Assembly: GCF_056746865.1 (NCBI RefSeq)
Contig: NZ_CM163382.1
Length of the DNA: 64,000 nt
Strand: one strand, 5' to 3'
In this document: one piece after another, positions 1 to 64,000 of the stretch
Numbering within the stretch: position 1 is the stretch's first letter
Layout: each line of letters begins with the position of its first letter
Notes under the pieces: generated by a model
What the model was told of the DNA's origin: nothing
The model's database searches: none
What the model saw: the letters and a program-made list of their open reading frames with translations, nothing else
Position numbers and translations under genes: made by a program

Positions 1-797
1 ATGAGGCGCTTAACCGCGAACTCAATCTTACCTGGCAAAATACGCGGCCCGATCATAATCCGATTGTCGCCGGTAACTGGCCGCCAAAAGCCGATGAAGT
101 GTCAATGGAAGAGGGGCTGGCGAAACGCTTAAACGTTGCCCTCGGCGATACCGTGACTTTTATGGGCGATACCCAGGAGTTCCGCGCTAAAGTGACCAGC
201 CTGCGCAAAGTGGACTGGGAAAGTCTGCGGCCTAATTTCTATTTTATTTTCCCTGAAGGGGCATTAGACGGACAACCGCAGAGTTGGCTTACCAGTTTCC
301 GCTGGGAGAATGGCAACGGCATGTTGACGCAACTCAACCGCCAGTTCCCTACCATTAGCCTGTTAGACATTGGCGCGATTTTAAAACAGGTCGGTCAGGT
401 GCTGGAGCAGGTAAGTCGGGCGCTGGAAGTGATGGTGGTGCTGGTCACCGCCTGCGGTATGTTGCTGTTGCTGGCACAGGTGCAGGTGGGAATGCGTCAG
501 CGTCATCAGGAGCTGGTGGTGTGGCGCACACTCGGTGCGGGCAAAAAACTGCTGCGCACGACATTGTGGTGTGAGTTCGCCATGCTCGGGTTTGTATCCG
601 GCCTGGTGGCCGCAATTGGTGCGGAAACGGCACTGGCGGTACTGCAATCGAAAGTGTTTGATTTCCCGTGGGAGCCAGACTGGCGATTGTGGATTGTTCT
701 GCCGTGCAGCGGTGCGCTGCTGCTGTCGCTTTGCGGCGGCTGGCTGGGTGCGCGACTGGTTAAGGGTAAGGCGCTATTCAGGCAGTTTGTGGGATGA
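1..797 (+). CDS. ybbP: ABC-transporter permease, C-terminal fragment (5' end lies upstream of window)
   Basis: Frame is open from position 3 with no stop; hydrophobic permease-like C-terminus; synteny upstream of selU. Confidence 0.75.
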   Translation, partial: EALNRELNLTWQNTRPDHNPIVAGNWPPKADEVSMEEGLAKRLNVALGDTVTFMGDTQEFRAKVTSLRKVDWESLRPNFYFIFPEGALDGQPQSWLTSFRWENGNGMLTQLNRQFPTISLLDIGAILKQVGQVLEQVSRALEVMVVLVTACGMLLLLAQVQVGMRQRHQELVVWRTLGAGKKLLRTTLWCEFAMLGFVSGLVAAIGAETALAVLQSKVFDFPWEPDWRLWIVLPCSGALLLSLCGGWLGARLVKGKALFRQFVG

Positions 798-804
798 TGA
801 CAGG

Positions 805-915
805 CGTTAGATTGCCTGATGCGCTACGCTTATCAGGCCTACGAGGATCGTGCAATATATTGATTTTGCAAGATTGTGTAGGCCGGATAAGGCGTTTACG
901 CCGCATCTGGCATGA
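805..915. repeat. REP/BIME-like palindromic units
   Basis: gcctgatgcgctacgcttatcaggcctac ... gtaggccggataaggcgtttacgccgcatc, typical REP consensus. Confidence 0.7.
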
Positions 916-1315
916 ACAGTGTGCATTTTGGCAATAAATATGAAACCAACTGTCATGTCGGTTTTTTTAAAGGCCGAAGGTGGTAAACCTTCGGCCTTAG
1001 CTACGTTTCCTCAGTTATTCAATAAACTGACGGATCAGTTCCAGCAGCGCGATTAGCGCCTTAAGAACGATGAGAACTGCCTCTCTCCAAATTAGAGCAC
1101 CAGAATCAGCACCACCTGTATCCTGACCAGGACTTAAAAGTACTTTTCCGCACTGCGGTAATCCCTTGAGGCAGTATCACTACTAGCGTCGGGATTGTAT
1201 CGCCAACATAGCTGTTTGAATATGTAGGCATCCTGACTTATAATTCATTTGCTAGATGAGGACTGTTTCATTTCTGCCCGGAACCACCAAGTCTTGGGCG
1301 GAAAAAATAAAAAAA

Positions 1316-1339
1316 CCGACTGTCATGTCGGTTTTTTTA
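1316..1339. terminator. Bidirectional rho-independent terminator (ccgac-tgtcat-gtcgg hairpin flanked by A- and T-tracts)
   Basis: Perfect stem with A-tract upstream and T-tract downstream; lies just downstream of the selU stop on the minus strand; a near copy occurs at 946-967. Confidence 0.6.
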
Positions 1340-1401
1340 TATCTGTATTCTGGTGCAACCATTCTGTTCTCACGACAATCGCCGTTTCAGAATACCGCCC
1401 A

Positions 1402-2511
<1,110 letters not shown>

Positions 2512-2564
2512 TCAAATCAGCTTGCGCGCTATTTTACGCGCCAACGCGCAAGGAAACTTGATTT

Positions 2565-3491
2565 TTAACTGCGTGGGTTGCCGAAAATTTCTAAAAATCC
2601 GCTGATTTCCGGCCTGCGCTGGGTAAACAAGGTCACAATATCTTCTACCGCTTTGCCGCTGCCAAATTTGCGCCATGCCAGACTCAATGGCGAAGGAGGG
2701 CGCATCGTTGGGATTACCCGGCTGACCAGTTGTTGATTATCGATCATTGACTGGCAAAGTGATTTTGGCAAAAAACCAATGCCAACGCCCGCCAGATGGG
2801 CGGCGATTTTCGTTTCCATATCGGGAACAATAATCTCTTTTTGCCCCGGCAATCGCCAGGCGACGCGTTTGGTTAGTGTTCGGGCGCTGTCTTCAATATT
2901 GACCGCCGGAAAGCGCCGCAACTGTGCTTCTGTTAGCGGCTCTTCAACGTTCGCCAGCGGATGATCCGCCGCCATGACAAAGCGCCATTGCACCGATCCT
3001 AAGGGATCAAGACTAAAGGTATTTGCCAGCGCCTCGGTTCCCGTGACGCCGATAGCCAGTGAAAAACCTTCGTACAATAGCGAGTCCCAGACGCCCATAT
3101 AGATTTGTCGGGAGATGTGAAACTGGGTAAACGGGTAACGTTCATTCAGCCACGCCAGCAGCTGGGCGACGGCCTGGGGGGTGTAGAGCAGGTTGTTGAT
3201 GACAATATTCACCTGGCGTTCCACGCCATCATTCACCTGTTGCAGCTCGCTGGGCATACTTTCCAGCCAGCTCAGCCAGTCTCTGGCCTGGGAAAGTAGA
3301 TGCTCGCCAGCCGCTGTCAACGTCACGCTGCGAGTCGTGCGGAAAAACAGCGCCACTCCGGTATTCTCTTCCAGAAGTTTAATGCGATAACTGATCGTCG
3401 CCGTGGTTTTACACAATCGTTCTGCCGCTTTTGAAAAACTTCCTGTTTCAGCAACCGCAATGAAAGTCCGCAAGGTTTCTGGATCGAACAT
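2565..3491 (-). CDS. allS: LysR-family transcriptional activator of the allantoin regulon
   Basis: 308 aa; N-terminal HTH of LysR type; divergent from allA. Confidence 0.9.
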
Positions 3492-3720
3492 CTTCAGGTA
3501 TCCCCTTTTAAATCCGCAAGTTGCGTGATTTTCTTATCCTCTGATTTATCAGTATTTTTACATGATAACCCTGTTCAATTTGTGGACTAAATCTAGTTTT
3601 GGAAAAATATTCCAACTTTTGTGTTGATGTTGTTCTCTTAAGGTTTTAGATTGCCTGTTATTGAAACCAAGCTGACCGGTCGGCGGTGGTTGAACGGAAT
3701 TATGTTATAAGGACAAAAAG

Positions 3721-4203
3721 ATGAAACTTCAGGTATTACCGTTAAGTCAGGAAGCCTTTAGTGCTTATGGCGACGTAATCGAAACGCAGAAACGGGATTT
3801 TTTCCATATTAACAATGGACTGGTGGAGCGTTACCACGATTTGGCGCTGGTTGAGATTCTTGAGCAAGACCGTACGCTTATCAGCATTAACCGCGCGCAA
3901 CCGGCGAATCTGCCGCTGACCATTCACGAACTCGAACGTCATCCGCTGGGTACTCAGGCCTTTATCCCGATGAAAGGTGAAGTGTTTGTGGTGGTCGTGG
4001 CGTTAGGTGACGACAAACCAGACCTGTCAACGCTGCGGGCGTTTATTACCAACGGCGAACAGGGGGTGAATTACCATCGTAACGTCTGGCATCATCCACT
4101 TTTCGCCTGGCAGCGCGTCACCGATTTTCTGACCATCGATCGCGGCGGCAGTGACAACTGTGATGTTGAAAGTATTCCTGAACAGGAACTCTGTTTTGCG
4201 TGA
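3721..4203 (+). CDS. allA: Ureidoglycolate lyase
   Basis: 160 aa; position and sequence match AllA. Confidence 0.9.
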
Positions 4204-4280
4204 CGCCTGCAACCGACTTGCATAAGATAAACTAATTGTTCATTGTTTATGCTCACTTGTAGGTCGGAGTTAACGTAGGT

Positions 4281-5096
4281 ATGACGGAAGTTAGACGGCG
4301 CGGCAGGCCAGGACAGGCGGAGCCTGTGGCACAGAAGGGCGCACAGGCGTTAGAGCGGGGAATTGCGATTCTGCAATATCTGGAAAAAAGTGGGGGAAGT
4401 TCGTCGGTTAGCGATATCTCTCTCAATCTGGATTTGCCGCTCTCCACGACCTTTCGCTTGCTGAAGGTTTTACAGGCAGCGGATTTTGTCTATCAGGACA
4501 GTCAGTTAGGCTGGTGGCATATAGGATTAGGTGTCTTTAACGTCGGTGCGGCGTACATCCATAACCGCGATGTCCTCTCCGTCGCCGGGCCGTTTATGCG
4601 CCGCCTGATGTTACTTTCCGGCGAAACGGTCAATGTCGCGATCCGTAACGGTAATGAAGCGGTATTAATTGGTCAGTTAGAGTGTAAATCGATGGTCAGG
4701 ATGTGCGCGCCACTGGGCAGTCGTCTGCCGCTGCATGCTTCCGGTGCGGGCAAAGCGCTGCTTTATCCGCTGGCGGAAGAGGAGTTGATGAGCATCATTC
4801 TGCAAACCGGTTTGCAGCAGTTTACGCCAACTACGCTTGTGGATATGCCCACCTTGCTGAAGGACCTGGAACAAGCGCGTGAACTGAGCTATACCGTAGA
4901 TAAAGAAGAGCATGTTGTCGGCCTGAATTGTATAGCTTCAGCAATTTACGATGATGTAGGTAGCGTTGTTGCCGCTATCTCCATCTCCGGGCCTTCATCA
5001 AGACTGACAGAAGATCGTTTTGTCAGTCAGGGTGAGCTGGTCAGAGACACCGCCCGCGATATCAGCACGGCGTTGGGACTGAAAGCACATCCATAG
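4281..5096 (+). CDS. allR: IclR-family repressor of the allantoin regulon
   Basis: 271 aa; IclR-type HTH plus effector domain. Confidence 0.9.
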
Positions 5097-5107
5097 TGTC
5101 TGTCGCA

Positions 5108-5133
5108 TCCCGCTCTGCGGAGCGGGTTTTTTT
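5108..5133 (+). terminator. Rho-independent terminator after allR
   Basis: cccgctctgcggagcggg hairpin followed by T7 tract. Confidence 0.7.
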
Positions 5134-5185
5134 GACAAAATTTGAAAGTTGGAAAATTTTTCCAATTAATAGAGGTAGGAATAAA

Positions 5186-6967
5186 ATGGCAAAAATGAGA
5201 GCCGTTGACGCGGCAATGTATGTGCTGGAGAAAGAAGGTATCACCACCGCCTTCGGCGTTCCGGGAGCTGCAATCAATCCGTTCTACTCAGCGATGCGTA
5301 AGCACGGCGGTATTCGTCACATTCTGGCGCGTCATGTGGAAGGTGCTTCGCACATGGCGGAAGGTTATACCCGCGCAACGGCAGGGAATATCGGCGTATG
5401 TCTGGGAACCTCGGGACCAGCAGGCACTGACATGATCACCGCGCTCTATTCCGCTTCTGCTGATTCCATTCCTATTCTGTGTATTACCGGTCAGGCACCG
5501 CGCGCCCGTCTGCATAAAGAAGATTTTCAGGCCGTAGATATTGAAGCAATTGCTAAACCGGTCAGCAAAATGGCGGTTACAGTTCGTGAAGCGGCGCTGG
5601 TGCCTCGTGTGCTGCAACAGGCATTTCACCTGATGCGTTCTGGTCGTCCGGGGCCGGTACTGGTGGATTTACCGTTTGACGTACAGGTTGCGGAAATCGA
5701 GTTTGATCCTGACATGTACGAACCGCTGCCGGTCTACAAACCTGCAGCCAGCCGTATGCAGATCGAAAAAGCGGTAGAAATGTTAATTCAGGCCGAACGT
5801 CCGGTGATTGTTGCCGGGGGCGGGGTAATCAATGCTGACGCAGCTGCACTGTTACAACAGTTTGCTGAACTGACCAGCGTTCCGGTGATCCCAACGCTGA
5901 TGGGCTGGGGCTGTATCCCGGATGACCACGAACTGATGGCCGGGATGGTGGGTCTGCAAACTGCGCATCGTTACGGTAACGCAACGCTACTGGCGTCCGA
6001 CATGGTGTTTGGTATCGGTAACCGTTTTGCTAACCGTCATACCGGTTCGGTAGAGAAATACACCGAAGGGCGCAAAATCGTTCATATCGATATTGAGCCG
6101 ACGCAAATTGGCCGCGTGCTGTGTCCGGATCTGGGCATTGTCTCTGATGCTAAAGCGGCGCTGACGCTGCTGGTTGAAGTGGCGCAGGAGATGCAAAAAG
6201 CGGGTCGTCTGCCGTGTCGTAAAGAATGGGTCGCCGACTGCCAGCAGCGCAAACGCACTTTGCTGCGCAAAACCCACTTCGACAATGTGCCGGTGAAACC
6301 GCAGCGCGTGTATGAAGAGATGAACAAAGCCTTTGGTCGCGATGTTTGTTATGTCACCACCATTGGTTTGTCACAAATCGCTGCGGCACAAATGCTACAT
6401 GTCTTTAAAGACCGCCACTGGATCAACTGTGGGCAGGCAGGCCCGTTGGGCTGGACCATTCCGGCGGCGCTGGGCGTGTGTGCCGCTGATCCAGAGCGCA
6501 ATGTGGTGGCGATTTCCGGTGACTTCGACTTCCAGTTTCTGATTGAAGAATTAGCCGTTGGCGCACAGTTCAACATTCCGTACATCCATGTACTGGTCAA
6601 TAACGCCTATCTGGGTCTGATTCGCCAGTCGCAGCGCGCGTTTGATATGGATTACTGCGTACAGCTCGCGTTCGAAAATATTAACTCCAGCGAAGTGAAC
6701 GGTTACGGCGTCGACCACGTAAAAGTAGCGGAAGGTTTAGGTTGTAAAGCGATTCGCGTTTTCAAACCGGAAGATATAGCACCAGCCTTTGAACAGGCGA
6801 AAGCCTTAATGGCGCAATATCGGGTACCGGTAGTCGTGGAAGTTATTCTCGAGCGTGTGACCAATATTTCGATGGGCAGCGAACTGGATAATGTCATGGA
6901 ATTTGAAGATATCGCCGATAACGCAGTGGATGCACCGACTGAAACCTGCTTCATGCACTATGAATAA
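5186..6967 (+). CDS. gcl: Glyoxylate carboligase (tartronate-semialdehyde synthase), ThDP enzyme
   Basis: 593 aa from ATG 5186 ([19 protein letters not shown]...) with an RBS upstream; the longer track ORF from 5096 is an N-terminal overcall. Confidence 0.92.
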
Positions 6968-6979
6968 GGGAGATAAATA

Positions 6980-7756
6980 ATGTTACGTTTCTCTGCTAAT
7001 TTATCGATGTTATTTGGTGAATATGATTTTCTCGCCCGTTTTGAGAAAGCTGCGCAGTGTGGTTTTCGCGGCGTTGAATTTATGTTCCCTTATGACTACG
7101 ACATTGAAGAATTAAAACAGGTGCTGGCGAGTAATAAACTCGAACATACGCTGCACAATTTACCGGCAGGTGACTGGGCGGCGGGCGAGCGGGGTATTGC
7201 CTGTATTCCTGGCCGTGAAGAAGAGTTTCGGGATGGCGTAGCAGCAGCGATTCGTTATGCCCGTGCGCTGGGTAATAAAAAAATTAACTGTCTGGTCGGT
7301 AAAACGCCGGCTGGTTTCAGCAGTGAACAGATTCACGCAACGCTTGTAGAAAACCTGCGTTATGCCGCGAATATGCTGATGAAAGAAGATATTTTATTAC
7401 TGATTGAACCTATTAACCATTTTGATATTCCTGGTTTCCATCTCACCGGAACTCGGCAGGCACTGAAACTGATTGATGATGTTGGTTGCTGCAATTTGAA
7501 AATACAGTATGACATTTATCACATGCAGCGGATGGAAGGTGAATTAACCAACACTATGACGCAATGGGCCGATAAAATTGGTCACCTGCAAATTGCTGAT
7601 AATCCGCATCGCGGCGAACCGGGGACCGGAGAAATTAATTATGATTATCTCTTTAAGGTAATCGAAAATTCTGACTACAACGGTTGGGTTGGGTGTGAAT
7701 ATAAACCCCAAACCACCACGGAAGCCGGTTTACGCTGGATGGATCCGTACCGTTAA
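6980..7756 (+). CDS. hyi: Hydroxypyruvate isomerase
   Basis: 258 aa; TIM-barrel sugar-isomerase-like; synteny gcl-hyi-glxR. Confidence 0.9.
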   Translation: MLRFSANLSMLFGEYDFLARFEKAAQCGFRGVEFMFPYDYDIEELKQVLASNKLEHTLHNLPAGDWAAGERGIACIPGREEEFRDGVAAAIRYARALGNKKINCLVGKTPAGFSSEQIHATLVENLRYAANMLMKEDILLLIEPINHFDIPGFHLTGTRQALKLIDDVGCCNLKIQYDIYHMQRMEGELTNTMTQWADKIGHLQIADNPHRGEPGTGEINYDYLFKVIENSDYNGWVGCEYKPQTTTEAGLRWMDPYR

Positions 7757-7855
7757 AACGTAACGCTATTCAGACAATGCTTTTTTAGGCCGCTAAGTTG
7801 GCAGGGGATCGTGTTGTCTGAATTCAGGAAAAGCGAAATTTAAAAGAGGTTAATT

Positions 7856-8734
7856 ATGAAACTGGGATTTATTGGCTTAGGCATTATGGGTACACCGATG
7901 GCCATTAATCTGGCGCGAGCCGGTCATCAACTGCATGTCACAACCATTGGTCCGGTTGCTGATGAATTACTGTCACTGGGTGCCGTCAGTGTTGAAACTG
8001 CGCGCCAGGTAACGGAAGCATCGGACATCATTTTTATTATGGTGCCGGATACGCCACAGGTTGAAGAAGTTCTGTTTGGTGAAAATGGTTGTACCAAAGC
8101 CTCGCTGAAGGGCAAAACCATTGTTGATATGAGCTCCATTTCCCCGATTGAAACTAAGCGTTTCGCTCGTCAGGTGAATGAACTGGGCGGCGATTATCTC
8201 GATGCGCCCGTCTCCGGCGGTGAAATCGGCGCGCGTGAAGGGACGTTGTCGATTATGGTTGGCGGTGACGAAGCGGTATTTGAACGTGTTAAACCGCTGT
8301 TTGAACTGCTCGGTAAAAATATCACCCTCGTGGGCGGTAACGGCGACGGTCAAACCTGCAAAGTGGCAAATCAGATTATCGTGGCGCTCAATATTGAAGC
8401 GGTTTCTGAAGCCCTGCTGTTTGCTTCAAAAGCCGGTGCAGATCCGGTACGTGTGCGCCAGGCGCTGATGGGCGGCTTTGCTTCCTCACGTATTCTGGAA
8501 GTTCACGGTGAGCGCATGATTAAACGCACCTTTAATCCAGGTTTTAAAATTGCGCTGCACCAGAAAGATCTCAACCTGGCACTGCAAAGTGCGAAAGCAC
8601 TTGCGCTGAACCTGCCAAACACTGCGACCTGCCAGGAGTTATTTAATACCTGTGCGGCAAACGGTGGCAGCCAGTTGGATCACTCTGCGTTAGTGCAGGC
8701 GCTGGAATTAATGGCTAACCATAAACTGGCCTGA
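7856..8734 (+). CDS. glxR: Tartronate semialdehyde reductase (2-hydroxy-3-oxopropionate reductase)
   Basis: 292 aa; N-terminal Rossmann motif GFIGLGIMG. Confidence 0.9.
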   Translation: MKLGFIGLGIMGTPMAINLARAGHQLHVTTIGPVADELLSLGAVSVETARQVTEASDIIFIMVPDTPQVEEVLFGENGCTKASLKGKTIVDMSSISPIETKRFARQVNELGGDYLDAPVSGGEIGAREGTLSIMVGGDEAVFERVKPLFELLGKNITLVGGNGDGQTCKVANQIIVALNIEAVSEALLFASKAGADPVRVRQALMGGFASSRILEVHGERMIKRTFNPGFKIALHQKDLNLALQSAKALALNLPNTATCQELFNTCAANGGSQLDHSALVQALELMANHKLA

Positions 8735-8903
8735 TACCCGCAATAAAAATGGCCGATATCAGAAAATGAATCGGCCAGCAATATTAAAAAAAGAAAGCAG
8801 CCAAAGATGTTGCTTCAGTATTAAAAATAATATTTTTATTTTATTTGTTCCTCATAGCTAGATTAAAACAGCGTTATTCGATACGTGAAATTAAGAGGGA
8901 TTT

Positions 8904-10358
8904 ATGGAACATCAGAGAAAACTATTCCAGCAACGCGGCTATAGCGAAGATCTATTGCCGAAAACGCAAAGCCAGCGGACCTGGAAAACATTTAACTATT
9001 TTACCTTATGGATGGGTTCGGTTCATAACGTTCCCAATTATGTGATGGTCGGCGGCTTTTTTATTCTCGGCTTGTCTACCTTTAGTATTATGCTGGCAAT
9101 TATCCTCAGCGCCTTTTTCATTGCCGCGGTAATGGTATTAAACGGTGCTGCGGGCAGTAAATACGGTGTGCCTTTTGCCATGATCCTGCGTGCTTCTTAC
9201 GGCGTACGTGGTGCACTGTTTCCCGGATTATTAAGAGGCGGGATTGCTGCCATTATGTGGTTTGGCCTGCAATGTTACGCTGGATCGCTGGCCTGCTTGA
9301 TTCTGATTGGCAAAATCTGGCCGGGATTTTTAACTCTCGGTGGTGATTTTACCCTGTTAGGGCTTTCTCTACCGGGCTTAATCACTTTCTTACTCTTCTG
9401 GCTGGTGAACGTCGGAATCGGTTTCGGTGGTGGCAAAGTTTTAAATAAATTCACTGCCATTCTTAACCCGTGCATCTATATCGTTTTCGGCGGTATGGCG
9501 ATTTGGGCGATTTCGCTGGTCGGGCTCGGTCCAATCTTTGACTACATTCCGAGCGGTATTCAGAAAGCAGAAAACAGTGGCTTCCTGTTCCTGGTGGTGA
9601 TTAACGCGGTAGTTGCGGTCTGGGCGGCACCGGCGGTGAGCGCATCCGACTTTACGCAAAACGCCCACTCGTTTCGTGAGCAGGCGCTGGGGCAAACGCT
9701 CGGTTTAGTTGTGGCCTATATTCTGTTTGCGGTCGCCGGGGTATGTATTATTGCCGGAGCCAGTATTCACTACGGCGCTGACACCTGGAACGTGCTGGAT
9801 ATTGTTCAGCGTTGGGATAGCCTGTTTGCCTCGTTCTTTGCGGTACTGGTTATTCTGATGACGACTATCTCCACTAACGCCACCGGTAATATTATTCCTG
9901 CTGGTTATCAGATTGCCGCTATTGCACCGACGAAACTGACCTATAAAAACGGCGTACTGATTGCCAGTATTATCAGCCTGCTGATCTGCCCGTGGAAATT
10001 AATGGAAAATCAGGACAGTATTTATCTGTTCCTCGATATTATCGGCGGAATGCTGGGTCCGGTAATTGGTGTCATGATGGCGCATTATTTTGTGGTGATG
10101 CGTGGGCAAATTAATCTTGATGAACTGTACACCGCACCTGGCGATTATAAATATTACGATAACGGTTTTAACCTCACTGCGTTTTCAGTAACTCTGGTGG
10201 CCGTTATTTTATCTCTTGGCGGTAAGTTTATTCCCTTTATGGAACCGTTATCTCGTGTTTCATGGTTTGTCGGCGTCATCGTCGCCTTTGCGGCCTACGC
10301 CTTATTAAAGAAACGTACAACAGCAGAAAAAACAGGAGAGCAAAAAACCATAGGTTAA
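8904..10358 (+). CDS. ybbW: Allantoin permease (NCS1 family)
   Basis: 484 aa; polytopic membrane protein; synteny before allB. Confidence 0.85.
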   Translation: MEHQRKLFQQRGYSEDLLPKTQSQRTWKTFNYFTLWMGSVHNVPNYVMVGGFFILGLSTFSIMLAIILSAFFIAAVMVLNGAAGSKYGVPFAMILRASYGVRGALFPGLLRGGIAAIMWFGLQCYAGSLACLILIGKIWPGFLTLGGDFTLLGLSLPGLITFLLFWLVNVGIGFGGGKVLNKFTAILNPCIYIVFGGMAIWAISLVGLGPIFDYIPSGIQKAENSGFLFLVVINAVVAVWAAPAVSASDFTQNAHSFREQALGQTLGLVVAYILFAVAGVCIIAGASIHYGADTWNVLDIVQRWDSLFASFFAVLVILMTTISTNATGNIIPAGYQIAAIAPTKLTYKNGVLIASIISLLICPWKLMENQDSIYLFLDIIGGMLGPVIGVMMAHYFVVMRGQINLDELYTAPGDYKYYDNGFNLTAFSVTLVAVILSLGGKFIPFMEPLSRVSWFVGVIVAFAAYALLKKRTTAEKTGEQKTIG

Positions 10359-10417
10359 TTAATCCCGATATTGAACATTGAGTTAAAAACCAATCTGTAT
10401 TTTACAAGGAGTTTGTT

Positions 10418-11779
10418 ATGTCTTTTGATTTAATCATTAAAAACGGCACCGTTATTTTAGAAAACGAAGCTCGCGTTGTAGATATCGCCGTTAAAGGCGG
10501 AAAAATTGCTGCTATCGGTCAGGATCTGGGCGATGCAAAAGAAGTTATGGATGCGTCTGGTCTGGTGGTTTCGCCAGGCATGGTTGATGCGCACACCCAT
10601 ATTTCTGAACCGGGTCGTAGCCACTGGGAAGGTTATGAAACTGGTACTCGCGCAGCGGCAAAAGGTGGTATCACCACCATGATCGAAATGCCGCTCAACC
10701 AGCTGCCTGCAACGGTTGACCGCGCTTCAATTGAACTGAAGTTCGATGCCGCTAAAGGCAAGCTGACTATCGATGCGGCACAACTCGGTGGCCTGGTGTC
10801 TTACAACATCGACCGTCTGCATGAGCTGGATGAAGTGGGCGTTGTCGGCTTCAAATGCTTCGTTGCGACCTGTGGCGATCGCGGTATCGACAACGACTTC
10901 CGTGACGTCAATGACTGGCAGTTCTTCAAAGGTGCGCAGAAGCTGGGCGAACTGGGGCAGCCGGTGCTGGTGCACTGCGAAAACGCACTGATCTGTGATG
11001 CACTGGGCGAAGAAGCGAAAAGTGAAGGTCGCGTAACTGCCCATGACTATGTGGCTTCGCGTCCGGTATTTACCGAAGTGGAAGCGATTCGCCGCGTACT
11101 GTACCTGGCGAAAGTTGCCGGTTGCCGTCTGCACATTTGCCATATCAGCAGCCCGGAAGGCGTTGAGGAAGTGACTCGTGCACGTCAGGAAGGTCAGGAT
11201 GTTACCTGTGAATCCTGCCCGCATTACTTTGTACTGGATACCGAACAGTTCGAAGAAATCGGTACTCTGGCGAAGTGTTCACCGCCGATCCGCGATCTGG
11301 AAAACCAGAAAGGCATGTGGGAAAAACTATTTAACGGTGAAATCGACTGCCTGGTTTCCGACCACTCACCATGCCCTCCGGAAATGAAAGCCGGCAACAT
11401 CATGGAAGCATGGGGCGGTATTGCCGGTCTGCAAAACTGTATGGACGTGATGTTCGATGAAGCGGTACAGAAACGCGGAATGTCTCTGCCAATGTTCGGC
11501 AAATTAATGGCGACTAACGCAGCAGATATTTTCGGTCTGCAGCAAAAAGGCCGTATCGCCCCAGGAAAAGATGCCGACTTCGTCTTCATTCAGCCGAATA
11601 GCAGCTATGTTCTTACCAATGACGATCTGGAATATCGCCACAAAGTCAGCCCGTATGTTGGCCGTACCATTGGCGCGCGTATCACGAAAACCATCTTACG
11701 TGGTGATGTGATTTACGACATTGAACAGGGCTTCCCTGTTGCGCCGAAAGGTCAATTTATCCTTAAACATCAGCAGTAA
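10418..11779 (+). CDS. allB: Allantoinase
   Basis: 453 aa; amidohydrolase metal-binding motifs (DAHTH). Confidence 0.9.
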
Positions 11780-11835
11780 TCTGGCCCCTGCAATGCCCGT
11801 CCTTGCGGCGGGCATTCTCCGGTTAAGGTGTGTTT

Positions 11836-13137
11836 ATGTTCAATTTTGCAGTCAGCCGCGAAAGCCTGTTATCAGGATTTCAGTGGTTTTTCTTTATTTT
11901 TTGCAACACTGTTGTGGTTCCTCCTACGCTACTTTCTGCTTTTCAGTTGCCGCAAAGCAGCCTGCTTACGCTCACGCAATATGCTTTTCTTGCTACCGCA
12001 CTGGCCTGCTTCGCTCAGGCGTTCTGCGGTCATCGTCGCGCTATTATGGAAGGGCCGGGTGGCCTGTGGTGGGGAACCATCCTTACTATCACCCTTGGCG
12101 AAGCATCGCGCGGGACACCGATCAACGATATCGCTACCAGTCTGGCGGTGGGGATTGCGCTCTCCGGCGTGCTGACGATGTTGATTGGTTTTAGCGGATT
12201 AGGTCATCGCCTGGCGCGATTATTTACGCCGTCGGTGATGGTCCTGTTTATGTTGATGCTGGGCGCACAGCTGACCACTATCTTTTTCAAAGGTATGCTC
12301 GGGCTGCCGTTTGGCATAGCCGACCCGAATTTTAAAATTCAGTTACCGCCGTTCGCGCTCTCGGTGGCGGTGATGTGCCTGGTACTGGCGATGATTATTT
12401 TCCTGCCGCAACGTTTTGCCCGTTACGGCCTGCTGGTCGGCACGATAACCGGCTGGTTGTTGTGGTACTTTTGCTTTCCTTCTTCGCATTCGCTCTCCGG
12501 TGAGTTGCACTGGCAGTGGTTCCCGCTCGGCAGTGGAGGTGCTTTGTCGCCGGGGATTATTCTGACGGCGGTGATTACAGGTCTGGTTAATATCAGCAAT
12601 ACCTACGGTGCGATTCGGGGCACGGATGTTTTTTATCCGCAGCAGGGCGCGGGGAATACGCGTTATCGTCGTAGCTTTGTGGCGACCGGATTTATGACGC
12701 TGATAACCGTACCGCTGGCGGTAATTCCATTTTCACCGTTTGTTTCATCCATTGGTTTATTAACCCAGACTGGCGATTACACGCGGCGTTCGTTTATTTA
12801 TGGCAGCGTTATTTGCCTGCTGGTTGCACTGGTTCCGGCACTCACTCGACTGTTTTGCAGTATCCCTTTACCCGTGAGTAGCGCGGTTATGCTGGTTTCT
12901 TATCTGCCTTTACTCTTTTCCGCGCTGGTGTTTAGCCAGCAAATCACGTTTACCGCTCGCAATATTTATCGACTCGCATTGCCGTTATTTGTCGGCATAT
13001 TTTTAATGGCATTACCGCCTGTGTATCTGCAAGACCTTCCATTAACGCTTCGTCCTCTGCTCAGTAACGGCTTACTGGTCGGGATTTTACTGGCTGTTCT
13101 TATGGATAATCTTATTCCGTGGGAACGCATCGAATAA
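11836..13137 (+). CDS. ybbY: Putative purine/uracil permease (NCS2 family)
   Basis: 433 aa from ATG 11836; polytopic membrane protein. Confidence 0.8.
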   Translation: MFNFAVSRESLLSGFQWFFFIFCNTVVVPPTLLSAFQLPQSSLLTLTQYAFLATALACFAQAFCGHRRAIMEGPGGLWWGTILTITLGEASRGTPINDIATSLAVGIALSGVLTMLIGFSGLGHRLARLFTPSVMVLFMLMLGAQLTTIFFKGMLGLPFGIADPNFKIQLPPFALSVAVMCLVLAMIIFLPQRFARYGLLVGTITGWLLWYFCFPSSHSLSGELHWQWFPLGSGGALSPGIILTAVITGLVNISNTYGAIRGTDVFYPQQGAGNTRYRRSFVATGFMTLITVPLAVIPFSPFVSSIGLLTQTGDYTRRSFIYGSVICLLVALVPALTRLFCSIPLPVSSAVMLVSYLPLLFSALVFSQQITFTARNIYRLALPLFVGIFLMALPPVYLQDLPLTLRPLLSNGLLVGILLAVLMDNLIPWERIE

Positions 13138-13158
13138 TTTGTTGAAAAAGGATTGATA

Positions 13159-14304
13159 ATGAAGATTGTCATTGCGCCAGACTCGTTTAAAGAGAGCTTA
13201 AGTGCAGAAAAATGTTGTCAGGCAATTAAAGCCGGGTTTTCGACCCTCTTTCCCGATGCGAACTATATCTGTTTGCCGATAGCGGATGGCGGCGAAGGGA
13301 CGGTGGATGCGATGGTCGCCGCGACGGGCGGCAACATCGTGACGCTTGAAGTCTGCGGGCCGATGGGCGAAAAAGTGAATGCTTTTTATGGCCTTACCGG
13401 CGACGGGAAAACAGCGGTGATTGAGATGGCGGCAGCAAGTGGTCTGATGCTGGTCGCGCCTGAAAAGCGTAATCCGTTGCTGGCCTCCAGTTTTGGTACG
13501 GGGGAGTTAATTCGTCATGCGCTGGATAACGGCATTCGCCATATTATTCTCGGCATAGGCGGCAGTGCGACGGTCGACGGTGGTATGGGCATGGCGCAGG
13601 CGCTTGGTGTGCGTTTCCTTGATGCCGACGGTCAGGTGCTGGCGGCTAACGGCGGCAATTTAGCACGCGTGGCAAGTATTGAGATGGATGAATGCGATCC
13701 GCGTCTGGCGAACTGCCATATTGAAGTAGCATGTGATGTTGATAACCCGCTGGTGGGGCCACGCGGTGCGGCGGCGGTGTTTGGTCCGCAAAAAGGGGCA
13801 ACGCCGGAAATGGTCGAAGAGCTGGAGCAGGGACTGCAAAATTACGCCCGTGTTTTACAACAGCAAACTGAAATCAACGTCTGCCAGATGGCGGGCGGCG
13901 GCGCGGCGGGCGGGATGGGCATTGCGGCGGCGGTATTCCTCAATGCGGATATTAAACCGGGTATTGAGATTGTACTGCGGGCGGTCAACCTGGAGCAGGC
14001 GGTGCAGGGCGCAGCGCTGGTGATCACCGGGGAAGGGCGCATCGACTCGCAAACGGCAGGCGGTAAAGCACCGCTGGGCGTGGCGTCGGTGGCGAAGCAG
14101 TTTAATGTCCCGGTGATTGGGATTGCTGGCGTATTGGGTGATGGCGTGGAAGTGGTGCACCAGTACGGCATTGACGCGGTGTTCAGCATTTTGCCACGTC
14201 TGGCACCTTTAGCCGAAGTGCTCGCCAGCGGTGAAACCAATCTCTTCAACAGCGCACGAAATATTGCCTGCGCCATTAAAATAGGTCAGGGAATTAAAAA
14301 CTGA
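13159..14304 (+). CDS. glxK: Glycerate 2-kinase
   Basis: 381 aa from ATG 13159 ([14 protein letters not shown]...); glycerate kinase family. Confidence 0.9.
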
Positions 14305-14316
14305 CTCTTGCCATTA

Positions 14317-14347
14317 GAGCGGATGCATTTTATCCCGCATCCGTTTT
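14317..14347 (+). terminator. Rho-independent terminator after glxK
   Basis: gcggatgc...gcatccg hairpin followed by T-tract. Confidence 0.6.
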
Positions 14348-14433
14348 TTACCTGAATTTACCGCAAAAAAAGCCACGGTATAAACCGTGGCAAAATCCAA
14401 CATAGCTAAAAATAATCAGGCGAGTGGTATGAC

Positions 14434-15219
14434 TTAAATCTCTACGTCGCGGTTGCAATCTTTCGAGTAAATATAACTAAACGCTTCACCACGCCCTACG
14501 CCATAACCGGCCTGTAAGGAATAAGCGCCCATGAAGATGTAATCGCCTTTTTTCACCGGGATCCAGTTATTGTCGAGGTTATAAACCCCCTGACCGGAAA
14601 GAATATAGGCACCGTGTTCCTGGACGTGAGTTTCGATATAACCGTGGCTGGCACCTGGCGCAAAAGAGAGGATATGCATGTTCATATCAAAACCTAACTC
14701 TTTGGGCAGAAAATCTAGCAGAATAACATCGTCCATGCCTTCATAATGAATGCGTTCGAGTTCGCTGGCATTGCCAGAAACCAGCCACGGTGCATGGCCT
14801 TCTACCGGAACATAGCGGCGCTTATATAAAAAGATTTGGCTGTCTTCGGCCTGGGCGTTAACAAACGTCATTAAGGAGCCTGGTGGGCAATAAAGATAGC
14901 CACCTTCGCTTAAGGCAAATGTTTTGCCTTCAGCTTTGGCAGTGATATTTCCAGAGATCACATACAGGAACGTTTCAATGCCTTCGCCACCGAAGCCCTG
15001 TTGGTTGCCACCGTTTTGATGCAGTGTGACCAGATAATCAACAAAAGAGGCACCCAGCTTTGGCGTGGAGAGGATTGTCGCGTCACAATTTTCAAAGCCC
15101 GGAATAATATTTTTTACCAGACCATCCGGGGTTAAAAGTGCGAAATTACCGTGTTTAACAATCGCACGGTTAGCCAGTAAATCATCGCGGTAACCGGTGA
15201 CGTTATTTAAATATCCCAT
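14434..15219 (-). CDS. allE: (S)-ureidoglycine aminohydrolase (cupin)
   Basis: 261 aa; matches YlbA/AllE. Confidence 0.85.
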   Translation of the reverse strand: MGYLNNVTGYRDDLLANRAIVKHGNFALLTPDGLVKNIIPGFENCDATILSTPKLGASFVDYLVTLHQNGGNQQGFGGEGIETFLYVISGNITAKAEGKTFALSEGGYLYCPPGSLMTFVNAQAEDSQIFLYKRRYVPVEGHAPWLVSGNASELERIHYEGMDDVILLDFLPKELGFDMNMHILSFAPGASHGYIETHVQEHGAYILSGQGVYNLDNNWIPVKKGDYIFMGAYSLQAGYGVGRGEAFSYIYSKDCNRDVEI

Positions 15220-15229
15220 TTATGACTCC

Positions 15230-16465
15230 TTATTTCTGCCAGGCAAGTTGATAAAGCATGAGTGCCAACGTTTTGACCCCTTCGGCAAGGTCGGTAATAT
15301 TGGTGCGTTCCGCCGGGTTATGGCTGATCCCGTTGATGCTGGGGATAAAAATCATGCAGGTTGGTACGCGAGGCGCGAAAATTTGCGCGTCGTGCCCGGC
15401 ACCACTGTGCATCACCCGGTAATTCAGTTTTTCACTTTCACACAATTCTATCAGGGTGGCGACCAGTTCCTTGTTCATCGGCACGGGTTCTTCGTCCATC
15501 CATAAATCGATATCAATACCAATGTCCATTTCATCGCAAATCGCCCGCATGTCGTTTTCTAACTGTTGGGTGAAATCGCGCAGCACGGCAGCATCGGTAT
15601 GGCGACAATCAATGGTGAACGTGGTTTTACCCGGCACCACATTCACCGTATTCGGGCGCGGCTCCACCTTACCAAAGGTCAGCACCAGCGGGTCGCCCAT
15701 CTTTTTCGCTTTTTCGACAGACTGATGGCAAATGCGACTGAAAGCGTAAACCGTATCACGACGATAACCCATCGGCGTGGTGCCTGCATGGTTTGATTCG
15801 CCGTTCAGCGTCACCGTATAGCGACGCTGCCCGACAATTGCATTCACCACGCCAATTGATTGACCATTACTTTCCAGCACACAGCCCTGTTCGATATGCA
15901 GTTCGACAAAGGCTTTAATATCCTGACGCGGAGTTAGTGGGGCGTTCGGCAGAGTAAATCCGCAAGCCTTCATCGCATCGACAAAACTATTTCCTTTGGC
16001 ATCACAGATATTCCGCACGTCGTCAGGATTCGCCAGCCCAAAGATATTTTTACTGCCCCAGAAGACATACGGGAAGCGGCTGCCTTCTTCTTCTGCCATC
16101 GCCACCACTTCGACCGTACGTAACGGCGCGCCGTATTGCGTTTTCAGCCAGTCAATTGCCAGCCACGCCGCCAGCGCGCCGAATTGCCCGTCGAGGTTAC
16201 CGCCGTTAACCACGGTATCGATATGCGAACCGCTCAGAACCACTTCTTGTGGATATTCGGTGCCACTCAGGCGACCATATAAATTCCCCACTTCATCGAA
16301 ACGTGTTTCCAGCCCGCTTGCTGCCATTCTTTTTTTAAATTGCTGCTGAGTTTCCAGCCATTCCGGCGAATAAAGTAAACGGGTCATCCCACCCGTTGGG
16401 TCAGCGCCAAAAGAGGAAAGCCAGGGCAGCGTTTCTTCTATGGCTTGACGGAAATGTGTAATCAT
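15230..16465 (-). CDS. allC: Allantoate amidohydrolase (M20 peptidase family)
   Basis: 411 aa from MITHFRQAIEE...; the track ORF is 6 codons longer. Confidence 0.88.
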   Translation of the reverse strand: MITHFRQAIEETLPWLSSFGADPTGGMTRLLYSPEWLETQQQFKKRMAASGLETRFDEVGNLYGRLSGTEYPQEVVLSGSHIDTVVNGGNLDGQFGALAAWLAIDWLKTQYGAPLRTVEVVAMAEEEGSRFPYVFWGSKNIFGLANPDDVRNICDAKGNSFVDAMKACGFTLPNAPLTPRQDIKAFVELHIEQGCVLESNGQSIGVVNAIVGQRRYTVTLNGESNHAGTTPMGYRRDTVYAFSRICHQSVEKAKKMGDPLVLTFGKVEPRPNTVNVVPGKTTFTIDCRHTDAAVLRDFTQQLENDMRAICDEMDIGIDIDLWMDEEPVPMNKELVATLIELCESEKLNYRVMHSGAGHDAQIFAPRVPTCMIFIPSINGISHNPAERTNITDLAEGVKTLALMLYQLAWQK

Positions 16466-16486
16466 AAGAAAGTCCTGTCTCAATAA

Positions 16487-17536
16487 TTATTGCGCAAAGG
16501 GATTTTTCGTTTCGTATGACGTGTTATAAAGCGCGTCAGAAATTAAATACTGGTAAATATCATCAACAATTTCGATGCCTTCGACGGCGGCTTTGCGTTG
16601 TTTAATATCCTGATCCTGTCCGGGATAATAAACCTGGTTAAAACCGGGCGCGGGGGTTATGGCATTTAATTCGCGCATGGTCTGGCTAAGATGTTGACGG
16701 AATAGTTCGCTGGAGGAGAAAAAGTTCGGGTTAATAACGATATGTAATTGCCCCAAATTACGCCCGGCGTGTAAATCGTCATACATCGAACTAACCTGTC
16801 GCCCGAACGGTAAGCCGAGTAAGACGCCTGAGAGGACGTCAATCATCATCATCAGGCCATACCCTTTCGGTCCGGCGGCAGGGAGCAGGGCGTTAACTGC
16901 AAATGGATCGGTTGTTGGTGCTCCGTTTTTATCGACCGCCCAGGTATCCGGGATAGACATATTACGCGAGCGGGCGTCGAGCACTTTTCCCCATGCCTGT
17001 ACGGTAGTCGCCATATCAAAGGTAAGGATCTCGTCGCCTTCTCCCGGCGCGGCAAAGGCCAGTGGGTTAGTACCGTAGTAAATTTCCGCGCCGCCAAACG
17101 GCACCACCATTGGATCGGACTGGCACATCGAAATGCCAATTAATCCTGCGCGGGCTGCCTGCTGCACAAAATAAGAGATTGCGCCGCTGTGACCCATCCG
17201 GCTGATACCGACCACCGCAACGCCATTTTGCTGGGCGGTTTTGATGGCATGTTCCATACCCATTTTCGCCGCGACCTGTCCGGCAGCATTGTCGGCATGT
17301 AAAATTGCCGAACACGGCCCGGTTTCTTCAAGACGAAATTCCGGTTCACGGTTGGTGCCGCCTTTTGAAATGCGTTCCGCGTAGTATTCCACGCGCACCG
17401 CGCCATGAGAGTGGATCCCTCTGGCATCGGCGTAAACCAATACTTCAGCCACGGTTGCAGCGTGCTCACGTTTTAACCCAGCCTGGCAGAGTTTATTCTC
17501 GATTAGCTGGCGGAGTGTTTCCCGACTGATTTTCAT
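16487..17536 (-). CDS. allD: Ureidoglycolate dehydrogenase
   Basis: 349 aa; Ldh_2 (malate/L-lactate dehydrogenase-like) family. Confidence 0.88.
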   Translation of the reverse strand: MKISRETLRQLIENKLCQAGLKREHAATVAEVLVYADARGIHSHGAVRVEYYAERISKGGTNREPEFRLEETGPCSAILHADNAAGQVAAKMGMEHAIKTAQQNGVAVVGISRMGHSGAISYFVQQAARAGLIGISMCQSDPMVVPFGGAEIYYGTNPLAFAAPGEGDEILTFDMATTVQAWGKVLDARSRNMSIPDTWAVDKNGAPTTDPFAVNALLPAAGPKGYGLMMMIDVLSGVLLGLPFGRQVSSMYDDLHAGRNLGQLHIVINPNFFSSSELFRQHLSQTMRELNAITPAPGFNQVYYPGQDQDIKQRKAAVEGIEIVDDIYQYLISDALYNTSYETKNPFAQ

Positions 17537-17852
17537 CTGTCTTCCTTTTTAACGACGGTGTGAAGCATGACTGCAATTAACATACAGGGAAAATATCTGG
17601 ATTATGTGATCCAGACAGGCAAAAAAATATAGTTAGAATTTATTTGATAATCCGCTCGCTTTTAACCTGGTTTTTAAAACAACCACGCTTATTAAAAAAT
17701 AACACGTAATAGCATGGCGGTTATTTGAATTCTTTTGTTAATAATCCCTGTGTGATATTCATCACCTTATTTTCCCGTTCTCATCGATACCGTAATCGCC
17801 ACATTAACACTGCTCGTGCAATTGCCATGGGTGCAATTTTTAAGGAGTTGTT

Positions 17853-19520
17853 ATGATCCACGCCTTTATTAAAAAAGGGTGTTTTCAGGATTCTGTCAGT
17901 TTAATGATTATTTCACGAAAACTCAGCGAATCAGAAAATGTTGATGATGTTTCCGTAATGATGGGTACGCCCGCCAATAAAGCGTTATTAGATACCACAG
18001 GTTTCTGGCATGACGATTTTAATAACGCCACGCCGAACGATATTTGCGTGGCAATTCGTAGCGAAGCGGCGGATGCGGGGATCGCGCAGGCGATTATGCA
18101 ACAGCTTGAAGAGGCGCTAAAACAACTGGCGCAGGGTTCAGGCAGCAGCCAGGCGTTGACGCAGGTGCGTCGCTGGGACAGTGCCTGTCAGAAATTACCC
18201 GATGCCAGTCTGGCGCTGATTTCAGTGGCTGGCGAGTATGCGGCGGAGCTGGCTAATCAGGCGCTGGATCGCAACCTCAACGTGATGATGTTCTCCGATA
18301 ACGTCACGCTGGAAGATGAAATCCAGCTCAAAACCCGCGCACGCGATAAAGGCTTGCTGGTGATGGGGCCGGACTGCGGTACGTCGATGATTGCCGCCAC
18401 GCCGCTGGCTTTTGCTAACGTGATGCCGGAAGGCAATATTGGCGTCATTGGCGCTTCCGGTACCGGGATTCAGGAGCTGTGTTCGCAGATTGCGCTGGCA
18501 GGTGAGGGAATTACCCACGCGATTGGTCTTGGCGGGCGCGACCTCAGCCGTGAAGTGGGCGGCATCAGTGCGCTAACGGCGCTGGAAATGTTAAGCGCCG
18601 ACGCGAAAAGCGAAGTGCTGGCATTTGTTTCAAAACCACCTGCCGAAGCTGTGCGTCTGAAAATTGTTAATGCCATGAAAGCAACCGGCAAACCGACGGT
18701 GGCGCTGTTTTTAGGTTATACCCCGGCGGTGGCCCGCGACGAGAATGTCTGGTTTGCCTCCTCGCTTGATGAGGCCGCACGCCTGGCTTGCCTGCTTTCA
18801 CGCGTCACGGCGCGACGTAACGCAATAGCACCTGTCAGCAGCGGATTTATTTGCGGTTTGTATACCGGCGGTACGCTGGCTGCTGAAGCGGCGGGATTAC
18901 TTGCCGGACACCTTGGCGTGGAAGCCGACGATACCCATCAACATGGCATGATGCTCGACGCCGACGGACATCAGATCCTCGACCTGGGCGATGATTTTTA
19001 CACCGTCGGGCGTCCCCATCCGATGATCGACCCGACCTTACGCAACCTGTTAATTGCCGATCTCGGCGCTAAACCGCAAGTGCGCGTGTTGCTGCTTGAT
19101 GTCGTGATTGGCTTCGGTGCGACTGCCGATCCTGCCGCCTCGCTGGTGAGCGCCTGGCAAAAAGCCTGTGCCGCGCGTCCAGACAATCAACCACTGTATG
19201 CCATTGCCACGGTGACAGGCACCGAACGTGACCCGCAATGCCGCTCGCAACAAATCGCCACGCTGGAAGATGCGGGGATCGCGGTCGTGAGTTCGCTGCC
19301 GGAAGCCACCTTGCTGGCGGCAGCGTTAATTCATCCGCTCTCGCCTGCCACACAGCAACACACACCGTCATTACTGGAAAACGTCGCCGTGATTAACATC
19401 GGATTACGCAGCTTTGCGCTGGCGCTACAAAGCGCCAGCAAACCGGTTGTGCATTACCAATGGTCGCCAGTCGCCGGCGGCAATAAAAAACTGGCTCGTT
19501 TATTAGAACGTTTGCAATAA
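17853..19520 (+). CDS. fdrA: FdrA protein (CoA-ligase/succinyl-CoA-synthetase-like fold)
   Basis: 555 aa; recognised as FdrA. Confidence 0.85.
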   Translation: MIHAFIKKGCFQDSVSLMIISRKLSESENVDDVSVMMGTPANKALLDTTGFWHDDFNNATPNDICVAIRSEAADAGIAQAIMQQLEEALKQLAQGSGSSQALTQVRRWDSACQKLPDASLALISVAGEYAAELANQALDRNLNVMMFSDNVTLEDEIQLKTRARDKGLLVMGPDCGTSMIAATPLAFANVMPEGNIGVIGASGTGIQELCSQIALAGEGITHAIGLGGRDLSREVGGISALTALEMLSADAKSEVLAFVSKPPAEAVRLKIVNAMKATGKPTVALFLGYTPAVARDENVWFASSLDEAARLACLLSRVTARRNAIAPVSSGFICGLYTGGTLAAEAAGLLAGHLGVEADDTHQHGMMLDADGHQILDLGDDFYTVGRPHPMIDPTLRNLLIADLGAKPQVRVLLLDVVIGFGATADPAASLVSAWQKACAARPDNQPLYAIATVTGTERDPQCRSQQIATLEDAGIAVVSSLPEATLLAAALIHPLSPATQQHTPSLLENVAVINIGLRSFALALQSASKPVVHYQWSPVAGGNKKLARLLERLQ

Positions 19521-19529
19521 GGGGTTCCC

Positions 19530-20789
19530 ATGTTTACATCAGTGGCGCAAGCCAATGCTGCGGTTATCGAACAAATTCGTCGTGCTCGTCCACACTGGCT
19601 GGATGTGCAACCGGCTTCTTCACTTATCAGCGAACTAAACGAGGGCAAAACACTGCTTCACGCCGGGCCGCCAATGTGCTGGCAGGAGATGACCGGACCC
19701 ATGAAAGGGGCATGTGTGGGCGCATGTCTGTTTGAAGGCTGGGCGAAAGATGAAGCGCAGGCGCTGGCAATGCTGGATCAGGGGGAAGTGAACTTCATTC
19801 CTTGTCACCATGTGAATGCCGTCGGGCCAATGGGCGGCATTACTTCTGCCAGTATGCCGATGCTGGTGGTCGAGAACGTGACCGACGGCAACCGGGCGTA
19901 CTGCAACCTCAACGAAGGTATCGGCAAAGTGATGCGTTTTGGCGCTTACGGCGAAGATGTCCTGACTCGCCATCGCTGGATGCGCGATGTGTTAATGCCA
20001 GTATTAAGCGCGGCGCTGGGGCGCATGGAGCGCGGTATCGATCTCACCGCGATGATGGCGCAGGGCATTACCATGGGCGATGAGTTCCATCAACGCAATA
20101 TTGCTTCCTCAGCACTGTTAATGCGTACGCTGGCCCCACAAATTGCTCGCCTCGATCATGATAAACAGCACATTGCGGAAGTGATGGATTTCCTCAGCGT
20201 GACCGATCAGTTCTTCCTCAACCTCGCGATGGCCTACTGCAAGGCGGCGATGGATGCTGGCGCGATGATCCGCTCAGGCAGCATCGTCACGGCTATGACC
20301 CGCAACGGCAATATGTTCGGGATTCGGGTCAGCGGGCTGGGCGAACGCTGGTTTACTGCGCCTGTAAACACTCCCCAAGGTCTGTTTTTCACCGGTTTCT
20401 CGCAGGAGCAGGCGAACCCGGATATGGGCGATAGCGCAATTACCGAAACCTTTGGTATTGGCGGAGCGGCGATGATCGCAGCGCCTGGCGTAACGCGCTT
20501 TGTCGGTGCGGGTGGCATGGAAGCGGCCAGAGCGGTATCTGAAGAGATGGCGGAAATCTTCCTTGAACGCAATATGCAGTTGCAGATCCCCGGCTGGGAT
20601 TTTCAGGGCGCGTGCCTGGGGCTGGATATTCGTCGCGTGGTAGAAACCGGCATTACGCCACTCATCAATACCGGTATCGCCCATAAAGAGGCGGGGATCG
20701 GGCAGATTGGCGCAGGCACTGTGCGGGCACCGCTGGCGTGCTTTGAACAGGCGCTGGAAGCACTGGCTGAAAGCATGGGGATTGGTTGA
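19530..20789 (+). CDS. ylbE: DUF1116 protein, apparently intact
   Basis: 419 aa uninterrupted ORF; synteny fdrA-ylbE-ylbF. Confidence 0.8.
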
Positions 20790-20799
20790 GGAACGCACA

Positions 20800-21615
20800 A
20801 TGACGATCATCCATCCTCTGCTTGCCAGCCGTAGTGCACCGAATTATCGCCAGTCCTGGCGGTTAGCGGGCGTGTGGCGGCGGGCGATTAACCTGATGAC
20901 GGAAAGCGGTGAATTGTTAACACTGCATCGTCAGGGTAGTGGTTTCGGCCCCGGAGGATGGGTGCTTCGCCGCGCGCAATTCGATGCGTTATGCGGTGGA
21001 TTATGCGGCAATGAACAACCGCAGGTTGTGGCACAAGGGATTCGCCTCGGACGTTTCACGGTTAAACAGCCACAGCGTTATTGTTTGCTGCGTATTACGC
21101 CGCCTGCGCATCCTCAACCGCTTGCAGCTGCATGGATGCAACGCGCGGAGGAAACCGGGCTTTTCGGGCCACTGGCGTTGGCGGCAGGCGATCCGCTTCC
21201 TGCTGAATTACGCCAGTTTCGCCACTGTTTTCAGGCCGCGCTCAATGGCGTGAAGACCGACTGGCGGCACTGGCTGGGCAAAGGTCCGGGATTAACGCCG
21301 AGTCATGATGACACGCTGAGCGGAATGCTGCTGGCGGCCTGGTATTATGGCGCTTTAGATACGCGCTCCGGTCGCCAGTTTTTTGCCTGTTCCGACAATC
21401 TTCAACTCGTTACCACAGCGGTGAGCGTCAGTTATTTACGTTATGCCGCGCAAGGATATTTCGCCTCGCCACTCCTGCACTTTGTCCATGCTCTGAGTTG
21501 CCCGAAACGTACCGCTGTTGCGATTGATTCGCTGCTGGCGCTGGGGCATACGTCAGGGGCAGATACGCTGCTGGGGTTCTGGCTTGGTCAACAATTATTA
21601 CAAGGAAAACCATGA
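20800..21615 (+). CDS. ylbF: Uncharacterized protein YlbF (DUF2877-like)
   Basis: 271 aa from ATG 20800 ([12 protein letters not shown]...); track ORF from 20707 overlaps ylbE and is likely overextended. Confidence 0.75.
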
Positions 21616-22505
21616 AAACACTGGTTGTGGCTCTTGGGGGCAACGCCTTACTCCAGCGCGGTGAGGCGCTGACGGCGGAAAATCAATATCGCAATATCGC
21701 CAGTGCTGTACCCGCGCTGGCACGCCTGGCCCGTTCTTATCGGCTGGCGATTGTTCACGGCAACGGGCCGCAGGTGGGGCTGCTGGCATTGCAGAATCTG
21801 GCGTGGAAAGAAGTGGAACCGTATCCGCTGGATGTGCTGGTGGCGGAAAGCCAGGGGATGATTGGCTATATGCTGGCGCAGAGCTTGAGCGCACAGCCGC
21901 AGATGCCGCCTGTCACGACGGTGCTGACGCGCATTGAAGTTTCGCCTGATGATCCGGCATTTTTACAGCCAGAGAAGTTTATCGGTCCGGTTTATCAGCC
22001 AGAAGAACAAAAGGCACTGGAAGCGGCTTACGGCTGGCAGATGAAACGTGATGGTAAATACTTGCGCCGGGTGGTGGCGTCTCCGCAACCGCGTAAAATT
22101 CTCGACAGCGAAGCCATCGAGTTGTTGCTCAAAGAGGGGCATGTGGTGATTTGCAGTGGTGGTGGCGGTGTGCCTGTGACGGACGACGGAGCAGGGAGCG
22201 AAGCAGTGATTGATAAAGATCTCGCCGCTGCGTTGCTCGCCGAGCAGATTAACGCCGATGGGCTGGTGATCCTCACCGATGCTGACGCGGTTTATGAAAA
22301 CTGGGGAACGCCGCAGCAACGCGCCATTCGCCGTGCCACACCGGATGAGTTAGCGCCATTTGCCAAAGCCGATGGTTCGATGGGGCCGAAGGTAACGGCG
22401 GTGAGTGGCTATGTCAGAAGCCGTGGCAAACCTGCGTGGATTGGGGCGTTATCGCGGATTGAAGAGACGCTGGCGGGCGAAGCGGGGACCTGTATTTCGC
22501 TGTAG
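21612..22505 (+). CDS. ybcF: Carbamate kinase-like protein
   Basis: 297 aa; amino-acid-kinase fold ([13 protein letters not shown]...); start overlaps ylbF stop. Confidence 0.85.
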
Positions 22506-22509
22506 TCGT

Positions 22510-22620
22510 AGGCATTAGACATTTGTGCCTGATGCGACGCTTGACGCGTCTTATCAGGCCTACAATGGGTACCGGAGCGTTAAGCCGGATAAGGCGTTCA
22601 CGCCGAATCCGGTAAGAATA
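22510..22620. repeat. REP/BIME palindromic units
   Basis: gcctgatgcgacgcttgacgcgtcttatcaggcctac ... gccggataaggcgttcacgccgaatccggtaag. Confidence 0.7.
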
Positions 22621-22631
22621 TGTGCACCAGG

Positions 22632-23699
22632 TTAACTGAACTTACTCTGCGCCCAAATCACGCCGCTGGCATACTCTGGCGGCAGCAGCGGGATTAAGGC
22701 TTCCAGCGTCGCGGTCAGACGCGATGTGTCGCTGTCGGTCAAATTCAGATGCCCCACTTTACGGCCCGGACGGACTTCTTTGTCGTACCAGTGCAGATGC
22801 ACCAGCGGCAATTTCAGCCAGTCATAATTCACATCGCTACCAATCAGGTTGATCATCACCGACGGACTATTCACTACCGGTTGCGGTAACGGCAGATCGG
22901 TAATCGCCCGCAGATGCAGCTCAAACTGGCTGATGCTGGCACCGTTTTGTGTCCAGTGACCGCTGTTATGCACACGCGGAGCCAGTTCGTTGATCAGCAG
23001 ACCTTGCGGGGTGACAAAACACTCCATCGCCATCACGCCCACATAGCCCAGCTCCTGCATAATCGCCGACAGCATCTCTTCGGCTTGCGCTTGCTGCTGC
23101 GCATTGGCCTGCGGGAAAGCGACGCTGGTACGCAAAATACCGTCCTGATGCAGGTTATGCGTCAGCGGATAAAACACGGTGCTACCATCAAAGCCGCGCG
23201 CGCCAACCAGCGACACTTCGCCAGAGAAGTTAATGCCCTGCTCGACAATACATTCGCCGTAACACTCTGCCGGTAACTGTTCGGTTTCATCGGCACGTAA
23301 ACGCCATTGACCGCGACCGTCATAGCCACCAGTGCGACGCTTAACAATCGCCAGCTCACCTAAACGATCAAACACCGCAGGCCACTCGCTGCGATCGGCA
23401 AGTAACTGCCACGGTGCGGTCGGCAGGTGGAGCTTATCGAAAAGCTGTTTCTGAGTCAGACGGTCGGCAATAATCGGGAACACATCGCGGTTCACAAAGG
23501 CCGGATGGCGCGCCAGTTCGCGGGTTAATGCGGTTTCCGGCCAGCGTTCGATCTCAGCGGTAATCACGCTTTGTTGAAAAGGCACCGCCGCCGGTTCAGC
23601 GTCCAGTCCGACCGGCCAGACAGCAATGCCTAACGGTTCGCCTGCCTGACGCAGCATACGGCCTAACTGCCCGTTACCGAGGACGCAAACCTGTTTCAT
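22632..23699 (-). CDS. purK: N5-carboxyaminoimidazole ribonucleotide synthase
   Basis: 355 aa; ATP-grasp; start overlaps purE stop. Confidence 0.92.
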
Positions 23700-24205
23700 G
23701 CCGCACCTCGCGGGTCCGGGTTTTCCAGCACTTCATCAGTTTGTGCTTTGCGCCAGTCATTCAGACGCTGGTGCAGTTCTTTATCATGAGTCGCAAGAAT
23801 TTGTGCTGCCAGTAATGCCGCGTTTGCCGCGCCAGCTTTACCAATCGCCAGCGTACCCACCGGAATGCCGCGTGGCATTTGTACGATGGAGTAGAGGCTA
23901 TCGACACCGCTCAGTGCGGCGCTCTGTACTGGCACGCCCAGCACCGGCACCAGCGTTTTGGCGGCAATCATACCTGGCAGGTGCGCTGCGCCGCCTGCGC
24001 CCGCAATAATCACCTGATAACCGTTCTCTTCGGCGCTTTCGGCGAAGCTGAACAGTTTATCGGGGGTGCGGTGAGCAGAAACCACTTCAACGTGGTGCGG
24101 GACATTCAGGATTTCGAAGATTTCGGCGGCGAACTGCATGGTAGCCCAGTCGCTTTTGGACCCCATCACGATGGCGACACGCGCCGGATTATTGCGGGAA
24201 GACAT
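23696..24205 (-). CDS. purE: N5-CAIR mutase
   Basis: 169 aa from [16 protein letters not shown]... Confidence 0.92.
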
Positions 24206-24322
24206 GCGTCTTAAAACTCCTGTGGTGCACAACTCTCGGCTTTAGAGGGCACAGAGAATAGCACGGAAAGAGAGCAAGGAAAACGGTTGCGTGGCTGTGA
24301 AATCAGCAAAGTTGCGGGTTTT

Positions 24323-25045
24323 TTAAAACGGAAAATGAATCAGCTCAACGTCATCCGCCGTGACTTTCACCATTGAACCTTCAGTATGCCAGGCTCCCAG
24401 CACGACGCGGAAAGCAGGTTGCTGATTGGCGATAAGTTCATGTACTGCCGGGCGATGGGTATGCCCGTGAATCAGCCATTGCACCTGATGTTTTTCCATC
24501 GCACTGACTACCGCGTTTTGGTTAACGTCCATGATCGCCAGCGATTTACTGCTGTTGGCTTCTTTGCTGTTCGCTCGCATTCGCGCGGCAATGCGTTTGC
24601 GCACAAACAACGGCAGGGCGAGGAATAGCGTTTGCAGCCAGGGTTTGTGGACTTTGGCGCGAAAAGCCTGATAACCGGCGTCATCGGTGCACAGCGTGTC
24701 GCCATGCATAATCAATACCCGGCGACCATACAGTTCGAGCACCTTTTCTTCCGGCAATAACGTCATGCCGCTTTCACGGGCAAAGCGTTTGCCGAGCAGA
24801 AAATCACGGTTGCCATGAATGAAATAACAGGGAACACCGGAATCGGACACCGCTTTGATCGCTGCCGCCATCTGGCGATGGAGTGGGTTGGGATCGTCGT
24901 CGCCAATCCACGCTTCAAACAGATCGCCAAGAATATACAGCGCGTCGGCCTTGCGGGCTTCCCCCGCTAAAAAACGCAGAAAACCGGCGGTGATCGCCGG
25001 TTCTTCCGCGCAGAGATGAAGATCTGCAATAAAGAGTGTCGCCAC
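24323..25045 (-). CDS. lpxH: UDP-2,3-diacylglucosamine hydrolase
   Basis: 240 aa; calcineurin-like phosphoesterase motifs (DLHL, GNRD, GHTH). Confidence 0.92.
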
Positions 25046-25047
25046 GA

Positions 25048-25542
25048 TTACTCGCTAACGGTCACGCTTTCAATGATAACGTCTTCTTTTGGCACGTCCT
25101 GGTGCATACCGCTACGACCGGTTGCAACACCTTTGATTTTGTCTACCACGTCCATGCCTTCAACCACTTCAGCAAACACGCAGTAGCCCCAACCTTGCAG
25201 GCTTTCGCCAGAGAAGTTCAGGAAGTCGTTATCAACCACGTTGATGAAGAACTGTGCAGTTGCAGAGTGCGGTGCCTGAGTACGGGCCATTGCCAGCGTA
25301 CCACGGGTATTTTTCAGACCGTTGTTGGCTTCGTTTTTGATCGGTTCTTTGGTGGCTTTTTGTTTCATACCCGGTTCAAAACCGCCGCCCTGAATCATAA
25401 AGCCGTTGATAACACGGTGGAAAATGGTGTTGTTGTAAAAACCTTCGCGGCAGTAGTCCAGGAAGTTTTTAACTGTTTCAGGTGCTTTATCGTCAAAAGT
25501 TTTGATGACAATATCGCCGTGATTGGTGTGGAAAGTAACCAT
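25048..25542 (-). CDS. ppiB: Peptidyl-prolyl cis-trans isomerase B (cyclophilin)
   Basis: 164 aa cyclophilin. Confidence 0.92.
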
Positions 25543-25715
25543 TTTTGCATCCTGTTCCGTTTGATTGGTGCTTCAACCCGGTTCGGGTCATATATAGGGT
25601 GGTGTTATAGCATAACCGCACGATCGGATCATCACGCAATGTATGCTGATTCGCGCGGGAAATATGGGTATTATACGCAACTCAATTACCCACACATGTC
25701 TAAACGGAATCTTCG

Positions 25716-27101
25716 ATGCTAAAAATCTTCAATACTCTGACACGCCAAAAAGAGGAATTTAAGCCTATTCACGCCGGGGAAGTCGGCATGTACGTGTGTG
25801 GAATCACCGTTTACGATCTCTGTCATATCGGTCACGGGCGTACCTTTGTTGCCTTTGACGTGGTTGCGCGCTATCTGCGTTTCCTCGGCTATAAGCTGAA
25901 GTATGTGCGCAACATTACTGATATCGACGACAAAATCATCAAACGCGCCAATGAAAATGGCGAAAGCTTTGTGGCGCTGGTGGATCGCATGATCGCCGAA
26001 ATGCACAAAGATTTTGATGCTTTGAACATTCTGCGCCCGGATATGGAGCCGCGCGCGACGCACCATATCGCAGAAATTATTGAACTCACTGAACAACTGA
26101 TCGCCAAAGGTCACGCTTATGTGGCGGACAACGGCGACGTGATGTTTGACGTACCGACCGATCCGACATATGGCGTGCTGTCGCGTCAGGATCTCGACCA
26201 GCTGCAGGCAGGCGCGCGCGTTGACGTGGTCGACGACAAACGCAACCCGATGGATTTCGTTCTGTGGAAGATGTCGAAAGAGGGCGAACCGAGCTGGCCG
26301 TCGCCGTGGGGCCCGGGCCGTCCAGGCTGGCACATTGAATGTTCGGCAATGAACTGCAAGCAGCTGGGGAACCACTTTGATATCCACGGCGGCGGTTCTG
26401 ACCTGATGTTCCCACACCACGAAAACGAAATCGCTCAGTCCACCTGTGCGCATGATGGTCAGTATGTGAACTACTGGATGCACTCCGGGATGGTAATGGT
26501 TGACCGCGAGAAGATGTCCAAATCGCTGGGTAACTTCTTCACCGTGCGCGATGTGCTGAAATACTACGATGCCGAAACCGTGCGTTACTTCCTGATGTCG
26601 GGCCACTATCGCAGCCAGCTGAACTACAGCGAAGAGAACCTGAAGCAGGCGCGTGCGGCGCTGGAGCGTCTCTACACTGCGCTGCGCGGCACCGATAAAA
26701 CCGTTGCGCCTGCGGGTGGCGAAGCGTTTGAAGCGCGCTTTATTGAAGCGATGGACGACGATTTCAACACCCCGGAAGCCTATTCCGTGCTGTTTGATAT
26801 GGCGCGTGAAGTAAACCGTCTGAAAGCAGAAGATATGGCAGCGGCAAACGCGATGGCGTCTCATCTGCGTAAACTTTCCTCCGTATTGGGCCTGCTGGAG
26901 CAAGAACCGGAAGCGTTCCTGCAAAGCGGCGCGCAGGCAGACGACAGCGAAGTGGCTGAGATTGAAGCGTTAATTCAACAGCGTCTGGATGCCCGTAAAG
27001 CGAAAGACTGGGCGGCGGCAGATGCGGCGCGTGACCGTCTTAACGAGATGGGGATCGTGCTGGAAGATGGCCCGCAAGGGACCACCTGGCGTCGTAAGTA
27101 A
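25716..27101 (+). CDS. cysS: Cysteine--tRNA ligase
   Basis: 461 aa; class I motifs HIGH (CHIGHGR) and KMSKS. Confidence 0.95.
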
Positions 27102-27136
27102 TTGCGCTATTGCCGGATGCGAGTTTTCGCATCCGG

Positions 27137-27658
27137 TTATCGTCTGCGCCACCACAACATTCCCATCAGTAGCATCCCCGGCAACCACACCCACATCAAT
27201 TCAGAAATAATCACCTGATGCCCGTACGGTGTGCTGTAACGAGACAATGCAAACGGCGCGACTTTAATCACCTGCCAGGGAGCGAAAAAGCGTTCATCTG
27301 ACCACGGCCACAGCCAGCCAACCCCTTTACCGCCAGTGGTTACCGAATCCAGCAAGCTGTGCGATAGCAACGAGACGGTTAAAAACAGCCAGCAGCGAAT
27401 CAGCCCAGCCCTGAACCATCGGCGTCCAATCAGCACACATAACAGCGGGACAACAAACGCAAACACCAGCGAATGGGTAAACCCGCGATGACCAAAAACA
27501 TTGCCGTAAGCAACGCCAAATTTAAACGACAAGACGTCGGCATCGGGCAGCATCGCCAGGATGATTCCGGCAAATAACAGGCGCGGAGGGATGACTTTCG
27601 AACCCAACCCTAAACCAATGCAAAGGGGAACGGCGGCGTGCGTAATAACGGTTGGCAT
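27137..27658 (-). CDS. ybcI: Inner-membrane metal-dependent hydrolase-like protein
   Basis: 173 aa; hydrophobic, His-rich. Confidence 0.8.
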   Translation of the reverse strand: MPTVITHAAVPLCIGLGLGSKVIPPRLLFAGIILAMLPDADVLSFKFGVAYGNVFGHRGFTHSLVFAFVVPLLCVLIGRRWFRAGLIRCWLFLTVSLLSHSLLDSVTTGGKGVGWLWPWSDERFFAPWQVIKVAPFALSRYSTPYGHQVIISELMWVWLPGMLLMGMLWWRRR

Positions 27659-27765
27659 GATGGTCCCTTCGGCAAAATGTCGATGCTATCAGCATGGATG
27701 AACGGGGCGTAGAGGGCAAAAGTCTGAAAAGAGAACCGGCCTGTTGATACAGGCCGGGGAAGGGA

Positions 27766-27978
27766 TCAGGCAACAACCTGTACGCTGTGACCGGCAAAAC
27801 TCACTGTCTGACCGGCGACGATTTTGCAGCGTTTGCGCGTTTCAACCGCACCGTCGACTTTTACCTGGCCTTCGGCAATCGCGATTTTCGCCTGCGCGCC
27901 GCTTTCGCTCCAGCCTTCCAGTTTCAGCAAGTCGCACAGCTCAACGTGCGGATGTTTACCTAAAGAAAATGTCGCCAT
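27766..27978 (-). CDS. ybcJ: S4-like RNA-binding protein
   Basis: 70 aa from MATFSLGKHPHVEL...; upstream of folD. Confidence 0.8.
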   Translation of the reverse strand: MATFSLGKHPHVELCDLLKLEGWSESGAQAKIAIAEGQVKVDGAVETRKRCKIVAGQTVSFAGHSVQVVA

Positions 27979-27979
27979 G

Positions 27980-28846
27980 TTACTCACCCTGTGGATCATG
28001 ATATTCAACGCACGCCTGTAGCGTGTTTTCAATCAGCGTGGCAACCGTCATCGGGCCAACGCCGCCGGGAACAGGCGTAATGTATGAGGCGCGTTTAGCC
28101 GCGTCTTCAAACACGACGTCGCCCACAACTTTGCCATTTTCCAGACGGTTGATGCCGACATCAATCACAATTGCGCCTTCTTTGATCCAGTCACCGGGAA
28201 TAAAGCCTGGCTTACCGACGGCAACGATCAATAGATCGGCATTTTCTACGTGGTGACGCAGATTTTTAGTGAAACGGTGAGTCACGGTGGTGGTGCAACC
28301 TGCCAGTAGCAGTTCCATGCTCATCGGGCGGCCAACGATATTCGATGCGCCAATCACCACGGCGTTGAGGCCGAAGGTATCAATGTTGTAACGCTCAAGC
28401 AGCGTGACAATACCGCGCGGGGTGCAGGGACGCAGACGCGGCGCGCGCTGGCACAGGCGACCGACGTTATAAGGATGGAAACCGTCTACGTCTTTGTCCG
28501 GGTGAATTCGTTCCAGCACTTTGACGTTATCAATACCCGCCGGTAACGGCAGTTGAACCAGAATGCCATCGATGGTGTTGTCGGCATTCAGCGTATCGAT
28601 AAGCTCCAGCAGCTCCGCTTCGCTGGTGGTTTCCGGGAGGTCGTAAGAGCGGGAGACGAACCCGACTTCTTCACAAGCCTTGCGTTTGCTTGCGACATAA
28701 ATTTGCGATGCAGGGTTACTACCCACCAGCACAACGGCCAGTCCTGGTGCCCGCAGTCCGGCTGCAATACGCGCCTGAACTTTTTGAGCAACTTCAGAGC
28801 GCACCTGCTGCGCAATCGTTTTACCGTCAATAATCTTTGCTGCCAT
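27980..28846 (-). CDS. folD: Bifunctional methylenetetrahydrofolate dehydrogenase/cyclohydrolase
   Basis: 288 aa; recognised as FolD. Confidence 0.95.
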
Positions 28847-29316
28847 CAGAGAGAGGATTCCATCTGTTACGTAGGTCGAAGGGGATGCGCCTATTTTGTC
28901 AGAAGCGGGGCGCGCTGTCAGGTTTCGTTTCAGATTTATCGCGTGAAGCGACCTCGTGCGAAGGTGAGGCGCACTGTCGCTGAGATTGAAAGCTTCATTT
29001 TTCGTCCATGATGGCGTTGTAAATCTGGAACTGACTTATTTCCTTGTCAAAGGATTAAGATAATTTAAGAAATACCTGACAATATAAAAAGAATTTTCGG
29101 CCTGGTAATTTACCGCTTCAGGTCTATATTTGTGTTGAATATATTTTGCGCGGAAGTATTCATCTAACGGGGCTCTCTATTTTTTAGAATAGAGTGCATA
29201 TTTTCAATTAAGACATTCTTAGAGGATAAAAAGGAATTTACTACTATCAGTGTCTTAAATAAAGTAATCGGTTATATACGGATGTGGAGTCGATAAATGA
29301 GATTGAAGGAATATAT

Positions 29317-29859
29317 ATGAAATTAAGATTTATTTCGTCTGCGCTGGCCGCCGCACTATTCGCCGCTACGGGTAGTTATGCTGCCGTTGTAGATGGCGGT
29401 ACAATTCACTTTGAAGGCGAACTGGTGAATGCTGCCTGTTCAGTGAATACTGACTCGGCAGACCAGGTTGTCACACTCGGTCAATATCGTACCGATATTT
29501 TCAATGCTGTTGGTAATACCTCTGCATTAATTCCATTCACTATACAGTTGAACGACTGCGATCCTGTCGTTGCCGCTAATGCTGCCGTTGCATTTTCTGG
29601 TCAGGCGGATGCAATCAATGATAATTTATTGGCCATTGCATCCAGTACTAATACAACAACAGCAACGGGTGTCGGTATTGAAATACTTGATAATACATCC
29701 GCAATTCTCAAACCTGATGGGAATAGCTTCTCAACCAACCAGAACTTGATCCCCGGGACCAACGTTCTTCATTTTTCTGCACGTTATAAAGGCACCGGTA
29801 CAAGTGCATCAGCAGGGCAAGCAAATGCTGACGCGACTTTTATTATGAGATACGAATAA
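29317..29859 (+). CDS. sfmA: Type 1-like fimbrial major subunit
   Basis: 180 aa from ATG 29317 with signal peptide; fimbrial-subunit C-terminus. Confidence 0.85.
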
Positions 29860-30078
29860 TCAAAACCACGTTGTTTTGAATTATATATCACGTCTTATAA
29901 CAAAGTAATGTACCGGTTGTCTGAAGCGGTATGGTGGCAATGTAAATCGAAATCATATTCACTTTGTATCATGCCGCTTTATTAAATGAAAAGGGAATGA
30001 TGTGTTGTAAGAAACCAAAGCAATCATTTCTTTATATTTCTTATTTTTGCCGTCAGGAATACACAAGGCGTATTAACT

Positions 30079-30771
30079 ATGATGACTAAAATAAAGTTAT
30101 TGATGCTCATTATATTTTATTTAATCATTTCGGCCAGCGCTCATGCTGCCGGAGGGATCGCATTAGGTGCCACGCGTATTATTTATCCCGCTGATGCTAA
30201 ACAGACTGCGGTATGGATTAGAAATAGCCATACCAATGAGCGCTTTCTGGTCAATTCATGGATTGAAAACAGCAGCGGTGTAAAAGAAAAGTCATTCATC
30301 ATTACACCGCCACTGTTTGTTAGTGAACCCAAAAGCGAAAATACTTTGCGTATTATTTACACCGGTCCACCGCTGGCGGCAGATCGTGAGTCTCTGTTCT
30401 GGATGAATGTTAAGACGATCCCTTCGGTAGATAAAAATGCATTGAACGGCAGGAATGTTTTGCAACTGGCGATTTTATCGCGCATGAAATTATTTCTCCG
30501 TCCAATTCAATTACAAGAATTACCCGCAGAAGCGCCGTACACACTCAAGTTTTCGCGATCCGGTAACTATATCAATGTTCATAATCCATCACCTTTTTAT
30601 GTCACCCTGGTTAACTTGCAAGTGGGCAGCCAAAAACTGGGGAATGCTATGGCTGCACCCAGAGTTAATTCACAAATTCCCTTACCCTCAGGAGTGCAGG
30701 GAAAGCTGAAATTTCAGACCGTTAATGATTATGGTTCAGTAACCCCGGTCAGAGAAGTGAACTTAAACTAA
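30079..30771 (+). CDS. sfmC: Periplasmic fimbrial chaperone (PapD-like)
   Basis: 230 aa; signal peptide; chaperone fold. Confidence 0.88.
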
Positions 30772-30801
30772 CCGAATCATCTGACAATATCAGAGCTAAT
30801 T

Positions 30802-33411
30802 ATGAAAATACCCACTACTACGGATATTCCGCAGAGGTATACCTGGTGTCTGGCCGGAATTTGTTATTCATCTCTTGCCATTTTACCCTCCTTTTTAAGC
30901 TATGCGGAAAGTTATTTCAACCCGGCATTTTTATTAGAGAATGGCACATCCGTTGCTGATTTATCGCGCTTTGAGAGAGGTAATCATCAACCTGCGGGCG
31001 TGTATCGGGTGGATCTCTGGCGTAATGATGAGTTCATTGGTTCACAGGATATCGTATTTGAATCGACGACAGTAAATACAGGTGATAAATCAGGTGGGTT
31101 AATGCCTTGTTTTAATCAGGCACTCCTTGAACGAATTGGCCTTAATAGCAGTGCATTCCCCGAGTTAGCCCAGCAGCAAAATAATAAATGCATTAATTTA
31201 CTGAAAGCTGTACCTGATGCCACAATTAACTTTGATTTTGCAGCGATGCGCCTGAACATCACTATTCCTCAGATAGCGTTGTTGAGTAGCGCTCACGGTT
31301 ACATTCCGCCTGAAGAGTGGGATGAAGGTATTCCTGCTTTACTCCTGAATTATAATTTCACCGGTAACAGAGGTAATGGTAACGATAGCTATTTTTTTAG
31401 TGAGCTCAGCGGGATTAATATTGGCCCGTGGCGTTTACGCAACAATGGTTCCTGGAACTATTTTCGCGGAAATGGATATCATTCAGAACAGTGGAATAAT
31501 ATTGGCACCTGGGTACAGCGCGCCATTATTCCGCTGAAAAGTGAACTGGTAATGGGAGACGGCAATACAGGAAGTGATATTTTCGATGGCGTTGGATTTC
31601 GTGGTGTACGGCTTTATTCTTCCGATAATATGTATCCTGATAGCCAGCAAGGGTTTGCCCCAACGGTACGTGGGATTGCCCGTACGGCGGCCCAGCTAAC
31701 GATTCGGCAAAATGGTTTTATTATCTATCAAAGCTATGTTTCCCCCGGCGCTTTTGAAATTACAGATTTGCACCCGACATCTTCAAATGGCGATCTGGAT
31801 GTCACCATCGACGAGCGCGATGGCAATCAGCAGAATTATACAATTCCGTATTCAACAGTGCCGATTTTACAACGCGAAGGGCGTTTCAAATTTGACCTGA
31901 CGGCGGGCGATTTTCGTAGCGGTAATAGTCAGCAATCATCGCCTTTCTTTTTTCAGGGTACGGCACTCGGCGGTTTACCACAGGAATTTACTGCCTACGG
32001 CGGGACGCAATTATCTGCAAATTACACCGCCTTTTTGTTAGGGTTGGGGCGCAACCTCGGGAACTGGGGCGCAGTGTCGCTGGATGTAACGCATGCGCGC
32101 AGTCAGTTAGCCGACGACAGTCGTCATGAGGGGGATTCCATTCGCTTCCTCTATGCGAAATCAATGAACACTTTCGGCACCAATTTTCAGTTAATGGGTT
32201 ACCGCTATTCGACACAAGGTTTTTATACCCTTGATGATGTTGCGTATCGTCGAATGGAGGGGTACGAATATGATTACGATTATGACGGTGAGCATCGCGA
32301 TGAACCGATAATCGTGAATTACCACAATTTACGCTTTAGCCGTAAAGACCGTTTGCAGTTAAATATTTCACAATCACTTAATGACTTTGGCTCGCTTTAT
32401 ATTTCTGGTACCCATCAAAAATACTGGAATACTTCGGATTCAGATACGTGGTATCAGGTGGGGTATACCAGCAGCTGGGTTGGCATCAGTTATTCGCTCT
32501 CATTTTCGTGGAATGAATCTGTAGGGATTCCCGATAACGAACGTATTGTCGGACTTAATGTTTCAGTGCCTTTCAATGTTTTGACCAAACGTCGCTACAC
32601 CCGGGAAAATGCGCTCGACCGCGCTTATGCCTCCTTTAACGCCAACCGTAACAGCAACGGGCAAAATAGCTGGCTGGCAGGTGTAGGTGGGACCTTACTG
32701 GAAGGCCACAACCTGAGTTATCACGTAAGCCAGGGCGATACCTCGAATAATGGGTATACGGGTAGCGCTACGGCAAACTGGCAGGCCACTTACGGTACGC
32801 TGGGGGTCGGGTATAACTACGACCGCGATCAACATGACGTTAACTGGCAGCTGTCTGGCGGTGTGGTCGGGCATGAAAATGGTATAACGCTGAGCCAGCC
32901 TTTAGGGGATACCAATGTTTTGATTAAAGCGCCTGGCGCAGGCGGTGTACGCATTGAAAATCAAACTGGCATTTTAACCGACTGGCGCGGCTATGCGGTG
33001 ATGCCGTATGCCACGGTTTATCGGTATAACCGTATCGCGCTTGATACCAATACGATGGGGAATTCCATCGATGTTGAAAAAAATATTAGCAGCGTTGTGC
33101 CGACGCAAGGCGCGTTGGTTCGTGCCAATTTTGATACCCGCATAGGCGTGCGGGCGCTCATTACCGTTACCCAGGGCGGAAAACCGGTGCCGTTTGGATC
33201 ACTGGTACGGGAAAACAGTACCGGAATAACCAGTATGGTGGGTGATGACGGGCAAGTTTATTTAAGCGGTGCGCCATTGTCTGGTGAATTACTGGTTCAG
33301 TGGGGAGACGGTGCAAACTCACGCTGCATTGCGCACTATGTATTGCCGAAGCAAAGCTTACAGCAAGCCGTCACTGTTATTTCGGCAGTTTGCACACATC
33401 CTGGCTCATAA
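30802..33411 (+). CDS. sfmD: Outer-membrane fimbrial usher
   Basis: 869 aa usher. Confidence 0.9.
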
Positions 33412-33423
33412 AGGAAATTATCA

Positions 33424-34431
33424 ATGAAGATAATCTGCAGATTATTATTGGCAATGGCATGTTTGTGTCTGGCAAACATATCCTGGGCTACTGTTTGTGC
33501 AAATAGTACTGGCGTAGCAGAAGATGAACACTATGATCTCTCAAATGTCTTTAATAGCACCAATAACCAGCCAGGCCAGATTGTTGTTTTACCGGAAAAA
33601 TCCGGCTGGGTAGGTGTGTCAGCAATTTGTCCACCCGGCACGCTGGTGAATTATACATACCGTAGTTATGTCACTAACTTTATTGTTCAGGAAACTATCG
33701 ATAATTATAAATATATGCAATTAAATGATTATCTATTAGGTGCGATGAGTCTGGTTGATAGCGTGATGGATATTCAATTCCCTCCGCAAAATTATATTCG
33801 TATGGGAACAGATCCTAACGTTTCGCAAAACCTTCCGTTCGGGGTGATGGATTCTCGTTTGATATTTCGTTTAAAGGTTATTCGTCCCTTTATTAACATG
33901 GTGGAGATCCCCAGACAGGTGATGTTTACCGTGTATGTGACATCAACGCCTAACGATCCGTTGGTTACACCTGTTTATACCATTAGTTTTGGTGGCCGGG
34001 TTGAAGTACCGCAAAACTGCGAATTAAATGCCGGGCAAATTGTTGAATTTGATTTTGGTGATATCGGCGCATCGTTATTTAGTGCGGCAGGGCCGGGGAA
34101 TCGACCAGCTGGTGTCATGCCGCAAACCAAGAGCATTGCGATCAAATGTACGAATGTTGCTGCGCAGGCTTATTTAACAATGCGTCTGGAAGCCAGTGCC
34201 GTTTCTGGTCAGGCGATGGTGTCGGACAATCAGGATTTAGGTTTTATTGTGGCCGATCAGAACGATACGCCGATCACGCCTAACGATCTCAATAGCGTTA
34301 TTCCTTTCCGTCTGGATGCAGCTGCGGCAGCCAATGTCACACTTCGCGCCTGGCCTATCAGTATTACCGGTCAAAAACCGACCGAAGGGCCGTTTAGCGC
34401 GCTGGGGTATTTACGCGTCGATTATCAATGA
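33424..34431 (+). CDS. sfmH: Fimbrial adhesin-like tip protein
   Basis: 335 aa; signal peptide; FimH-like position. Confidence 0.8.
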   Translation: MKIICRLLLAMACLCLANISWATVCANSTGVAEDEHYDLSNVFNSTNNQPGQIVVLPEKSGWVGVSAICPPGTLVNYTYRSYVTNFIVQETIDNYKYMQLNDYLLGAMSLVDSVMDIQFPPQNYIRMGTDPNVSQNLPFGVMDSRLIFRLKVIRPFINMVEIPRQVMFTVYVTSTPNDPLVTPVYTISFGGRVEVPQNCELNAGQIVEFDFGDIGASLFSAAGPGNRPAGVMPQTKSIAIKCTNVAAQAYLTMRLEASAVSGQAMVSDNQDLGFIVADQNDTPITPNDLNSVIPFRLDAAAAANVTLRAWPISITGQKPTEGPFSALGYLRVDYQ

Positions 34432-34441
34432 GGTACGGAGA

Positions 34442-34957
34442 ATGAGAAGAGTGCTCTTTAGCTGTTTCTGCGGGCTACTGTGGAGTTCCAGTGGATGGGC
34501 AGTTGACCCTTTAGGAACGATTAATATCAATTTGCACGGTAACGTTGTTGATTTCTCCTGTACCGTAAACACAGCGGATATTGATAAGACGGTAGATTTA
34601 GGCAGATGGCCTACGACACAACTACTGACCGCTGGCGATACCACGGCACTCGTCCCTTTTAGCCTGCGGCTGGAGGGATGTCCTCCGGGTTCAGTCGCGA
34701 TTTTATTTACGGGAACGCCGGCATCCGATACCAATCTGCTGGCTCTGGATGATCCCGCAATGGCACAAACCGTCGCCATCGAATTACGTAATAGCGATCG
34801 CTCCCGGCTCGCACTGGGGGAGGCGAGCCCGACTGAGGAAGTAGATGCAAATGGCAATGTCACACTAAACTTTTTTGCCAATTATCGAGCGTTAGCCAGC
34901 GGTGTTCAGCCAGGTGTGGCGAAAGCGGATGCGATATTTATGATCAATTATAATTAA
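34442..34957 (+). CDS. sfmF: Minor fimbrial subunit
   Basis: 171 aa from ATG 34442 (MRRVLFSCF...); track ORF from 34247 overlaps sfmH and is overextended. Confidence 0.8.
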   Translation: MRRVLFSCFCGLLWSSSGWAVDPLGTININLHGNVVDFSCTVNTADIDKTVDLGRWPTTQLLTAGDTTALVPFSLRLEGCPPGSVAILFTGTPASDTNLLALDDPAMAQTVAIELRNSDRSRLALGEASPTEEVDANGNVTLNFFANYRALASGVQPGVAKADAIFMINYN

Positions 34958-34959
34958 TA

Positions 34960-35592
34960 TTATATTAATTCATATAATTTGGCGTAGTCGATAAGCTCTA
35001 CAATTGAATGCAATCCTAGCTTGCCATAAATATTAGATTTATGCGCACTAACTGTTTTATTGCTAAGTAATAACTTATCGGCAATTTCTTTATTAGATAA
35101 TCCGCTGACCAGATAACGTAATATCGTCACTTCACGATTAGATAGCACAGTGATCGTTGAACTATTCGTGCTACATTTATTGCTTTTTATATAGTTGAGC
35201 GTTTCGCTGGGAAAAAAAGTGTATCCGGAGAGGATCATCTGAACGGCATGAAAAATATCATTCTGATCATTGCATTTACTGACAAAACCGTTAGCACCAG
35301 CTTGTATCGCTCTGCCAGCATAAAAGCATTCTGATTTCGATGATAAAAATAATACTTTCACTGTGCTCTGGATTTGTTTGATCCTTTTCAGGAAGGTAAA
35401 ACCGTCTGTTCCGGGCAAGTCTATATCCATAATGATTAAATCAACAGGACGGGTTCGGAGATAATCGATGGTTATGCGATAATCATCCGTTTTCAGGACA
35501 ATTTGCAATTCACTGTTTTTTTGCAACAGAACTTCAATAGACATTCTGATGATAGGATGAGTATCCATAATGATCACCGACGTTGGTTTCAT
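34960..35592 (-). CDS. fimZ: LuxR/NarL-family response regulator
   Basis: 210 aa from MKPTSVIIMDTHPII...; receiver domain plus LuxR HTH. Confidence 0.88.
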   Translation of the reverse strand: MKPTSVIIMDTHPIIRMSIEVLLQKNSELQIVLKTDDYRITIDYLRTRPVDLIIMDIDLPGTDGFTFLKRIKQIQSTVKVLFLSSKSECFYAGRAIQAGANGFVSKCNDQNDIFHAVQMILSGYTFFPSETLNYIKSNKCSTNSSTITVLSNREVTILRYLVSGLSNKEIADKLLLSNKTVSAHKSNIYGKLGLHSIVELIDYAKLYELI

Positions 35593-35776
35593 AGTTACCA
35601 GTCTCATAGGATCGGACAATTTTCCGTTAGGGCGGGAAATTGTACTTTGATACATGAAAATACGGGTTTTCTTGATTCAGACGCGCAGCGGTGTACGTTT
35701 GTTTGCCGCTATAGCGAAATAAATCAGAAAATCAGACGCGGTCGTTCACTTGTTCAGCAACCAGATCAAAAGCCAT

Positions 35777-35812
35777 TGACTCAGCAAGGGTTGACCGTAT
35801 AATTCACGCGAT
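35777..35812 (+). promoter_or_regulatory. argU promoter (ttgacc-17 bp-tataat)
   Basis: ggttgaccgtataattcacgcgattacac immediately upstream of the tRNA. Confidence 0.55.
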
Positions 35813-35834
35813 TACACCGCATTGCGGTATCAAC

Positions 35835-35911
35835 GCGCCCTTAGCTCAGTTGGATAGAGCAACGACCTTCTAAGTCGTGGGCCGCAGGTTCGAATCCTGC
35901 AGGGCGCGCCA
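35835..35911 (+). tRNA. argU: tRNA-Arg (anticodon TCT, reads AGA/AGG)
   Basis: 77-nt cloverleaf GCGCCCTTAGCTCAGTTGGATAGAGC...TCTAA...GGTTCGAATCCTGCAGGGCGCGCCA. Confidence 0.95.
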
Positions 35912-35926
35912 TTACAATTCAATCAG

Positions 35927-37090
35927 TTACGCCTTCTTTATATCCTCCATAATTCCAGAGTGGGACATATTTGGGACATTATCACCAAAAATGTCGTCTA
36001 TTTTCCTCGCATGCTCTGTCAAATGATTAGGCGCAAGGTGAGCATACCTACGAACCATTTCTATGGACTCCCATCCGCCCATTTCCTGAAGCACTGATAA
36101 TGGGACGCCTGACTGAATCAGCCAGCTTGCCCAGGTGTGTCTGAGGTCATGGAAACGGAAATCTTCAATTCCTGCACGACGACAAGCTGATAGCCATGAT
36201 GTCTTGCTGTCGATGCGCATCTTCCTGACCGCAGGCGTTGATGTTCCATCTGCTCGCTTAGCCGCCTTGGTATGTACAAACACCCATTTGTGATGCTTGC
36301 CTATTTGATCACGCAACACTTTACAGGCGGTATCGTTCAGCGCCACACCAATGGCGCGGTTTGATTTGCTCTCTTCTGGATTCACCCAGGCAACTCGTCG
36401 CTGCATGTCGATTTGTTGCCATTCCAGATTTATGATGTTCGACTTTCTCAGACCAGTTGCCAGCGCAAACTTGACGACAGATTTCAGTGGTTCGGGGCAC
36501 TCATCAATAAGGCGTTTTGCTTCCTCCTTTTCCAGCCATCTGACTCGCTTGTTTCTGACCGCTGGTATCTTGATGACAGGCGCTTTTTCCAGCCACTTCC
36601 AGTCGCGTTCTGCAGCACGGAGAATGGCCTTTATCATGGCAAGATGCTTTGCCTTTGTCTGAGTTGATACTGGCTTTGGTTCATAAACAGGCAGTTCTTT
36701 ACCTTTCCTGATGGCGGCCTGAACTTTCTGTTTCCATATTTCTTTCGTCTTTCTGTTATGCATTCTGCTTACAGCAGAGTAAATCTTTGCCTCCGAGATA
36801 TCTTTAAGCCTTATACCCTCAAAATGTTCAAGCCAGAACTCAATCCGGCTTTTATCTGAATCGAGAGATTTTTTATCAGCTTTTTCCTCAAGCCATCTTA
36901 GGCAGGCCTCTTCAAAAGTGACATCAGGTAAATCCCCTAGCTTTTCTACTCGCCAGAGTTCTGCTTTTCGCTTGTCGTGCAACTCCTGAGCTTGCCGCTT
37001 GTCCTTTGTGCCAAGAGATTCCTTAATTCGTTTCCCGCCCGGGAGCGAATACGAGGCATACCATATTTCATTTCTGCGGAAGAGTGACAT
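35927..37090 (-). CDS. intD: Tyrosine integrase (DLP12 IntD type)
   Basis: 387 aa; C-terminal catalytic R..HxxR..Y region; adjacent to tRNA. Confidence 0.9.
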
Positions 37091-37317
37091 TTTCTTTCCT
37101 CTGTTATGCCATCACCCGCGCTCACCTGGACAGTATGCAGCGGAGACTGAAGCGCCGCAATGCAGGCTTGCCGTGTTGTGAGGTAAGGAGATTTTGGCTT
37201 GGTTGGATCTTTACGTGTTGCCTGTAGGCGGCCTGTTCGTATCCAGTTGGTGGCGGTTGGTCTGGATATCTTAAGAAACTGACAGGCCTCATCGAGTGTG
37301 AGGCTGTATGATTCCAT
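36946..37317 (-). CDS. Excisionase-like HTH protein (AlpA/Xis family), overlapping int start
   Basis: Track ORF 36946-37347; likely start [31 protein letters not shown]; exact 3' boundary uncertain. Confidence 0.55.
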
Positions 37318-37567
37318 GGTTACCTCTGCTTTTTGAACGCATGTCACGTAACTTCTTAATGTGTTCTGCCGTTTCGATCTCTTCTGCTATCCGATCTGCA
37401 TCAGCTTTATTCACAGGTTCAAAGTCATGATTAAAGCGGAACATGCTGGCGATACATGTTCTGCCTTTTCGGATGTAGTGAACTTTGTTGTGGGTAGAAC
37501 GCAGGATTTTGCAGGGAGTGCCGTGGTGGTCGACGTACCAGGTGTTAGGAAAAATGATTCTGAACAT
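37289..37567 (-). CDS. Hypothetical phage protein
   Basis: 92-aa ORF in early-left operon; no recognisable motif. Confidence 0.35.
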   Translation of the reverse strand: MFRIIFPNTWYVDHHGTPCKILRSTHNKVHYIRKGRTCIASMFRFNHDFEPVNKADADRIAEEIETAEHIKKLRDMRSKSRGNHGIIQPHTR

Positions 37568-37614
37568 TTTTACACCTCAGTTGGACGATGTTGAAATTTG
37601 CTGCTTTGAGGCCA

Positions 37615-37833
37615 TCATAGTCCCCATTGTTTGTTCTTAAGTTCGATCTCCTCCTGGCAACTTGCACAAGTCCGACAACCCTGAACAGCCAGGCGTCTTC
37701 GCTCATCTATCGGATCGCCACACTCACAACAATGAGTTGCGGATACAGTCTGGTAGTTCAGACGACGCATTTTTATTGCTGTATTGCGCTGTAATTCTTC
37801 GATTTCTGATGCTGAATCAATGATGTCTGCCAT
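37615..37833 (-). CDS. TraR/DksA-family C4 zinc-finger protein
   Basis: 72 aa; CxxC-x17-CxxC (CCECGDPIDERRRLAVQGCRTCASC). Confidence 0.7.
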   Translation of the reverse strand: MADIIDSASEIEELQRNTAIKMRRLNYQTVSATHCCECGDPIDERRRLAVQGCRTCASCQEEIELKNKQWGL

Positions 37834-37925
37834 CTTCCATTAATCCCTGAATTGTTGGTTAATACGCTTGAGGATGAATGCGAACAATAAAAAAGGAGCC
37901 TGTAGCTCCCTGATGATTTTGCTTT

Positions 37926-38243
37926 TCATGTTAACCGTTCCTTAAAGACGCCGTTTAACATGCCGATCGCCAGGCTTAAATGAGTCGGTGTGAATCCCAT
38001 CAGCGTTACCGTTTCACGGTGCTTCTTCAGTACGCTACGGCAAATGTCATCGACGTTTTTATCCGGAAACTGCTGTCTGGCTTTTTTGATTTCAGAATTA
38101 GCCTGACGGGCAATGCTGCGAAGGGCGTTTTCCTGCTGAGGTGTCATTGAACAAGTCCCATGTCGGCAAGCATAAGCACACAGAATATGAAGCCCGCTGC
38201 CAGAAAAATGCATTCCGTGGCTGTCATACCGGGTCTCTCTCAT
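37926..38243 (-). CDS. Hypothetical phage protein
   Basis: 105-aa ORF (possibly starting internally at MTPQQENAL). Confidence 0.35.
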   Translation of the reverse strand: MRETRYDSHGMHFSGSGLHILCAYACRHGTCSMTPQQENALRSIARQANSEIKKARQQFPDKNVDDICRSVLKKHRETVTLMGFTPTHLSLAIGMLNGVFKERLT

Positions 38244-38415
38244 CTGCTTCTGCTTTCGCCACCATCATTTCCAGCTTTTGTGAAAGGGATGCGGCTAACG
38301 TATGAAATTCTTCGTCTGTTTCTACTGGTATTGGCACAAACCTGACTCCAATTTGAGCAAGGCTATGTGCCATCTCAATACTCGTTCTTAACTCAACAGG
38401 AGATGCTTTGTGCAT
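38224..38415 (-). CDS. Hypothetical small phage protein
   Basis: 63-aa ORF upstream of exo in same orientation. Confidence 0.35.
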   Translation of the reverse strand: MHKASPVELRTSIEMAHSLAQIGVRFVPIPVETDEEFHTLAASLSQKLEMMVAKAEADERDPV

Positions 38416-38566
38416 ACCGCCTCCCGTTTATTATTTATCTTCTCAGCCAGCCGCTGTGCTTTCAGGGGATTTCTGATAACAGAAAGGCCGGGAAATACCC
38501 AGCCTCGCTTTGTAATGGAGTAGACGAAAGTGATCGCGCCTACCCGGATATTATCGTGAGGATGCG

Positions 38567-39247
38567 TCATCGCCATTGCTCCCCAAATACAAAACCAATT
38601 TCAGCCAGTGCCTCGTCCATTTTTTCGATGAACTCCGGCACCATCTCGTCAAAACTCGCCATGTAATTTTCATCCCGCTCAACCACGACATAATGCAGGC
38701 CTTCACGCTTCATTCGTGGGTCATAGTTGGCAAAGTACCAGGCATCTTTTCGCGTCACCCACATGCTGTACTGCACCTGGGCCATGTAAGCCGACTTTAT
38801 GGCCTCGAAACCACCGAGCCGGAATTTCATGAAATCCCGGGAGGTAAACGGGCATTTCAGTTCAAGGCCGTTGCCGTCACTGCATAAACCATCGGGAGAG
38901 CAGGCGGTGCGCATACTTTCGTCGCGATAGATGATCGGGGATTCAGTAACATTCACGCCGGAAGTAAACTCAAACAGGGCTCTGGCGTCGTTCTCGTACT
39001 GTTTTCCCCAGGCCAGCGCCTTAGCATTAACTTCCGGAGCCACACCGGTGCAAACCTCAGCCAGCAGGGTGTGGAAGTAGGACATTTTCATGTCAGGCCA
39101 CTTCTTTCCTGAGCGGGGCTTTGCTATCACGTTGTGAACTTCTGAAGCGGTGATGACGCCGAGCCGTAATTTGTGCCATGCATCATCCCCCTGTTCGACA
39201 GCTCTCACGTCGATCCCGGTACGCTGCAGGATAATGTCCGGTGTCAT
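38567..39247 (-). CDS. exo: Lambda-type 5'-3' exonuclease (Red alpha)
   Basis: 226 aa, near-identical to lambda Exo as I recall it ([40 protein letters not shown]...). Confidence 0.95.
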
Positions 39248-40029
39248 GCTGCCACCTTCTGCTCAGTGGCTTTCTGTTTCAGGAATCCAAGAGCTTTCAC
39301 TGCTTCGGCCTGTGTCAGTTCTGACGATGCGCGAATGTCGCGGCGAAATATCTGGGAACAGAGCGGCAATAAGTCGTCATCCCATGTTTTATCCAGGGCG
39401 ATCAGCAGAGTGTTAATCTCCTGCATGGTTTCATCGTTAACCGGAGTGATGTCGCGTTCCGGCTGACGTTCTGCAGTGTATGCGGTATTTTCGACAATGC
39501 GCTCGGCTTCATCCTTGTCATAGATACCAGCAAATCCGAAGGCCAGACGGGCACACTGAATCATGGCTTTATGACGTAACATCCGTTTGGGATGCGACTG
39601 CCACGGTCCGGTGATTTCTCTGCCTTCGCGGGTTTTGAATGGTTCGCGGCGGCATTCATCCATCCACTCGGTAACGCAGATCGGATGATTGCGGTCCTTG
39701 CGGTAAATCCGGCATGTGCAGGATTCATTGTCCTGCTCAAAGTCCATACCATCAAACTGCTGGTTTTCATTGATGATGCGGGACCAGCCATCAACGCCCA
39801 CCACCGGAACGATGCCATTCTGCTTATCAGGAAAGGCGTAAATTTCTTTCGTCCATGGATTAAGGCCGTACTGGTTGGCAACGATCAGTAATGCGATGAA
39901 CTGCGCATCGCTGGCATCACCTTTAAATGCCGTCTGGCGAAGAGTGGTGATCAGTTCCTGTGGGTCGACAGAATCCATGCCGACACGTTCAGCCAGCTTC
40001 CCTGCCAGCGTTGCGAGTGCTGTACTCAT
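39244..40029 (-). CDS. bet: Lambda-type single-strand annealing protein (Red beta)
   Basis: 261 aa, near-identical to lambda Bet ([59 protein letters not shown]...). Confidence 0.95.
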
Positions 40030-40034
40030 CCGTT

Positions 40035-40331
40035 TTATACCTCTGAATCAATATCAACCTGGTGGTGAGCAATGGTTTCAACCATGTACCGGATGTGTTC
40101 TGCCATGCGCTCCTGAAACTCAACATCGTCATCAAACGCACGGGTAATGGCTTTTTTGCTGGCCCCGTGGCGTTGCAAATGATCGATGCATAGCGATTCA
40201 AACAGGTGCTGGGGCAGGCCTTTTTCCATGTCGTCTGCCAGTTCTGCCTCTTTCTCTTCACGGGCGATCTGCTGGTAGTGACGCGCCCAGCTCTGAGCCT
40301 CAAGACGATCCTGAATGTAATAAGCGTTCAT
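40035..40331 (-). CDS. gam: Lambda-type Gam (RecBCD inhibitor), 98-aa form
   Basis: [60 protein letters not shown]... matches lambda GamS. Confidence 0.93.
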
Positions 40332-40406
40332 GGCTGAACTCCTGAAAATGGCTGTGAAAAAATCGCCCGCGGAATGCCAGGCTGATTCGGAAAACAGGAA
40401 AGGGGA

Positions 40407-40697
40407 TTAGTGATTCAGACCGTTGCCGCGTCCGTCGAGAAAAACTTCCACGAGCAAGTCACGGGTATAAGTGCGCTCAATGCCGCGATGCAGATAAAGT
40501 CGTCCGCGTAAATTAGCTGATGCAGTCCAGGTACCATCTTTGCGTTTGACCAGCATTCCTGGCATGACCGCACCGCGATTAACGGTCTGCGTTCCGTAAT
40601 GTTGATGAACCATAAAAACTCCTGCCCGTAAGCTGGGCTGCTGAACATATAAAGACTTCTGCGCGTATTCAGGCGGTGGATGGCCGCCGGTTGTCAT
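40407..40697 (-). CDS. Hypothetical protein, first ORF downstream of the putative pL
   Basis: 96-aa ORF with GAGG RBS; no recognisable N/kil/cIII motif. Confidence 0.4.
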   Translation of the reverse strand: MTTGGHPPPEYAQKSLYVQQPSLRAGVFMVHQHYGTQTVNRGAVMPGMLVKRKDGTWTASANLRGRLYLHRGIERTYTRDLLVEVFLDGRGNGLNH

Positions 40698-40879
40698 AAC
40701 TAAGCCGCCTCGTTGAAGCGACTAAGGTATGAAATGTTGAGTTGATTTCAGCTGGTCACACCGACGTTCACGCGTCCGTTTCATCCCTCGCACTCCCCGA
40801 AGCCTGCTGAAATTCAAGCTGCGGATCTAAGCGGTCATCGCAACGGTGAATCAGGTAGTTGCCGTATCGTTGTGTTGTT

Positions 40880-40970
40880 GCGATGAACTTATTTAAAACT
40901 ATAGTTGTTTTATCGTCAACAACAAAAGTTGTTTTATTGGTTGTTTTAGATATAACTGGTTGTATTTAGG
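40880..40970. promoter_or_regulatory. Putative OL/pL operator-promoter region
   Basis: Repeated TGGTTGT/ACAACAA half-sites (caacaacaaaagttgtt, ttattggttgtttt, taactggttgtat) shared with the cI-cro intergenic region. Confidence 0.55.
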
Positions 40971-41057
40971 ATGGATTTATTTTGTGACTTGAATCGCATA
41001 GCGATAACTGAAGCGAGGTTATGGTGGTTTTTTTAACGGTGTGTGTGATGAGGGGAG

Positions 41058-41087
41058 GGCAAAAGAAAACCCGGCACGGTGGCCGGG
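41058..41087 (-). terminator. Rho-independent terminator ending the cI-distal operon (tImm analogue)
   Basis: cccggcacggtggccggg hairpin followed on the minus strand by a U-rich tract, directly after the 310-aa gene stop. Confidence 0.7.
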
Positions 41088-41095
41088 TAGCATCA

Positions 41096-42028
41096 CTATT
41101 CGATTTTTTTAACCATGTAGTTACGTCGTGATGTTCCTAATCTTTCATTGTGAATCTCAGAAACGCTTACTACGAGCGATATTCGTTCACCAACTTTATA
41201 TTTACTTTGAATTTCTCCTAACATATCAATCGGATAAGAAGCCTTTATTTTTCCAAGCTCGCTTGCAATCTCCAATTTCCCGTACATGGATAAAATAGCA
41301 AGTTCGCCTGATATATGCTCATCCGGTAGCTGAATGACCTTCGTTAAAGCTAAGCGAGCATTCAGTTTTTTTATATCTTCTGAAGAAATTGACACTTGTC
41401 TGGTACCATCACTTAAAGGTCCAATCCAAGTAAGATCAAAGTTAAGACTATATTTTTCGCACTCATTTATGATGTTTTTTAGGTTAGCTGTTGATTGCGA
41501 ACCAATTTCGGCAATTTTAGCCGTGAATGTTTCTTCATCAATGGATGAGAGTAGTGCAAAAATCTCCTTAACAGCATGACTGGATACTGTTTCGATGAGC
41601 TCGCAAGAACCAGTAGAAAAAGTAACACCTAACTTCGTCGAACCTGGACGCAAGTCTGCCAATCTCATGTCTAATGATTTTTTAACATCAATCGGCACAC
41701 GACTAGAATCTTTCCCAGATCCAAGTCGGTAAACTGCTTTCTGTACAAGGGATGCGAGATTACCTGAAATTACAGATAGAATATCTAACGGAATAGACCC
41801 GAAATCGACCAAAACACCTTTTAATCTCAACTCCATGAAATCACGTAAAGGATGTTGGTTATCGATTGCACGTTGTCTCTCTCGGAGATCGCTCAGATGG
41901 GAGTCAAGTGATCTAAATATAATGTCATCAGCAAATGATCTCCCCTTATTTTGAGCAAGCAGATCCACATCGCGTTGAATGAACGCAATTCGCTCCTTGA
42001 GGGAGTTGAATGTTTTTTCTTCGCTCAT
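41096..42028 (-). CDS. Hypothetical protein, distal gene of the rexAB-position operon
   Basis: 310 aa; AT-rich; start overlaps stop of upstream 157-aa gene (ATGA); no recognisable family. Confidence 0.6.
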   Translation of the reverse strand: MSEEKTFNSLKERIAFIQRDVDLLAQNKGRSFADDIIFRSLDSHLSDLRERQRAIDNQHPLRDFMELRLKGVLVDFGSIPLDILSVISGNLASLVQKAVYRLGSGKDSSRVPIDVKKSLDMRLADLRPGSTKLGVTFSTGSCELIETVSSHAVKEIFALLSSIDEETFTAKIAEIGSQSTANLKNIINECEKYSLNFDLTWIGPLSDGTRQVSISSEDIKKLNARLALTKVIQLPDEHISGELAILSMYGKLEIASELGKIKASYPIDMLGEIQSKYKVGERISLVVSVSEIHNERLGTSRRNYMVKKIE

Positions 42029-42498
42029 AACATTACCCTCACGAGGCCTTTAGGATTCTCCTTCCGATCAAAACCAAACCACCCTCTCCAGTAACTTCGC
42101 CTTTCACTATAATCGATTTCTGGATGATTTTCAGGCAGCAAAAGAACGTCAATGCTGTAGTTTTCTTTAATAAAATCTCTATTTAACAATGAGCTGACCA
42201 ATGGCATCAGCGTGTTTGGCAAAGAGTTTAGGGCCAAATAATCGACGACCACGAGTATATCTATGTCATCAGGTTCAGGTTTCTCTGTAGTGAATGAACC
42301 ATCGATCCACACTTCAGAGAAACATAGACACTGCTGATTAACAAGTTTAAATTGCTCAATAAGCTGTATAAAATTACAGTATAGCATACTTCTTCTAACG
42401 GATTTTGGGAAGGTGTCGACACAAAGAGACTTGATGCCATCACTATCCATATCATGAAATCCTGCTGTAAGAAGAGGTGGGAAGCTAGGCTTTTCCAT
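42025..42498 (-). CDS. Putative minimal nucleotidyltransferase-fold protein, proximal gene of the rexAB-position operon
   Basis: 157 aa; GS-x9-DxD motif (WIDGSFTTEKPEPDDIDILVVVD) typical of the Pol-beta NTase superfamily; AT-rich. Confidence 0.55.
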   Translation of the reverse strand: MEKPSFPPLLTAGFHDMDSDGIKSLCVDTFPKSVRRSMLYCNFIQLIEQFKLVNQQCLCFSEVWIDGSFTTEKPEPDDIDILVVVDYLALNSLPNTLMPLVSSLLNRDFIKENYSIDVLLLPENHPEIDYSERRSYWRGWFGFDRKENPKGLVRVML

Positions 42499-42579
42499 CC
42501 TAAGTCCTTGTTTATGCCATATAGTGTTCTATTTAATATTCTTGAAAAGAGTGTGCCTTAAAAAGCTACAGGCTAATTA

Positions 42580-43269
42580 TTAACCATGCTTCCTGTACGT
42601 CTGCGGCATGCTCCCAATAACCTTACCGAAGATGAACACCCGGTTCATCTCGTCTTTCTCGATCGGGTCCCACGGTGAGTAGCTTTTGTTATCAGAGATG
42701 ACCAGCAGCTTATCCTTCATCATTTGCAGGCGCTTTACATGGGCTGTGTCGTCGTACAGAAACGCATAGATACCATCACCGTCGAAAGATTTAACTGTGA
42801 TATCAACGAACAGCAGATCACCTGGTTCGATCGTTCCTGACATGCTGTCACCACGCACGTTAATGATGCGGATATTTTCCGCCTTCCTACCATCGAACAT
42901 GTGACGAGCATCGTCAAACGAGTACTCAACCGAGCGTAGAACTTCTACAAACTCACGGTTGATGACTCCCGGCCCAGCACTGACTTCTATATCAAGAACG
43001 TCAATCTTGAAGTATTTGGAATGGCTGACAGTTGATTGTATTGGTTGCACTGTACTGTCTGACATATTTCCAACGCCAGAAGATAACCATTCTGCGCGCA
43101 CACCCAAAGCGTTCGCGATCTCCACGATTTTAGTTGTTTGATTAGCTTTCCCTGTTTCGATTTTCTGAATAGCAGCCTGGCTAACCCCGACCAAATCCCC
43201 AAGCGCCTTTTGTGTAAGGCCTCGCGCTAATCTGGCTTCTTTAAGTCTTTCTGAGAGTGTTGTTTTCAT
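42580..43269 (-). CDS. cI: CI-like prophage repressor (HTH plus S24 LexA-like autopeptidase)
   Basis: 229 aa from MKTTLSERLKEARLARGLTQKALGDLVGVSQAAIQKIE; C-terminal S24 region (GDSMSGT ... K); divergent from cro. Confidence 0.85.
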   Translation of the reverse strand: MKTTLSERLKEARLARGLTQKALGDLVGVSQAAIQKIETGKANQTTKIVEIANALGVRAEWLSSGVGNMSDSTVQPIQSTVSHSKYFKIDVLDIEVSAGPGVINREFVEVLRSVEYSFDDARHMFDGRKAENIRIINVRGDSMSGTIEPGDLLFVDITVKSFDGDGIYAFLYDDTAHVKRLQMMKDKLLVISDNKSYSPWDPIEKDEMNRVFIFGKVIGSMPQTYRKHG

Positions 43270-43274
43270 AGTCC

Positions 43275-43373
43275 AAATGTACAACCAAGGTTTTATTCCA
43301 TCAAACGAAAATGGTTGTTGACTAAAAACAACCATAGTTTTAATCTTGATTCAAATTAACCACGGAGGTTGTT
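43275..43373. promoter_or_regulatory. Putative OR/pR/pRM operator region
   Basis: Inverted repeat ATGGTTGT-n9-ACAACCAT (43311-43335) plus further ACAACCA/GGTTGTT half-sites between divergent cI and cro. Confidence 0.6.
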
Positions 43374-43604
43374 ATGAACCCAGCTATCAAAACAGCGATC
43401 AATATCGTTGGTTCACAAAAGAAACTGGGCGCTGCTTGCGAAGTTTCACAGCAGGCCGTCTATAAGTGGCTTCACAACAAAGCAAAGGTATCCCCTGAAC
43501 ATGTCGGCAGCATTGTTACGGCTACTGGTGGAGTAGTGAAGGCATACCAGATTCGCCCGGATCTTCCGAAGTTGTTTCCACACACCGAAAAGAACGCAGC
43601 TTAA
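43374..43604 (+). CDS. Cro-like HTH regulator (YdaS-like)
   Basis: 76 aa; HTH KKLGAACEVSQQAVYKWL; first gene rightward of the operators. Confidence 0.7.
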   Translation: MNPAIKTAINIVGSQKKLGAACEVSQQAVYKWLHNKAKVSPEHVGSIVTATGGVVKAYQIRPDLPKLFPHTEKNAA

Positions 43605-43673
43605 ATTTCCATTTCACGCTCTTTAACAATAAGCAATCAACTTAACAGTCAATTCAAACTAAAGGAGTCAATT

Positions 43674-44213
43674 ATGCAACCACTTCCATACCAACAGACT
43701 AGCGGATTTAGCCCGACTGCGGTGATAAATCGTTCTCAAACAAAACAGGTGCCAGGCCACGAAAAAATCCGTGATGCCGTCCGCGCCTGGTCGGCTGTAG
43801 ATAATCAGGATGTCGTTGCCACACTCATTGTGAATGAGTATCGGGAGCAGGGCGGCGGCACCATCGATTTCCCTGATGATGTCAGCCGTGCACGCCAGAA
43901 GCTGTTCCGCTTCCTCGATAACAAATTCGATTCTGAAAAATACCGAAATAACGTGCGTGAACTGACCCCGGCAATTCTGGCGGTACTACCGCTGGAATAT
44001 CGCGGTTACCTGGTTGAGCAGGATAGCTTCATGGCTAGGTTGGCTGAAATGGAAAAGGAACTCAGTGAGGCAAAACAGGCTGTCATTCTCAACGCACCAC
44101 GCCACCAGAAACTGAAGGAAATTAGTGAAGGTATTGTATCGATGTTTCGTGTGGACCCAGATCTGGCTGGTCCATTGATGGCGATGGTTACTACCATGCT
44201 GGGGGCGATATGA
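43674..44213 (+). CDS. CII-position regulatory protein (YdaT/CII-like family suspected)
   Basis: 179 aa; position between cro and O; family assignment from memory, not verified. Confidence 0.45.
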   Translation: MQPLPYQQTSGFSPTAVINRSQTKQVPGHEKIRDAVRAWSAVDNQDVVATLIVNEYREQGGGTIDFPDDVSRARQKLFRFLDNKFDSEKYRNNVRELTPAILAVLPLEYRGYLVEQDSFMARLAEMEKELSEAKQAVILNAPRHQKLKEISEGIVSMFRVDPDLAGPLMAMVTTMLGAI

Positions 44214-44299
44214 CAGGTTCAGAAATGGCGAAAGCCGGTCTGCTGGAACAGAACCGACTTTCAGGTGCAAATCGTAACACACTCATTGCGGGAGGAATT

Positions 44300-45229
44300 A
44301 TGGCAAACACTGCTGAGATATTCAATTTTCCAGTGCCGGATGCGGCACAAAAGGAGCCGCGCGTGGCAGATCTCGATGATGGTTATACGCGCATTGCAAA
44401 TGAGTTGCTGGAAGCTGTGATGCTGGCCGGATTAACACAGCACCAGCTTCTGGTCTTCCTGGCTGTCATGCGCAAAACATATGGCTTTAATAAAAAACTG
44501 GATTGGGTGAGCAACGAGCAACTTTCCGAATTGACCGGGATATTGCCGCACAAGTGTTCTGCTGCAAAAAGCGTTCTGGTAAAGCGTGGGATTCTTATTC
44601 AGAGCGGGCGGAATATCGGCATTAATAATGTGGTCAGTGAATGGTCAACATTACCCGAATCAGGTAAGAAAAATAAAGTTTACCTGAAAGAGGTAAATTT
44701 ACCTGAATCAGGTAAGAAAAGTTTACCCAAATCAGGTAAAGGCGTTTACCCGAATCAGGTAAACACAAAAGACAAACTAACAAAAGACAATATAAAACCT
44801 TTTTCGTCCGAGAATTCTGGCGAATCCTCTGACCAGCCAGAAAACGATCTTCCTGTGGTGAAACCGGATGCTGCAATTCAGAGCGGCAGCAAGTGGGGGA
44901 CAGCAGAAGACCTGACCGCCGCAGAGTGGATGTTTGACATGGTGAAGACTATCGCACCATCAGCCAGAAAACCGAATTTTGCTGGGTGGGCTAACGATAT
45001 CCGCCTGATGCGTGAACGTGACGGACGTAACCACCGCGACATGTGCGTGCTGTTCCGCTGGGCCTGCCAGGACAACTTCTGGTCCGGTAACGTGCTGAGT
45101 CCGGCCAAACTCCGCGACAAGTGGACCCAGCTCGAAATCAACCGGAACAAGCAACAGGCTGGCGTGACAGTCGGCAAACCAAAACTCGACCTGACAAACA
45201 CTGACTGGATTTACGGGGTGGATCTATGA
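44300..45229 (+). CDS. O: Replication initiator O (lambda-like C-terminus, divergent iteron-binding N-terminus)
   Basis: Start at ATG 44300 (MANTAEIFNFPVP) with GGAGG RBS; C-terminal ~110 aa match lambda O (PENDLPVVKPDAAIQSGSKWGTAEDLTAAEWMFDMVK...). Confidence 0.85.
   Translation: MANTAEIFNFPVPDAAQKEPRVADLDDGYTRIANELLEAVMLAGLTQHQLLVFLAVMRKTYGFNKKLDWVSNEQLSELTGILPHKCSAAKSVLVKRGILIQSGRNIGINNVVSEWSTLPESGKKNKVYLKEVNLPESGKKSLPKSGKGVYPNQVNTKDKLTKDNIKPFSSENSGESSDQPENDLPVVKPDAAIQSGSKWGTAEDLTAAEWMFDMVKTIAPSARKPNFAGWANDIRLMRERDGRNHRDMCVLFRWACQDNFWSGNVLSPAKLRDKWTQLEINRNKQQAGVTVGKPKLDLTNTDWIYGVDL
44640..44770 (+). repeat. Origin iterons (ori) inside the O gene
   Basis: Four or more direct repeats of tacc(c/t)gaatcaggtaa(g/a), giving the repeated LPESGK peptide; followed by an AT-rich stretch. 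Confidence 0.75.
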
Positions 45230-45927
45230 AAAACATCGCCGCACAGATGGTTAACTTTGACCGTGAGCAGATGCGTCGGATCGCCAACAACATGCCGGAA
45301 CAGTATGACGAAAAGCCACAGGTACAGCAGGTAGCGCAGATCATCAACGGTGTGTTCAGCCAGTTACTGGCAACTTTCCCGGCGAGCCTGGCTAATCGTG
45401 AGCAGAACGAACTGAACGAAATCCGCCGCCAGTGGGTTCTGGCTTTCCGGGAAAACGGGATCACCACGATGGAACAGGTTAACGCAGGAATGCGCGTAGC
45501 CCGTCGGCAGAATCGACCATTCCTGCCATCCCCCGGACAGTTTGTAGCCTGGTGCCGGGAAGAAGCATCCGTTATTGCCGGACTACCAAACACCAGCGAG
45601 CTGGTTGATATGGTTTACGAGTATTGCCGGAAGCGTGGCCTGTATCCGGATGCAGAGTCTTATCCGTGGAAATCAAACGCGCACTACTGGCTGGTTACCA
45701 ACCTGTATCAGAACATGCGGGCCAATGCGCTTACTGATGCGGAATTACGGCGCAAGGCTGCCGATGAACTGACTTGTATGACCGCGCGAATTAACCGTGG
45801 TGAGGCGATACCTGAACCAGTAAAACAACTTCCTGTCATGGGCGGTAGACCTCTAAATCGTGCACAGGCTCTGGCGAAGATCGCAGAAATCAAAGCGAAG
45901 TTCGGACTGAAAGGAGCAACTGTATGA
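45226..45927 (+). CDS. P: Replication protein P (DnaB helicase loader)
   Basis: 233 aa, near-identical to lambda P. Confidence 0.92.
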   Translation: MKNIAAQMVNFDREQMRRIANNMPEQYDEKPQVQQVAQIINGVFSQLLATFPASLANREQNELNEIRRQWVLAFRENGITTMEQVNAGMRVARRQNRPFLPSPGQFVAWCREEASVIAGLPNTSELVDMVYEYCRKRGLYPDAESYPWKSNAHYWLVTNLYQNMRANALTDAELRRKAADELTCMTARINRGEAIPEPVKQLPVMGGRPLNRAQALAKIAEIKAKFGLKGATV

Positions 45928-46226
45928 CGGGCAAAGAGGCAATTATTCATTACCTGGGGACGCATAAGAGCTTCTGTGCGCAGGACGTTGCTGCGGTAAC
46001 AGGCGCAACAGTAACCAGTATAAATCAGGCTGCGGCTAAAATGGCACGGGCAGGAATCTTGGTCGTTGATGGTAAGGTCTGGCGAACGGTGTATTACCGG
46101 TTCGCTACCAGGGAAGAACGGGAAGGAAAGGTGAGCACGAATCTGATTTTCAAGGAGTGTCGCCAGAGTGCCGCGATGAAACGAGTGTTGGCAGTGTATG
46201 GAGATATGAACTTAAACTTGCTGTGA
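45924..46226 (+). CDS. ren: Ren (Rex-exclusion resistance) protein
   Basis: 100 aa, matches lambda Ren (MTGKEAIIHYLGTH...). Confidence 0.88.
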   Translation: MTGKEAIIHYLGTHKSFCAQDVAAVTGATVTSINQAAAKMARAGILVVDGKVWRTVYYRFATREEREGKVSTNLIFKECRQSAAMKRVLAVYGDMNLNLL

Positions 46227-46474
46227 CGGTTTTCATCGGTAACACACCATGTAATCTAGCAGTCAGCTTAGAAATAGGAGCGGCAGTTAAAGATTTTTCA
46301 GTTAGTAGAAAATTACTGTTATTGCAGGGATCTAATCACCGGAGAGTCGTTCCATTTGTCTTATGATTACCTGAAGTCCGTTAGTTCGTTGGTAATCACC
46401 GTTTTTGTTAGAGAAGTAAGCATCGCTGACAAAATATTCTCAACGATGCCTGCTTTATTGCTACTACAAATTAA

Positions 46475-47977
46475 TTAAATTGCATCTGCAAACTCTGGGG
46501 TTTTTCGCTCAGGTATAATTGATGAGTTGCTGTTGTCACTTTTTTTATTTTCATGATTACGAATAGCCAATGACTCATTAAAGTCTTTTGCGACTGCTGT
46601 CTCAATAAATTCAATTTCTGAATCAGAGTGTTTTTTAACAGCTTCTTTGATCTCATCCAGAGTAACATAGAAAAACTCTTTTCTACGATTTACAAGATTG
46701 ACTCTCTTTTTATCGAAGACATCATGTAGTTTTTTTTCTAATGATGGAGCGTCCTCCGAATAAATCATGGCATGTACATCAAAAATAAAAGGAACAGATG
46801 CATCACCGAGCTCATTTACACGGTCTTGCGGATCAAGACGTCGTGTCATGCCTATTTTATAAACATTCTCCCCAAAAGAACCTATGTTCGAAATAATATA
46901 AACATGACCTTGTTTGGTTTGTTGTGCCATGGATAATGCTCTTTGATGCTTTGATTCAGCCTGCGACAAACTCTGTTCTAGTTCGGCAATGCGATTTTCG
47001 AGGCGCTGCTTCATGTCACCAGTAACTTTTTCCATTTCCTTTCTTGCAGCTTCAATTGCTTTTTTATAACGGCGCTCTTCTGCCTCTGCGTCTTGCATGG
47101 CCTTTTCTATTTCTCGTTGTGCACGCTCCTCCTCTCTCATTTGTGCCCTTATTTCTGCCTGTTCTTCTTTTTCTTTCTGTTTTTGCTCACGATATTCATG
47201 GGTAAGCCACAATTCCTCAAGTTTTTTATTGAGGTATTTAGTGTTTATATATATGTGATTTTGCTCGTTTAGTTTATTTATGGCCTCAAATGCCTTTGTG
47301 ATGCGTTCTTCCATTTTAGTGATGTTTTTCCACGTGCAATTGCTAATTGCAGCATCACATTCATTATTAAATGCTCTAGTAGTTAGCCTGATATTTCTGT
47401 CTGTCATTTTTTTACCCTCTGCTCGAGAGCCTTCAACAGTCCATTGGGTTGTACAATATACTGCGCCAGAGTGGGTTTTATCCCGCAGCATTAATTTCTG
47501 TTCATCCCTGATGGATTTTATTTTGTTTTTAAATTGCTCTGAATCTTCAAAATTAAAATGAGGTTCGTAAAATCCTAGTTCGGCTAGCTCAACATCTTCT
47601 GAATAAATAGAAATTTGCCTTACTAGTTTATCATATATTTCTTTCTTCTCTTTATAAGTTCTTCTTAGCTCTTGGATTTGTTTATTGATACCATCCATTT
47701 TTTCAATGGTGTTTGTTAGTTCATTATTGGCATTTTCTTTTACTTTTAGGGATTCTTCTTTTATTATGGAGCATTCTTGCTCTGTTTTCTCAATAAGCTT
47801 CTTACATTCTTCTTCTACATTAAAATAATCTGCAAAGCGAGATTTGTATTCTTCATTTTTTTGATTGCTATCACTTAATTCTAATTGTATTTTTTTGATG
47901 CGTTTGATTGCAGCTATATAAAGAACAAGAACAACCAATAAAAATATGATTGCAAGTAATAGAGGAGTTTGAGTCAT
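46475..47977 (-). CDS. Membrane-anchored coiled-coil protein with C-terminal T5orf172/GIY-YIG-like domain (DUF4041-like middle region)
   Basis: 500 aa; N-terminal TM helix (LLLAIIFLLVVLVLYIAAI); long E/K/R-rich coiled coils; C-terminal GHVYIISNIGSFGENVYKIGMTRRLDPQDRVNELGDASVPFIFDVHAMIY; antisense to flanking phage genes; strongly AT-rich. Confidence 0.7.
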   Translation of the reverse strand: MTQTPLLLAIIFLLVVLVLYIAAIKRIKKIQLELSDSNQKNEEYKSRFADYFNVEEECKKLIEKTEQECSIIKEESLKVKENANNELTNTIEKMDGINKQIQELRRTYKEKKEIYDKLVRQISIYSEDVELAELGFYEPHFNFEDSEQFKNKIKSIRDEQKLMLRDKTHSGAVYCTTQWTVEGSRAEGKKMTDRNIRLTTRAFNNECDAAISNCTWKNITKMEERITKAFEAINKLNEQNHIYINTKYLNKKLEELWLTHEYREQKQKEKEEQAEIRAQMREEERAQREIEKAMQDAEAEERRYKKAIEAARKEMEKVTGDMKQRLENRIAELEQSLSQAESKHQRALSMAQQTKQGHVYIISNIGSFGENVYKIGMTRRLDPQDRVNELGDASVPFIFDVHAMIYSEDAPSLEKKLHDVFDKKRVNLVNRRKEFFYVTLDEIKEAVKKHSDSEIEFIETAVAKDFNESLAIRNHENKKSDNSNSSIIPERKTPEFADAI

Positions 47978-48276
47978 TCGTGCTATTCCTTACGGACAAT
48001 TTAAGACGTTTTGTATTAAATCCTGTTCAATGTGTATGCGGGTGATTGCTACCGCTTACAATCTTCATAATTATCAGTTAGATAGACTCGCTAGTAAATA
48101 ATTTCATTTTTTGCAATATTCTTATTGAATATTTCAATTTATGAAATGAACTCTTTATCCTTTCAAGGTGAAAGGTTTCTTCTTCGGAAATATTTGCTCT
48201 CGTGTGACGTATAAAGACCTTTGATTTTCAAAAATCAGTAGGGAATAATATAGTTACTGTCGGCCTGAACACCCGG

Positions 48277-48375
48277 TGGTGGGGTTGCGCTAAACGGGGA
48301 CGTTTATGCGCACACACAATCCAAACTCTCATCTCCATTCACAGATGCAGAAATGCACCTACGATTTTTTACATT
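48277..48375 (+). repeat. Direct repeat copy 1 (~90% identical to 50221-50315)
   Basis: gcgctaaacggggacgtttatgcgcaca...cacagatgcagaaatgcacctacgatttttt. Confidence 0.85.
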
Positions 48376-48467
48376 CGGTGTTTTACTTCGACAGCCAGAA
48401 TTGGGAGTCTCTATTCGTCTGGCGGCTAAAGGTGATATGGAAATCGTTATGTTTTGGCCTGAGGTAG
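48306..48467 (+). CDS. YlcH-like small ORF, divergent paralogue (within direct-repeat copy 1)
   Basis: 53-aa ORF MRTHNPNSHLHSQMQKCTYDFLH... homologous to the 33-aa ORF at 50240; possibly non-functional. Confidence 0.3.
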   Translation: MRTHNPNSHLHSQMQKCTYDFLHSVFYFDSQNWESLFVWRLKVIWKSLCFGLR

Positions 48468-48789
48468 TTGTAACTGTTGTAGCAGCTATGGATGTGATCA
48501 TCATGGTGTCCATTTACTGGGGTTGACGACATGATTTATCCGGCGCTATATTCTGTGCGTTGCCGCAAAATCGGCACACGGGATTGGCGTCCCGGGATAC
48601 TACTCAACGCATACCGCGTTAAGCGGTTTTTTTGTGCGCTAAGCACGGCTATGCCCAAATTATGGTGGGCTGTGTGAGGGCTTCTTCGGAAGCGCCGGGT
48701 TTGAGTAGCCGGTTACGCCAACCTTACACAGTTCACCACCAGTCGATTGGCGTCGTTGGTGGTGATGGTTAACCTGATGAGGTGATACT

Positions 48790-49398
48790 ATGACTACTCA
48801 ATTAGCATTCCACAAAACGACGTTTACCCCGATTTGCCACAATAACAGAATTTGGCTTACTGCCACTGAAGTTGGTTTAGCACTGGAATATGCGGACGAT
48901 AAAGCAGTTCAGCGCATTTACTCTCGGCACTCAGATGAATTCACAGATATGATGACAAGGGTGGTCAAAGTGACCACCCCTCGTGGAATGCAGGAGTCTC
49001 GAGTATTTAGCCTTCGCGGAGCCCATTTGATCGCCATGTTTGCTCGTACTCCTGTGGCCAAAGAATTCCGCCGCTGGGTTCTGGATATTCTCGATCGAGA
49101 AGTTCAACAATCCCCAATCACAAAACAATTCACTGATAACGAACTTTGCACACTCGCCTGGTTATGGCGAGCAAGTGATACGATGTTAACCGCCTGCCAG
49201 AACGTTACGCCCCTTCTTCAGGTCGCAGAGCATCGCGAAGCAGGTAGATTCACTTCAATCGAACAAGAATATCCTCGGATACTCAACAGGGCGCGAGAAA
49301 TCCTTGCCAGAGAAACGGCGCATGTAAAATTCCAACCGTGGCAGGATGATAAGTGGAGTCGTGTGTTACCATATTTCCGTCAGAATCTGTTGCAATAA
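48790..49398 (+). CDS. Bro-N/antirepressor-like protein
   Basis: 202 aa; N-terminal Bro-N-like region (LAFHKTTFTPICHNNRIWLTATEVGLALEY...SRVFSLRGAHLIAMFARTPVAKEFRRWVLDIL). Confidence 0.6.
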   Translation: MTTQLAFHKTTFTPICHNNRIWLTATEVGLALEYADDKAVQRIYSRHSDEFTDMMTRVVKVTTPRGMQESRVFSLRGAHLIAMFARTPVAKEFRRWVLDILDREVQQSPITKQFTDNELCTLAWLWRASDTMLTACQNVTPLLQVAEHREAGRFTSIEQEYPRILNRAREILARETAHVKFQPWQDDKWSRVLPYFRQNLLQ

Positions 49399-49416
49399 AG
49401 TCACTAGTTAGAAATA

Positions 49417-49458
49417 CTGCCAGCATTCTGCGATGACGGAAGTGCTGGCATTTTTTTT
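49417..49458 (+). terminator. Rho-independent terminator after the Bro-N gene
   Basis: ctgccagcattc...gtgctggca hairpin followed by T8. Confidence 0.7.
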
Positions 49459-49633
49459 GGTAATGTGCGAGTCCATTTCATAAAATACGGGTACTGGAAC
49501 TGGACGATATAATCTAAAAGATACCATTATCAGTAGCATTAAAATCGCTATGTGCCGATACGGATATAAATTATATTGATTGTTCACATACCTTATTGGA
49601 TATTACTGAGGGGTGTTTATATAAGGTGTAACG

Positions 49634-50143
49634 ATGATGTGGAACTTTGACAGTGCCGACTTAAGTGCAATAGCAGCAGGCATTTCTGCGTTTGGCACAT
49701 TAGCCGCAGCGGGGTCGGCGCTTGCAAGTTGGTGCACGTCAAAAAAAGCGCTGCAGCTACAAAATAGAGTTTACCTTTATGAGTCTTTAAAGGCTTGCGC
49801 TGAGAGAGCCAATTCATCAGCTAAAGATAAGCGCGGATCTGAATGGAGCGTTAATGATGCAGCGGATATCATCAGGTGCCTAGTACGGGCGATGGAGCTC
49901 ATCAAGCAGGATAGCCAGCAGAAAGAAGGTAATCAGGCATTAATGTTGAAACAGTACTTTGTTAATCTGCTAATAATGGAACTGTACGAGGAAGTTCATA
50001 ACGGTGATGCGGCTGATTCTGTTTTTAAAAGTACGGAACCTACACAAGTACTTGATAACTTATGGAGCAAATGGCAGGAGGCTATAGCTTTTTTTGATAT
50101 TTGGAATTACCCAGTTGCGACTGAGGAAGACTTGGCAGACTAA
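49634..50143 (+). CDS. Hypothetical protein with N-terminal hydrophobic helix
   Basis: 169 aa; AT-rich upstream region; no recognised family. Confidence 0.5.
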   Translation: MMWNFDSADLSAIAAGISAFGTLAAAGSALASWCTSKKALQLQNRVYLYESLKACAERANSSAKDKRGSEWSVNDAADIIRCLVRAMELIKQDSQQKEGNQALMLKQYFVNLLIMELYEEVHNGDAADSVFKSTEPTQVLDNLWSKWQEAIAFFDIWNYPVATEEDLAD

Positions 50144-50220
50144 TTTTCAGCACATTTGATTTCCAATAATCAACCAGCCATAATCATGCCATTGGAGCTT
50201 GAACAACTCCGGTGACTTCT

Positions 50221-50315
50221 GCGCTAAACGGGGACGTTTATGCGCACATACAATCCAAACTCTCTTCTCCCTTCACAGATGCAGAGATGCACCTGCGATT
50301 TTTTGCATCCAGCGT
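50221..50315 (+). repeat. Direct repeat copy 2
   Basis: See copy 1. Confidence 0.85.
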
Positions 50316-50341
50316 TTGACCTCTGCGGAGGTGAAGCGTGA
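50240..50341 (+). CDS. ylcH: Small protein YlcH-like (33 aa)
   Basis: [33 protein letters not shown]; stop overlaps the ybcN GTG start. Confidence 0.5.
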
Positions 50342-50793
50342 ACCTCCCACAAGACGGCATCAAATTGCATCGTGGTAACTTCACCGCTATCGGCCAGCAG
50401 ATCCAGCCTTATCTGGAGGAAGGCAAATGCTTTCGCATGGTGCTTAAACCGTGGCGTGAGAAACGCAGTCTTTCCCAGAATGCACTCAGCCACATGTGGT
50501 ACAGCGAAATCAGTGAATACCTCATCAGCAGGGGTAAAACGTTCGCCACTCCAGCTTGGGTAAAAGATGCTCTCAAACACACATATCTCGGTTATGAAAC
50601 CAAAGACCTGGTTGATGTCGTAACCGGTGAGATCACCACTATCCAGTCGTTACGCCATACCTCCGATCTTGATACCGGAGAGATGTATATCTTCCTGTGT
50701 AAGGTTGAAGCCTGGGCGGTGAATATTGGCTGCCACCTGACTATTCCGCAGAGCTGCGAGTTCCAGCTGCTGCGCGACAAGCAGGAGGCGTAA
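50338..50793 (+). CDS. ybcN: DLP12-type YbcN (putative DNA base-flipping protein)
   Basis: 151 aa; position upstream of ninE-ybcO-rusA. Confidence 0.75.
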
Positions 50794-50963
50794 TGGCTAC
50801 ACCGCTTATTCGTGTCATGAACGGACACATCTACAGAGTACCAAATCGTCGTAAGCGTAAACCTGAGCTGAAGCCATCCGAAATACCAACACTGCTCGGA
50901 TATACCGCCAGCTTGGTTGATAAAAAATGGTTGCGACTGGCAGCAAGGAGGAATCATGGCTGA
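50793..50963 (+). CDS. ninE: NinE-like protein
   Basis: 56-aa [59 protein letters not shown]; start overlaps ybcN stop. Confidence 0.65.
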   Translation: MATPLIRVMNGHIYRVPNRRKRKPELKPSEIPTLLGYTASLVDKKWLRLAARRNHG

Positions 50964-51246
50964 TTTGAGAAAAGCAGCGCGTGGTCGGGAATGCCAGGTA
51001 AGAATCCCTGGCGTATGTAATGGCAATTCTGAGACGTCTGTACTGGCACATATCCGGCTGGCTGGATTGTGCGGTACCGGTATCAAACCGCCAGACCTGA
51101 TTGCCACCATTGCATGTTCTGCCTGCCACGACGAAATCGACCGCCGCACGCATTTTGTTGACGCTGGATATGCAAAAGAATGCGCGCTGGAAGGTATGGC
51201 GAGAACGCAGGTTATCTGGCTGAAAGAGAGGGTAATTAAGGCGTGA
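50956..51246 (+). CDS. ybcO: YbcO-like (DUF1364) Cys-rich protein
   Basis: 96 aa from [23 protein letters not shown]...; multiple Cys. Confidence 0.7.
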
Positions 51247-51605
51247 ATACTTACCACATCACACTACCCTGGCCTCCGAGCAATAATCGCTATTACCGCC
51301 ATAATCGCGGGCGCACGCACGTCAGCGCAGAGGGGCAGGCATACCGCGATAACGTCGCCCGAATCATTAAAAACGCAATGCTGGATATCGGCCTGGCTAT
51401 GCCTGTGAAAATCCGCATTGAGTGCCACATGCCGGATCGCCGTCGCCGTGACCTGGATAATCTGCAAAAAGCCGCTTTTGACGCACTCACTAAAGCAGGT
51501 TTCTGGCTGGATGATGCTCAGGTCGTTGATTACCGCGTTGTGAAGATGCCTGTTACCAAAGGTGGGAGGCTGGAACTGACCATCACCGAAATGGGGAATG
51601 AATGA
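51243..51605 (+). CDS. rusA: Holliday-junction resolvase RusA
   Basis: 120 aa [18 protein letters not shown]... Confidence 0.9.
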
Positions 51606-51742
51606 TGTTTGAGTTTAATATGGCAGAACTTCTTCGCCACCGCTGGGGGCGTCTGCGCTTATATCGTTTCCCCGGCTCTGTTTTGACCGATTACCGAATA
51701 CTGAAGAATTACGCCAAAACACTGACAGGAGCAGGAGTATGA
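51602..51742 (+). CDS. ylcG: YlcG-like small protein
   Basis: 46-aa [29 protein letters not shown]... overlapping rusA stop. Confidence 0.55.
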
Positions 51743-51827
51743 AGTCAGAGATAACAATCAACTAATACTGTTTTGTTGATTTTTGCTTGTAATTGGCGTT
51801 CTGGTCTGAGTTTTGTGGAGTAAGTTG

Positions 51828-52211
51828 ATGCGTGATATTCAGATGGTTCTTGAGCGTTGGGGAGCGTGGGCGGCTAATAATCATGAAGATGTGACCTGGT
51901 CGTCCATTGCCGCCGGTTTTAAGGGATTAATTCCTTCAAAAGTAAAATCTCGCCCGCAATGTTGTGACGATGACGCGATGATCATTTGCGGGTGCATGGC
52001 CCGTCTGAAAAAGAACAACAGCGATTTGCACGATTTATTAGTAGATTATTATGTAGTCGGTATGACATTCATGTCACTGGCAGGTAAGCATTGCTGCTCT
52101 GATGGTTATATCGGGAAAAGGTTACAAAAGGCTGAGGGCATAATTGAAGGGATGTTAATGGCATTAGATATCCGGTTAGAGATGGATATCGTTGTTAATA
52201 ACTCTAATTAA
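51828..52211 (+). CDS. quuD: Late-gene antiterminator Q (QuuD type)
   Basis: Cys-rich ([12 protein letters not shown] ... CC); last gene before the late-promoter region; start could be 51813. Confidence 0.7.
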
Positions 52212-52400
52212 TATGCCAATTGTTTACTAAAAATTATTAAAAATGGGGCGTTGAGACGCCCCCAAAAATAAAGGGTAATATATAACAGAAGGTTTATATA
52301 GTTAGAAGCAAGGTTGTGCTTCTAAAGGAAGTGGCTTGAGGGAGCCACTTATATGTTGGGGAGGCAACGCCTCCCGCAACATATCTTTTTCGTAATCAGA
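52212..52400. promoter_or_regulatory. Late promoter/qut/terminator region with clustered hairpins
   Basis: Hairpins ggggcgttgagacgcccc, gaagcaaggttgtgcttc, gtggcttgagggagccac, ggaggcaacgcctcc. Confidence 0.55.
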
Positions 52401-53483
52401 TTAGAACTGGTAAACCAGACCTACAGCAACGATGTCATCAGTATCAATACCAGCTGTTTTGGTAAACTTACTATCGTCAATTAAGTTGATTTTGTAATCA
52501 ACAAAAGTGGACATGTTTTTATTAAAGTAGTAAGTAGCACCGACATCGACATACTTGACTAAGTCTCGGTCACCATGAACACCAAGGTCTTTACCTTTTG
52601 ACTGAAGGTAAGCAACAGATGGGCGCAGACCGAAGTCAAACTGATATTGTGCTACTGCTTCAAAGTTTTGTGCTTTGTTTGCAATATGGTTATTACCAAA
52701 AACGGTCATATTCTGAGTTTCAGAATATGTGGTAGCCAGATAGATATTGTTCGCATCATATTTCAGGCCTGCAGCCCATACTTCCGCATTTTTGCCGGAG
52801 GCATTGAATTTGCTCTTACCATAGGCGACCTGACCGTCAGTGCGATCTGATTTAGCATAGGTTGCACCCACGCCGAATCCTTCATACTCATAAGTAGTGG
52901 AGAAACCGAAACCATCACCATTGGCTTCAGTTACGTCAGTGCGGTCATTTTTACCCTGATACTGAGCAGCAAAGTTCAGGCCATCGACCAGACCAAAGAA
53001 GTCGTTGTTACGATAAGTTGCAACACCAGTAGTGCGACCAGTCATGAACACATCTGTTTGGGTCCAGGTATCACCACCGAATTCTGGCAGGACGTCAGTC
53101 CACGCACCGATGTCGTATGCTACACCGTAGTTACGGCCGTAATCGATTGAGCCGTAATCACCAAATTTCAGGCCTGCAAATGCAAGACGGGTTTTGTCTT
53201 TGGAAGAACCTTGAGATTCAGCGCGGTTGCCTTTGAATTCATATTCCCACTGACCGAAACCAGTCAGTTGATCGTTGATTTGGGTTTCACCTTTGAAGCC
53301 AAGACGGGCATAAGTAGTATCACCATCATCTGCATCATTAGAGGAGAAGTAGTGCTTAGCATTAACTTTCCCGTACAGATCCAGCTTGTTACTGTCTTTA
53401 TTATAAATTTCAGCTGCCTGAGCAGACATCGCCATCAGTACTGATGCAGCTACAGCAGAAATTGCCACTGTTAATTTTTTCAT
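52401..53483 (-). CDS. nmpC: General porin (OmpC/OmpF/NmpC family), uninterrupted
   Basis: 360 aa; signal peptide [23 protein letters not shown]; C-terminal ...GLVYQF. Confidence 0.88.
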
Positions 53484-54056
53484 CGTGAGCCCTTTTTTTT
53501 GAACTATTATTAAAAAATGATGTCACTGCGCGATAAATATTCATCTAATCAATGTGATTATTTCAAGATGTAAGTTTTGGTTTCTCGTTTAATTTGTGAA
53601 GTAGATCTCTATTTTTATCTGAACTTTTTTCTATCGAATCCTATTCATGGCTCTTGGCTGAATAAAAATAAATCTATTAGCCAATTTATATTAATGGCTG
53701 TTATTTATAAGTGCTCTATAATTTGAAGGTTCAATTTAAATTGGCTAAAAATAACGCTGGAAATTATTTGTTGGTTATTTGTTGAGATTTGCTTATGTAT
53801 TTGTAGTGGTGTTTTCAATACTCGGTAGCATTCTCGCAAATATCATTTAGTGGTTTACGTACGTAAAAAATTGGTTATGCTGTTAAGAGTGGTTACTTCG
53901 TCACACAGCTTAAACCCGCCGTCGAGCGGGTTTTTCCATTTTTTGAGTCTCGATATTAGCTGATAACCCAATACCTGAGTTATTCACTGACTCCGAGTCT
54001 GTTACGTTTCGTAGTATTCCCTCAATTTACACCCGCTTTGTCTGCGAGGTGGGGTT

Positions 54057-54272
54057 ATGAAATCCATGGATAAGTTAACAACGGGTGTCGCCTATGGCAC
54101 CTCAGCAGGTAGTGCCGGGTACTGGTTTTTACAGCTGCTCGATAAAGTCACGCCCTCACAGTGGGCAGCAATAGGTGTGCTGGGTAGCCTGGTATTTGGC
54201 CTGCTGACGTACCTGACAAACCTTTATTTCAAGATTAAAGAAGATAAGCGCAAGGCTGCGAGAGGTGAATAA
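54057..54272 (+). CDS. essD: Holin (phage 21 S-like)
   Basis: 71 aa; hydrophobic; first gene of lysis cassette. Confidence 0.85.
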
Positions 54273-54769
54273 TGCCTCCATCATTACGAAAAGCTGTTGC
54301 TGCTGCTATTGGTGGCGGGGCTATTGCTATAGCATCTGTGTTAATCACTGGCCCAAGTGGTAACGATGGTCTGGAAGGTGTGAGACATAATCCTTACAAA
54401 GACATAGTTGGTGTATGGACTGTATGTTACGGGCATACAGGAAAAGACATCATTCCCGGTAAAACGTATACCGAAGCAGAGTGCAAAGCCCTCCTGAATA
54501 AAGACCTTGCCACTGTCGCCAGACAAATTAACCGGTACATCAAAGTCGATATACCGGAAACAACGCGCGGCGCTCTTTACTCGTTCGTCTACAACGTGGG
54601 TGCTGGCAATTTCAGAACATCGACGCTTCTTCGCAAAATAAACCAGGGTGATATTAAAGGCGCATGTGATCAGCTACGGCGCTGGACATACGCTGGCGGT
54701 AATCAATGGAAAGGACTGATGACTCGCCGTGAGATTGAGCGTGAAGTCTGTTTGTGGGGGAAACAATGA
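54272..54769 (+). CDS. rrrD: Endolysin (T4 lysozyme-like)
   Basis: 165 aa; N-terminal SAR-like hydrophobic segment; GH24 lysozyme-like sequence. Confidence 0.88.
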
Positions 54770-55233
54770 GCAGAGTAACCGCGATTATCTCCGCTCTGGT
54801 TATCTGCATCATCGTCTGCCTGTCATGGGCTGTTAATCATTACCGTGATAATGCAATCGCCTACAAAGAACAGCGCGATAACAAGGCCAGTGAACTGGAG
54901 AAGGCGAACGCCACCATTACTGACATGCAGCAGCGCCAGCGTGATGCTGATGCACTCGATGATAAATACACGAAGGAGTTAGCTGATGCGAAAGCTGAAA
55001 ATGATGCTCTTCGGCGCAAGCTTGATAATGGTGGTCGGGTGCTCGTCAAAGGAAAATGCCCTGTGCCATCCTCAGCCGAAACCTCCAGCGCCTCCGGCAT
55101 GGGCAATGATGCCACCGTCGAACTCTCTCCAGTTGCTGGACGAAACGTTCTCGGTATCCGGGACGGAATTATCCGCGACCAAACAGCATTGAGAACGCTT
55201 CAGGAATACATCAGGACGCAATGCCTTCGATGA
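54754..55233 (+). CDS. rzpD: Spanin Rz (i-spanin)
   Basis: 159 aa; N-terminal TM, coiled coil; overlaps endolysin stop. Confidence 0.85.
54986..55192 (+). CDS. rzoD: Spanin Rz1 (o-spanin lipoprotein), embedded in +1 frame of Rz
   Basis: [21 protein letters not shown] lipobox; Pro-rich. Confidence 0.8.
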
Positions 55234-55724
55234 TAGCGATAATTTTACTCATCATCCTTCACATCTGGCTCTGTAGACAGGGTGGTGCTCACTTCTGGAG
55301 TGAATCCAGATTAAACATCTCATTGCTGATGCTTGATATTGAGCATTTTGCGCGCGGTAAGGGGCTGCGTTGAGATAAGAGCCAGTCATTACAAATACCA
55401 GGATTTAGCCTCGCATTCGCGGGGCTTTTTATTGCCATTACAAAAGCCACTTCCTACAGAGTGGCTTTGATAATGGCTTATACCCTACACGGGATAACTT
55501 AACTGATATCCCTTTTAAAGGATAAAGGTATTCAAGCCTGACACATCATGCGCTGTATCGTCGCCGTATTCCCGTATTAACAGAGACCGTAGCCCGACGG
55601 GGAACTCCTTCTGCGCGAGTGTGCGGGAATAATCAATAACGATGCACACCGGGGTTACCGGGTACACATATTTCATCATGCCAGCGAGTCCGGTTCTGGC
55701 ACGGAAGAAACCGGACGTTATGAT

Positions 55725-56135
55725 TTAGTGCGGAAATATTTGTGTAGTGTTCTGAATGTTCTCAGTAAAGAGTAATGAATTATCAAAGGTATAGTAATAC
55801 CTTTTGTTTTCGTGGATATTTGTAATCCATCTGAAAACCCCTGCTGTAGCAAGATTTTTCCTGTATTCGTAAAATGATAACTCTCCTGATTTGAATCCTT
55901 TTAAGGTGGCTTCTATAAGGCATTTATTTTTTGAAAATCTTACATTTACAACCTTACTCTGTCCTTTTATTAAAACCGTATTATCGTTTTCAAGAACAAG
56001 ATGAATATTCTCTGTGGCTAAATAGTAAATGTAATGTGAGACATTGTGACGTTTTAGTTCAGAATAAAACCAGTGATAGTTTAAATTATTTCGCACTTTA
56101 TCGAATATTTGTTTAAAAATGGCAACCTGAGCCAT
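55725..56135 (-). CDS. ybcV: YbcV-like (DUF1398) protein
   Basis: 136 aa from [14 protein letters not shown]...; AT-rich; antisense to lysis and head genes. Confidence 0.6.
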
Positions 56136-56192
56136 TGTAGTACCTTCCATGTGATATGAAGGTACCTAGTCTGCACGATTATCTAAATTGCT

Positions 56193-56426
56193 TCAATCTG
56201 GTCTGACCTGCTTTCTGAGCAATTCAGTAATGTCACTCTTTTCTTTGTTTGCTTCAGGCGAAACTCTTTTTTCTGAGCACAGTCTTCGGCGGCAGGCTTC
56301 AATGACCCAGGCTGAGAAATTCCCGGACCCTTTTTGATCAAGAGCAATGTTAATTTGTTCAATCATTTGGTTAGGAAAGCGGATGTTGCGGGTTGTTGTT
56401 CTGCGGGTTCTGTTCTTCGTTGACAT
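56193..56426 (-). CDS. Small ribbon-helix-helix-like DNA-binding protein (YlcI-like)
   Basis: 77 aa; basic N-terminus; C-terminal ...VIEACRRRL. Confidence 0.45.
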   Translation of the reverse strand: MSTKNRTRRTTTRNIRFPNQMIEQINIALDQKGSGNFSAWVIEACRRRLCSEKRVSPEANKEKSDITELLRKQVRPD

Positions 56427-56623
56427 GAGGTTGTCCCGTATTCAGTGTCGCTGATTTGTATTGTCTGAAGTTGTTTTTACGTTAAGTTGATGCAGATCAA
56501 TTAATATGATACCTGCGTCATAATTGATTATTTGACGTGGTTTGATGGCGTAGATGCACGTTGTGACATGCAGATGATAATTATTATCATTTTGCGGGTC
56601 CTTTCCGGCGATCCGACAGGTTA

Positions 56624-56635
56624 CGGGGCGGCGAC
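56624..56635 (+). other. cosN: lambda cohesive end GGGCGGCGACCT
   Basis: Sequence acg-GGGCGGCGACCT-cgcgggttttcgctatttatgaaaattttccgg matches the lambda genome termini as I recall them; cosB repeats follow toward Nu1. Confidence 0.85.
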
Positions 56636-56814
56636 CTCGCGGGTTTTCGCTATTTATGAAAATTTTCCGGTTTAAGGCGTTTCCGTTCTTCTTCGTCGTA
56701 ACTTAATGTTTTTATTTAAAATACCCCCTGAAAAGAAAGGAAACGACAGGTGCTGAAAACGAACTTTTGGGCCTCTGTCGTTTCCTTTCTCTGTTTTTGG
56801 CCGTGGAATGAACA

Positions 56815-57334
56815 ATGGAAGTCAACAAAAAGCAGCTGGCTGACATTTTCGGTGCGAGTATCCGTACCATTCAGAACTGGCAGGAACAGGGAATGCCCGT
56901 TCTGCGAGGCGGTGGCAAGGGTAATGAGGTGCTTTATGACTCTGCCGCCGTTATAAGATGGTATGCCGAAAGGGATGCTGAAATTGAGAACGAAAAGCTG
57001 CGCCGGGAAGTTGAAGAACTGCGGCAGGCCAGCGAGACAGATCTCCAGCCAGGGACTATTGAGTACGAACGCCATCGACTTACGCGTGCGCAGGCCGACG
57101 CACAGGAGCTGAAAAATGCCAGAGACTCCGCTGAAGTGGTGGAAACCGCATTCTGTACTTTCGTGCTGTCGCGGATCGCAGGTGAAATTGCCAGTATTCT
57201 CGACGGGATCCCCCTGTCGGTGCAGCGGCGTTTTCCGGAACTGGAAAACCGACATGTTGATTTCCTGAAACGGGATATCATCAAAGCCATGAACAAAGCA
57301 GCCGCGCTGGATGAACTGATACCGGGGTTGCTGA

Positions 57335-57360
<26 letters not shown>
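56815..57360 (+). CDS. nu1: Terminase small subunit Nu1
   Basis: 181 aa, near-identical to lambda Nu1. Confidence 0.95.
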
Positions 57361-61041
<3,681 letters not shown>

Positions 61042-61061
<20 letters not shown>

Positions 61062-62373
61062 TCTCCCGCATATTGCCAGCATGGCCTTTAATGAGCCGCT
61101 GATGCTTGAACCCGCCTATGCGCGGGTTTTCTTTTGTGCGCTTGCAGGCCAGCTTGGGATCAGCCGCCTGACGGATGCAGTATCCGGCGACAGCCTGACT
61201 GCCGGAGAGGCACCCGCGGCGCTGGCGTTATCCGGTGATGATGACGGACCACGACAGGCCCGCAGTTATCAGGTCATGAACGGCATCGCCGTGCTGCCGG
61301 TGTCCGGTACGCTGGTCAGCCGGACGCGGGCGCTGCAGCCGTATTCGGGAATGACCGGTTACAATGGCATTATCGCCCGTCTGCAACAGGCTGCCAGCGA
61401 TCCGATGGTGGACGGCATTCTGCTCGATATGGACACACCGGGCGGGATGGTGGCGGGAGCATTTGACTGTGCTGACATCATCGCCCGTGTGCGAGACATA
61501 AAACCGGTATGGGCGCTGGCCAACGACATGAACTGCAGTGCAGGTCAGCTGCTTGCCAGCGCCGCCTCCCGGCGTCTGGTCACGCAGACTGCCCGGACAG
61601 GCTCCATCGGCGTCATGATGGCTCACAGTAATTACGGTGCTGCCCTGGAGAAACAGGGCGTGGAAATCACGCTGATTTACAGCGGCAGCCATAAGGTGGA
61701 TGGCAATCCCTACAGCCATCTTCCGGATGACGTCCGGGAGACACTGCAGTCCCGGATGGACGCAACCCGCCAGATGTTTGCGCAGAAGGTGTCGGCATAT
61801 ACCGGCCTGTCTGTGCAGGCTGTGCTGGATACCGAGGCTGCAGTGTACAGCGGTCAGGAGGCCATTGATGCCGGACTGGCTGATGAACTTGTTAACAGCA
61901 CCGATGCGATCACCGTCATGCGTGATGCACTGGATGCACGTAAATCCCGTCTCTCAGGAGGGCGAATGACCAAAGAGACTCAATCAACAACTGTTTCAGC
62001 CACTGCTTCGCAGGCTGACATCACCACCGTGGAGCCTGCGAAGGAGGGCGAAAACGCCAGCGCGGCGCAGCCGGATGTGAACGCACAGATCACCGCAGCG
62101 GTTGCGGCAGAAAACAGCCGCATTATGGGGATCCTCAACTGTGAGGAGGCTCACGGACGCGAAGAACAGGCGCGCGTTCTGGCAGAAACCCCCGGAATGA
62201 CCGTGGAAACGGCCCGCCGCATTCTGGCCGCAGCACCACAGAGTGCACAGGCGCGCAGTGACACTGCGCTGGATCGTCTGATGCAGGGTGCACCGGCACC
62301 GCTGGCTGCAGGTAACCTGGCATCTGATACCAATAAAGAATTACTTAATACACCTGAAGCTTTACCGGTATAA
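61042..62373 (+). CDS. C: Head maturation protease / minor capsid protein C
   Basis: GTG start at 61042 (V/MTAELRNLPHIASMAFNEPLMLEPAYARVFF) as in lambda C. Confidence 0.85.
61966..62373 (+). CDS. nu3: Scaffolding protein Nu3 (in-frame internal start within C)
   Basis: Internal ATG at 61966 (MTKETQSTTVSATASQ...) in the C frame, as in lambda. Confidence 0.7.
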   Translation: MTKETQSTTVSATASQADITTVEPAKEGENASAAQPDVNAQITAAVAAENSRIMGILNCEEAHGREEQARVLAETPGMTVETARRILAAAPQSAQARSDTALDRLMQGAPAPLAAGNLASDTNKELLNTPEALPV

Positions 62374-62382
62374 GAGGCAGTT

Positions 62383-62715
62383 ATGGCGACAAAAGAAGAG
62401 TTTAACCATTACCAGCCGCTGGGTAACAGTGATCCGGCTCATACAGCAATTGCGCCTGGCGGATTGAGTGCGAAAACGCCTGCAATGACCCCACTGATGC
62501 TGGATGGCACTACCCGTAAGCTGGTTGTGTGGGATGGCACCACCGACGGTGCAGCCGTTGGCATTCTGGCGGTTGCTGCTGACCAGACCAGCACCACACT
62601 GACGTTCTACAAGTCCGGCTCGTTCCGTTATGAGGATGTGCTCTGGCCGGAGGCTGCCAGCGACGAGACGAAAAAACGGACCGCGTTTGCCGGAACGGCA
62701 ATCAGCATCGTTTAA
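62383..62715 (+). CDS. D: Head decoration protein D
   Basis: 110 aa; lambda gpD-like (...[36 protein letters not shown]). Confidence 0.93.
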
Positions 62716-62770
62716 TCTTCCCCTTCATCAACAAAGGCCGCCTGTGCGGCTTTTTTTATGGAAATAATTT

Positions 62771-63796
62771 ATGTCTGTATATACAACTGCAGAATTACTG
62801 GCATCGACCCAGCATCACTTTAAGTTCGATCCGCTGTTTCTGCGCCTGTTTTTCCGTGAAACCTATCCTTTCACCACGGAGAAAGTCTATCTCTCACAAA
62901 TTCCGGGACTGGTAAACATGGCGCTGTACGTTTCGCCGATTGTTTCCGGTGAGGTTATCCGATCCCGTGGCGGCTCCACCTCTGAATTTACGCCGGGTTA
63001 TGTCAAACCCAAGCATGAGGTGAATCCGCAGATGACCCTGCGTCGCCTGCCGGATGAAGAACCGCAGAACCTGGCTGACCCGGCTTACCGTCGTCGCCGT
63101 ATTATTCGGCAGAATATGCTGGATGAAAATCTGGCGATTGCCCAGGTCGAAGAGATGCAGGCAGTTTCTGCCGTGCTTAAGGGCAAATACACCATGACCG
63201 GTGAAGCCTTCGATCCGGTTGAGGTGGATATGGGCCGCAGTGAGGCGAATAACATCACGCAGTCCGGCGGCACGGAGTGGAGCAAGCGTGACAAGTCCAC
63301 GTATGATCCGACCGACGATATCGAAGCCTACGCGCTGAACGCCAGCGGAGTGGTGAATATCATCGTGTTTGATCCGAAAGGCTGGGCGCTGTTCCGTTCC
63401 TTCAAAGCCGTCAGGGAGAAGCTGGATACTCGTCGCGGCTCTCATTCCGAGCTGGAGACAGCGGTGAAAGACCTGGGCAAAGCGGTGTCCTACAAGGGGA
63501 TGTATGGCGATGTGGCCATCGTCGTGTATTCCGGACAGTACGTGGAAAACGGCGTCAAAAAGAACTTCCTGCCGGACAACACGATGGTGCTGGGGAACAC
63601 TCAGGCACGCGGTCTGCGCACCTATGGCTGCATTCAGGATGCGGACGCACAGCGCGAAGGCATTAACTCCTCTGCCCGTTACCCGAAAAACTGGGTGACC
63701 ACCGGCGATCCGGCGCGTGAGTTCACCATGATTCAGTCAGCACCGCTGATGCTGCTGGCTGACCCTGATGAGTTCGTGTCCGTACAACTGGCGTAA
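62771..63796 (+). CDS. E: Major capsid protein E
   Basis: 341 aa; lambda gpE-like. Confidence 0.95.
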   Translation: MSVYTTAELLASTQHHFKFDPLFLRLFFRETYPFTTEKVYLSQIPGLVNMALYVSPIVSGEVIRSRGGSTSEFTPGYVKPKHEVNPQMTLRRLPDEEPQNLADPAYRRRRIIRQNMLDENLAIAQVEEMQAVSAVLKGKYTMTGEAFDPVEVDMGRSEANNITQSGGTEWSKRDKSTYDPTDDIEAYALNASGVVNIIVFDPKGWALFRSFKAVREKLDTRRGSHSELETAVKDLGKAVSYKGMYGDVAIVVYSGQYVENGVKKNFLPDNTMVLGNTQARGLRTYGCIQDADAQREGINSSARYPKNWVTTGDPAREFTMIQSAPLMLLADPDEFVSVQLA

Positions 63797-63800
63797 TCGT

Positions 63801-63814
63801 GGCCCTTCGGGGCC
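63801..63814 (+). other. Hairpin ggcccttcggggcc between E and FI
   Basis: Perfect GC stem with short loop; function (attenuator or RNA stability) not determinable here. Confidence 0.4.
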
Positions 63815-63837
63815 ATTTTCTCTATGTGGAGGAGTCC

Positions 63838-64000
63838 ATGACGAAAGGTGAACTGATTGTCCGTCTCCGGTCGCTGGGTGAGCAACTGAACCGTGATGTC
63901 AGCCTGACGGGGACGAAAGAAGAACTGGCGCTCCGTGTGGCAGAGCTGGAAGAGGAGCTTGATGACACGGATGACGCTGCCGGTCAGGATACCCCTCTCA
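63838..64000 (+). CDS. FI: DNA-packaging protein FI, N-terminal fragment (continues beyond window)
   Basis: MTKGELIVRLRSLGEQLNRDVSLTGTKEELALRVAELEEELDDTDDAAGQDTPL matches the lambda FI N-terminus. Confidence 0.85.
   Translation, partial: MTKGELIVRLRSLGEQLNRDVSLTGTKEELALRVAELEEELDDTDDAAGQDTPL

What the first reader, a model, noticed from the sequence alone, without database searches (positions are those of the whole stretch)
798..1401. ybbP-selU intergenic region lacks the Rhs element; duplicated terminator hairpin
In E. coli K-12, as I recall, the rhsD element lies between ybbP and selU (ybbB). Here only ~600 bp separate them, containing REP units and two copies of a ccgac/ccaac-tgtcatg-tcgg hairpin with T-tract (946-967 and 1316-1339). 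This is consistent with an unoccupied Rhs insertion site. The ~350 bp between the hairpins has no long ORF and could encode a small RNA or be a scar.
Basis: partly seen in the sequence, partly recalled or inferred. Interest (0 to 1): 0.3.

Follow-up and report, generated by a model that had tools for sequence, protein, structure and literature searches.

The report
Decayed DinQ-like toxin–antitoxin module
The 600 bp between ybbP and selU/mnmH is not an empty Rhs site: it holds a known kind of small toxin/antisense-RNA cassette (DinQ-like toxin plus AgrB-like RNA) whose toxin gene has lost its start through a 108-bp deletion, so it is an ordinary, already annotated feature.

Summary
The interval is 604 bp (798-1401), has no Rhs element, contains a REP pair, and carries two copies of a 40-nt repeat holding a terminator hairpin (930-969 and 1300-1339). 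K-12 does carry rhsD at this position.

The segment between the hairpins is not anonymous. It is a dinQ/agrB-family (dql) type I toxin-antitoxin module, window 925-1388.
- An AgrB-like antisense sRNA gene lies at 1252-1340(+). It scores 53.6 bits against Rfam RF02891 (threshold 40) and has its own promoter. The right hairpin is its terminator.
- On the other strand lies the remnant of a 27-aa DinQ-like toxin gene (1015-1092). The left hairpin follows the toxin mRNA's 3' stem-loop.
- Compared with the intact allele (MKTFLDKVLIVLKALIALLELIRQFIE), this window lacks 108 bp. The deletion lies between the imperfect repeats GATGAGAACT and GATGAGGACT and removes the start codon, the Shine-Dalgarno sequence and part of the 5' UTR.

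Among 5426 complete E. coli genomes, about 1325 have the module at this site (1136 intact there, about 140-175 with this deletion). About 2902 have the K-12-type Rhs junction, and at least 457 have REP-only sites.

RefSeq already annotates the ORF as dinQ, and the dql family was published in 2016. Interest is low.

The parts
1..797 (+). 3' end of ybbP (ABC transporter permease); left flank
   Evidence: ORF; RefSeq annotation of the 100% identical stretch in strain 118UI
818..913 (.). REP pair (BIME-type): two inverted REP units, present also in module-free alleles
   Evidence: Inverted repeat I2 at 829-842/878-891; Rfam ES036 at 835-877 and naRNA4 at 881-917; about 30 places per genome; the same REP pair in empty-site strains L005/L006
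925..1388 (.). Whole dql/agrB module. It is an insert relative to empty-site alleles, lying between GTGCA and CAGAAT with no target-site duplication; 464 bp here, 572 bp when intact
   Evidence: Comparison with L006/L007 empty sites; colinear alignment to the intact allele and to K-12 dinQ-agrA
943..964 (.). Left hairpin, a copy of the agr terminator (repeat 930-969). It is the last hairpin of the toxin transcript on the - strand and could also stop ybbP read-through on the + strand
   Evidence: It is absent from plasmid dql modules and from the K-12 dinQ locus
970..998 (-). 12-bp GC-rich 3' stem-loop of the toxin mRNA, homologous to the hairpin downstream of K-12 dinQ and of plasmid dqlB, with compensatory changes
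   Evidence: Inverted repeat I5; alignment columns 45-75; folds; plasmid loci
1015..1092 (-). Remnant of the DinQ-like toxin ORF. The last 20 codons and stop are authentic (VLIVLKALIALLELIRQFIE*); upstream there is no in-frame ATG, GTG or TTG and no Shine-Dalgarno sequence. RefSeq calls a 25-aa 'dinQ' from an ATT codon
   Evidence: NCBIfam NF041472 34.4 bits; intact 27-aa allele in L002
1069..1078 (.). Junction of the 108-bp deletion: the surviving hybrid copy of the GATGAGAACT / GATGAGGACT microhomology
1069..1150 (-). Surviving part of the toxin 5' UTR. It is a degenerate copy of the agr sequence read antisense; the AgrB-like pairing site is at about 1069-1091
   Evidence: Alignment to K-12; duplex predictions; repeat seen
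1194..1220 (-). Putative toxin promoter: -10 TACAAT (complement of 1194-1199) and -35 TTCAAA (complement of 1215-1220), 15-nt spacer. Inferred, not mapped
   Evidence: Read from the sequence. The position matches the K-12 dinQ promoter region. No LexA box
1216..1244 (+). Promoter of the AgrB-like sRNA (TTGAAT-17-TATAAT). Its -35 overlaps the divergent toxin promoter's -35
1252..1340 (+). AgrB-like antisense sRNA gene (antitoxin): single-stranded 5' pairing region, central hairpin and terminator hairpin (1307-1340)
   Evidence: Rfam RF02891 53.6 bits against gathering score 40; fold z = -4.9 with the same architecture as K-12 AgrB
1402..2496 (-). mnmH (selU/ybbB), tRNA 2-selenouridine synthase; right flank, convergent with ybbP

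Best explanation
Window 925-1388 is a chromosomal member of the DinQ/AgrB (dql) family of type I toxin-antitoxin modules. It sits between the convergent genes ybbP and mnmH, at the locus where K-12 carries the rhsD island.

How the intact allele is expected to work:
- The - strand gives a roughly 350-nt mRNA for a 27-aa hydrophobic membrane peptide (MKTFLDKVLIVLKALIALLELIRQFIE).
- Its long 5' UTR hides the Shine-Dalgarno sequence in a CUCCC-UUAA-GGGAG hairpin.
- A divergently transcribed 89-nt AgrB-like sRNA pairs through its 5' end with the UTR and blocks or destroys the message. The UTR is itself an antisense copy of the agr sequence.

The right one ends the sRNA and, being bidirectional, also shields the toxin gene from mnmH read-through. 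The left one follows the toxin mRNA's 3' stem-loop and faces ybbP.

In this window a 108-bp deletion between two imperfect 10-nt repeats has removed the first 7 codons, the start codon, the Shine-Dalgarno sequence and about 85 nt of 5' UTR. One repeat lies in the ORF and the other in the sRNA-pairing site. The toxin can almost certainly no longer be made, while the sRNA gene and both promoters remain. What is left is a decayed toxin-antitoxin locus with an orphan antitoxin RNA.

Shown here: homology, architecture, the deletion and the allele frequencies. Inferred: transcription start sites, toxicity of the peptide, repression by the sRNA and non-translation of the remnant.
For: sRNA and toxin homology:
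- Rfam AgrB hit at 1252-1340(+), 53.6 bits against a threshold of 40. Its fold has the same three-part architecture as K-12 AgrB.
- RefSeq annotates a dinQ CDS at 1015-1092(-) in the 100%-identical stretch of strain 118UI.
- NCBIfam toxin_DinQ scores 40.9 bits for the intact peptide and 34.4 for the remnant, against a cut-off of 30.
- The module aligns colinearly with K-12 dinQ-agrA: 3' hairpin, ORF, UTR and agr.

The deletion:
- The intact allele in SCU-105 has an ATG start and an AAGGGAG Shine-Dalgarno sequence.
- The window lacks exactly 108 bp between GATGAGAACT and GATGAGGACT.
- No in-frame ATG, GTG or TTG is left.

Pairing and folding:
- The sRNA 5' end is complementary to the UTR: 14 nt identical in sense, extended by G.U pairs. 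The full duplex is -73.7 kcal/mol, against shuffles of -44.8 +/- 4.3.
- The predicted fold of the intact mRNA has the Shine-Dalgarno sequence in a hairpin and the 5' end paired to the sRNA target. This is the regulatory scheme described for dinQ and dql (PMC5066626).

Relatives and experiments in the literature:
- IncX1 and IncX3 plasmid dql modules have the same layout, each with one AgrB hit.
- Toxicity and base-pairing-dependent rescue are shown experimentally for K-12 DinQ/AgrB (PMC3567139) and for pOXA-48 DqlB/agrB (PMC12365149).

Population counts in 5426 complete E. coli genomes:
- 1325 genomes carry the module, always as one copy. 1311 show it contiguous with ybbP and mnmH.
- 1136 are intact over the deleted segment.
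- 139 share the exact junction seen in the window.
Against: - There is no expression data for this locus, and the transcript ends are inferred.
- RefSeq keeps a 25-aa CDS starting at ATT, so residual translation cannot be formally excluded.
- No LexA box is present; the best match is 11 of 20, against 15 of 20 in K-12. The RefSeq name 'damage-inducible' is therefore not supported for this copy.
- The toxin promoter has a poor 15-nt spacer.
- The pairing region is shorter and richer in wobble pairs than in K-12 AgrB-dinQ.
- The toxicity of this particular 27-aa peptide has never been tested, as far as the held literature shows.
Confidence: 0.88

Rival explanations
1. One reading: the interval is a vacant Rhs attachment site, consisting of REP units, a duplicated terminator and an anonymous spacer that is a scar or an unknown sRNA.
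For: There is no Rhs here, while K-12 has rhsD at this position. About 2902 of 5426 genomes carry the K-12-type ybbP-Rhs junction. REP units are present.
Against: Truly empty alleles are much shorter and lack the 464/572-bp segment. The segment is homologous end to end to dinQ-agr loci and passes the curated thresholds of Rfam AgrB and NCBIfam DinQ. Nothing in the interval is shared with the K-12 Rhs flanks, so no attachment site can be defined.
Confidence: 0.05
2. The toxin-antitoxin module is still functional in this strain. The 25-aa peptide annotated by RefSeq (IWREAVLIVLKALIALLELIRQFIE) would be translated from the ATT codon and kept in check by the AgrB-like sRNA.
For: RefSeq CDS call. 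The remnant still scores 34.4 bits against the DinQ model and keeps the transmembrane core. The promoter and most of the sRNA target survive.
Against: There is no ATG, GTG or TTG in frame and no Shine-Dalgarno sequence before the ATT. The deletion removed the conserved Shine-Dalgarno hairpin and start that all intact family members share. A second, independent decay allele (a 184-bp deletion of both promoters, in F2_81) shows the locus is dispensable and prone to loss.
Confidence: 0.06
3. The hairpins are simply the intrinsic terminators of the convergent genes ybbP and mnmH, duplicated by chance or by gene conversion, and the sequence between them has no function.
For: Both hairpins are followed by T-runs facing the flanking genes, and the right one is a perfect bidirectional terminator.
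Against: Strains without the module have neither hairpin, so the hairpins arrive with the module. The right hairpin is positions 55-84 of the Rfam AgrB model. The non-coding module diverges by 0.4-1.4% between strains, less than the flanking coding genes at 1.0-6.0%.
Confidence: 0.03

Closest known systems
dinQ-agrAB locus of E. coli K-12 (arsR-gor intergenic region; Weel-Sneve et al. 2013, PMC3567139; Kristiansen et al. 2016, PMC5066626)
   Same: - 27-aa single-transmembrane peptide with the shared core ...IVL.ALIALLELIR...
- The same order of parts: 3' hairpin, ORF, Shine-Dalgarno hairpin, a long 5' UTR containing an antisense copy of agr, and a divergent agr sRNA with a central hairpin and a terminator.
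- The DNA aligns over the whole module.
   Different: - Different chromosomal site: ybbP-mnmH instead of arsR-gor.
- One agr gene instead of two.
- No LexA box.
- Different N-terminus (MKTFLDK against MIDKA) and C-terminus (RQFIE against RFLLQLLN).
- An extra copy of the agr terminator downstream of the toxin gene.
- In this window the toxin start is deleted.
dql (dinQ-like) genes of Enterobacteriaceae chromosomes and plasmids, e.g. DqlB/agrB of pOXA-48 and of IncX plasmids (PMC5066626; PMC12365149)
   Same: - Single agrB-like antitoxin and no LexA box.
- C-terminus LELIRQFI(D/E).
- A homologous GC-rich 3' hairpin (AAAGGCCGgAGG...).
- The same UTR/agr repeat logic.
   Different: - DqlB is 31 aa, with a 4-residue insertion. 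The peptide here scores below the DqlB cut-off (24.5 against 35) and above the DinQ cut-off.
- DNA identity is only about 67-78% over part of the module.
- It is chromosomal, and the pairing sequences differ, so cross-talk with these plasmid copies is unlikely.
Other divergently encoded type I systems with trans-acting antitoxins (tisB/istR-1, zorO/orzO, shoB/ohsC)
   Same: The sRNA is encoded 5' of the toxin gene and does not overlap it. It pairs with a long, structured 5' UTR that needs processing before translation (T1TAdb description).
   Different: No sequence relationship was detected here. Rfam OrzO-P scored only 24 bits against a threshold of 60.

Membership tests
DinQ/Dql-AgrB type I toxin-antitoxin family | Small (about 27-31 aa) hydrophobic single-transmembrane peptide with the DinQ signature | tested here: met
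   NCBIfam NF041472 toxin_DinQ: intact allele 40.9 bits and window remnant 34.4 bits, against a cut-off of 30. RefSeq names it dinQ. Pfam has no model for it.
DinQ/Dql-AgrB type I toxin-antitoxin family | AgrB-type sRNA gene, divergent from the toxin gene, encoded 5' of it and not overlapping it | tested here: met
   Rfam RF02891 at 1252-1340(+), 53.6 bits against gathering score 40. Promoter at 1216-1244. The fold resembles K-12 AgrB.
DinQ/Dql-AgrB type I toxin-antitoxin family | Complementarity between the sRNA 5' region and the toxin mRNA 5' UTR | tested here: met
   CTAGATGAGGACTG is repeated in the UTR and at the sRNA 5' end of the intact allele, and about 20 nt of it remain in the window. 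The duplex energy is well beyond that of shuffles.
DinQ/Dql-AgrB type I toxin-antitoxin family | Translatable toxin ORF: a start codon with a Shine-Dalgarno sequence held in a regulatory hairpin | tested here: not met
   Met in the intact allele (L002: AAGGGAG-N6-ATG). In the window both were removed by the 108-bp deletion, and no ATG, GTG or TTG remains in frame. The window therefore holds a defective member.
DinQ/Dql-AgrB type I toxin-antitoxin family | Toxicity of the peptide and rescue by the sRNA through base pairing | not testable with these tools
   Shown only for relatives: K-12 DinQ/AgrB (PMC3567139) and pOXA-48 DqlB/agrB (PMC12365149).
dinQ proper (SOS regulon gene) | LexA box in the promoter (K-12: TACTGTATGATTATCCAGTT) | tested here: not met
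   There is no CTG-N10-CAG in 798-1401. The best 20-mer matches the consensus at 11 of 20 positions, against 15 of 20 for K-12.
Rhs element / rhsD locus | Rhs core ORF and associated genes between ybbP and selU | tested here: not met
   K-12 has rhsD-ybbC-ylbH-ybbD-ylbI-ylbG there. The window has 604 bp with no similarity to the K-12 island flanks.
REP/BIME extragenic repeats | Inverted pair of about 35-nt imperfect palindromes, dispersed in many copies per genome | tested here: met
   Inverted repeat at 829-842/878-891. Rfam REP-derived families hit here. The median is 30 places per genome.

The most novel reading that the evidence does not exclude
After the toxin was lost, the AgrB-like sRNA, still with an intact promoter and terminator, may be retained because it has acquired another job. 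One candidate is damping the canonical dinQ mRNA: 21 of 23 positions can pair if G.U pairs are allowed. More generally, the internal antisense repeats that make this family work may also act as built-in deletion hotspots that repeatedly disarm the toxin. Two independent repeat-mediated deletions were seen, one of 108 bp and one of about 184 bp.
Probability: 0.1. Interest if true: 0.4.

Novelty: already known. Interest (0 to 1): 0.15.

Why it matters
The practical value is corrective. The locus is a known type I toxin-antitoxin cassette, not a blank Rhs site.

Three modest points may interest specialists:
- The ybbP-mnmH junction is a multi-allelic hotspot, with an Rhs island in about 53% of genomes, the dql module in about 24%, and REP-only or other alleles in the rest.
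- This chromosomal copy lacks a LexA box, so the RefSeq name 'damage-inducible' is probably a misnomer.
- The RefSeq CDS in strains with the 108-bp deletion (a 25-aa product from an ATT start) is most likely a pseudogene, while the sRNA partner is not annotated at all.

The repeat-mediated decay alleles are a neat natural example of how type I modules are lost.

Tried and rejected
- Pfam scan of the peptides: no family.
- LexA box search, both exact CTG-N10-CAG and consensus scoring: nothing convincing. SOS control is therefore rejected for this copy.
- Cross-talk of the orphan sRNA with canonical dinQ. The predicted duplex is -57.8 kcal/mol, weaker than AgrA-dinQ at -71.5. AgrA is reported not to regulate dinQ, so cross-talk is considered unlikely.
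- Anti-addiction against plasmid dqlB. The pairing sequences of IncX1 and IncX3 modules are unrelated to this sRNA's 5' end, so this is rejected for those plasmids.
- Genome-contig scan with a 28-nt pattern shared by dinQ and this copy. It gave only 6 loci. The module was found at the same site in Escherichia sp. E1V33, and canonical dinQ was found in E. whittamii and others. An exact pattern is too strict to settle whether the module was inserted or lost.
- A 60-nt junction query intended to count only deletion alleles. It also joined the two halves in intact strains, so the counts were taken from the identity bands and instead.
- Literature on this specific locus. The supplement of Kristiansen 2016, which lists the 14 dql genes, is not held. 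Searches for rhsD+ybbP and for dqlA gave nothing relevant. I therefore could not confirm whether this exact locus is among the published dql genes or is of the 'dqlA' type.
- Target-site duplication or mobile-element signatures at the module borders: none found.

Full report
**Observation.**
The window starts inside ybbP, which ends at 797 on the + strand. mnmH (selU/ybbB) occupies 1402-2496 on the - strand, followed by allS and allA. The intergenic interval is 604 bp.

They lie inside a 40-nt direct repeat, 930-969 and 1300-1339, 83% identical, with a 27-nt core that differs at one base. The right copy is a perfect 14-bp stem between an A-run and a T-run, so it is a bidirectional terminator. 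The left copy has an A.C mismatch on the + strand that becomes a G.U pair on the - strand.

A REP pair lies at about 818-913 and recurs about 30 times per E. coli genome. K-12 MG1655 has rhsD-ybbC-ylbH-ybbD-ylbI-ylbG between ybbP and selU. The observation and the recalled K-12 gene order are therefore both confirmed.

**What the sequence between the hairpins is.**
- Rfam finds an AgrB family member at 1252-1340 on the + strand. It scores 53.6 bits against a gathering score of 40 (and again in the whole-window scan).
- A sigma-70-type promoter, TTGAAT-17-TATAAT, ends 7 nt upstream of it.
- The RNA folds like K-12 AgrB: a loosely structured 5' end, a central hairpin and the terminator (z = -4.9). 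The right 'duplicated hairpin' is therefore the terminator of this sRNA.
- In strain 118UI, which is 100% identical over window 600-1700, RefSeq annotates a 'dinQ' CDS at window 1015-1092 on the - strand.
- Most other strains carry 108 bp more. There they have an intact 27-codon ORF, MKTFLDKVLIVLKALIALLELIRQFIE, preceded by AAGGGAG.
- That peptide passes NCBIfam's DinQ model with 40.9 bits against a cut-off of 30. The window's remnant scores 34.4 bits.
- The whole segment aligns colinearly with the K-12 dinQ-agrA region: GC-rich 3' hairpin, ORF, 5' UTR, then agr.
- As in K-12, the toxin's 5' UTR contains a degenerate copy of the agr sequence in antisense orientation. This provides the pairing site for the sRNA's 5' end.
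- IncX1 and IncX3 plasmid dql modules have the same layout, each with one AgrB hit.

**The defect in this window.**
The window lacks exactly 108 bp relative to the intact allele. The deletion lies between GATGAGAACT, which spans ORF codons 8-11 read on the opposite strand, and GATGAGGACT, which lies in the sRNA-pairing site of the UTR. One hybrid copy is left at 1069-1078.

The deletion removed codons 1-7, the start codon, the Shine-Dalgarno hairpin and about 85 nt of UTR. No ATG, GTG or TTG remains in frame. RefSeq's 25-aa product depends on an ATT codon with no Shine-Dalgarno sequence before it. I therefore regard the toxin gene as dead. The sRNA gene, both divergent promoters and most of the pairing site survive.

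**Mechanism.**
The mechanism is inferred from the family. For K-12, the +1 dinQ transcript is translationally inert and 5' processing opens the Shine-Dalgarno sequence. AgrB pairing re-closes it and triggers RNase III cleavage, and DinQ is a toxic inner-membrane peptide (PMC3567139, PMC5066626). For pOXA-48, DqlB toxicity and base-pairing-dependent rescue by agrB were shown with compensatory mutations (PMC12365149).

The intact allele at this locus is predicted to fold in the same way. Its Shine-Dalgarno sequence sits in a CUCCC/GGGAG hairpin, and its 5' end pairs with the sRNA target. The two hairpins insulate the module from the convergent ybbP and mnmH transcripts. That last point is my inference.

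Unlike K-12 dinQ, this copy has no LexA box. SOS control is therefore not expected.

**Site and population.**
Empty alleles exist: 58 bp in UPEC129, and one or two REP pairs in MS15236, Nissle 1917 and ECE313. They read ...GTGCACAGAAT..., whereas the window reads ...GTGCA[464 bp]CAGAAT..., with no target-site duplication.

The counts among 5426 complete E. coli genomes are:

| Allele at the ybbP-mnmH junction | Genomes |
|---|---|
| dql module present, always one copy | 1325 |
| Module contiguous with ybbP and mnmH | 1311 |
| Intact across the deleted segment | 1136 |
| Junction identical to the window's | 139 |
| Lacking the 108-bp segment (all variants) | up to about 175 |
| Second deletion, about 184 bp, F2_81 type | about 14 |
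| K-12-type ybbP-Rhs junction | 2902 |
| REP-only site | at least 457 |

The F2_81-type deletion lies between the two CTAGATGAGGACTG repeats and removes both promoters.

The K-12 island replaces everything from the ybbP stop codon to the last codon of selU, and it shares nothing with this interval.

The module differs by only 0.4-1.4% between strains whose flanking ybbP and mnmH differ by 1-6%. This suggests constraint or recent spread, and I did not resolve which. A species-level scan found the module at the same site only in Escherichia sp. E1V33. The exact-match pattern was too strict to say more.

**Comparison with what is known.**
The dql family, found on chromosomes and plasmids of Enterobacteriaceae, was defined in 2016. 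T1TAdb handles DinQ/AgrB loci. RefSeq names this very ORF, and the intact peptide is a MULTISPECIES RefSeq protein seen on at least 1000 contigs.

I could not verify whether this exact locus is among the 14 published dql genes, because the supplement is not held. No held paper discusses the ybbP-mnmH site.

The peptide is DinQ-like in length and DqlB-like at its C-terminus. It passes the DinQ model but not the DqlB model.

**Verdict.**
But the site is occupied by a known kind of type I toxin-antitoxin module, here with a decapitated toxin gene. This is an already known feature of low interest.

Three small corrections follow for annotation:
- The remnant is a probable pseudogene.
- The sRNA is not annotated.
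- The name 'damage-inducible' is not supported.

Noticed in passing
L020 (E. coli F2_81, NZ_CP043542.1) 1470-1779: A second decay allele of the same module. A deletion of about 184 bp between the two CTAGATGAGGACTG repeats (the UTR pairing site and the sRNA 5' end) removes both divergent promoters and leaves the 27-aa ORF intact. About 14 genomes appear to have it.
   Followed up: partly
L017 (E. coli RM9088) 1916-2071 and the agrB-like 5' end: RefSeq calls a 51-aa 'dinQ' with a long N-terminal extension here. This allele also has a 1-nt insertion in the sRNA pairing region (GATGAAGGACTG).
   Followed up: no
window 925-1388 versus flanks 1-797 and 1402-2496: The non-coding module differs by 0.4-1.4% between strains, while flanking ybbP differs by 1.0-3.8% and mnmH by 1.6-6.0%. 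Two strains with the 108-bp deletion (the window and Z226-7) differ by 3.8% in ybbP, so the deletion allele sits on diverged backgrounds.
   Followed up: partly
window 1402-1410 versus L003 11133-11141: mnmH ends ...WVKAQ* here but ...WVKAR* in K-12. The divergence associated with the K-12 Rhs island therefore starts inside the last codon of selU.
   Followed up: no
window 35835-64000: A tRNA-Arg gene at 35835-35911 is followed by a lambdoid prophage that runs to the end of the window. It carries intD, exo/bet/gam, an S24 repressor, replication O/P-like genes, rusA, quuD, an ompC-like porin, lysis genes, terminase, portal and capsid. Rfam isrK hits at 48561-48633 and C4 antisense RNA at 48658-48743.
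   Followed up: no
window 14361-14427: Rfam STnc480 sRNA hit (84.9 bits against a threshold of 72) between glxK and allE in the allantoin gene cluster.
   Followed up: no
window 1-64000 versus NZ_CP032515.1 610927-674926: Window 600-1700 is 100% identical to strain 118UI. A straight position-by-position comparison of the full 64 kb gives 1247 differing positions, so the window does not come from exactly that genome, or it has an indel further on.
   Followed up: no
PLSDB record CP061270.1 789022-789593: A 1.2-Mb record filed as an E. coli 'plasmid' carries the intact module at 99.7% identity. It is probably a chromosomal fragment or a chromid-sized misassignment.
   Followed up: no
L008 (IncX1 plasmid pM172-1.4) 754-837 and 1101-1188: This plasmid encodes a nearly canonical DinQ (MIDKAIIVLGALISLLELIRYLLQLMG) with a single AgrB-like gene. 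K-12-type DinQ peptides are therefore also plasmid-borne.
   Followed up: no

Follow-up and report, generated by a model that had tools for sequence, protein, structure and literature searches.

Experiments in Escherichia coli K-12 strains MG1655 and MC4100 have established what the operon now called allFGHK does in the anaerobic breakdown of allantoin (Kim and Kim, 2022, 2024, 2025). Purified AllFGH is an oxamic transcarbamylase; single and triple deletions of allF, allG and allH abolish oxamate formation, and its full restoration requires the three genes together, MG1655 being the source of both the deletion mutants and the genes cloned for enzyme work (PMC11326118). The fourth product, AllK (YbcF), is a catabolic carbamate kinase that makes ATP and whose kinetics have been measured, and the four genes are co-transcribed, as established by RT-PCR (PMC9843812). 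Its expression depends on activation by AllS and ArcA, both backed by EMSA data (PMC12535856). The enzyme activities, the three-subunit requirement, co-transcription and the dependence on AllS and ArcA are therefore experimental results in K-12, and the function of the locus, with its genes, enzymes and regulators, is already known. Apart from the three papers by Kim and Kim, we found no structure or mechanism paper on AllFGH in the literature searched for 2023-2026.

In this pathway, AllD, whose gene lies divergently upstream, oxidizes ureidoglycolate to oxalurate, the substrate of AllFGH, and the AllF-AllG-AllH enzyme converts oxalurate and phosphate to oxamate and carbamoyl phosphate. AllK then passes the phosphate of carbamoyl phosphate to ADP, yielding ATP and carbamate, the latter decaying to NH3 and CO2. 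All four genes are expressed as a single transcript from the AT-rich 316-nt spacer between allD and allF, with activation by AllS in response to allantoin and by ArcA under anaerobiosis.

The reaction belongs to the same class as those of PyrB (aspartate transcarbamylase, ATCase), ArgI/ArgF (ornithine transcarbamylase, OTCase) and YgeW, namely reversible carbamoyl transfer between carbamoyl phosphate and an amino group, and catabolic OTCase, like AllFGH, feeds a carbamate kinase that makes ATP. Classical transcarbamylases are homotrimers encoded by a single catalytic gene, whereas AllFGH requires three different subunits. The wider interest of the family lies in this transcarbamylase of three subunits, which has no relation to either ATCase or OTCase.

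The allFGHK locus and its neighbourhood

The window analysed here is a stretch of 64,000 nt of an E. coli chromosome (contig NZ_CM163382.1, assembly GCF_056746865.1). Its segment from 17853 to 22505 is almost certainly the allFGHK operon, which serves the final part of the oxamate branch by which allantoin is degraded anaerobically (Table 1). The list of open reading frames places four genes, fdrA-ylbE-ylbF-ybcF in the old nomenclature and allF, allG, allH and allK in the present one, at exactly the coordinates and in the frames given in an earlier note on this DNA. The first three genes are separated by 9 nt (fdrA/ylbE) and 10 nt (ylbE/ylbF), and the stop codon of ylbF overlaps the start of ybcF in a 4-nt ATGA, so that the fourth gene is translationally coupled to the third. 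The length of YlbF is counted from the annotated ATG; the mechanical reading frame begins at a TTG at 20707.

Table 1. Features of the allFGHK region of the window, with predicted functions.
Feature	Position	Strand	Basis
allD, ureidoglycolate dehydrogenase (predicted)	16487-17536	-	ORF; annotation of identical region (strain 118UI) and K-12
allD-allF (fdrA) divergent intergenic region, 316 nt, 36% GC, with predicted allF promoter	17537-17852
fdrA = allF, 555 aa, predicted oxamic transcarbamylase subunit	17853-19520	+	ORF; PF02629 and PF00549 (Pfam); NF004760 (NCBIfam)
ylbE = allG, 419 aa, predicted oxamic transcarbamylase subunit (former DUF1116)	19530-20789	+	ORF; PF06545 (Pfam)
GGGGG run, ylbE nt 252-256, site of the historical 'K-12 frameshift'	19781-19785	+	G5, frame kept
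ylbF = allH, 271 aa, predicted oxamic transcarbamylase subunit (former DUF2877)	20800-21615	+	PF11392 (Pfam)
ybcF = allK, 297 aa, predicted catabolic carbamate kinase	21612-22505	+	NF006926, TIGR00746; PDB matches
ybcF-purK intergenic region, REP-like palindromic repeats, convergent with purK	22506-22631		alignment to K-12

Comparison with allFGHK of K-12 MG1655 (b0518, b4572, b0520, b0521) reveals an identical gene content and order and equal protein lengths (555, 419, 271 and 297 aa), with the divergent allD, the purK neighbour and the 316-nt promoter spacer also shared. The coding regions are 96.5-97.2% identical at the nucleotide level without indels, and the differences are allelic only: AllF, AllG, AllH and AllK differ at 10, 7, 5 and 3 amino acids, respectively, the promoter carries 12 SNPs, and downstream there is one REP-like unit fewer. 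As in K-12 and strain 118UI, the operon diverges from allD-allC-allE and adjoins the rest of the allantoin regulon, next to which the earlier note had placed it. Because of this synteny and the few differences per protein (~98-99% identity), we infer the same function for this strain; orthology with K-12 suggests that the products of the window would have oxamic transcarbamylase and carbamate kinase activity, and as far as the sequence can tell, nothing counts against the allFGHK identity. With 22 amino acid differences across AllFGH, 3 in AllK and 12 promoter SNPs, quantitative behaviour could nevertheless differ. The earlier proposal of a carbamate- or oxamate-producing catabolic branch holds in substance, though not its description as poorly characterised, since activities, deletions and regulation have been published; the deletions and enzymology that it recommended are likewise already available for MG1655 and MC4100.

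The whole cluster is present at a coverage of at least 80% in 5407 of 5426 complete E. coli genomes. The four genes have a GC content of 56-58%, and both GC and GC3 match those of the neighbouring purK and purE, giving no sign of recent transfer. The locus is a standard, near-universal E. coli operon, and its presence lends little special significance to the window. In Klebsiella pneumoniae, by contrast, the allantoin region is accessory and lineage-specific; the same genes (fdrA, ylbE, ylbF and arcC, with allABCDRS) are listed among the chromosomal virulence-associated genes of the hypervirulent ST23 lineage and tracked as markers there (PMC7718023).

The ylbE reading frame and the K-12 records

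The ylbE gene of the window is uninterrupted, as the earlier note had described; its 419 codons contain no stop, and the homopolymeric run has five G residues. That note also gave the K-12 gene as annotated with a frameshift, which is true of the superseded MG1655 v2 reference and of the W3110 record but not of the current MG1655 record (NC_000913.3), in which ylbE (b4572) is annotated as an intact 1260-nt coding sequence of 419 aa. The window differs from the latter at 35 nucleotides and 7 amino acids, with no indels. The comparison with K-12 that the note suggested locates the frameshift precisely: relative to MG1655 v3, ylbE of W3110 carries a synonymous G>A change at nt 114 and lacks one residue of the G5 run (nt 252-256), and the resulting G4 allele runs into a stop after 85 codons. 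Both differences also appear in published comparisons with the old MG1655 reference, where they lie at 547,694 and 547,831 (PMC5460176; PMC4759930); G4 was present in that superseded v2 sequence and is still found in the W3110 record.

It is highly improbable that the intact gene is an allele distinguishing this strain and that K-12 truly lacks a functional YlbE. Such a reading draws on the W3110 RefSeq record (NC_007779.1), where ylbE is still flagged 'frameshifted', and on older literature in which the MG1655 reference was treated as ylbE-negative (PMC4759930). Against it stand the intact gene of NC_000913.3, the intact allele in the K-12 stocks ENZ535, ATCC 47076, NCM3722 and resequenced MG1655, and the ascription of the frameshift to a probable sequencing error by both CanOE (PMC3364942) and UniProt. 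When a reconstructed 84-nt G4 allele covering this one historical site was searched among 5417 E. coli records with a 100% match required, only four listed records carried it (W3110, CIT, LIM and CAR). For MG1655 the reading is already refuted, by the intact NC_000913.3 gene and by oxamate production that is allG-dependent (PMC11326118). CIT, LIM and CAR are K-12-like assemblies.

The gene normally has an uninterrupted 419-aa frame. What needs correcting is the view of ylbE as a K-12 pseudogene: it is not one in MG1655, and the frameshift survives only in legacy records such as that of W3110. The earlier note would have taken an identical and intact K-12 ylbE as refutation; the gene is intact although, with seven amino acid differences, not identical, and the contrast with K-12 is in essence refuted. 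The note's suggestion that the copy in the window offers a better template than K-12 finds no support, as MG1655 ylbE is intact and the published deletions and cloned genes come from that strain.

Subunit families and the acyl-CoA synthetase annotation

All four proteins of the operon are assigned to their families above curated cut-offs. YlbE matches PF06545 with 326.5 bits (cutoff 27) and YlbF matches PF11392 with 103.4 bits (cutoff 25), the former DUF1116 and DUF2877, for which Pfam now uses the names "AllG" and "AllH". Two AllH motifs that are invariant in the homolog alignment, G-x-G-x-GLT-xxx-DD and G-x-TSGAD-x-L-x-G, are kept in the window as stretches of 12 and 11 residues, respectively. 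The only matches of AllH in a profile search of PDB sequences, to chalcone synthase, were weak (E at least 0.06) and were dismissed as chance. A member of the DUF1116/AllG family from Enterococcus faecalis V583 has been deposited as an uncharacterised protein (PDB 3CLQ). YbcF scores 619.1 bits against the NCBIfam equivalog NF006926 (cutoff 416) and 426 bits against TIGR00746 (arcC; cutoff 358.25), and matches the solved carbamate kinases 8CRV (E = 4.6e-89) and 1E19 (E = 1.2e-58). None of AllF, AllG and AllH matched a transcarbamylase Pfam family.

FdrA is covered over its full length (1-555) by the NCBIfam model NF004760 'FdrA' (1035.9 bits, cutoff 433) and is identical to K-12 FdrA, whose residues 82-555 constitute PDB entry 3DMY, at 545 of 555 positions. 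It shares a Rossmann-type CoA_binding domain (PF02629) and a Ligase_CoA domain (PF00549) with SucD and the NDP-forming acyl-CoA synthetases, resembling the alpha subunit of succinyl-CoA synthetase, and its GLGGRD segment aligns with the GIGGDP segment of SucD. Unlike SucD, it has an additional ~100 aa at the N-terminus and, at 336-491, another Ligase_CoA domain. A phmmer comparison of FdrA with SucC gave no match, and therefore no likeness to a beta subunit is claimed for this second domain.

These domains, together with an older database view, the NCBIfam subfamily name 'acyl-CoA synthetase FdrA' and the CanOE hypothesis of 2012 (PMC3364942), would favour FdrA acting as an acyl-CoA synthetase, for instance an oxamate:CoA ligase, with YlbE or YlbF alone as the transcarbamylase. 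We consider this very unlikely. The published reaction of AllFGH is a phosphorolytic carbamoyl transfer, while that of the succinyl-CoA synthetase superfamily is CoA ligation; the activity was measured on a purified recombinant AllF-AllG-AllH preparation, and deletion of allF alone abolishes oxamate, all three genes being needed for its full restoration (PMC11326118). FdrA itself falls far below the cut-offs for succinyl-CoA ligase alpha subunits (50.9 against 336 bits for NF004230; 45.9 against 353 bits for TIGR01019). The phmmer alignment of FdrA 118-291 to SucD 66-239 ends ahead of the phosphohistidine loop GKRMGHAGA, there is no histidine in FdrA 288-335, and the GH[AS]G motif is absent from the whole protein. 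FdrA thus differs from succinyl-CoA synthetase in having neither the phosphohistidine loop nor an ATP-grasp beta subunit, and the operon encodes no ATP-grasp partner. The assignment of FdrA as the AllF subunit of the transcarbamylase is accordingly preferred. The NCBI model and the RefSeq annotation still call FdrA an 'acyl-CoA synthetase'; this label and the names fdrA, ylbE, ylbF and ybcF lag behind the allF, allG, allH and allK of the literature.

Promoter spacer and downstream repeats

The allD-allF spacer is 96% identical to that of K-12, with the same 316-nt length and no indel. In K-12, AllS binds a fragment at -203/-144 from the allF ATG and phosphorylated ArcA (ArcA-P) one at -142/-83, as seen by EMSA (PMC12535856). 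Counted from the allF ATG, these fragments correspond to 17650-17709 and 17711-17770 of the window, and by analogy with K-12 both regulators would be expected to bind the spacer of this strain. Scans of 17400-22700 with consensus promoter and terminator patterns returned fewer matches than shuffled controls and were uninformative.

The 12 SNPs relative to K-12 lie inside the AllS- and ArcA-bound promoter segments. The promoter allele is not rare, being at least 99% identical in 1699 of 5338 records. Alongside carbamoyl transfer by AllFGH without a transcarbamylase fold, which we put forward tentatively and for the enzyme family in general, there is a minor second reading, possible if rather doubtful, that these clustered, lineage-specific SNPs make expression differ from one E. 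coli lineage to another. At the other end of the operon, the ybcF-purK spacer contains one REP-like unit of ~70 nt fewer than its K-12 counterpart.

The allFGHK operon and its occurrence

An ORF scan placed fdrA, ylbE, ylbF and ybcF (now allF, allG, allH and allK) on the same strand, as four ORFs whose coordinates match exactly those given for the cluster in the earlier note. Successive genes are joined by a 9-nt gap, a 10-nt gap and a 4-nt ATGA overlap, with a purine-rich stretch directly 5' of the start at each junction; the cluster is thus a compact operon. Its 5' neighbors, allD, allC and allE, are divergent, while purK and purE lie 3' of it in convergent orientation.

Features of the window
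Feature	Position	Strand	Length	Remarks
fdrA (allF)	17853-19520	+	555 aa	ORF scan
ylbE (allG)	19530-20789	+	419 aa	ORF scan
ylbF (allH)	20800-21615	+	271 aa	ORF scan; counted from the annotated ATG, mechanical ORF start is TTG at 20707
ybcF (allK)	21612-22505	+	297 aa	ORF scan
GGGGG in ylbE	19781-19785
AllS-bound fragment	17650-17709			mapped by position from K-12
ArcA-bound fragment	17711-17770			mapped by position from K-12
Zone of spacer SNPs	17658-17780
ybcF-purK spacer	22506-22631		126 nt
glxK-allE spacer	~14305-14433		129 nt	118UI annotation
Lambdoid prophage	~35835-64000
Prophage porin gene	~52401-53483	-		ompC in 118UI annotation
dinQ-like toxin gene	~1015-1092	-	25 aa	118UI annotation

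Megablast detected the 4653-nt cluster in 5423 of 5426 complete E. coli genomes, with coverage of at least 80% in 5407 and 100% identity in many strains, such as 118UI. These near-universal matches identify the window as E. coli chromosome; its first 40.5 kb differ from strain 118UI by 8 mismatches.

All four proteins score far over the thresholds of curated models. FdrA matches NCBIfam NF004760 (1036 bits, cut-off 433) and the Pfam families CoA_binding and Ligase_CoA, YlbE matches PF06545, currently named 'Oxamate carbamoyltransferase subunit AllG', YlbF matches PF11392 ('AllH'), and YbcF the carbamate kinase equivalogs NF006926 and TIGR00746. By every criterion that can be tested in sequence, the locus belongs with the known allFGHK operon and differs from its K-12 form only allelically.

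The function of the cluster is settled by the literature. RT-PCR revealed a single fdrA-ylbE-ylbF-ybcF transcript, and purified YbcF is a carbamate kinase, renamed AllK (Kim and Kim, 2022; PMC9843812). With K-12 MG1655 as the background of the deletions and the source of the cloned genes, production of oxamate from allantoin was abolished by deletion of allF or allG, nearly so by deletion of allH, and fully restored only by allFGH together; the purified AllF-AllG-AllH proteins showed oxamic transcarbamylase activity (Km for carbamoyl phosphate, 1.3 mM; Km for oxamate, 36.9 mM) (Kim and Kim, 2024; PMC11326118). Allantoin induces the operon ~38-fold under anaerobiosis in an AllS- and ArcA-dependent manner, and fragments -203/-144 and -142/-83 were bound in EMSA (Kim and Kim, 2025; PMC12535856). 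The anaerobic deletion assays and enzymology that the earlier note had proposed as future work have therefore already been published in these three studies.

The pathway steps were shown for K-12; synteny and ~98-99% protein identity (10, 7, 5 and 3 amino acid differences in FdrA, YlbE, YlbF and YbcF, respectively) suggest that they also operate in the window strain. Here AllD would yield oxalurate, which AllFGH would phosphorolyse to oxamate and carbamoyl phosphate; from the latter and ADP, AllK would form ATP and carbamate, and the carbamate would decay to NH3 and CO2, for an anaerobic gain of one ATP and an extra NH3 per allantoin. Nothing at the cluster is new, and its residual value lies in correcting an outdated view of K-12 ylbE and gene names that lag behind.

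Origin of the ylbE frameshift

The earlier note had contrasted an uninterrupted ylbE with a frameshifted K-12 copy. The window ORF is indeed uninterrupted, but the contrast falls away, as in the current MG1655 record (NC_000913.3) ylbE (b4572) is likewise annotated as intact, with a CDS of 1260 nt and 419 aa; the two genes are equal in length, and their indel-free alignment shows 35 nt and 7 aa differences. The K-12 frameshift nevertheless has a real origin in the older MG1655 reference. Mapping of reads onto that reference gave A>G at 547,694 and an additional G at 547,831, which together turn the 'pseudogene' into an ORF (PMC5460176), and intact alleles were reported in stock ENZ535 and ATCC 47076 (PMC4759930) and in NCM3722 (PMC3045373).

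The W3110 RefSeq record (NC_007779.1, 547581-548839) still flags ylbE as 'frameshifted'. Alignment of this copy to the current MG1655 gene revealed two differences, a synonymous G>A at nt 114 and a G5 run (nt 252-256) shortened by one G, which locates the frameshift that the earlier note had sought; the G4 frame reads ...EQGK-stop and terminates after 85 codons. We searched 5417 records with a rebuilt 84-nt G4 query. Among the matches listed, only W3110, CIT, LIM and CAR (4) were identical to it, and the remaining genomes showed a one-base gap. The ylbE coordinates of CAR, LIM and CIT (NZ_CP026026-28) coincide with the old MG1655 numbering, which suggests that these are reference-guided assemblies carrying over a reference error. 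Intact ylbE is the rule in E. coli.

Subunits and related enzymes

FdrA resembles the alpha subunit scaffold of succinyl-CoA synthetase (SCS), but lacks a defining feature of that family, the phosphohistidine loop. Its alignment with E. coli SucD is limited to FdrA 118-291 and SucD 66-239, ending just short of the loop GKRMGHAGA; no His was found in FdrA 288-335 and no GH[AS]G motif across the whole protein. Succinyl-CoA ligase alpha models score FdrA far under cut-off, and we rejected an SCS-type ligase identity on these grounds. The missing feature is consistent with the published finding that FdrA is not a CoA ligase. Nor does the locus belong, by sequence, to the classical transcarbamylases. 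Structures exist for K-12 FdrA (residues 82-555; PDB 3DMY) and for the Enterococcus faecalis V583 homolog of YlbE, deposited as uncharacterised (PDB 3CLQ); a PDB search found none for YlbF or an AllFGH complex.

In homolog alignments AllG is highly conserved, at 72-93% identity across Enterobacterales and Orbales, while AllH shows only 38-68% identity in comparable taxa, apart from the invariant motifs G-x-G-x-GLT-xxx-DD and G-x-TSGAD-x-L-x-G; among Enterobacterales YlbF diverges much faster than YlbE. Four homologs (P0002, P0025, P0135 and P0140) are predicted AllG-AllH fusions of 548 and 485 aa or AllH-carbamate kinase fusions of 432 and 430 aa, which may represent genuine fusions, or errors arising from frameshifts or assembly where the gene junctions are short.

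Spacers and neighboring features

The 316-nt allD-allF promoter spacer is equal in length to that of K-12 and 96% identical. All 12 SNPs are confined to -195 to -73 of the allF ATG, a zone that falls within the fragments binding AllS and ArcA in K-12, and the outer 121 nt and 72 nt are invariant (span test, P ~2e-4 to 1e-3). As the allele is common, with at least 99% identity in 1699 of 5338 E. coli records, the pattern is probably ordinary lineage variation.

The ybcF-purK spacer consists of REP-like palindromic units and spans 194 nt in K-12 MG1655, which has one more unit of ~70 nt (window junction 22548/22549). The glxK-allE spacer is ~98 nt shorter than the 227 nt of K-12, probably another REP/BIME copy-number difference. 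The prophage adjoins tRNA-Arg, the DLP12 site in K-12, and carries genes for integrase, exo/bet/gam, a CI-like S24 repressor, O/P replication, rusA, quuD, lysis, terminase, portal and capsid. The match to 118UI is close up to ~47.7 kb, mosaic beyond and heavily diverged from ~56.3 kb (1239 mismatches), a breakdown that marks the prophage as a mosaic. Its porin gene is flanked by the Q antiterminator and the lysis cassette; the dinQ-like type I toxin gene lies between ybbP and mnmH/selU.

Follow-up and report, generated by a model that had tools for sequence, protein, structure and literature searches.

A lambda orf73-type gene encoding a TraR-like zinc-finger protein in a lambdoid prophage at the argU site of Escherichia coli

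The gene at 37615..37833 in the analysed stretch of E. coli chromosome (64 kb; hereafter, the window) is the known orf73 of the phage lambda exo-xis region, and hence not new, a point missed by an earlier reading of the same DNA made from its sequence alone (hereafter, the sequence-only reading). Its 72-aa product is a TraR-like zinc-finger protein that very probably binds RNA polymerase (RNAP) in its secondary channel and inhibits rRNA and ribosomal-protein promoters independently of ppGpp in early lytic development, by analogy with its lambda counterpart.

The gene lies in a lambdoid prophage integrated at tRNA-Arg(tct), i.e. the argU/DLP12 site of E. coli (Table 1). The tRNA gene, the integrase and the flanking host genes (the sfm/fim cluster and fimZ) together identify the attachment site as argU (DLP12). 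Leftward, the order is repressor region, probable pL, kil-like gene, gam, bet, exo, orf60a/orf63/orf61-like genes, orf73, the DUF4222 gene and, after an xis-like remnant, int. The right-hand side of the repressor region has cro, replication genes, nin-region genes, an antiterminator gene annotated QuuD, lysis genes and head genes. The tRNA gene, the integrase, the leftward exo/bet/gam/kil-like order and the repressor region bear out the sequence-only reading, which had described the gene as prophage-encoded and part of the early-left region. The 1.3 kb around orf73 is 95-99% identical in 178 phage records, including many lambda-like isolates and Stx-converting phages.

Table 1. Coordinates in the window of orf73 and of the features discussed with it.
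Feature	Position	Strand	Remarks
tRNA-Arg(tct)	35835..35911		
Integrase gene	35927..37090	minus	387 aa; annotated intD in matching genomes
DUF4222 protein gene	37289..37567	minus	92 aa; takes the place of the lambda ea22/ea8.5 block
orf73-type CDS	37615..37833	minus	72 aa; ATG start; stop codon within the coordinates
Translation-initiation region	37834..37848	minus	AGGGA at -15..-11 and GGAAG at -5..-1 from the ATG; predicted RBS
Intrinsic-terminator-like hairpin and T run	37883..37911	minus	AGGGAGCTACAGGCTCCTT TTTTATTGTT; between orf61-like gene and orf73; predicted
Counterpart of predicted promoter p1 (lambda/phi24B)	37884..37916	minus	BPROM prediction; overlaps the hairpin (PMC4195576 Table 3)
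orf61-like gene	37926..38243	minus	full length, 105 aa from the first ATG; RefSeq start at an internal Met gives 73 aa
orf63-like gene	38224..38415	minus	DUF1382
orf60a-like gene	38388..38576	minus	DUF1317
Second terminator-like hairpin	38506..38484	minus	from scan
exo	38567..39247	minus	
kil-like gene	40407..40613	minus	
Probable pL promoter/operator	40890..40937	minus	TTGACG, 17 nt, TTAAAT; AACAAC/GTTGTT repeats

Several neighbors of orf73 deserve a remark. The orf61-like ORF is full length in the window, whereas lambda orf61 has been shortened by a frame change; the full-length form is already in the literature, where it is predicted to be homeodomain-like (PMC8614690). At the integrase end, an xis-like helix-turn-helix ORF (36946..37347, minus strand; 133 aa with a GTG start, 123 aa if the ATG at 37317 is taken as the start) extends 145 nt into the integrase gene, and RefSeq annotates only a 66-nt 'incomplete' HTH pseudogene there.

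Elsewhere in the prophage, genes of other kinds were recorded. A 500-aa protein encoded between ren and the nin region (46475..47977, minus strand) is matched by the PADLOC PD-Lambda-1 models (E 1.9e-198) and named 'DUF4041' or 'SNIPE associated domain' in RefSeq; the gene is one of anti-phage defence. Directly downstream of the S24 repressor gene, in the lambda rexA/rexB position (41096..42498, minus strand), two genes encode a 157-aa DUF6932 protein (PDC-M63A, E 7e-43) and a 310-aa protein (PDC-M63B, E 4e-42). They form a candidate defence pair and are followed by a strong terminator-like hairpin (41088..41069). A defence-system role for the orf73 product was rejected, the PADLOC match being weak and meaningless (E 0.007), and PADLOC returned no match for its DUF4222 neighbor. 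At 48561..48743 (plus strand), an Rfam match to isrK (58.7 bits) adjoins one to C4 antisense RNA (74.8 bits), just upstream of a gene with a P22AR C-terminal (antirepressor-like) domain. The late region carries a cargo gene, a porin gene annotated ompC (mapped coordinates 52401..53483, minus strand), between the QuuD-annotated antiterminator gene and the lysis genes. In the chromosomal part of the window, the host small RNAs ES036, AgrB and STnc480 scored above the Rfam gathering score at 835..877 (minus), 1252..1340 (plus) and 14361..14427 (plus).

The 72-aa C4 zinc-finger ORF named in the sequence-only reading was recovered at exactly the same coordinates, with an ATG start. RefSeq genomes with identical DNA have the same start and stop annotated, with the product 'TraR/DksA family transcriptional regulator', and the product (MADIIDSASEIEELQRNTAIKMRRLNYQTVSATHCCECGDPIDERRRLAVQGCRTCASCQEEIELKNKQWGL) is identical to WP_000763385.1. 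As many as 48 ORFs of at least 30 aa overlap a 3.5-kb stretch of this region, so ORF length by itself proves nothing. Compared with lambda orf73, the dN/dS comes to 0.19 for the 71 codons and to 0.13 when only codons 1-60 are counted, values that rest on small counts (12.5 synonymous and 10.5 non-synonymous differences). The translation-initiation region differs from that of lambda by one substitution (GGAAG in the window, GAAAG in lambda).

The protein begins with the DxxDxA motif at residues 3-8 (D3-I-I-D6-S-A8), followed by a C4 zinc-knuckle motif, C35-x2-C38-x17-C56-x2-C59 (CxxC-x17-CxxC), whose four cysteines are the predicted zinc ligands. The C4 motif of the sequence-only reading thus stands, with the correction that the cysteines total six and not four; C36 and C53 lie beyond the C4 set, as they do in lambda Orf73. 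A six-frame scan of the window for CxxC-x15-20-CxxC found the motif only in the orf73 product, and tblastn with F TraR matched only the orf73 gene (E 3.9e-6). No second TraR-like gene was found in the 64 kb by that scan or by tblastn with the orf73 product and F TraR.

Membership of the TraR/DksA family, as the sequence-only reading had proposed, is supported. The Pfam domain PF01258 (zf-dskA_traR) matched residues 33-64 with 37.3 bits (gathering cut-off 24.9, E 2.8e-9), and PHROG 54, 'DksA-like zinc-finger protein', matched residues 1-70 (E 3.6e-26); TraR alignments and structural matches agree. With NCBIfam TIGR02419 (C4_traR_proteo) the protein scored 53.9 bits, under the curated cut-off of 59.7, a shortfall that is not counted against membership because the validated lambda Orf73 also falls short (54.7 bits, compared with 80.7 for F TraR). 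The cut-off leaves out the whole Orf73 group, and this is a matter of model calibration, not a biological difference.

Within the family, the features examined point to the TraR subfamily. The protein is 72 aa long, with DxxDxA at the start of a single long helix (residues 3-29 of the model); R46/R47 are the counterparts of TraR R48/R49, and E64, in the C-terminal helix (57-70 in the model), corresponds to TraR E66. HMMER aligned the full length to the F TraR chains on RNAP (5w1s_M and 6n57_M). In these alignments TraR D3/D6/A8, C37/C40/C58/C61 and R48/R49 fall opposite D3/D6/A8, the four zinc cysteines and R46/R47 of the window protein, respectively. DksA proper was ruled out by size (72 vs ~150 aa), by the single N-terminal helix and by sub-threshold scores, none of the NCBIfam DksA models being matched at threshold by the orf73 product, and DksA chains matched the structural model over only part of their length (target-normalised TM ~0.27). 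The label 'TraR-like' fits more exactly than 'DksA-like', since the product has no coiled coil of the DksA kind and, judging from TraR, should be active independently of ppGpp.

A database search with the orf73 product returned 226 homologs, for the most part Escherichia, Citrobacter and Enterobacter proteins named as members of the TraR/DksA family. Conservation was read from an alignment of 54 of varying closeness (32-94% identity). In it, D6, A8, C35 and E64 are invariant, D3, C38, R46, R47, G52, C53, C56 and C59 are at least 90% conserved, and position 36 varies. The extra cysteine C53, conserved at this level, is therefore a feature of the Orf73 group.

The AlphaFold model built on this alignment (mean pLDDT 81.8) consists of helix 3-29, the zinc knuckle and helix 57-70. 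Its top two PDB matches in Foldseek are solved chains of TraR on RNAP, 6n57_M and 5w1s_M (probability 1.00, TM 0.52-0.56 over 67 columns), followed by YbiI and then DksA; over residues 31-67 the best PDB match by sequence is YbiI. The rmsd of the match to the TraR fold is high (~7 Å), and the E-values from Foldseek get no better than 5e-3 to 1e-2. We ascribe the high rmsd to the helix angle, which differs between the free and RNAP-bound forms; free-state Orf73 models have been reported to superpose poorly on RNAP-bound TraR, with different helix angles (PMC8614690).

The closest characterized relative is lambda Orf73 itself, whose ORF is unannotated in NC_001416 (30392..30613, minus strand, between ea22 and orf61) and encodes MADIIDSASEIEELQRNTAIKMRRLNHQAISATHCCECGDPIDERRRLVVQGCRTCASCQEDLELISKQRGSK. 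The two proteins align without gaps over 71 residues, with 62/71 identical (87%) and 67/71 similar (E 3e-47). At the DNA level, near identity to lambda runs from the end of orf61 through the intergenic hairpin and T run into most of orf73. Given this identity in protein and DNA, the window gene is assigned as the ortholog of lambda orf73, with a mosaic junction at its 3′ end. The gene order exo-orf60a-orf63-orf61-hairpin-orf73, leftward between exo and int, is common to the window and lambda, and a conserved exo-xis block has been described (PMC8614690).

The proteins share the six cysteines, DxxDxA and the ERRRL segment, and differ in length (73 aa in lambda, 72 aa in the window) and by nine substitutions (H27Y, A29T, I30V, V49A, D62E, L63I, I66K, S67N and R70W), five of them among the final 10 residues of the alignment. 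The sequence of the C-terminal helix and tail is EEIELKNKQWGL in the window and EDLELISKQRGSK in lambda Orf73, the window tail being one residue shorter. The DNA likeness to lambda breaks down within the last ~12 codons of orf73 (37289..37650 region), and the tail differs because the recombination junction falls there; this junction is the sole local peculiarity of the gene. Beyond it, the 3′ neighbor is ea22 in lambda and the DUF4222 gene in the window prophage, which also differs from lambda in its site (argU vs attB-lambda) and in the absence of a recognisable N. Every residue named as important in lambda Orf73 (PMC9239242) is retained in the window protein.

Other relatives are more distant. 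F-plasmid TraR (PDB 5W1S, 6N57/6N58, 6PSQ-6PSV) resembles the window protein in length (~72-73 aa), in its helix / zinc knuckle / helix architecture, in DxxDxA at 3-8, in CxxC-x17-CxxC, in the RR pair and in the conserved Glu of the C-terminal helix. The identity is only ~31-32%, the window protein has two extra cysteines, and TraR comes from a conjugation operon while the window protein comes from a phage early operon. What E. coli DksA (PDB 1TJL, 5VSW, 7KHI) and the window protein have in common is the zinc-finger domain of C4 type (PF01258) and the principle of an acidic tip; the window protein is half the size of DksA and is without its coiled-coil hairpin and ppGpp-binding residues. The zinc-finger core is also shared by E. 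coli YbiI (PDB 2KGO) and by P2 Orf82, VP882 Orf61, VHML Orf8 and X. bovienii Gp34, all much more distant in sequence and found in other genomic contexts; in some of this set DxxDxA is incomplete and potency is lower.

By its position and by analogy with lambda, the probable pL, ~3 kb upstream of orf73, is the likely start of the transcript that reaches the gene; an inverted copy of this promoter/operator is found on the pR side (43300..43343). The leftward transcript must read through a terminator-like hairpin to reach orf73. The hairpin proper (37911..37893, minus strand) lies 60 nt 5′ of the orf73 start codon in our scan and has the sequence AGGGAGCTACAGGCTCC, identical in lambda. This hairpin and the second one (38506..38484) correspond to the predicted terminators t2 and t1 of lambda/phi24B, respectively (PMC4195576 Table 4). 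The lambda terminator name 'tL3' was considered for the upstream hairpin and set aside, the literature being uninformative on the location of tL3; the documented name is the predicted 't2'. In lambda, orf73/ea22 mRNA is lower than that of upstream genes, dropping past the predicted t2, while in phi24B orf73 mRNA is high (PMC4195576). The counterpart of the predicted promoter p1 has the -35 element TCATCA and the -10 element TTTTATTGT, one substitution from TTTTATTAT in lambda, and it failed the criteria of our sigma-70 scan.

Between the probable pL and the kil-like gene (region 40614..41095), no N-like ORF was found, and Rfam gave no match there. The pL leader gave no HK022 match in blastn and no evidence for an HK022-type put site, and its predicted fold is unremarkable (z -1.48). 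A 15-mer, CGCAGCTT(G/A)AATTTC, is common to the pL leader (40809..40823) and the cro end (43595..43609), and a boxA-like CGCTCTTTAACAA follows after cro at 43617..43629 (plus strand). Read-through of the leftward terminators bears on the amount of the orf73 protein, not on its identity.

The function of Orf73 has been studied in lambda. In the work of Gopalkrishnan et al. (mBio 2022), Orf73 of lambda was purified along with four further TraR homologs from phages (PMC9239242), and the latter (P2 Orf82, VP882 Orf61, VHML Orf8 and X. bovienii Gp34) all bind RNAP and complement dksA (PMC9239242). On RNAP, lambda Orf73 and DksA compete for one and the same site; lambda Orf73 also complements a dksA null, and inhibits rrnB P1 with an IC50 of ~50 nM without ppGpp, and rpsT P2 too (PMC9239242). 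The two experiments suggested by the sequence-only reading, dksA complementation and RNAP binding, have thus already been published for lambda Orf73, both with positive results (PMC9239242). The D3N and D6N variants are defective; the key residues are given as DxxDxA, the C4 motif, the counterparts of R48/R49 and the C-terminal helix that contacts beta Si1 (PMC9239242), and the same hallmarks, including the acidic C-terminal helix residue, appear in a modelling review (PMC8614690). In vivo, pL drives the expression of lambda Orf73 at 5-20 min after induction; the protein slows the growth of the host, makes rRNA and r-protein promoters less active and raises phage yield ~4-fold. The lambda lytic promoters tested are unaffected (PMC9239242). 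Its activation of host promoters is weak if any, unlike that of TraR, and the two extra cysteines, remarked on in the same study, may be the cause (PMC9239242).

We therefore consider how the window protein would act, in terms of the 87% identity to lambda Orf73 and the matches to TraR on RNAP, both of which support the suggestion of the sequence-only reading that it binds the RNAP secondary channel and modulates host transcription. The ORF, its family, its orthology and synteny with lambda orf73, its complete set of the named functional residues and its predicted fold come directly from the present analysis. RNAP binding, the promoter effects and the lytic role are carried over from the published lambda protein, and the molecular steps also draw on the TraR-RNAP structures. 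Upon infection, or once the prophage is induced, Orf73 would be translated from the early leftward (pL) transcript. Its N-terminal helix would enter the RNAP secondary channel and bring DxxDxA (D3, D6, A8) close to the active site, the globular part that holds the zinc (C35/C38/C56/C59, together with R46/R47) would sit on the channel rim and the beta′ Si3 insertion, and the C-terminal helix (E64) would contact beta Si1. Open complexes at rRNA and ribosomal-protein promoters would then be destabilised without DNA binding and without ppGpp, and host transcription would be diverted from ribosome synthesis, with slower host growth and a higher phage yield as the likely result.

The physiological role of Orf73 is disputed in published work, as pro-lytic through yield (PMC9239242) or as pro-lysogenic (PMC8614690). 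That the protein uses the same secondary-channel mechanism and serves mainly to bias the phage toward lysogeny and host survival, not lytic yield, is in our judgment unlikely. Deletion studies in lambda/phi24B found host survival and lysogenisation lower without orf73, and the review that summarises them classes orf73 and ea22 as pro-lysogenic (PMC8614690); the conflict with the earlier pro-lysogenic report is acknowledged in PMC9239242. Against this, lambda orf73 mutants of kinds that should be non-polar (point mutants and in-frame deletions) gave a ~4-fold lower yield after induction (PMC9239242), and the two roles are not mutually exclusive. Earlier work also implicated the lambda orf73-ea22-ea8.5-orf55 cluster in inhibiting the initiation of host replication (cited in PMC9239242). 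A main action of the window protein as a block of host chromosome replication initiation, e.g. via lower dnaA transcription, is very improbable, as the effect on dnaA is weak and neither partner gene, ea22 or ea8.5, is present in the window prophage, which has the DUF4222 gene instead.

It is most improbable that orf73 is a silent passenger behind a terminator in an N-less phage, either unexpressed or without a fitness effect. The upstream hairpin, the lack of any N-like ORF in the stretch from the probable pL to the kil-like gene, and the fall of lambda mRNA downstream of the predicted t2 (PMC4195576) would fit such a passenger, but the dN/dS of 0.19 vs lambda orf73 indicates purifying selection, the functional residues are invariant across homologs of 61-94% identity, and phi24B orf73 is well expressed despite the same hairpin (PMC4195576). 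Of the 5426 complete E. coli genomes, moreover, 3311 carry the gene intact at 90% identity or more, as do 185 phage records. One could still ask about the recombinant tail EEIELKNKQWGL, which by analogy would lie in the helix contacting beta Si1. We regard it as improbable, but conceivable, that the tail alters potency or permits promoter activation and, separately, that the p1-like sequence allows low expression in the lysogen; if true, host growth and stringent-type transcription would be tuned, with no need for induction, by a very common prophage gene, related copies of which are found in ~61% of complete E. coli genomes.

As a discovery the gene carries little weight: its family, its mechanism and the experiments proposed for it are already published for the near-identical lambda protein, and identical DNA is present, already correctly named, in many complete E. 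coli genomes. Its value is in annotation, where it serves as a marker for the exo-xis block in a lambdoid prophage integrated at argU, and its frequency shows how widely a probable ppGpp-independent modulator of host transcription has spread in E. coli.

Follow-up and report, generated by a model that had tools for sequence, protein, structure and literature searches.

A lambdoid prophage that adjoins a tRNA gene in the stretch of DNA analysed here (64,000 nucleotides; the window) raises the question of how the genes of its early-left operon are transcribed in the apparent absence of N. In lambda, read-through of the terminators of the pL operon (tL2/tL3) depends on this protein. A reading made from the nucleotide letters alone (below, the sequence-only reading) had placed a putative OL/pL upstream of lambda-like Red genes and had left three options for antitermination: a short N-like ORF, an RNA-based (put-like) system, or a novel factor. 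The coordinates of the features discussed are collected in Table 1.

Table 1 Features of the prophage and of its pL leader. Leader position n corresponds to window coordinate 40886 - n.
Feature	Position in window	Strand	Details
tRNA gene	35835-35908		adjoined by the lambdoid prophage
int	35927-37090	-	
Strongest intrinsic-terminator-like site	37893-37911	-	8-bp stem, U6; upstream of traR-like gene, xis and int
Terminator-like hairpin	38484-38506	-	in lambda-derived DNA
exo, bet, gam	38567-40331	-	
Terminator-like hairpin with U-run	40365-40382	-	between kil and gam, in lambda-shared DNA
kil	40407-40613	-	68 aa; KilR/phi80 Kil family; FtsZ inhibitor by annotation
3' leader part, remnant of 'tL1 cluster'	40632-40734	-	common to phi80, HK639, HK225, KO-TP1 and CobraSix
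Hairpin hpB	40672-40688	-	GGCGG-CCAUCCA-CCGCC
Hairpin hpA	40703-40723	-	stem kept, sequence differs between phages
Mini-ORF	40722-40817	-	31 aa from TTG; 20 aa MKRTRERRCDQLKSTQHFIP from ATG 40784 (MKRTRERR...)
Conserved RNA module	40741-40837	-	~95 nt; leader 49-145; candidate cis-acting antiterminator
Possible pseudoknot strand	40745-40751	-	GCUGAAAU-type segment; leader 135-141, complementary to H2 loop 73-79
Hairpin H3	40761-40778	-	leader 108-113/120-125; conserved G-G mismatch; variable loop
Hairpin H2	40797-40824	-	leader 62-64/87-89 and 66-71/80-85; invariant 8-nt loop AAUUUCAG; variable bulge at 86
5' hairpin H1	40837-40884	-	AUCGCAAC ... GUUGCGAU; predicted; start of pL transcript, outside conserved core
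OL/pL	40891-40960	-	-35 TTGACG 40919-40914; 17-nt spacer; -10 TTAAAT 40896-40891
OL operator palindrome	40933-40918		AACAAC-TTTT-GTTGTT; AACAAC..GTTGTT half-sites also in OR
Terminator 3' of cargo genes	41088-41069		
Two cargo genes	41096-42498	-	in rexAB position
cI-like repressor gene	42580-43335	-	
YdaS-like cro	43374-43604		
nutR-position element	43595-43647	+	just 3' of cro; exact rrn-type boxA CGCTCTTTAACAA at 43617-43629
Motif CGCAGCTTAAATTTC	43595-43609	+	shared with left leader
Motif AATCAACTTAACA	43635-43647	+	shared with left leader
YdaT-like cII	43674-44213		
O and P	from 44210		
Q	51813-52211		

The putative OL/pL proved to be sound. The hexamers of pL, their spacing and the operator half-sites are the same as those of pR/OR (43311-43350), and alignment of eight related phages showed that the palindromic operator block varies with immunity type whereas the flanking DNA is constant. 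We infer that the pL transcript starts near A 40884. The operon comprises kil, gam, bet, exo, orf60a, orf63, orf61, a traR-like gene, xis and int, and the lambda-like character of its Red genes was borne out by 97% identity between window 37638-40413 and lambda 30418-33193. Three terminator-like hairpins all lie between pL and xis/int. No named equivalent could be assigned to the strongest of these (37911-37893) from lambda records, which contain no annotation of tL terminators.

Searches of the early ORFs with Pfam, PHROGs and NCBIfam profiles yielded no member of the N family. A lambda-type N protein, that is, a first gene of approximately 100-130 aa with an N-terminal arginine-rich motif and a profile match, was not found among these ORFs, and the sole arginine-rich one encodes 20-31 aa and is not conserved. 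A scan of 40600-40900 for the nut-like elements that had been proposed as a check detected no boxA, either as a 12-mer with up to two mismatches or as the lambda 8-mer with up to one; no boxB was found in the left leader, and no nutL composed of boxA and boxB between pL and the Red genes. A nut site of the lambda type (boxA CGCTCTTA or GCTCTTTAACAA with a boxB hairpin within ~10 nt, in both early operons) is likewise not present. Covariance models of Rfam 15 gave no match in 40600-40900 at an E value of up to 1. The Rfam scan of 35-52 kb also identified the tRNA and C4/isrK-type RNAs, all of which lie outside the leader. The sequence-only reading had thus been right that the first ORF lacks an N-type motif and that no canonical N or nutL is recognisable and that early-left antitermination is not achieved by the lambda mechanism.

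The first ORF leftward of OL was less well described. It is the first sizeable open frame (96 aa, 40407-40697 on the minus strand, with the sequence quoted earlier), but the gene within it encodes only 68 aa, and the statement that it resembles no kil protein was overturned by the homology search that had been suggested for it. Residues 29-96 match NCBIfam NF008465, 'FtsZ inhibitor protein' (E 9e-16), the ORF matches PHROG 294, 'Kil' (E 1e-37), and Kil of phi80 is 39% identical to that of the window (BLASTP, E 6e-15). The NF008465 score of 57.6 bits is under the curated cut-off of 92, and the 68-aa product, which matches the family of KilR (Rac prophage) and phi80 Kil, is a family relative rather than an equivalog. 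A GGAG Shine-Dalgarno sequence precedes ATG 40613, and the resulting 207-nt gene is the one annotated by PGAP in E. coli genomes. The 96-aa ORF is accordingly read here as the predicted kil gene with an over-called start, its real product being the 68 aa from ATG 40613; its 28 NH2-terminal residues (MTTGGHPPP...) are a segment of the leader that is untranslated or separately translated.

Between pL and kil lies an untranslated leader of approximately 270 nt in two parts. The 3' part carries the box GCGCAGAAGUCUU together with hpA and hpB. In phi80, HK639, HK225, KO-TP1 and CobraSix, homologous DNA follows closely on the gene or genes that open the pL operon and contains an intrinsic terminator (hairpin plus U-tract) directly 5' of CATACC, with HK639 and CobraSix having a further U-tract 3' of hpB. 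The tL1 cluster of the window retains hairpins only, with neither an intrinsic terminator nor U-tracts. Given this loss, the need for antitermination may have been partly removed, by deletion, rather than overcome.

The 5' part of the leader contains a conserved RNA module that starts approximately 48 nt past the probable start of transcription. A covariance model of the module (R2) gave a single match in the 64-kb window, at 40741-40837 with 123.7 bits, and detected no second copy in the right operon; it also gave no match in lambda, HK022, HK639, phi80, HK225, KO-TP1 or CobraSix. Alignments of the 5' module with the leaders of phi80, KO-TP1, HK639, HK225 and HK022 did not exceed those of shuffled sequences, save for some 20 nt where the transcript begins, and an apparent similarity of H3 to the phi80 'nutL core' hairpin was discarded for this reason. 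The predicted hairpin H1, which precedes the conserved core, gives way to unrelated sequence in the prophage of the O157:H7 type and to a 5' leader of the phi80/HK639 type in a divergent form of the module, type B.

Of 5426 complete E. coli genomes, 2209 (~40%) contained the stretch of 161 nt at 40735-40895 at a threshold of at least 95% identity, with one copy per prophage, and it is unannotated in the genomes that carry it. The same stretch was found in 16 deposited phages, and the first searches gave no match to the 5' part beyond this Escherichia phage group. Several of these carriers were isolated as free phage, so genomes without N are viable. In each of three immunity types, whose operators differ, the module follows immediately on pL. 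A pattern scan of IMG/VR revealed 17 loci of type B, among them a prophage of Trabulsiella guamensis; over 95 nt, type B shares 82% identity with type A (E 3e-18 in a search of the phage collection). Further IMG/VR scans for divergent variants uncovered no new types, and a scan of GTDB found the module in E. coli, in one probably mis-binned contig of a metagenome-assembled genome, and in Trabulsiella only. Nucleotide diversity of the leader (pi 0.03-0.04) was about half that of third codon positions or of the kil-gam spacer (0.055-0.085), which indicates that the leader is under moderate, not extreme, constraint. Literature searches yielded no account of the module, although an earlier mention in King et al. 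2011 is possible.

To describe the fold of the module, we compared 35 distinct sequences. In the structure P1+H2+H3, 93% of cells were paired, compared with 29-48% when the partners were slid, and three pairs were changed on both sides, with the observed score being reached in 0 of 500 shuffles. The double changes between types A and B are A66-U85 to C-G and G67-C84 to A-U in H2 and A111-U122 to G-C in H3. H2 has one further change from C-G to U-G, with 98.7% of its cells paired, and H3 one from G-C to G-U; the G-G mismatch of H3 is G-C in three variants, and its loop sequences differ between the types. Of the ~17 differences that separate the cores of the two types, approximately 12 by our count are located in stems, loops or the bulge; apart from the changes in the stems, they are found mainly in the H3 loop and a bulge. 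H2 and H3 are joined by a conserved purine-rich linker of ~18 nt (GGGGAGUGCGAGGGGUG). The fold thus appears to be kept by compensatory substitutions, as is generally expected of a structured RNA; this support is real but thin, since the changes probably represent one or two evolutionary events separating type A from type B.

The H2 loop and leader positions 135-141 are complementary over seven bases, and a loop-tail pseudoknot of 7 bp is possible. Both strands are nearly invariant, which places this pairing beyond the reach of covariation. A long helix, 73-83/131-141, was considered in place of H2 and rejected, as it had no compensatory support and clashes with the supported H2 stem. The folding energy of the module relative to shuffled sequence (z of +0.1 to +1.0) does not discriminate, because true put RNAs are also near zero (-0.7 and +0.7).

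The put RNA of HK022 and HK639 (putL/putR) is a cis-acting antiterminator that binds the zinc-binding domain of the beta' subunit of RNA polymerase (PMC9378689), and a 'put-like' mechanism has been guessed for another N-less lambdoid phage (PMC12315714). Type B modules provide a direct comparison with put, given that they sit in a pL leader of the phi80/HK639 type, in which the HK639 record annotates a 'putL-like antiterminator RNA'. When HK639 and CobraSix, which carry put, were aligned with the Trabulsiella prophage and L187, a prophage in IMG/VR, which carry the module, the left flanks were identical up to GAAGTGGAG and the right flanks (CTAAA.G.TTTACCAGCAGCTCTTTGCGAGGGG...) were identical as far as the first gene. 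Between these flanks only the put core of ~75 nt and the module of ~100 nt are exchanged. In a census of this slot among 120 sampled IMG/VR loci with the common phi80/HK639-type 5' leader GCTGAGCGAAGTTAGCCAGCGGCG, the cassette was of the boxA/nut type, as annotated in phi80, in 74, of the put type in 37, the module in 3 and a hybrid in 4; the remaining 2 were too short to classify. The phi80-type nutL cassette is therefore the commonest alternative to the module in the shared slot.

A covariance model of put (R1), built from eight put sequences, scored ten independent put elements, used as positive controls, at 80-100 bits. In the window its highest score, 9.9 bits (E 0.69), fell on an unrelated site; the leader contained no hit, and module-bearing loci gave no match. 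Given that R1 finds put elements but no module locus, the module is not a relative of put, and the analogy between the two is one of position and context. Like put, the module belongs to the early transcript of a lambdoid phage that has no N, where it lies just downstream of pL and precedes terminator-like sites, and it is predicted to consist of two stem-loops with bulges within less than 100 nt; as in HK639, for which a putL-like RNA is the only one on record, it is confined to the left side. Unlike the hairpins of put, which are a single G apart, those of the module are separated by the linker, and the put consensus (two stems, the signature GAACGGCGCG...GCGUCGG and stem II GGCGGGUUCAGGAUGAACGGCAAU) is not matched by the module in sequence or structure. 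On these comparisons, the module is interchangeable with put in the genome, yet it is not a member of the put family.

The arrangement is also comparable to that of lambda N/nutL, in that the module is the first element of the pL transcript and occupies the same genomic position, but differs from it in that the window contains no N gene and the left leader neither boxA nor boxB. The open reading frame that overlaps the module, the mini-ORF, might in principle supply the missing factor. ORFs of less than 60 aa had been suggested as a further check, and one arginine-rich frame was indeed found, but it was not conserved. We consider it highly improbable that its product (MKRTRERRCDQLK...) serves as a minimal N-like peptide, one that would bind an RNA hairpin and bring about antitermination, even though its NH2-terminal RxRERR recalls the arginine-rich motif in the N protein of lambda, and a plausible Shine-Dalgarno sequence (GGGGAG) is located 8 nt upstream of its start. 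A peptide of 20 aa would be too short to contain the separate NusA- and polymerase-binding regions of N. Diversity in type A was higher at third codon positions (0.094) than at positions 1 and 2 (0.024-0.027), as would be expected of a coding sequence, but the excess rests on seven sites (4/7, p ~0.17 by binomial estimate) and is not significant. The start codon was GUG in ~90% of distinct variants (55/61; 76/83), and the stop is polymorphic, being TAG in about one-third and CAG in the rest (21 versus 40; 29 versus 54). Read-through of CAG into kil showed no codon-position signal (diversity of 0.025, 0.026 and 0.024), and PhiR30_1 is frameshifted just before kil; for these same reasons, the 139-aa 'Kil' of Perceval was rejected as a fusion of an arginine-rich motif with Kil. 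No homologues of the mini-ORF were found outside the same phage group, no longer protein with its motif was present among 5.8 billion proteins and 50,697 phage records, and a search for a full-length N with this motif turned up nothing beyond this phage group and deletion variants. Type B decides between peptide and RNA: its frame is GUG-UAA or four codons, whereas compensation keeps the RNA pairs, so that the RNA fold, as far as sequence comparison can tell, is conserved and the overlapping peptide is not. The option of a short N-like ORF does not withstand this observation, and we judge the mini-ORF to be probably a by-product of the CG-rich hairpin H3.

The module might instead be a nut-like recruitment site that, rather than acting as RNA alone, needs a trans-acting protein, either of the host (the Nus set) or encoded by the phage and so far unrecognised. 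The boxA/nut type is the commonest cassette in the shared slot, the single-stranded purine-rich linker could bind a protein, and the right operon contains an element in the position of nutR with an exact rrn-type boxA and two motifs of the left leader. Sharing of at least 14 of 15 positions of a motif occurred in 2 of 2000 shuffles, and that of both motifs together in 0 of 2000. No other exact 12-mer boxA exists in the window, and no stable hairpin is adjacent to this one; its GCTCTTTAACAA is the rrn boxA consensus. However, the module itself has no boxA, and phages of the second immunity type, which carry the same left leader, lack the right-hand element with its boxA and motifs. In rrn operons, boxA-dependent antitermination involves NusB/E, NusA, NusG, SuhB and S4 (PMC6614797, PMC4807359), and the likeness to that system is limited to the right operon of the window's immunity type and does not extend to the left leader. 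The genes of the pL operon are all of lambda type and belong to other known families, and the first gene past the module differs among the type A, Trabulsiella and HK639-like contexts, so that no linked protein partner is seen. A recruitment site of this kind is unlikely. About as doubtful, in our view, is an explanation that dispenses with processive antitermination, in which the leader is an ordinary regulatory 5' UTR that governs how kil is translated or how stable the mRNA is, or a Rho-dependent attenuator that the translation of short upstream ORFs would relieve, the early-left terminators having been lost and the distal genes having promoters of their own. Kil is toxic and tight control of it is plausible. 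The absence from the window of the terminator hairpin and the U-tracts seen in the tL1 cluster of its relatives, the C-rich, G-poor and rut-like first 40 nt, the only moderate constraint on the leader, and the SD-like GGGGAG 8 nt 5' of GUG/AUG, which is kept in both types, including upstream of the GUG-UAA start-stop, are all consistent with such a role. It nevertheless leaves unexplained the precise swap with the put core in HK639-like leaders, which are followed by other downstream genes and intrinsic terminators. In the Trabulsiella prophage, an intrinsic-terminator-like hairpin is present 3' of the first small gene after the module. Phage D2, moreover, retains the leader although its kil has been swapped for that of lambda, and lambda-derived terminator-like hairpins still lie between pL and xis/int in the window.

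The put-like reading best accounts for the absence of N, for where the module lies, for a fold that is conserved when the peptide is not, and for the precise exchange with put. Of the three options raised by the sequence-only reading, an RNA-based system is therefore the best supported, by the fold and by the putL core swap, except that the RNA is not a homologue of put. We give somewhat less than an even chance to the proposal that the module is a cis-acting antiterminator RNA that works like put without belonging to its family. The pL transcript, starting near 40884, would then copy the ~95-nt module (40837-40741) first, and the RNA would fold into H2 and H3 with the purine-rich linker between them and possibly the loop-tail pseudoknot. 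The nascent module RNA would act in cis on its own polymerase, as does put in HK022 and HK639, and the polymerase would thereafter resist pausing and termination, reaching kil, gam, bet and exo. The modified enzyme would also pass the lambda-derived terminator-like hairpins on the way to xis and int. We infer that antitermination by the module would require no dedicated protein, with the polymerase itself being the target.

The hallmark of put is the cis-acting, protein-independent suppression of termination, which is blocked by mutations in the region of rpoC for the zinc-binding domain, and decades of work on put have made it a model for the reprogramming of RNA polymerase by nascent RNA. 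To our knowledge, put is the sole family for RNA-only processive antitermination in phages. The module may represent a third, previously undescribed class of early antitermination, an assignment that we put forward tentatively, in which RNA alone makes E. coli RNA polymerase resistant to terminators and which is unrelated to put in both sequence and fold, residing in prophages of ~40% of complete E. coli genomes. Carriers include O157:H7 and the LF82-type prophage Perceval. The module is short and located directly behind its promoter, and its natural variants constitute ready compensatory mutants. With regard to annotation, calls of 96-139 aa for 'Kil' are over-extended in several deposited phage genomes, and the widespread 270-nt leader is currently left blank or mis-called as protein. 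If the put-like reading is true, a second, unrelated RNA would provide an independent solution for structural comparison with put, and it would account for the expression of recombination and excision genes without N in very common lambda-like prophages of E. coli.

An exact rrn-type boxA was found directly 3' of cro in the right operon; no second exact copy occurs in the whole 64 kb. Two motifs flank it, and both are found again on either side of the core of the left-leader module, the conserved RNA of about 95 nt in the untranslated stretch between pL and kil. Given that the N gene is absent and that no boxB-like hairpin lies adjacent to this boxA, the element suggests either an N-independent, Nus-factor (rrn-like) antitermination site or a relic. 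Relatives of the other immunity type lack the boxA and carry the hairpin GCCGCCTAAACTGCGGCG in its place.

The N assignment in phi80 may deserve a fresh look, because the annotated protein has no obvious arginine-rich NH2-terminus. Its gene lies in a slot that is preceded by a long, conserved leader (...CAAAGCATTTCTCCCGCATCAGCGGGTAAC.ACAGAG), and this slot is filled by unrelated small proteins in KO-TP1 and in the locus L155.

In deposited phage genomes, Kil is given as a protein of 96 or 139 amino acids, with the ORF extended into the untranslated leader; the over-extended frame is broken by TAG in about a third of variants. Within the leader, the start of a short ORF (MTTGGHPPP...) is kept in six phage lineages, with differing continuations of 20–28 amino acids. 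This start overlaps the hairpin hpB, which is annotated as a terminator in HK639, and could be that of a proline-rich leader peptide or could reflect just the hairpin.

The low-GC cargo genes at the rexAB position encode a DUF6932 protein (157 amino acids) and a PHROG 6603 protein (310 amino acids) and are followed by a terminator. At this position the cargo differs among relatives, with a HipA-like toxin pair in some and a SIR2-family protein or other genes elsewhere, so that the slot has the look of a variable site for defence or moron genes. The porin gene, located between Q and the lysis region, has ybcO and rusA upstream, an arrangement that resembles the right arm of DLP12.

Coordinates of the features (window positions unless another phage locus, L-number, is named)
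Feature	Position	Strand	Remarks
boxA (CGCTCTTTAACAA)	43617-43629	+	directly 3' of cro
boxA-flanking motifs	43595-43609, 43635-43647	+	
Short ORF start AUGACAACCGGCGGCCAUCCACCGCC	40672-40697	-	homologous sites in L009, L010, L134, L135, L136
Annotated Kil	L001 4108-4527; L002 4108-4398; L003 3906-4196		deposited phage genomes
Annotated N, phi80	L010 2686-2982		98 aa
Compared slot	L136 (KO-TP1) 2284-2481; L155 after about 11780		
Two cargo genes	41096-42498	-	between cI and OL
Terminator	41088-41069		
500-aa gene	46475-47977	-	DUF4041 + T5orf172/MUG113 GIY-YIG-like domain; PHROG 1847
C4 RNA, a1/b1 target, isrK-type RNA, antirepressor-like gene	48546-48743, 48790-49398	+	nin region
Porin gene	52401-53483	-	Porin_1, 360 aa; between Q and lysis region

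The 500-amino acid gene, on the opposite strand within the pR operon, probably represents a further moron or defence function; early transcripts running rightward have to traverse it in antisense. In the nin region, an antirepressor-like gene (Bro-N/P22_AR_C) is immediately preceded by a C4 antisense RNA with its a1/b1 target and by an isrK-type RNA, and together they constitute a P1/P7-style c4-ant immunity module.

Follow-up and report, generated by a model that had tools for sequence, protein, structure and literature searches.

Immunity region and its half-sites

Does a single repressor control both early promoters of this prophage and, if so, what DNA sequence does it read? The question arises from a 64,000-nucleotide stretch of contig NZ_CM163382.1 (assembly GCF_056746865.1; hereafter the window), for which a sequence-only reading had proposed that TGGTTGT/ACAACCA half-sites are shared by the cI-cro gap and a region left of the terminator of the cI operon. 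We found the half-sites at both places. In the gap, ATGGTTGT (43311-43318) is followed by the 9-nt spacer TGACTAAAA (43319-43327) and by ACAACCAT (43328-43335), and an additional ACAACCA is present at 43281-43287. Left of the terminator are exact copies of TGGTTGT at 40938 and 40957, along with the variants TAGTTGT (40902), AAGTTGT (40926) and ACAACAA (40919). Our literature search yielded no description of these operators and no binding, footprint or reporter data. As detailed below, the region is very probably a lambdoid prophage immunity module in which a 434-like cI and a YdaS-type Cro share one 14-bp operator type and follow the logic of lambda and 434.

Repressor, Cro and cargo genes

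The cI gene (42580..43269, minus strand) encodes a 229-aa repressor that most likely starts at MKTTLSERL, and the MKTTL start is kept across genera. Its product combines Pfam domains HTH_3 (5e-13) and Peptidase_S24 (1e-18) and carries the S24 self-cleavage motifs (Ala-Gly at 98-99, GDSM at 140 and VKRL at 178). The closest solved structures to its N-terminal domain are 434 repressor (1per/2or1, E 4.5e-9, residues 5-68) and 434 Cro. Diverging from cI across a gap of 104 bp, cro (43374..43604, plus strand) encodes 76 aa with a YdaS-type helix-turn-helix (Pfam YdaS_toxin 4e-17, P22_Cro 8e-5); it weakly matches 3bd1, a solved prophage Cro. The recognition helices of the two proteins are alike (VSQQAVYK in Cro, VSQAAIQK in cI).

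The rex slot holds two cargo genes (41096..42498, minus strand) for a 310-aa protein and a 157-aa DUF6932 protein (Pfam), which correspond to the PADLOC candidate defence system PDC-M63 B and A (E 4e-42 and 7e-43). Other cargo takes their place in phages of the same immunity, and the cargo is outside the switch itself. The cI-cargo (pRM) transcript ends at an intrinsic terminator before OL (41069..41088, minus strand; a 7-pair stem with 6 G-C pairs, then TTTCTTTT) that is conserved in PhiR34_1 and in a Klebsiella phage. OL lies 2.4 kb from OR, past the two-gene defence cargo and the terminator.

A 14-bp operator is predicted at OR

We predict that the operator is a 14-bp palindrome, ACAAC-N4-GTTGT, with abutting halves, present at both early promoters. 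In the five sites so assigned (OR1-3 and OL1-2), 8-12 of the 14 positions are self-complementary and the centres are spaced at 24/23/24 bp, those at OR being some 2.3 turns apart. The putative OR3 (43281..43294, ACAACCAAGGTTTT) is within the pRM spacer; all loci that share the recognition helix have it at -25 from the cI ATG, often as a perfect palindrome (e.g. ACAACCTAGGTTGT). The putative OR2 (43305..43318, ACGAAAATGGTTGT; 16.7 bits), centred 24 bp from OR3 and 23 bp from OR1, has one perfect half and one that is weak but conserved, and the block aCgaa.at.GTt.T is kept across 14 loci. The putative OR1 (43328..43341, ACAACCATAGTTTT), within the pR spacer, has the top score of the window (20.1 bits), and diverged loci carry its equivalent at -72 relative to the cI ATG.

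In the alignment of 14 loci, conservation falls on the outer 5+5 positions and on the promoter hexamers, and the central 4 bp and the spacers are variable. Position 5 of all strong halves is an invariant C (partner G). Within E. coli, polymorphisms counted by hand fall at 1/30 outer operator positions, 3/12 central positions and about 14/62 other positions.

Other layouts of these sites were tried and rejected. A symmetric 17-mer, AAAAC-N7-GTTTT, fits OR1 and OL1 here; in relatives its outer three bases vary and ACAAC/GTTGT is invariant. Aligning all sites asymmetrically, on GGTTGT in one orientation, gave an irregular 20/27 bp spacing, which is gone with the 14-bp palindrome. A terminator scan also made a terminator-like call for the inverted repeat on both strands; we discarded an RNA hairpin or terminator because the repeat is upstream of the pR and pRM starts and has only 3 G-C pairs, and also because its arms are accounted for as operator halves.

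Putative promoters around the sites

For pR (plus strand), the putative -35 TTGACT (43318..43323) falls between the arms of the inverted repeat, with TTG conserved in 14 loci, and the putative -10 TAATCT (43341..43346) follows after 17 nt, with TA...T conserved in 14 loci. For pRM (minus strand), the hand-called -35 TTGATG (43299..43304) abuts OR2, and TTGA is conserved in the 14-locus alignment; the putative -10 TACATT (43276..43281), likewise called by hand, is a TAnntT pattern that is kept, as is its distance to the ATG, in 14 loci. Since this -10 is 6 nt before the cI ATG, a leaderless cI mRNA is implied. For pL (minus strand), the putative -35 TTGACG (40914..40919; GTTGTTGAC next to OL2) is invariant in 13 loci, and the hand-called -10 TTAAAT (40891..40896) is 17 nt from TTGACG and overlaps the end of OL1; every diverged locus has a comparable T/A-rich hexamer after OL1.

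A scan for sigma-70 consensus promoters called none of pR, pRM and pL at the thresholds used; hence, their positions rely on manual alignment and on conservation. For known put/nut-type RNA, there was no Rfam match at E ≤0.1 in 37-47 kb, and the fold of the 188-nt pL leader was unremarkable (z = -1.06).

OR-trained scan recovers two sites at OL

Across the 64-kb window, the 7-mer is not enriched (12 copies vs 8.35 ± 2.9 in shuffles, with at least 12 copies reached in 16 of 100 shuffles). It is clustered, 5 of the 12 copies being within about 194 bp made up of the cI-cro gap and the region left of the terminator, with a binomial value of about 2e-10 that is post hoc, as the motif was chosen from those very regions. 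Taken by itself, the window-wide count would refute the sequence-only reading by its own yardstick, a motif no commoner than in shuffled sequence; locally, the clustering is strong. As a significance test, we rejected the whole-window count as uninformative and used instead an unbiased one, in which a symmetric 14-mer matrix built from the OR sites alone (all three) was scanned over the window. The best two matches elsewhere in the 64 kb were at 40895-40908 (18.2 bits) and 40919-40932 (17.0 bits); both exceed OR2's own score, and sites at that score occurred at a mean of 0.07 per dinucleotide-shuffled window (30 shuffles).

These two matches are the putative OL1 (40895..40908, AAAACTATAGTTGT) and OL2 (40919..40932, ACAACAAAAGTTGT). 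The outer 5+5 of OL2 is perfect, making it the sole 0-mismatch ACAACNNNNGTTGT in the window, and its core is a perfect palindrome in 11 of 13 diverged loci. OL1 occurs as a ACAACTATAGTTTT-type site, 24 bp from OL2, in at least 12 diverged loci, and the OL1-OL2 pair, 23-24 bp apart, is kept in 12 of the 14 diverged phage-type loci examined, the Klebsiella phage included.

Predicted operators change with the recognition helix

A natural module swap was found in PhiR30_1, whose flanks and cargo are the same and whose cI is 100% identical from residue 81 onward. It differs in the cI helix 1-3 region (VAQPTIWR vs VSQAAIQK), in cro, in OR and in an OL cassette of about 85 bp. The OL and OR of PhiR30_1 share GCTATTGC-type words, and almost nothing is common between the two immunity types.

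Of 80 viral contigs whose cI N-terminal domain is identical, 73 carry the OL block (≤4/75 mismatches), at no fewer than 12 different distances (932-3125 nt); six of the seven lacking it are too short to judge. Hence, the OL block stays linked to the cI N-terminal domain despite differing cargo.

Loci with the helix GV(S/T)QA(A/S)IQK have ACAACNNNNGTTGT (≤1 mismatch) at -25 from the cI ATG; the genera are Kosakonia, Klebsiella, Pectobacterium, Brenneria, Samsonia, Izhakiella, Serratia, Morganella, Xenorhabdus, Rosenbergiella and others. The phage-type loci among them have an additional ACAACNNNNGTTGT at -72 and, downstream of cI (+800 to +2726), a pair spaced by 23-24 bp, the two Brenneria loci having one downstream site only at ≤1 mismatch. 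In six loci whose helices differ, no ACAACNNNNGTTGT-type site was found near cI. The peptide GVSQAAIQ was the search pattern for the genome loci, which so form a helix-selected sample, with the other-helix controls from the same scan; related loci share ancestry, and part of their conservation reflects descent and not selection. In prophages of about ten other genera, ACAAC-N4-GTTGT is kept at fixed offsets from cI in same-helix loci, and it is missing near cI with other helices. The OR-trained scan, the PhiR30_1 swap and the helix-linked conservation across genera all argue for the proposal of the sequence-only reading that pR/pRM and a distant pL share one specificity.

Of 5426 complete E. 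coli genomes, 1523 (about a quarter) carry the immunity module, with up to four copies per genome, and it also occurs in isolated phages such as PhiR34_1, PhiR5_1, Turner and IdasGreatGrand.

Lone half-sites near OL2 and a possible operator over the cro leader

A full OL3 was looked for at OL and not found; there are only lone half-sites (40938 and 40957), the second half of which is not recognisable. The exact TGGTTGT at 40938..40944 (plus strand) is 12 bp from OL2, has no partner half and varies in position among relatives. The exact TGGTTGT at 40957..40963 (plus strand), 31 bp or three helical turns from the OL2 start, is a candidate weak OL3, and 10 of 13 diverged loci have an ACAAC of the same orientation at -31 to -33 relative to OL2. 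More broadly, same-orientation ACAAC half-sites occur upstream of OL2 at offsets phased by about 10.5 bp (-12, -21, -31, -42 and -52). The sequence upstream of OL2 is 40-65% A, and lone half-sites are about 4-fold above composition-matched shuffles (22 vs 5.2 ± 2.2).

On the cro side, a candidate fourth weak operator (43359..43372, ACCACGGAGGTTGT; 1 mismatch to ACAACNNNNGTTGT) lies over the cro Shine-Dalgarno, its centre 31 bp from that of OR1. Its consensus in 14 loci is ac.AcGGAGGTt, and common descent of the cro leader could account for the conservation at 43359-43372.

A simple dimer model does not explain the lone half-sites or the site over the cro Shine-Dalgarno. We suggest, as a tentative idea and one that we think unlikely, that the half-site-only elements share a helical face with the full operators and that repressor may spread along one face of the DNA from its strong sites; we know of no such architecture described for lambda or 434. 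If these elements are functional, one subunit per dimer might anchor the repressor there or an OL-OR loop might be stabilised, and the cro ribosome-binding region might in addition be occluded directly.

Proposed mechanism and alternatives

We computed the positions, spacing and conservation of the sites and their co-variation with the recognition helix, and we infer binding, cooperativity, pRM activation and filling order. Both cI, with its 434-like helix-turn-helix and LexA-like self-cleaving domain, and Cro would recognise ACAAC-N4-GTTGT. As mapped, OR1 would act from the pR spacer, OR2 from a position that overlaps the pR -35 and abuts that of pRM, and OR3 from the pRM spacer before the leaderless cI. 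Around pL, OL1 and OL2 would repeat the OR1/OR2 arrangement, with the same-orientation lone half-sites following. Repressor dimers on OR1 and OR2, and on OL1 and OL2, would turn off pR and pL, and this filling is likely cooperative because OR2 retains a conserved weak half. Repressor bound at OR2 may stimulate pRM, and at high repressor concentration OR3 would be occupied and pRM turned off. RecA-stimulated self-cleavage at Ala98-Gly99 would lead to prophage induction, and Cro would use the same sites with the opposite preference.

The sites could instead be real and read mainly by the YdaS-type Cro or another early protein, or cI could need a partner, which we consider highly improbable. Cro does have its own helix-turn-helix, with a recognition helix similar to that of cI, and PhiR30_1 swaps the cI helix and cro together, a co-variation that cannot separate the two proteins. 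However, Pectobacterium rdgA-type loci keep the -25 and OL1-type sites with no cro start evident in the 140 nt upstream of cI, and the domain architecture of cI and its homology to 434 repressor predict direct operator binding.

We give equally little credence to the likeness of OL and OR being a duplicated pL/pR promoter cassette or A/T-rich low complexity, with no shared repressor recognition. Common descent would fit the gap-free alignment of pL and pR over about 31 bp, hexamers included; descent or composition would fit the non-significant window-wide 7-mer count, and the A-rich sequence upstream of OL2 favours ACAAC-like words. Yet OR3 and OR2 are outside any pL/pR duplication and have the same palindrome, the motif changes with the recognition helix in PhiR30_1 and in other genera with the flanks unchanged, the outer 5+5 is conserved around a variable centre, and the excess of lone half-sites holds against composition-matched shuffles.

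Weakest of all, with a probability we regard as close to nil, is the operator unit of the sequence-only reading, in which the long inverted repeat (A)TGGTTGT-n9/10-ACAACCA(T) is one site across the pR (and pL) -35: although it has 9/9 arm pairs at OR, an OL analogue (TAGTTGT-n10-ACAACAA) and conservation of both in relatives, the repeats are conserved because the OR2-OR1 and OL1-OL2 spacings are fixed, the arms at OR being the halves that OR2 (right) and OR1 (left) turn toward each other on either side of the pR -35, and this unit gives no account of OR3 (a lone perfect 14-bp palindrome at -25 in many genera), leaves the conserved outer halves of OR1, OR2, OL1 and OL2 and the 24/23/24 periodicity unexplained, needs unequal spacers (n9 at OR vs n10 at OL), places half-site centres 16-17 bp or about 1.6 turns apart on opposite helix faces, unsuited to a 434-like dimer, and departs from the 14-bp 5+4+5 site of its 434 homologue.

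Implications

With the preferred reading of one 14-bp operator type shared by cI and Cro, the predicted operator and its site map would allow immunity groups to be typed from sequence alone and superinfection immunity among co-resident prophages to be predicted from operator type. In addition, a widely propagated over-long cI annotation can be corrected, and a 434-like, probably orthogonal repressor-operator pair would become available for synthetic circuits. Since the defence cargo of the rex slot is interchangeable and under pRM control, the switch tells when the cargo is expressed. The biology is that of a textbook lambdoid switch and will not surprise a specialist.

Comparison with known systems

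The early regions of Rac and CP-933P resemble this one in having a Cro and a cII-position protein of the YdaS and YdaT Pfam families; the cII-position protein here has a weak and remote match to the solved CP-933P YdaT, 8bt1 (E 2e-3). The repressor here is a full cI with an S24 self-cleavage domain, which RacR and PaaR2 are not known to be. The C repressor of Rhizobium phage 16-3, which is 434-like and has ACAA-N4-TTGT and ACAA-N6-TTGT operators, serves only as a lead.

In ten Pectobacterium loci, plus Samsonia, the helix is the same and the N-terminal domain of the cI homologue is 70-75% identical; from the 1990s literature and an 'rdgA' annotation in one phage record, we take these loci to be probably rdgA/rdgB. 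All of them carry a perfect ACAACCTAGGTTGT-type site at -25 and, before a Mor-like gene, a TTGACA-N5-ACAACTATAGTTTT-AAAT promoter with an OL1-type site, i.e. the phage pL/OL1 module. In the RecA-Rdg circuit of Pectobacterium, RdgA is the repressor and RdgB a Mor-like activator of pectin lyase; unlike the prophage switch, it is a chromosomal, domesticated two-gene circuit.

Shared with lambda are divergent cI and cro, three OR sites 23-24 bp apart, a repressor-proximal site in pRM with a leaderless cI start, and cI-operon cargo followed by a terminator with OL to its left, ahead of kil-gam-bet-exo genes. The differences are that lambda has 17-bp operators and a third operator at OL, whereas the predicted operators here are 14 bp long with another sequence and only lone half-sites are recognisable beyond OL2; that the interval from pL to the kil-like ORF contains no N gene; and that a YdaT-type protein (Pfam) holds the cII position. 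Lambda cI was also absent from the PDB matches to the cI N-terminal domain at E ≤1e-3. The specificity unlike that of lambda proposed from the sequence is consistent with these predicted sites.

Phage 434 has 14-bp ACAA-N6-TTGT operators, and its repressor contacts bases through Gln28, Gln29 and Gln33, as known from the 434 co-crystal literature. The helix here is VSQAAIQK vs TTQQSIEQ in 434, and only the Gln28 equivalent is kept; with one of the three contact glutamines retained, structural analogy alone does not predict ACAAC. The two systems are alike in that repressor and Cro helices are similar to each other, the central bases are variable and the C-terminal domain is S24-type. In the 434 operator, 14 bp long with the reference ACAATNNNNATTGT, the outer 5+5 is contacted and the four central bases are uncontacted (PMC1636474). 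The predicted site here, ACAACNNNNGTTGT, has the same length and 5/4/5 layout as ACAATNNNNATTGT, but its position 5 is an invariant C/G vs T/A in the 434 reference, unlike the ACAAT/ACAAG-type halves of 434, and the Cro is YdaS/P22-Cro-like, not 434-Cro-like. Because helix, position 5 and Cro type differ, the two are likely heteroimmune. On its predicted sites, the region is an ordinary lambda-style switch whose operator geometry is essentially that of phage 434.

Organization of the early region

Between 38.5 and 46 kb the window contains a lambdoid prophage's early region, whose minus-strand genes, read leftward, include exo, bet and gam (Pfam Gam, 3e-65) together with a kil-like ORF (40407-40697). 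First in the control region comes an A/T-rich OL stretch of about 85 bp (40885-40975), with an intrinsic terminator (41069-41088, minus strand), a two-gene rex-slot cargo (41096-42498, minus strand) and cI (42580-43269, minus strand; HTH_3 and Peptidase_S24) further along. After a gap of 104 bp comes a YdaS-type cro (43374-43604), and beyond it lie a YdaT-type protein in the cII position and then O- and P-like replication genes.

The cargo matches the PADLOC candidate defence system PDC-M63 (A, 7e-43; B, 4e-42), and its smaller protein is DUF6932; other phages of the same immunity carry different rex-slot cargo (annotated HipA/HipD or GevT/GevA) or none. No N-like ORF was found on the minus strand between pL and the kil-like ORF (40698-40890). 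This pL leader of about 190 nt is common to PhiR30_1 despite the different immunity of that phage, opens with a 9-bp stem (CAUCGCAAC...GUUGCGAUG), and gave no Rfam match and an overall fold z-score of only -1.06.

The predicted operator is a 14-bp palindrome

The sequence-only reading had proposed that TGGTTGT/ACAACCA half-sites are shared by OL and OR. We found its inverted repeat (ATGGTTGT / TGACTAAAA / ACAACCAT) in the cI-cro gap at 43311-43335 and a third ACAACCA at 43281; left of the terminator, TGGTTGT is exact at 40938 and 40957, with one-mismatch variants at 40902, 40919 and 40926. The repeating unit emerged from the Klebsiella phage ST101-KPC2phi6.1, whose cI is 62% identical over its first 93 residues with an identical recognition helix. 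Since its OR (...ACAACCATGGTTTTAT...CAAACGAAAATGGTTGTTGACTAA.ATACAACTAAGGTTTTAT...) holds an invariant ACAAC and, four bases on, GTT(G/T)T, the operator is predicted to be the 14-bp palindrome ACAAC-N4-GTTGT. A 17-mer model (AAAAC-N7-GTTTT) and a one-orientation alignment of every GGTTGT both failed once relatives were compared.

The predicted operators are OR3 (43281-94, ACAACCAAGGTTTT), OR2 (43305-18, ACGAAAATGGTTGT), OR1 (43328-41, ACAACCATAGTTTT), OL1 (40895-908, AAAACTATAGTTGT) and OL2 (40919-32, ACAACAAAAGTTGT), with centre-to-centre spacings of 24 and 23 bp in OR and 24 bp in OL. The half-site was therefore rightly seen, but the inverted repeat is very unlikely to be the operator unit: its arms are the right half of OR2 and the left half of OR1, two neighbouring operators, and its 9-nt "spacer" contains the pR -35, TTGACT. 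An operator-like 14-mer also lies within cI in the codons for QTTKIV (ACGATTTTAGTTGT, two mismatches, 43124-43137), where it is inseparable from coding constraint; the Pectobacterium counterpart is ACAACCAAAATTGT at +132.

Predicted operators at OR point to those at OL

The 7-mer shows no enrichment when the window is counted as a whole (12 copies versus 8.35 expected, a count reached in 16 of 100 shuffles), and taken literally this would refute the earlier reading, which had staked itself on an excess over shuffled sequence. Clustering is nevertheless extreme, as five of the 12 copies fall within about 194 bp (binomial approximately 2e-10, post hoc). As an independent test, in which the motif was not picked from both regions, we trained a symmetric 14-mer matrix on OR1, OR2 and OR3 alone and scanned the 64 kb with it. 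The best two sites outside OR were 40895-40908 (18.2 bits) and 40919-40932 (17.0 bits), 24 bp apart, whereas the dinucleotide-shuffled window held a mean of 0.07 sites at the OL1/OL2 score level. The half-site observation is confirmed and exceeds chance.

Predicted operators follow the cI recognition helix across genera

The species-representative genome scan gave 31 loci, with the helix peptide among the search patterns. Loci with the helix GV(S/T)QA(A/S)IQK occur in Kosakonia, Klebsiella grimontii, Pectobacterium, Brenneria, Samsonia, Izhakiella, Serratia, Morganella, Xenorhabdus, Rosenbergiella and others, and the motif search in relatives that had been suggested found ACAAC-N4-GTTGT-type sites kept at these loci. 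They carry ACAACNNNNGTTGT (at most one mismatch) at -25 from the cI ATG, often as a perfect site such as ACAACCTAGGTTGT; those of phage type have a second site at -72, and most of them also have, downstream of cI, two sites spaced 23-24 bp whose distance from the gene varies (+800 to +2726), the two Brenneria loci having a single downstream site at the one-mismatch threshold. Six other-helix loci of the same scan had no such site near cI, and several carry ATAGCAAT-type words, as PhiR30_1 does.

In the alignment of OR from 14 loci, which share descent, the conserved columns were the outer 5+5 bases of each operator, the pR -35 TTG and -10 TA...T, the pRM TTGA and TA..tT, and the cro Shine-Dalgarno, whereas the central four bases and inter-operator spacers were variable. 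Within E. coli, by hand count, polymorphism affects 1 of 30 outer operator positions, compared with 3 of 12 in the operator centres and about 14 of 62 elsewhere.

OL is exchanged together with the cI DNA-binding domain

PhiR30_1 matches the window at 97% over 40700-43031, a stretch that takes in both immediate OL flanks, the terminator, the part of cI for the C-terminal domain and the two cargo genes, which are shared. The two cI proteins are 100% identical after residue 80, but helices 1-3 differ (recognition helix VAQPTIWR in PhiR30_1 versus VSQAAIQK in the window), as do cro and OR, and the segment replaced at OL is precisely the 85-bp cassette. PhiR30_1 has GCTATTGC-type words common to its OL and OR, the window has GGTTGT-type words common to its own, and the two control regions share almost no 7- or 8-mers. 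Candidate 14-bp operators of this second immunity type, whose cI helix is VAQPTIWR (ATAGC/ATACG-N4-..., e.g. ATAGCAATAGCTAT and ATACGCAAGCGTAT), are common to PhiR30_1 (L001 2680-2790 and 5075-5186) and Providencia, Serratia and Rouxiella loci (L108, L109, L113 and L115).

Linkage was assessed in 80 IMG/VR contigs with an identical cI N-terminal domain, drawn from 345 relatives. The OL block (at most 4 mismatches in 75) was present in 73 of the 80, its distance from cI taking at least 12 different values (932-3125 nt), and 6 of the other 7 have too little sequence to tell. Together, the OR-trained scan, the PhiR30_1 swap, this linkage and the cross-genus footprint make the proposal of one repressor specificity at OR and the distant OL, distinct from that of lambda, well supported in silico.

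Promoters, cI start and the proposed switch

OR1 lies within the 17-nt spacer of a putative pR (TTGACT...TAATCT), OR2 covers the first base of its -35 and directly adjoins the putative pRM -35 (TTGATG), and OR3 occupies the pRM spacer. The putative pL -35 (TTGACG) is flanked by OL1 and OL2 in the same manner, and pL and pR align gap-free over about 31 bp. A generic promoter scan called none of pR, pRM and pL. In OR2 one half is always perfect and the other is weak yet conserved (ACGAA), which fits the cooperative filling from OR1 that we propose. cI and Cro would read the same sites, and their recognition helices are, as expected, similar within each immunity type (VSQAAIQK/VSQQAVYK in the window, VAQPTIWR/VAQPTVWR in PhiR30_1). 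Since cI has the S24 motifs Ala-Gly, GDSM and VKRL, induction would be expected through RecA-stimulated self-cleavage.

The putative pRM -10 (TACATT) ends 6 nt ahead of the cI ATG at 43269; this distance is conserved between genera, and the cI mRNA would accordingly be leaderless. Related phages have cI recorded in GenBank as a 756-bp CDS with its ATG inside OR1 (L002 2510-3265 and L003 4119-4874; start equivalent to window 43335, extra segment to 43270-43335), and the Klebsiella phage record shortens it to 486 bp. The conserved MKTTL at 43269, 6 nt after the conserved -10, is much more likely to be the true start.

Half-sites beyond the main operators

Two features alone were unexpected: phased lone half-sites beyond OL2, and a near-operator over the cro ribosome-binding site. 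Upstream of OL2 (window 40938-40963; L004, L085 and L097-L106), 13 diverged loci have 22 lone ACAAC half-sites, whereas shuffles of matched composition have 5.2 ± 2.2; all 22 point the same way. They recur about every 10.5 bp, at offsets near -12/13, -21/22, -31/32 (in 10 of the 13 loci), -42 and -52. Weak anchoring of repressor along a single face of the helix could account for them, as could curvature from phased A-tracts upstream of pL. The near-operator (ACCACGGAGGTTGT, 43359-43372) is one mismatch from consensus, lies over the cro Shine-Dalgarno and is centred 31 bp from the OR1 centre. Its distal half has at most one mismatch to ACAAC in 11 of 14 aligned loci (consensus ac.AcGGAGGTt), and in the transcript it could fold into a hairpin of 5 bp that covers the Shine-Dalgarno.

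Distribution and comparison with known systems

Of 5426 complete E. coli genomes, 1521 have the segment with the cI N-terminus, OR and cro at 95% identity or more. All matches to window 43040-43620 amount to 1727 places in 1523 E. coli genomes, with up to four per genome, so co-resident homoimmune prophages are apparently common. Several isolated phages with differing rex-slot cargo also have this immunity segment; PhiR34_1, PhiR5_1 and Turner are phages of this type.

Pectobacterium and Samsonia chromosomal cI homologues (L086-L094 and L114; in L087, 6001-7570) share this recognition helix, and ACAACCTAGGTTGT stands at -25 without a mismatch, with a promoter (TTGACA-N5-ACAACTATAGTTTT-AAAT) downstream, ahead of a Mor-like 116-aa gene. 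These loci look like RdgA/RdgB, the circuit that links DNA damage to pectin lyase; if that identity is true, the circuit would be a domesticated copy of the phage's cI-OL1-pL module.

A literature search, whose reach into older subscription papers, including the RdgA work, was slight, found no publication on these operators. The switch is of textbook kind, and its immunity type is common and apparently uncharacterised. Like lambda, the switch has the same centre-to-centre operator spacing and, as implied here, a leaderless cI mRNA, but its operators are 14 bp long and differ in sequence, and the PDB matches to the window cI at E 1e-3 or better included no lambda cI chain. These differences set the type apart from imm lambda, as had been proposed. 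In the PDB the window cI is closest to the N-terminal domain of the 434 repressor (E 4.5e-9) and to 434 Cro, and its C-terminal domain matches UmuD'. The 434 operator is also 14 bp, with the outer 5+5 bases contacted and the four central ones uncontacted (reference ACAATNNNNATTGT; PMC1636474), so the geometry is the same as here, and 4 of 5 contacted bases are the same. OL2 (ACAACAAAAGTTGT) fits the 434-type pattern ACAA-N6-TTGT. However, the recognition helix is VSQAAIQK here versus TTQQSIEQ in 434, and operator position 5 is an invariant C here. By these comparisons the immunity type is not imm434, and the module belongs to the lambdoid, 434-like class.

Follow-up and report, generated by a model that had tools for sequence, protein, structure and literature searches.

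A minimal nucleotidyltransferase and its partner behind the repressor of a lambdoid prophage: a candidate phage-defence pair of the PDC-M63 family

Directly behind the cI-like repressor of a lambdoid E. coli prophage lies a pair of genes that, judged by sequence, is a member of the PADLOC phage-defence candidate system PDC-M63. The first gene, A, encodes a minimal Pol-beta nucleotidyltransferase with an intact active-site motif, and the second, B, a larger protein of non-enzymatic appearance, more like a scaffold that may hold a binding pocket. The pairing of A with B is obligate and forms a self-contained, translationally coupled two-gene module; compared to characterised systems, it is a variation on two-gene modules built around a minimal nucleotidyltransferase, and its partner is of a new type. 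Minimal nucleotidyltransferases have been understood so far mainly through HEPN-MNT pairs. If functional, the present pair would provide a new partner class for these enzymes, and would add a defence or toxin module spread over many phyla.

The assignment relies on full-length matches of both proteins to the models of PDC-M63, a family that is itself a computational candidate, and on the adjacency of the two genes on the same strand. Protein A matches the PDC-M63A model PDLC04744 (E 7.4e-43, residues 1-156), and protein B the PDC-M63B model PDLC04749 (E 4e-42), with five further PDC-M63B models matching it too. An initial annotation of this DNA had called the pair uncharacterized and had proposed a PADLOC search, which gave this answer; the pair is thus already catalogued, as PDC-M63 and, for protein A, as Pfam DUF6932 (E 5e-26), and is better described as a catalogued candidate than as uncharacterized. 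Both proteins are assigned to PHROGs of unknown function. A literature search found PDC-M63 named by one study only, in which a PDC-M63AB pair of the same family as the present one was deleted from its native host, E. coli NILS69: the infectivity of 10 virulent dsDNA phages was unchanged and no defence activity was detected. The authors of that study indicate that PDC-M63 had never been verified before. No paper was found to mention DUF6932, PF22014 or the RefSeq protein accessions, and nothing relevant came up under keywords for defence pairs of a nucleotidyltransferase with an OB-fold protein. Since the pair is already present in PADLOC, the novelty left resides in experimental validation and mechanism rather than in discovery; the PDC-M63 pair is a tractable, widespread candidate, and no surprise for specialists.

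The organization of the locus is summarized in Table 1. The initial annotation had described two open reading frames, overlapping by ATGA and lying on the same strand behind a cI-like repressor, and both the coordinates and the identity of the repressor agree with it: the stop codon of gene A and the start codon of gene B have ATGA in common (4-nt overlap), and the repressor belongs to PHROG 4, transcriptional repressor (E 5e-73), with S24/LexA-type NCBIfam matches and a counterpart in strain 118UI that carries the annotation S24 family peptidase. A cro-like gene is oriented divergently from the repressor, at 43374. In the 81 bp that separate cI from gene A, a pattern scan of the minus strand predicted neither a terminator nor a promoter-like site, and genes A and B are presumably co-transcribed with cI. 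The intrinsic terminator that closes this unit lies 8 nt 3' of the gene B stop; its 7-bp GC-rich stem (6 G-C pairs) is retained in the centroid fold. It stands about 150 bp from the left operator, so that the hairpin shortly before OL/pL, read from the sequence in the initial annotation, is recovered. The operators were located by scanning the whole 64-kb stretch of DNA analysed here (the window) for the palindrome pattern GTTGTT-N4-10-AACAAC: exactly two sites of the form GTTGTT-N7/8-AACAAC are present, where 0.04 are expected by chance, and a 19-nt inverted repeat, 95% complementary, joins the OL (40893-40911) and OR sites. Because of the two palindromes and the inverted repeat, we set OL just past the terminator, and OR in the interval that separates cI from cro. 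The region thus reads OR, cI, A, B, terminator, OL, followed by kil, gam, bet and exo. An Rfam scan of 40300-43700 matched zero RNA families. The host element is a lambdoid prophage integrated at tRNA-Arg(tct), a gene that adjoins it at 35835-35911; PD-Lambda-1 is also present in the same prophage.

Table 1. Features of the repressor-proximal region (positions in the window)
Feature	Position	Strand	Description
Gene A	42025..42498	-	157-aa ORF; minimal Pol-beta-type nucleotidyltransferase (DUF6932 / PDC-M63A)
Gene B	41096..42028	-	310-aa ORF; PDC-M63B partner
cI-like repressor	42580..43335 (longest ORF; RefSeq equivalent 42580..43269)	-	HTH + S24 peptidase
cI-to-gene A spacer	42499..42579	-	81 bp; AAGGA Shine-Dalgarno 6 nt 5' of ATG
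Intrinsic terminator closing the cI-A-B unit	41069..41088	-	ACCCGGC-loop-GCCGGGU, then UUUUCUUUU
OR, between cI and cro	43300..43345	.	palindrome GTTGTTGACTAAAAACAAC at 43314-43332
OL/pL	40893..40937	.	palindrome GTTGTTTTATCGTCAACAAC at 40904-40923

This layout is that of lambda cI-rexA-rexB-tImm: like rexAB, the pair follows the repressor in the same orientation, and a terminator closes it shortly before OL. The likeness had been pointed out from the start, and a survey of the slot extends it to other genomes. Using the OL-to-OR region as query, we compared E. coli strains in which the cI, OL and OR flanks are 95-100% identical: some, such as ST131, have an empty slot, and in others the very same place is filled by a RexA-family gene with a hypothetical protein, by DUF3037 with a HipA-family kinase, by PP2C with a Ser/Thr kinase, or by a BamE-like protein, ASCH, DUF6414 or IS1. 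Identical A-B DNA was found in 97 of 5426 complete E. coli genomes, chromosomal every time. In viruses, a cI-like gene lies directly upstream, on the same strand and within 500 bp, at 57 of the 80 IMG/VR loci that carry the pair. The position just behind the repressor of lambdoid prophages is a general cargo hotspot, which the present locus illustrates. The resemblance to lambda stops at the proteins themselves: A and B are unrelated to RexA and RexB by sequence or family, as had been suspected, since NCBIfam RexA-family models are unmatched and PADLOC gives only PDC-M63 at a meaningful E-value; unlike RexB, moreover, protein B has no membrane segments. Genes A and B have a GC content of 0.393, compared to 0.50-0.51 in the flanking phage genes and 0.496 in the window. 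This low GC content and the variable occupancy of the slot support the view, also put forward in the initial annotation from the AT-richness of the operon, that the pair is horizontally acquired cargo.

Protein A had been called a nucleotidyltransferase on account of a GS-x9-DxD signature within WIDGSFTTEKPEPDDIDILVVVD (residues 64-86), and conservation in the family bears this call out. Among 34 homologues, down to 36% identity, G67, S68, D78 and D80 are invariant and D117 is nearly so (at least 90%), which corresponds to the hG[GS]...DxD...D signature of Pol-beta nucleotidyltransferases with D117 as the third carboxylate. In the same set, W137 and K150 are invariant, and K73, R36 and R145 vary little if at all. 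The catalytic residues are placed on predicted strands 60-66, 79-86 and 116-123, and the AF2 model has a pLDDT of 96. A Foldseek comparison, also proposed in the initial annotation, returned as best solved neighbours the MntA antitoxins in HepT complexes (7ae9, 7ae2, 6m6u, 8xeo), and further HI0073, 2rff, AadA/ANT(9) and CdnC; the matches are mostly nucleotidyltransferases, and weak ones (E 5e-3 to 0.1, TM about 0.3-0.35). At the sequence level, the Pfam families Polbeta, NTP_transf_2 and DNA_pol_B_palm appear at sub-threshold scores only, in 8-17 of the 34 members, an NCBIfam search with protein A gave nothing, and PDB sequence searches with single sequences and profiles of both proteins gave nothing significant. 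Two extra conserved elements, PPLL-GFH at the N terminus and RSYWRGWFGFDR at the C terminus, define DUF6932. With AbiE and MenAT (DUF1814) the locus shares the format of a two-gene module on mobile DNA with a Pol-beta-fold nucleotidyltransferase at its core; it departs from them in that protein A is half the size, belongs to another family and is encoded first in the operon, that an AbiEi-type HTH antitoxin is absent here, and that PADLOC reports no AbiE match.

Protein B is predicted to be composed of three parts. In its AlphaFold model (pLDDT 77.5, pTM 0.65), residues 10-56 form a helical hairpin, residues 64-228 a central alpha/beta region and residues 229-309 a C-terminal barrel, in which the predicted strand order b1-b2-b3-helix-b4-b5 is that of an OB fold, with five strands and a helix between the third and the fourth. 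With 12 K+R versus 11 D+E, the OB domain has no basic character, and its charge therefore does not indicate nucleic-acid binding. A full-database search with the profile of protein B gathered 279 clusters at 50% identity, about 300-355 aa long with the exception of a few short fragments, and Foldseek against AFDB50 gave 849 relatives; those listed are nearly all uncharacterized, and the relatives include Actinobacteria, Firmicutes and an ANME archaeon. Over 45 diverse members, S130 and W201 are the sole invariant residues, followed by E/D63, R68, R122, an acidic position at 142/143 and several glycines and prolines. The polar residues conserved family-wide (E/D63, R68, R122, S130, W201) are confined to the central alpha/beta domain, and no catalytic motif is evident in this alignment, where mostly Gly, Pro and Trp are kept. 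Pfam gave zero matches for the single sequence and the 45 family members, and NCBIfam returned noise only. The motif RAIDNQH (residues 53-59) had been tentatively read as a HEPN-like R-x5-H. This reading fails: R53 is variable even in close relatives, H59 does not persist across the wider family, and among the 45 members no histidine is conserved. In addition, neither protein A nor protein B matches the HEPN families of Pfam or the HEPN-type models of PADLOC.

The association of the two genes was examined on loci gathered with a profile of protein A, taking one genome per species. An ORF of the B family lies directly downstream, on the same strand, at 77 of 80 genome loci and at 80 of 80 viral loci (IMG/VR). 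The genome loci come from Proteobacteria, Bacteroidota, Nitrospirae, Firmicutes, Verrucomicrobia, Acidobacteria, Cyanobacteria and Parcubacteria; start and stop overlap by 4 nt in 46 of the 77 pairs, and the spacing is within 20 nt in 74. A third conserved gene was sought beside the pairs and none was found. For distant B homologues on contigs of 1-2 kb, a DUF6932 gene is present upstream in two out of three cases, the third contig being too short to show it.

Departures from the standard pair are informative. One locus (L060) has an orphan A without B, another (L064) a truncated A with B absent, and at a third (L078) the partner is a 326-aa protein, TPR-like by eye. At L034, L037 and three related loci (L090, L091 and L092), DUF6932 is followed by a gene for a short protein of 134-215 aa. 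Those of L034 and L037 share only the first ~60 residues of B (HMM E 5e-6 and 1e-5, respectively), and continue as hydrophobic helices (Kyte-Doolittle 19-residue mean up to 2.08). This suggests that the N-terminal hairpin of B is the constant part and the remainder of the partner an exchangeable one. Because these two short partners keep only the N-terminal region of B, we infer a constant docking module, with the hairpin as the docking site of the nucleotidyltransferase, joined to a swappable effector. Furthermore, B is split or truncated beside an intact A at four loci (L020, L023, L042 and L056), and the converse is seen at most once (L072). These counts are small and some of the loci come from metagenome-assembled genomes; the pattern of decay fits what is expected were B the harmful partner.

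Our main reading, to which we give a probability of roughly 0.45, is by analogy with known modules: A and B may constitute a toxin-antitoxin-like or abortive-infection module expressed in the lysogen, in which the nucleotidyltransferase A controls its partner B as effector. The pair would be transcribed together with cI in the lysogen, and A would dock onto the N-terminal hairpin of B in a physical complex. Using NTP, A would then nucleotidylylate B, or a ligand bound to B, and so hold B inactive. An infecting phage would upset this control, whereupon B, as the putative effector, might stop the cell or the phage. Such a logic would be that of MntA acting on HepT: MntA is described as neutralising its HepT partner by poly-AMPylation, in a type VII toxin-antitoxin system (PMC13000451). 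In both systems the first gene specifies a small minimal nucleotidyltransferase and is translationally coupled to the gene of a larger partner, and MntA is the best solved structural neighbour of protein A, by a weak match. They are unlike in that protein B is not HEPN and lacks a conserved Rx4-6H, being made up instead of a hairpin, an alpha/beta domain and an OB barrel, and in that protein A carries the terminal elements that define DUF6932. The choice of B as effector is favoured by the order of the genes and the overlap of start and stop, by the swappable partners with membrane-type tails and by the pattern of decay. The slot, with its RexA-family, HipA-family and kinase/phosphatase cargo in other strains, and the presence of PD-Lambda-1 in the same prophage also speak for a module of this kind. 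Several observations weigh against the model: the unchanged infectivity of the 10 virulent phages upon deletion in NILS69, the lack of a recognisable toxin chemistry in B, the non-basic OB domain, the weak resemblance of the fold of A to that of MNT proteins (Foldseek E 5e-3, TM about 0.35), and the finding of only one known defence gene (HsdR) among the sampled non-enterobacterial neighbours.

A broader proposal, which we put forward tentatively, is that DUF6932 nucleotidyltransferases could make up a widespread class of their own beside HEPN-MNT, governing immune or toxin modules by hairpin docking and covalent control of interchangeable effectors. The effector bodies would then be alpha/beta-plus-OB proteins, membrane-inserting tails or TPR arrays, and temperate phages would place the modules behind their repressor genes, thereby protecting the lysogen.

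The roles of the two proteins might also be reversed, which we consider doubtful. B would then be a sensor or specificity subunit, recognising phage nucleic acid or protein through its OB barrel or its central pocket, and A would be the effector that nucleotidylylates some cellular target, for instance the acceptor ends of tRNAs, in the manner of the MenT/AbiEii toxins, with growth arrest as a result. In favour of this reading, clear catalytic residues are found in A alone of the two, the predicted C-terminal OB fold of B is of the SSB/RPA/PriB type, and the surface residues of B diverge fast, as is often the case in sensors. Minimal nucleotidyltransferases (HI0073/HI0074 and related pairs) also have no substrate-binding domain of their own and depend on a second subunit. 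However, the existence of an orphan A and the fact that B is the gene usually broken fit poorly with a toxic A, the membrane-type tails of the replacement partners resemble effectors more than sensors, and A is unlike the DUF1814/AbiEii models of PADLOC.

Less probable still is that the pair acts as a selfish addiction or toxin-antitoxin module, or serves some other function of lysogenic conversion, so that it would stabilise the prophage, or spread along with mobile DNA, and not exclude other phages. The native-host deletion, with its lack of a defence phenotype, would be explained, and pairs with a HipA-type kinase toxin do occupy the same slot. The surroundings of the pair outside phages point the same way. 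Among 20 immediate neighbours at 10-11 non-enterobacterial loci we counted one HsdR and one IS21 IstB, the others being housekeeping genes or unmatched; the 10 unmatched ones gave zero matches to the defence models of PADLOC, and transposase genes are recurrent near the non-phage copies. We make no claim of enrichment in defence islands, HsdR being the sole defence gene among these 20 neighbours. Against a purely selfish role, the slot also houses RexA-family genes, the sole negative test concerns 10 virulent phages in one strain, and the curators of PADLOC list the pair as a defence candidate. Moreover, many toxin-antitoxin modules double as defences.

Signalling of the CBASS/SMODS type, in which A would make a nucleotide second messenger to be bound by the conserved central pocket of B, seems very improbable. 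CdnC is indeed among the weak structural matches of A, if a partial one, and from their positions in the sequence the conserved polar residues of B fall on or near adjacent predicted strands of one alpha/beta domain, as in a ligand pocket. Yet protein A, with its 157 aa, lacks the C-terminal helical lobe of CD-NTases, the CBASS models of PADLOC match neither protein, and the start/stop overlap together with the shared docking hairpin suggests that the two proteins act in a stoichiometric complex and not through a diffusible signal. Finally, a divergent HEPN-MNT type VII toxin-antitoxin pair, which the nucleotidyltransferase-first order, the size of A and its best structural match to MntA would have recommended, is contradicted by the poor conservation of R53 and H59 in B, a family in which no histidine is conserved, and by the failure of both proteins to match the HEPN families of Pfam and the HEPN-type models of PADLOC.

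Viral genomes also document how the pair travels behind different repressors. The repressors beside the IMG/VR pairs fall into 21 clusters at 60% identity. Phage PhiR30_1 carries the A-B pair at 99% identity next to a cI that is partly different; a literature search for the source paper of the PhiR phage records, and for the labels HipD and GevT/GevA, did not find it. In phage mEpX1 and in Erwinia phage vB_EhrS_59 the pair comes directly after an unrelated repressor, with a protein B that is 55% and 72% identical, respectively, to the one described here. The same arrangement, a repressor and then the pair, is also present in genomes of Pseudomonas, Halopseudomonas and Trinickia.

The interval between the left operator (OL) and the cI-like repressor gene, which in this prophage holds the DUF6932 nucleotidyltransferase gene and its 310-aa partner, is occupied by at least eight alternative cargo sets in E. 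coli genomes (hits H75-H96) that carry the same cI/OL/OR immunity region. Among these sets are DUF3037 with HipA, PP2C with a Ser/Thr kinase, RexA-family, BamE-like, ASCH and DUF6414 proteins, IS1, and hypothetical proteins. The prophage also contains a second defence-type cargo gene, which matches the PADLOC model PD-Lambda-1 (see table); this ORF, labeled as a DUF4041 protein in RefSeq, is located downstream of ren, where the DNA is very rich in AT (GC 0.29-0.37).

Features of the prophage (window coordinates) and of DUF6932 loci in other genomes (L handles)
Feature	Location	Strand	Remark
tRNA-Arg (anticodon tct)	window 35835-35911	+	prophage attachment site
Gene in cII position	window 43674-44213	+	RefSeq: 'toxin YdaT domain-containing protein'
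500-aa ORF	window 46475-47977	-	PADLOC PD-Lambda-1, E 2e-198
Short partner gene	L034 2907-3341		replaces 310-aa protein after DUF6932
Short partner gene	L037 8365-9012		same
Short partner gene	L090 1189-1674		same
Short partner gene	L091 544-1029		same
Short partner gene	L092 3001-3405		same
326-aa protein, TPR-like in appearance	L078 4067-5047		after DUF6932; Blastocatellia metagenome-assembled genome
914-aa helicase-like ORF	L064 9075-11819		adjoins truncated DUF6932 gene; Terriglobia metagenome-assembled genome

At some DUF6932 loci elsewhere, a different protein takes the place of the 310-aa protein. The five short partners (134 to 215 aa) belong to one small family of 6 clusters, and the two tested, from L034 and L037, have in common with the 310-aa protein only the N-terminal helical hairpin, and end in hydrophobic, membrane-like helices. 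For the 326-aa partner, similarity of the N-terminus to this hairpin was seen by eye only, with no HMM match.

Between the left operator and kil (40698-40890), no N-like ORF was found; these approximately 200 nt are non-coding and gave no Rfam match, and early antitermination in this phage may therefore proceed without an N protein. Phage records give the cII-position gene the name cII, in contrast to its RefSeq toxin label, and this gene had no PADLOC match. As for the attachment site, the equivalent tRNA in strain 118UI directly adjoins the integrase gene, with fimZ next to it.
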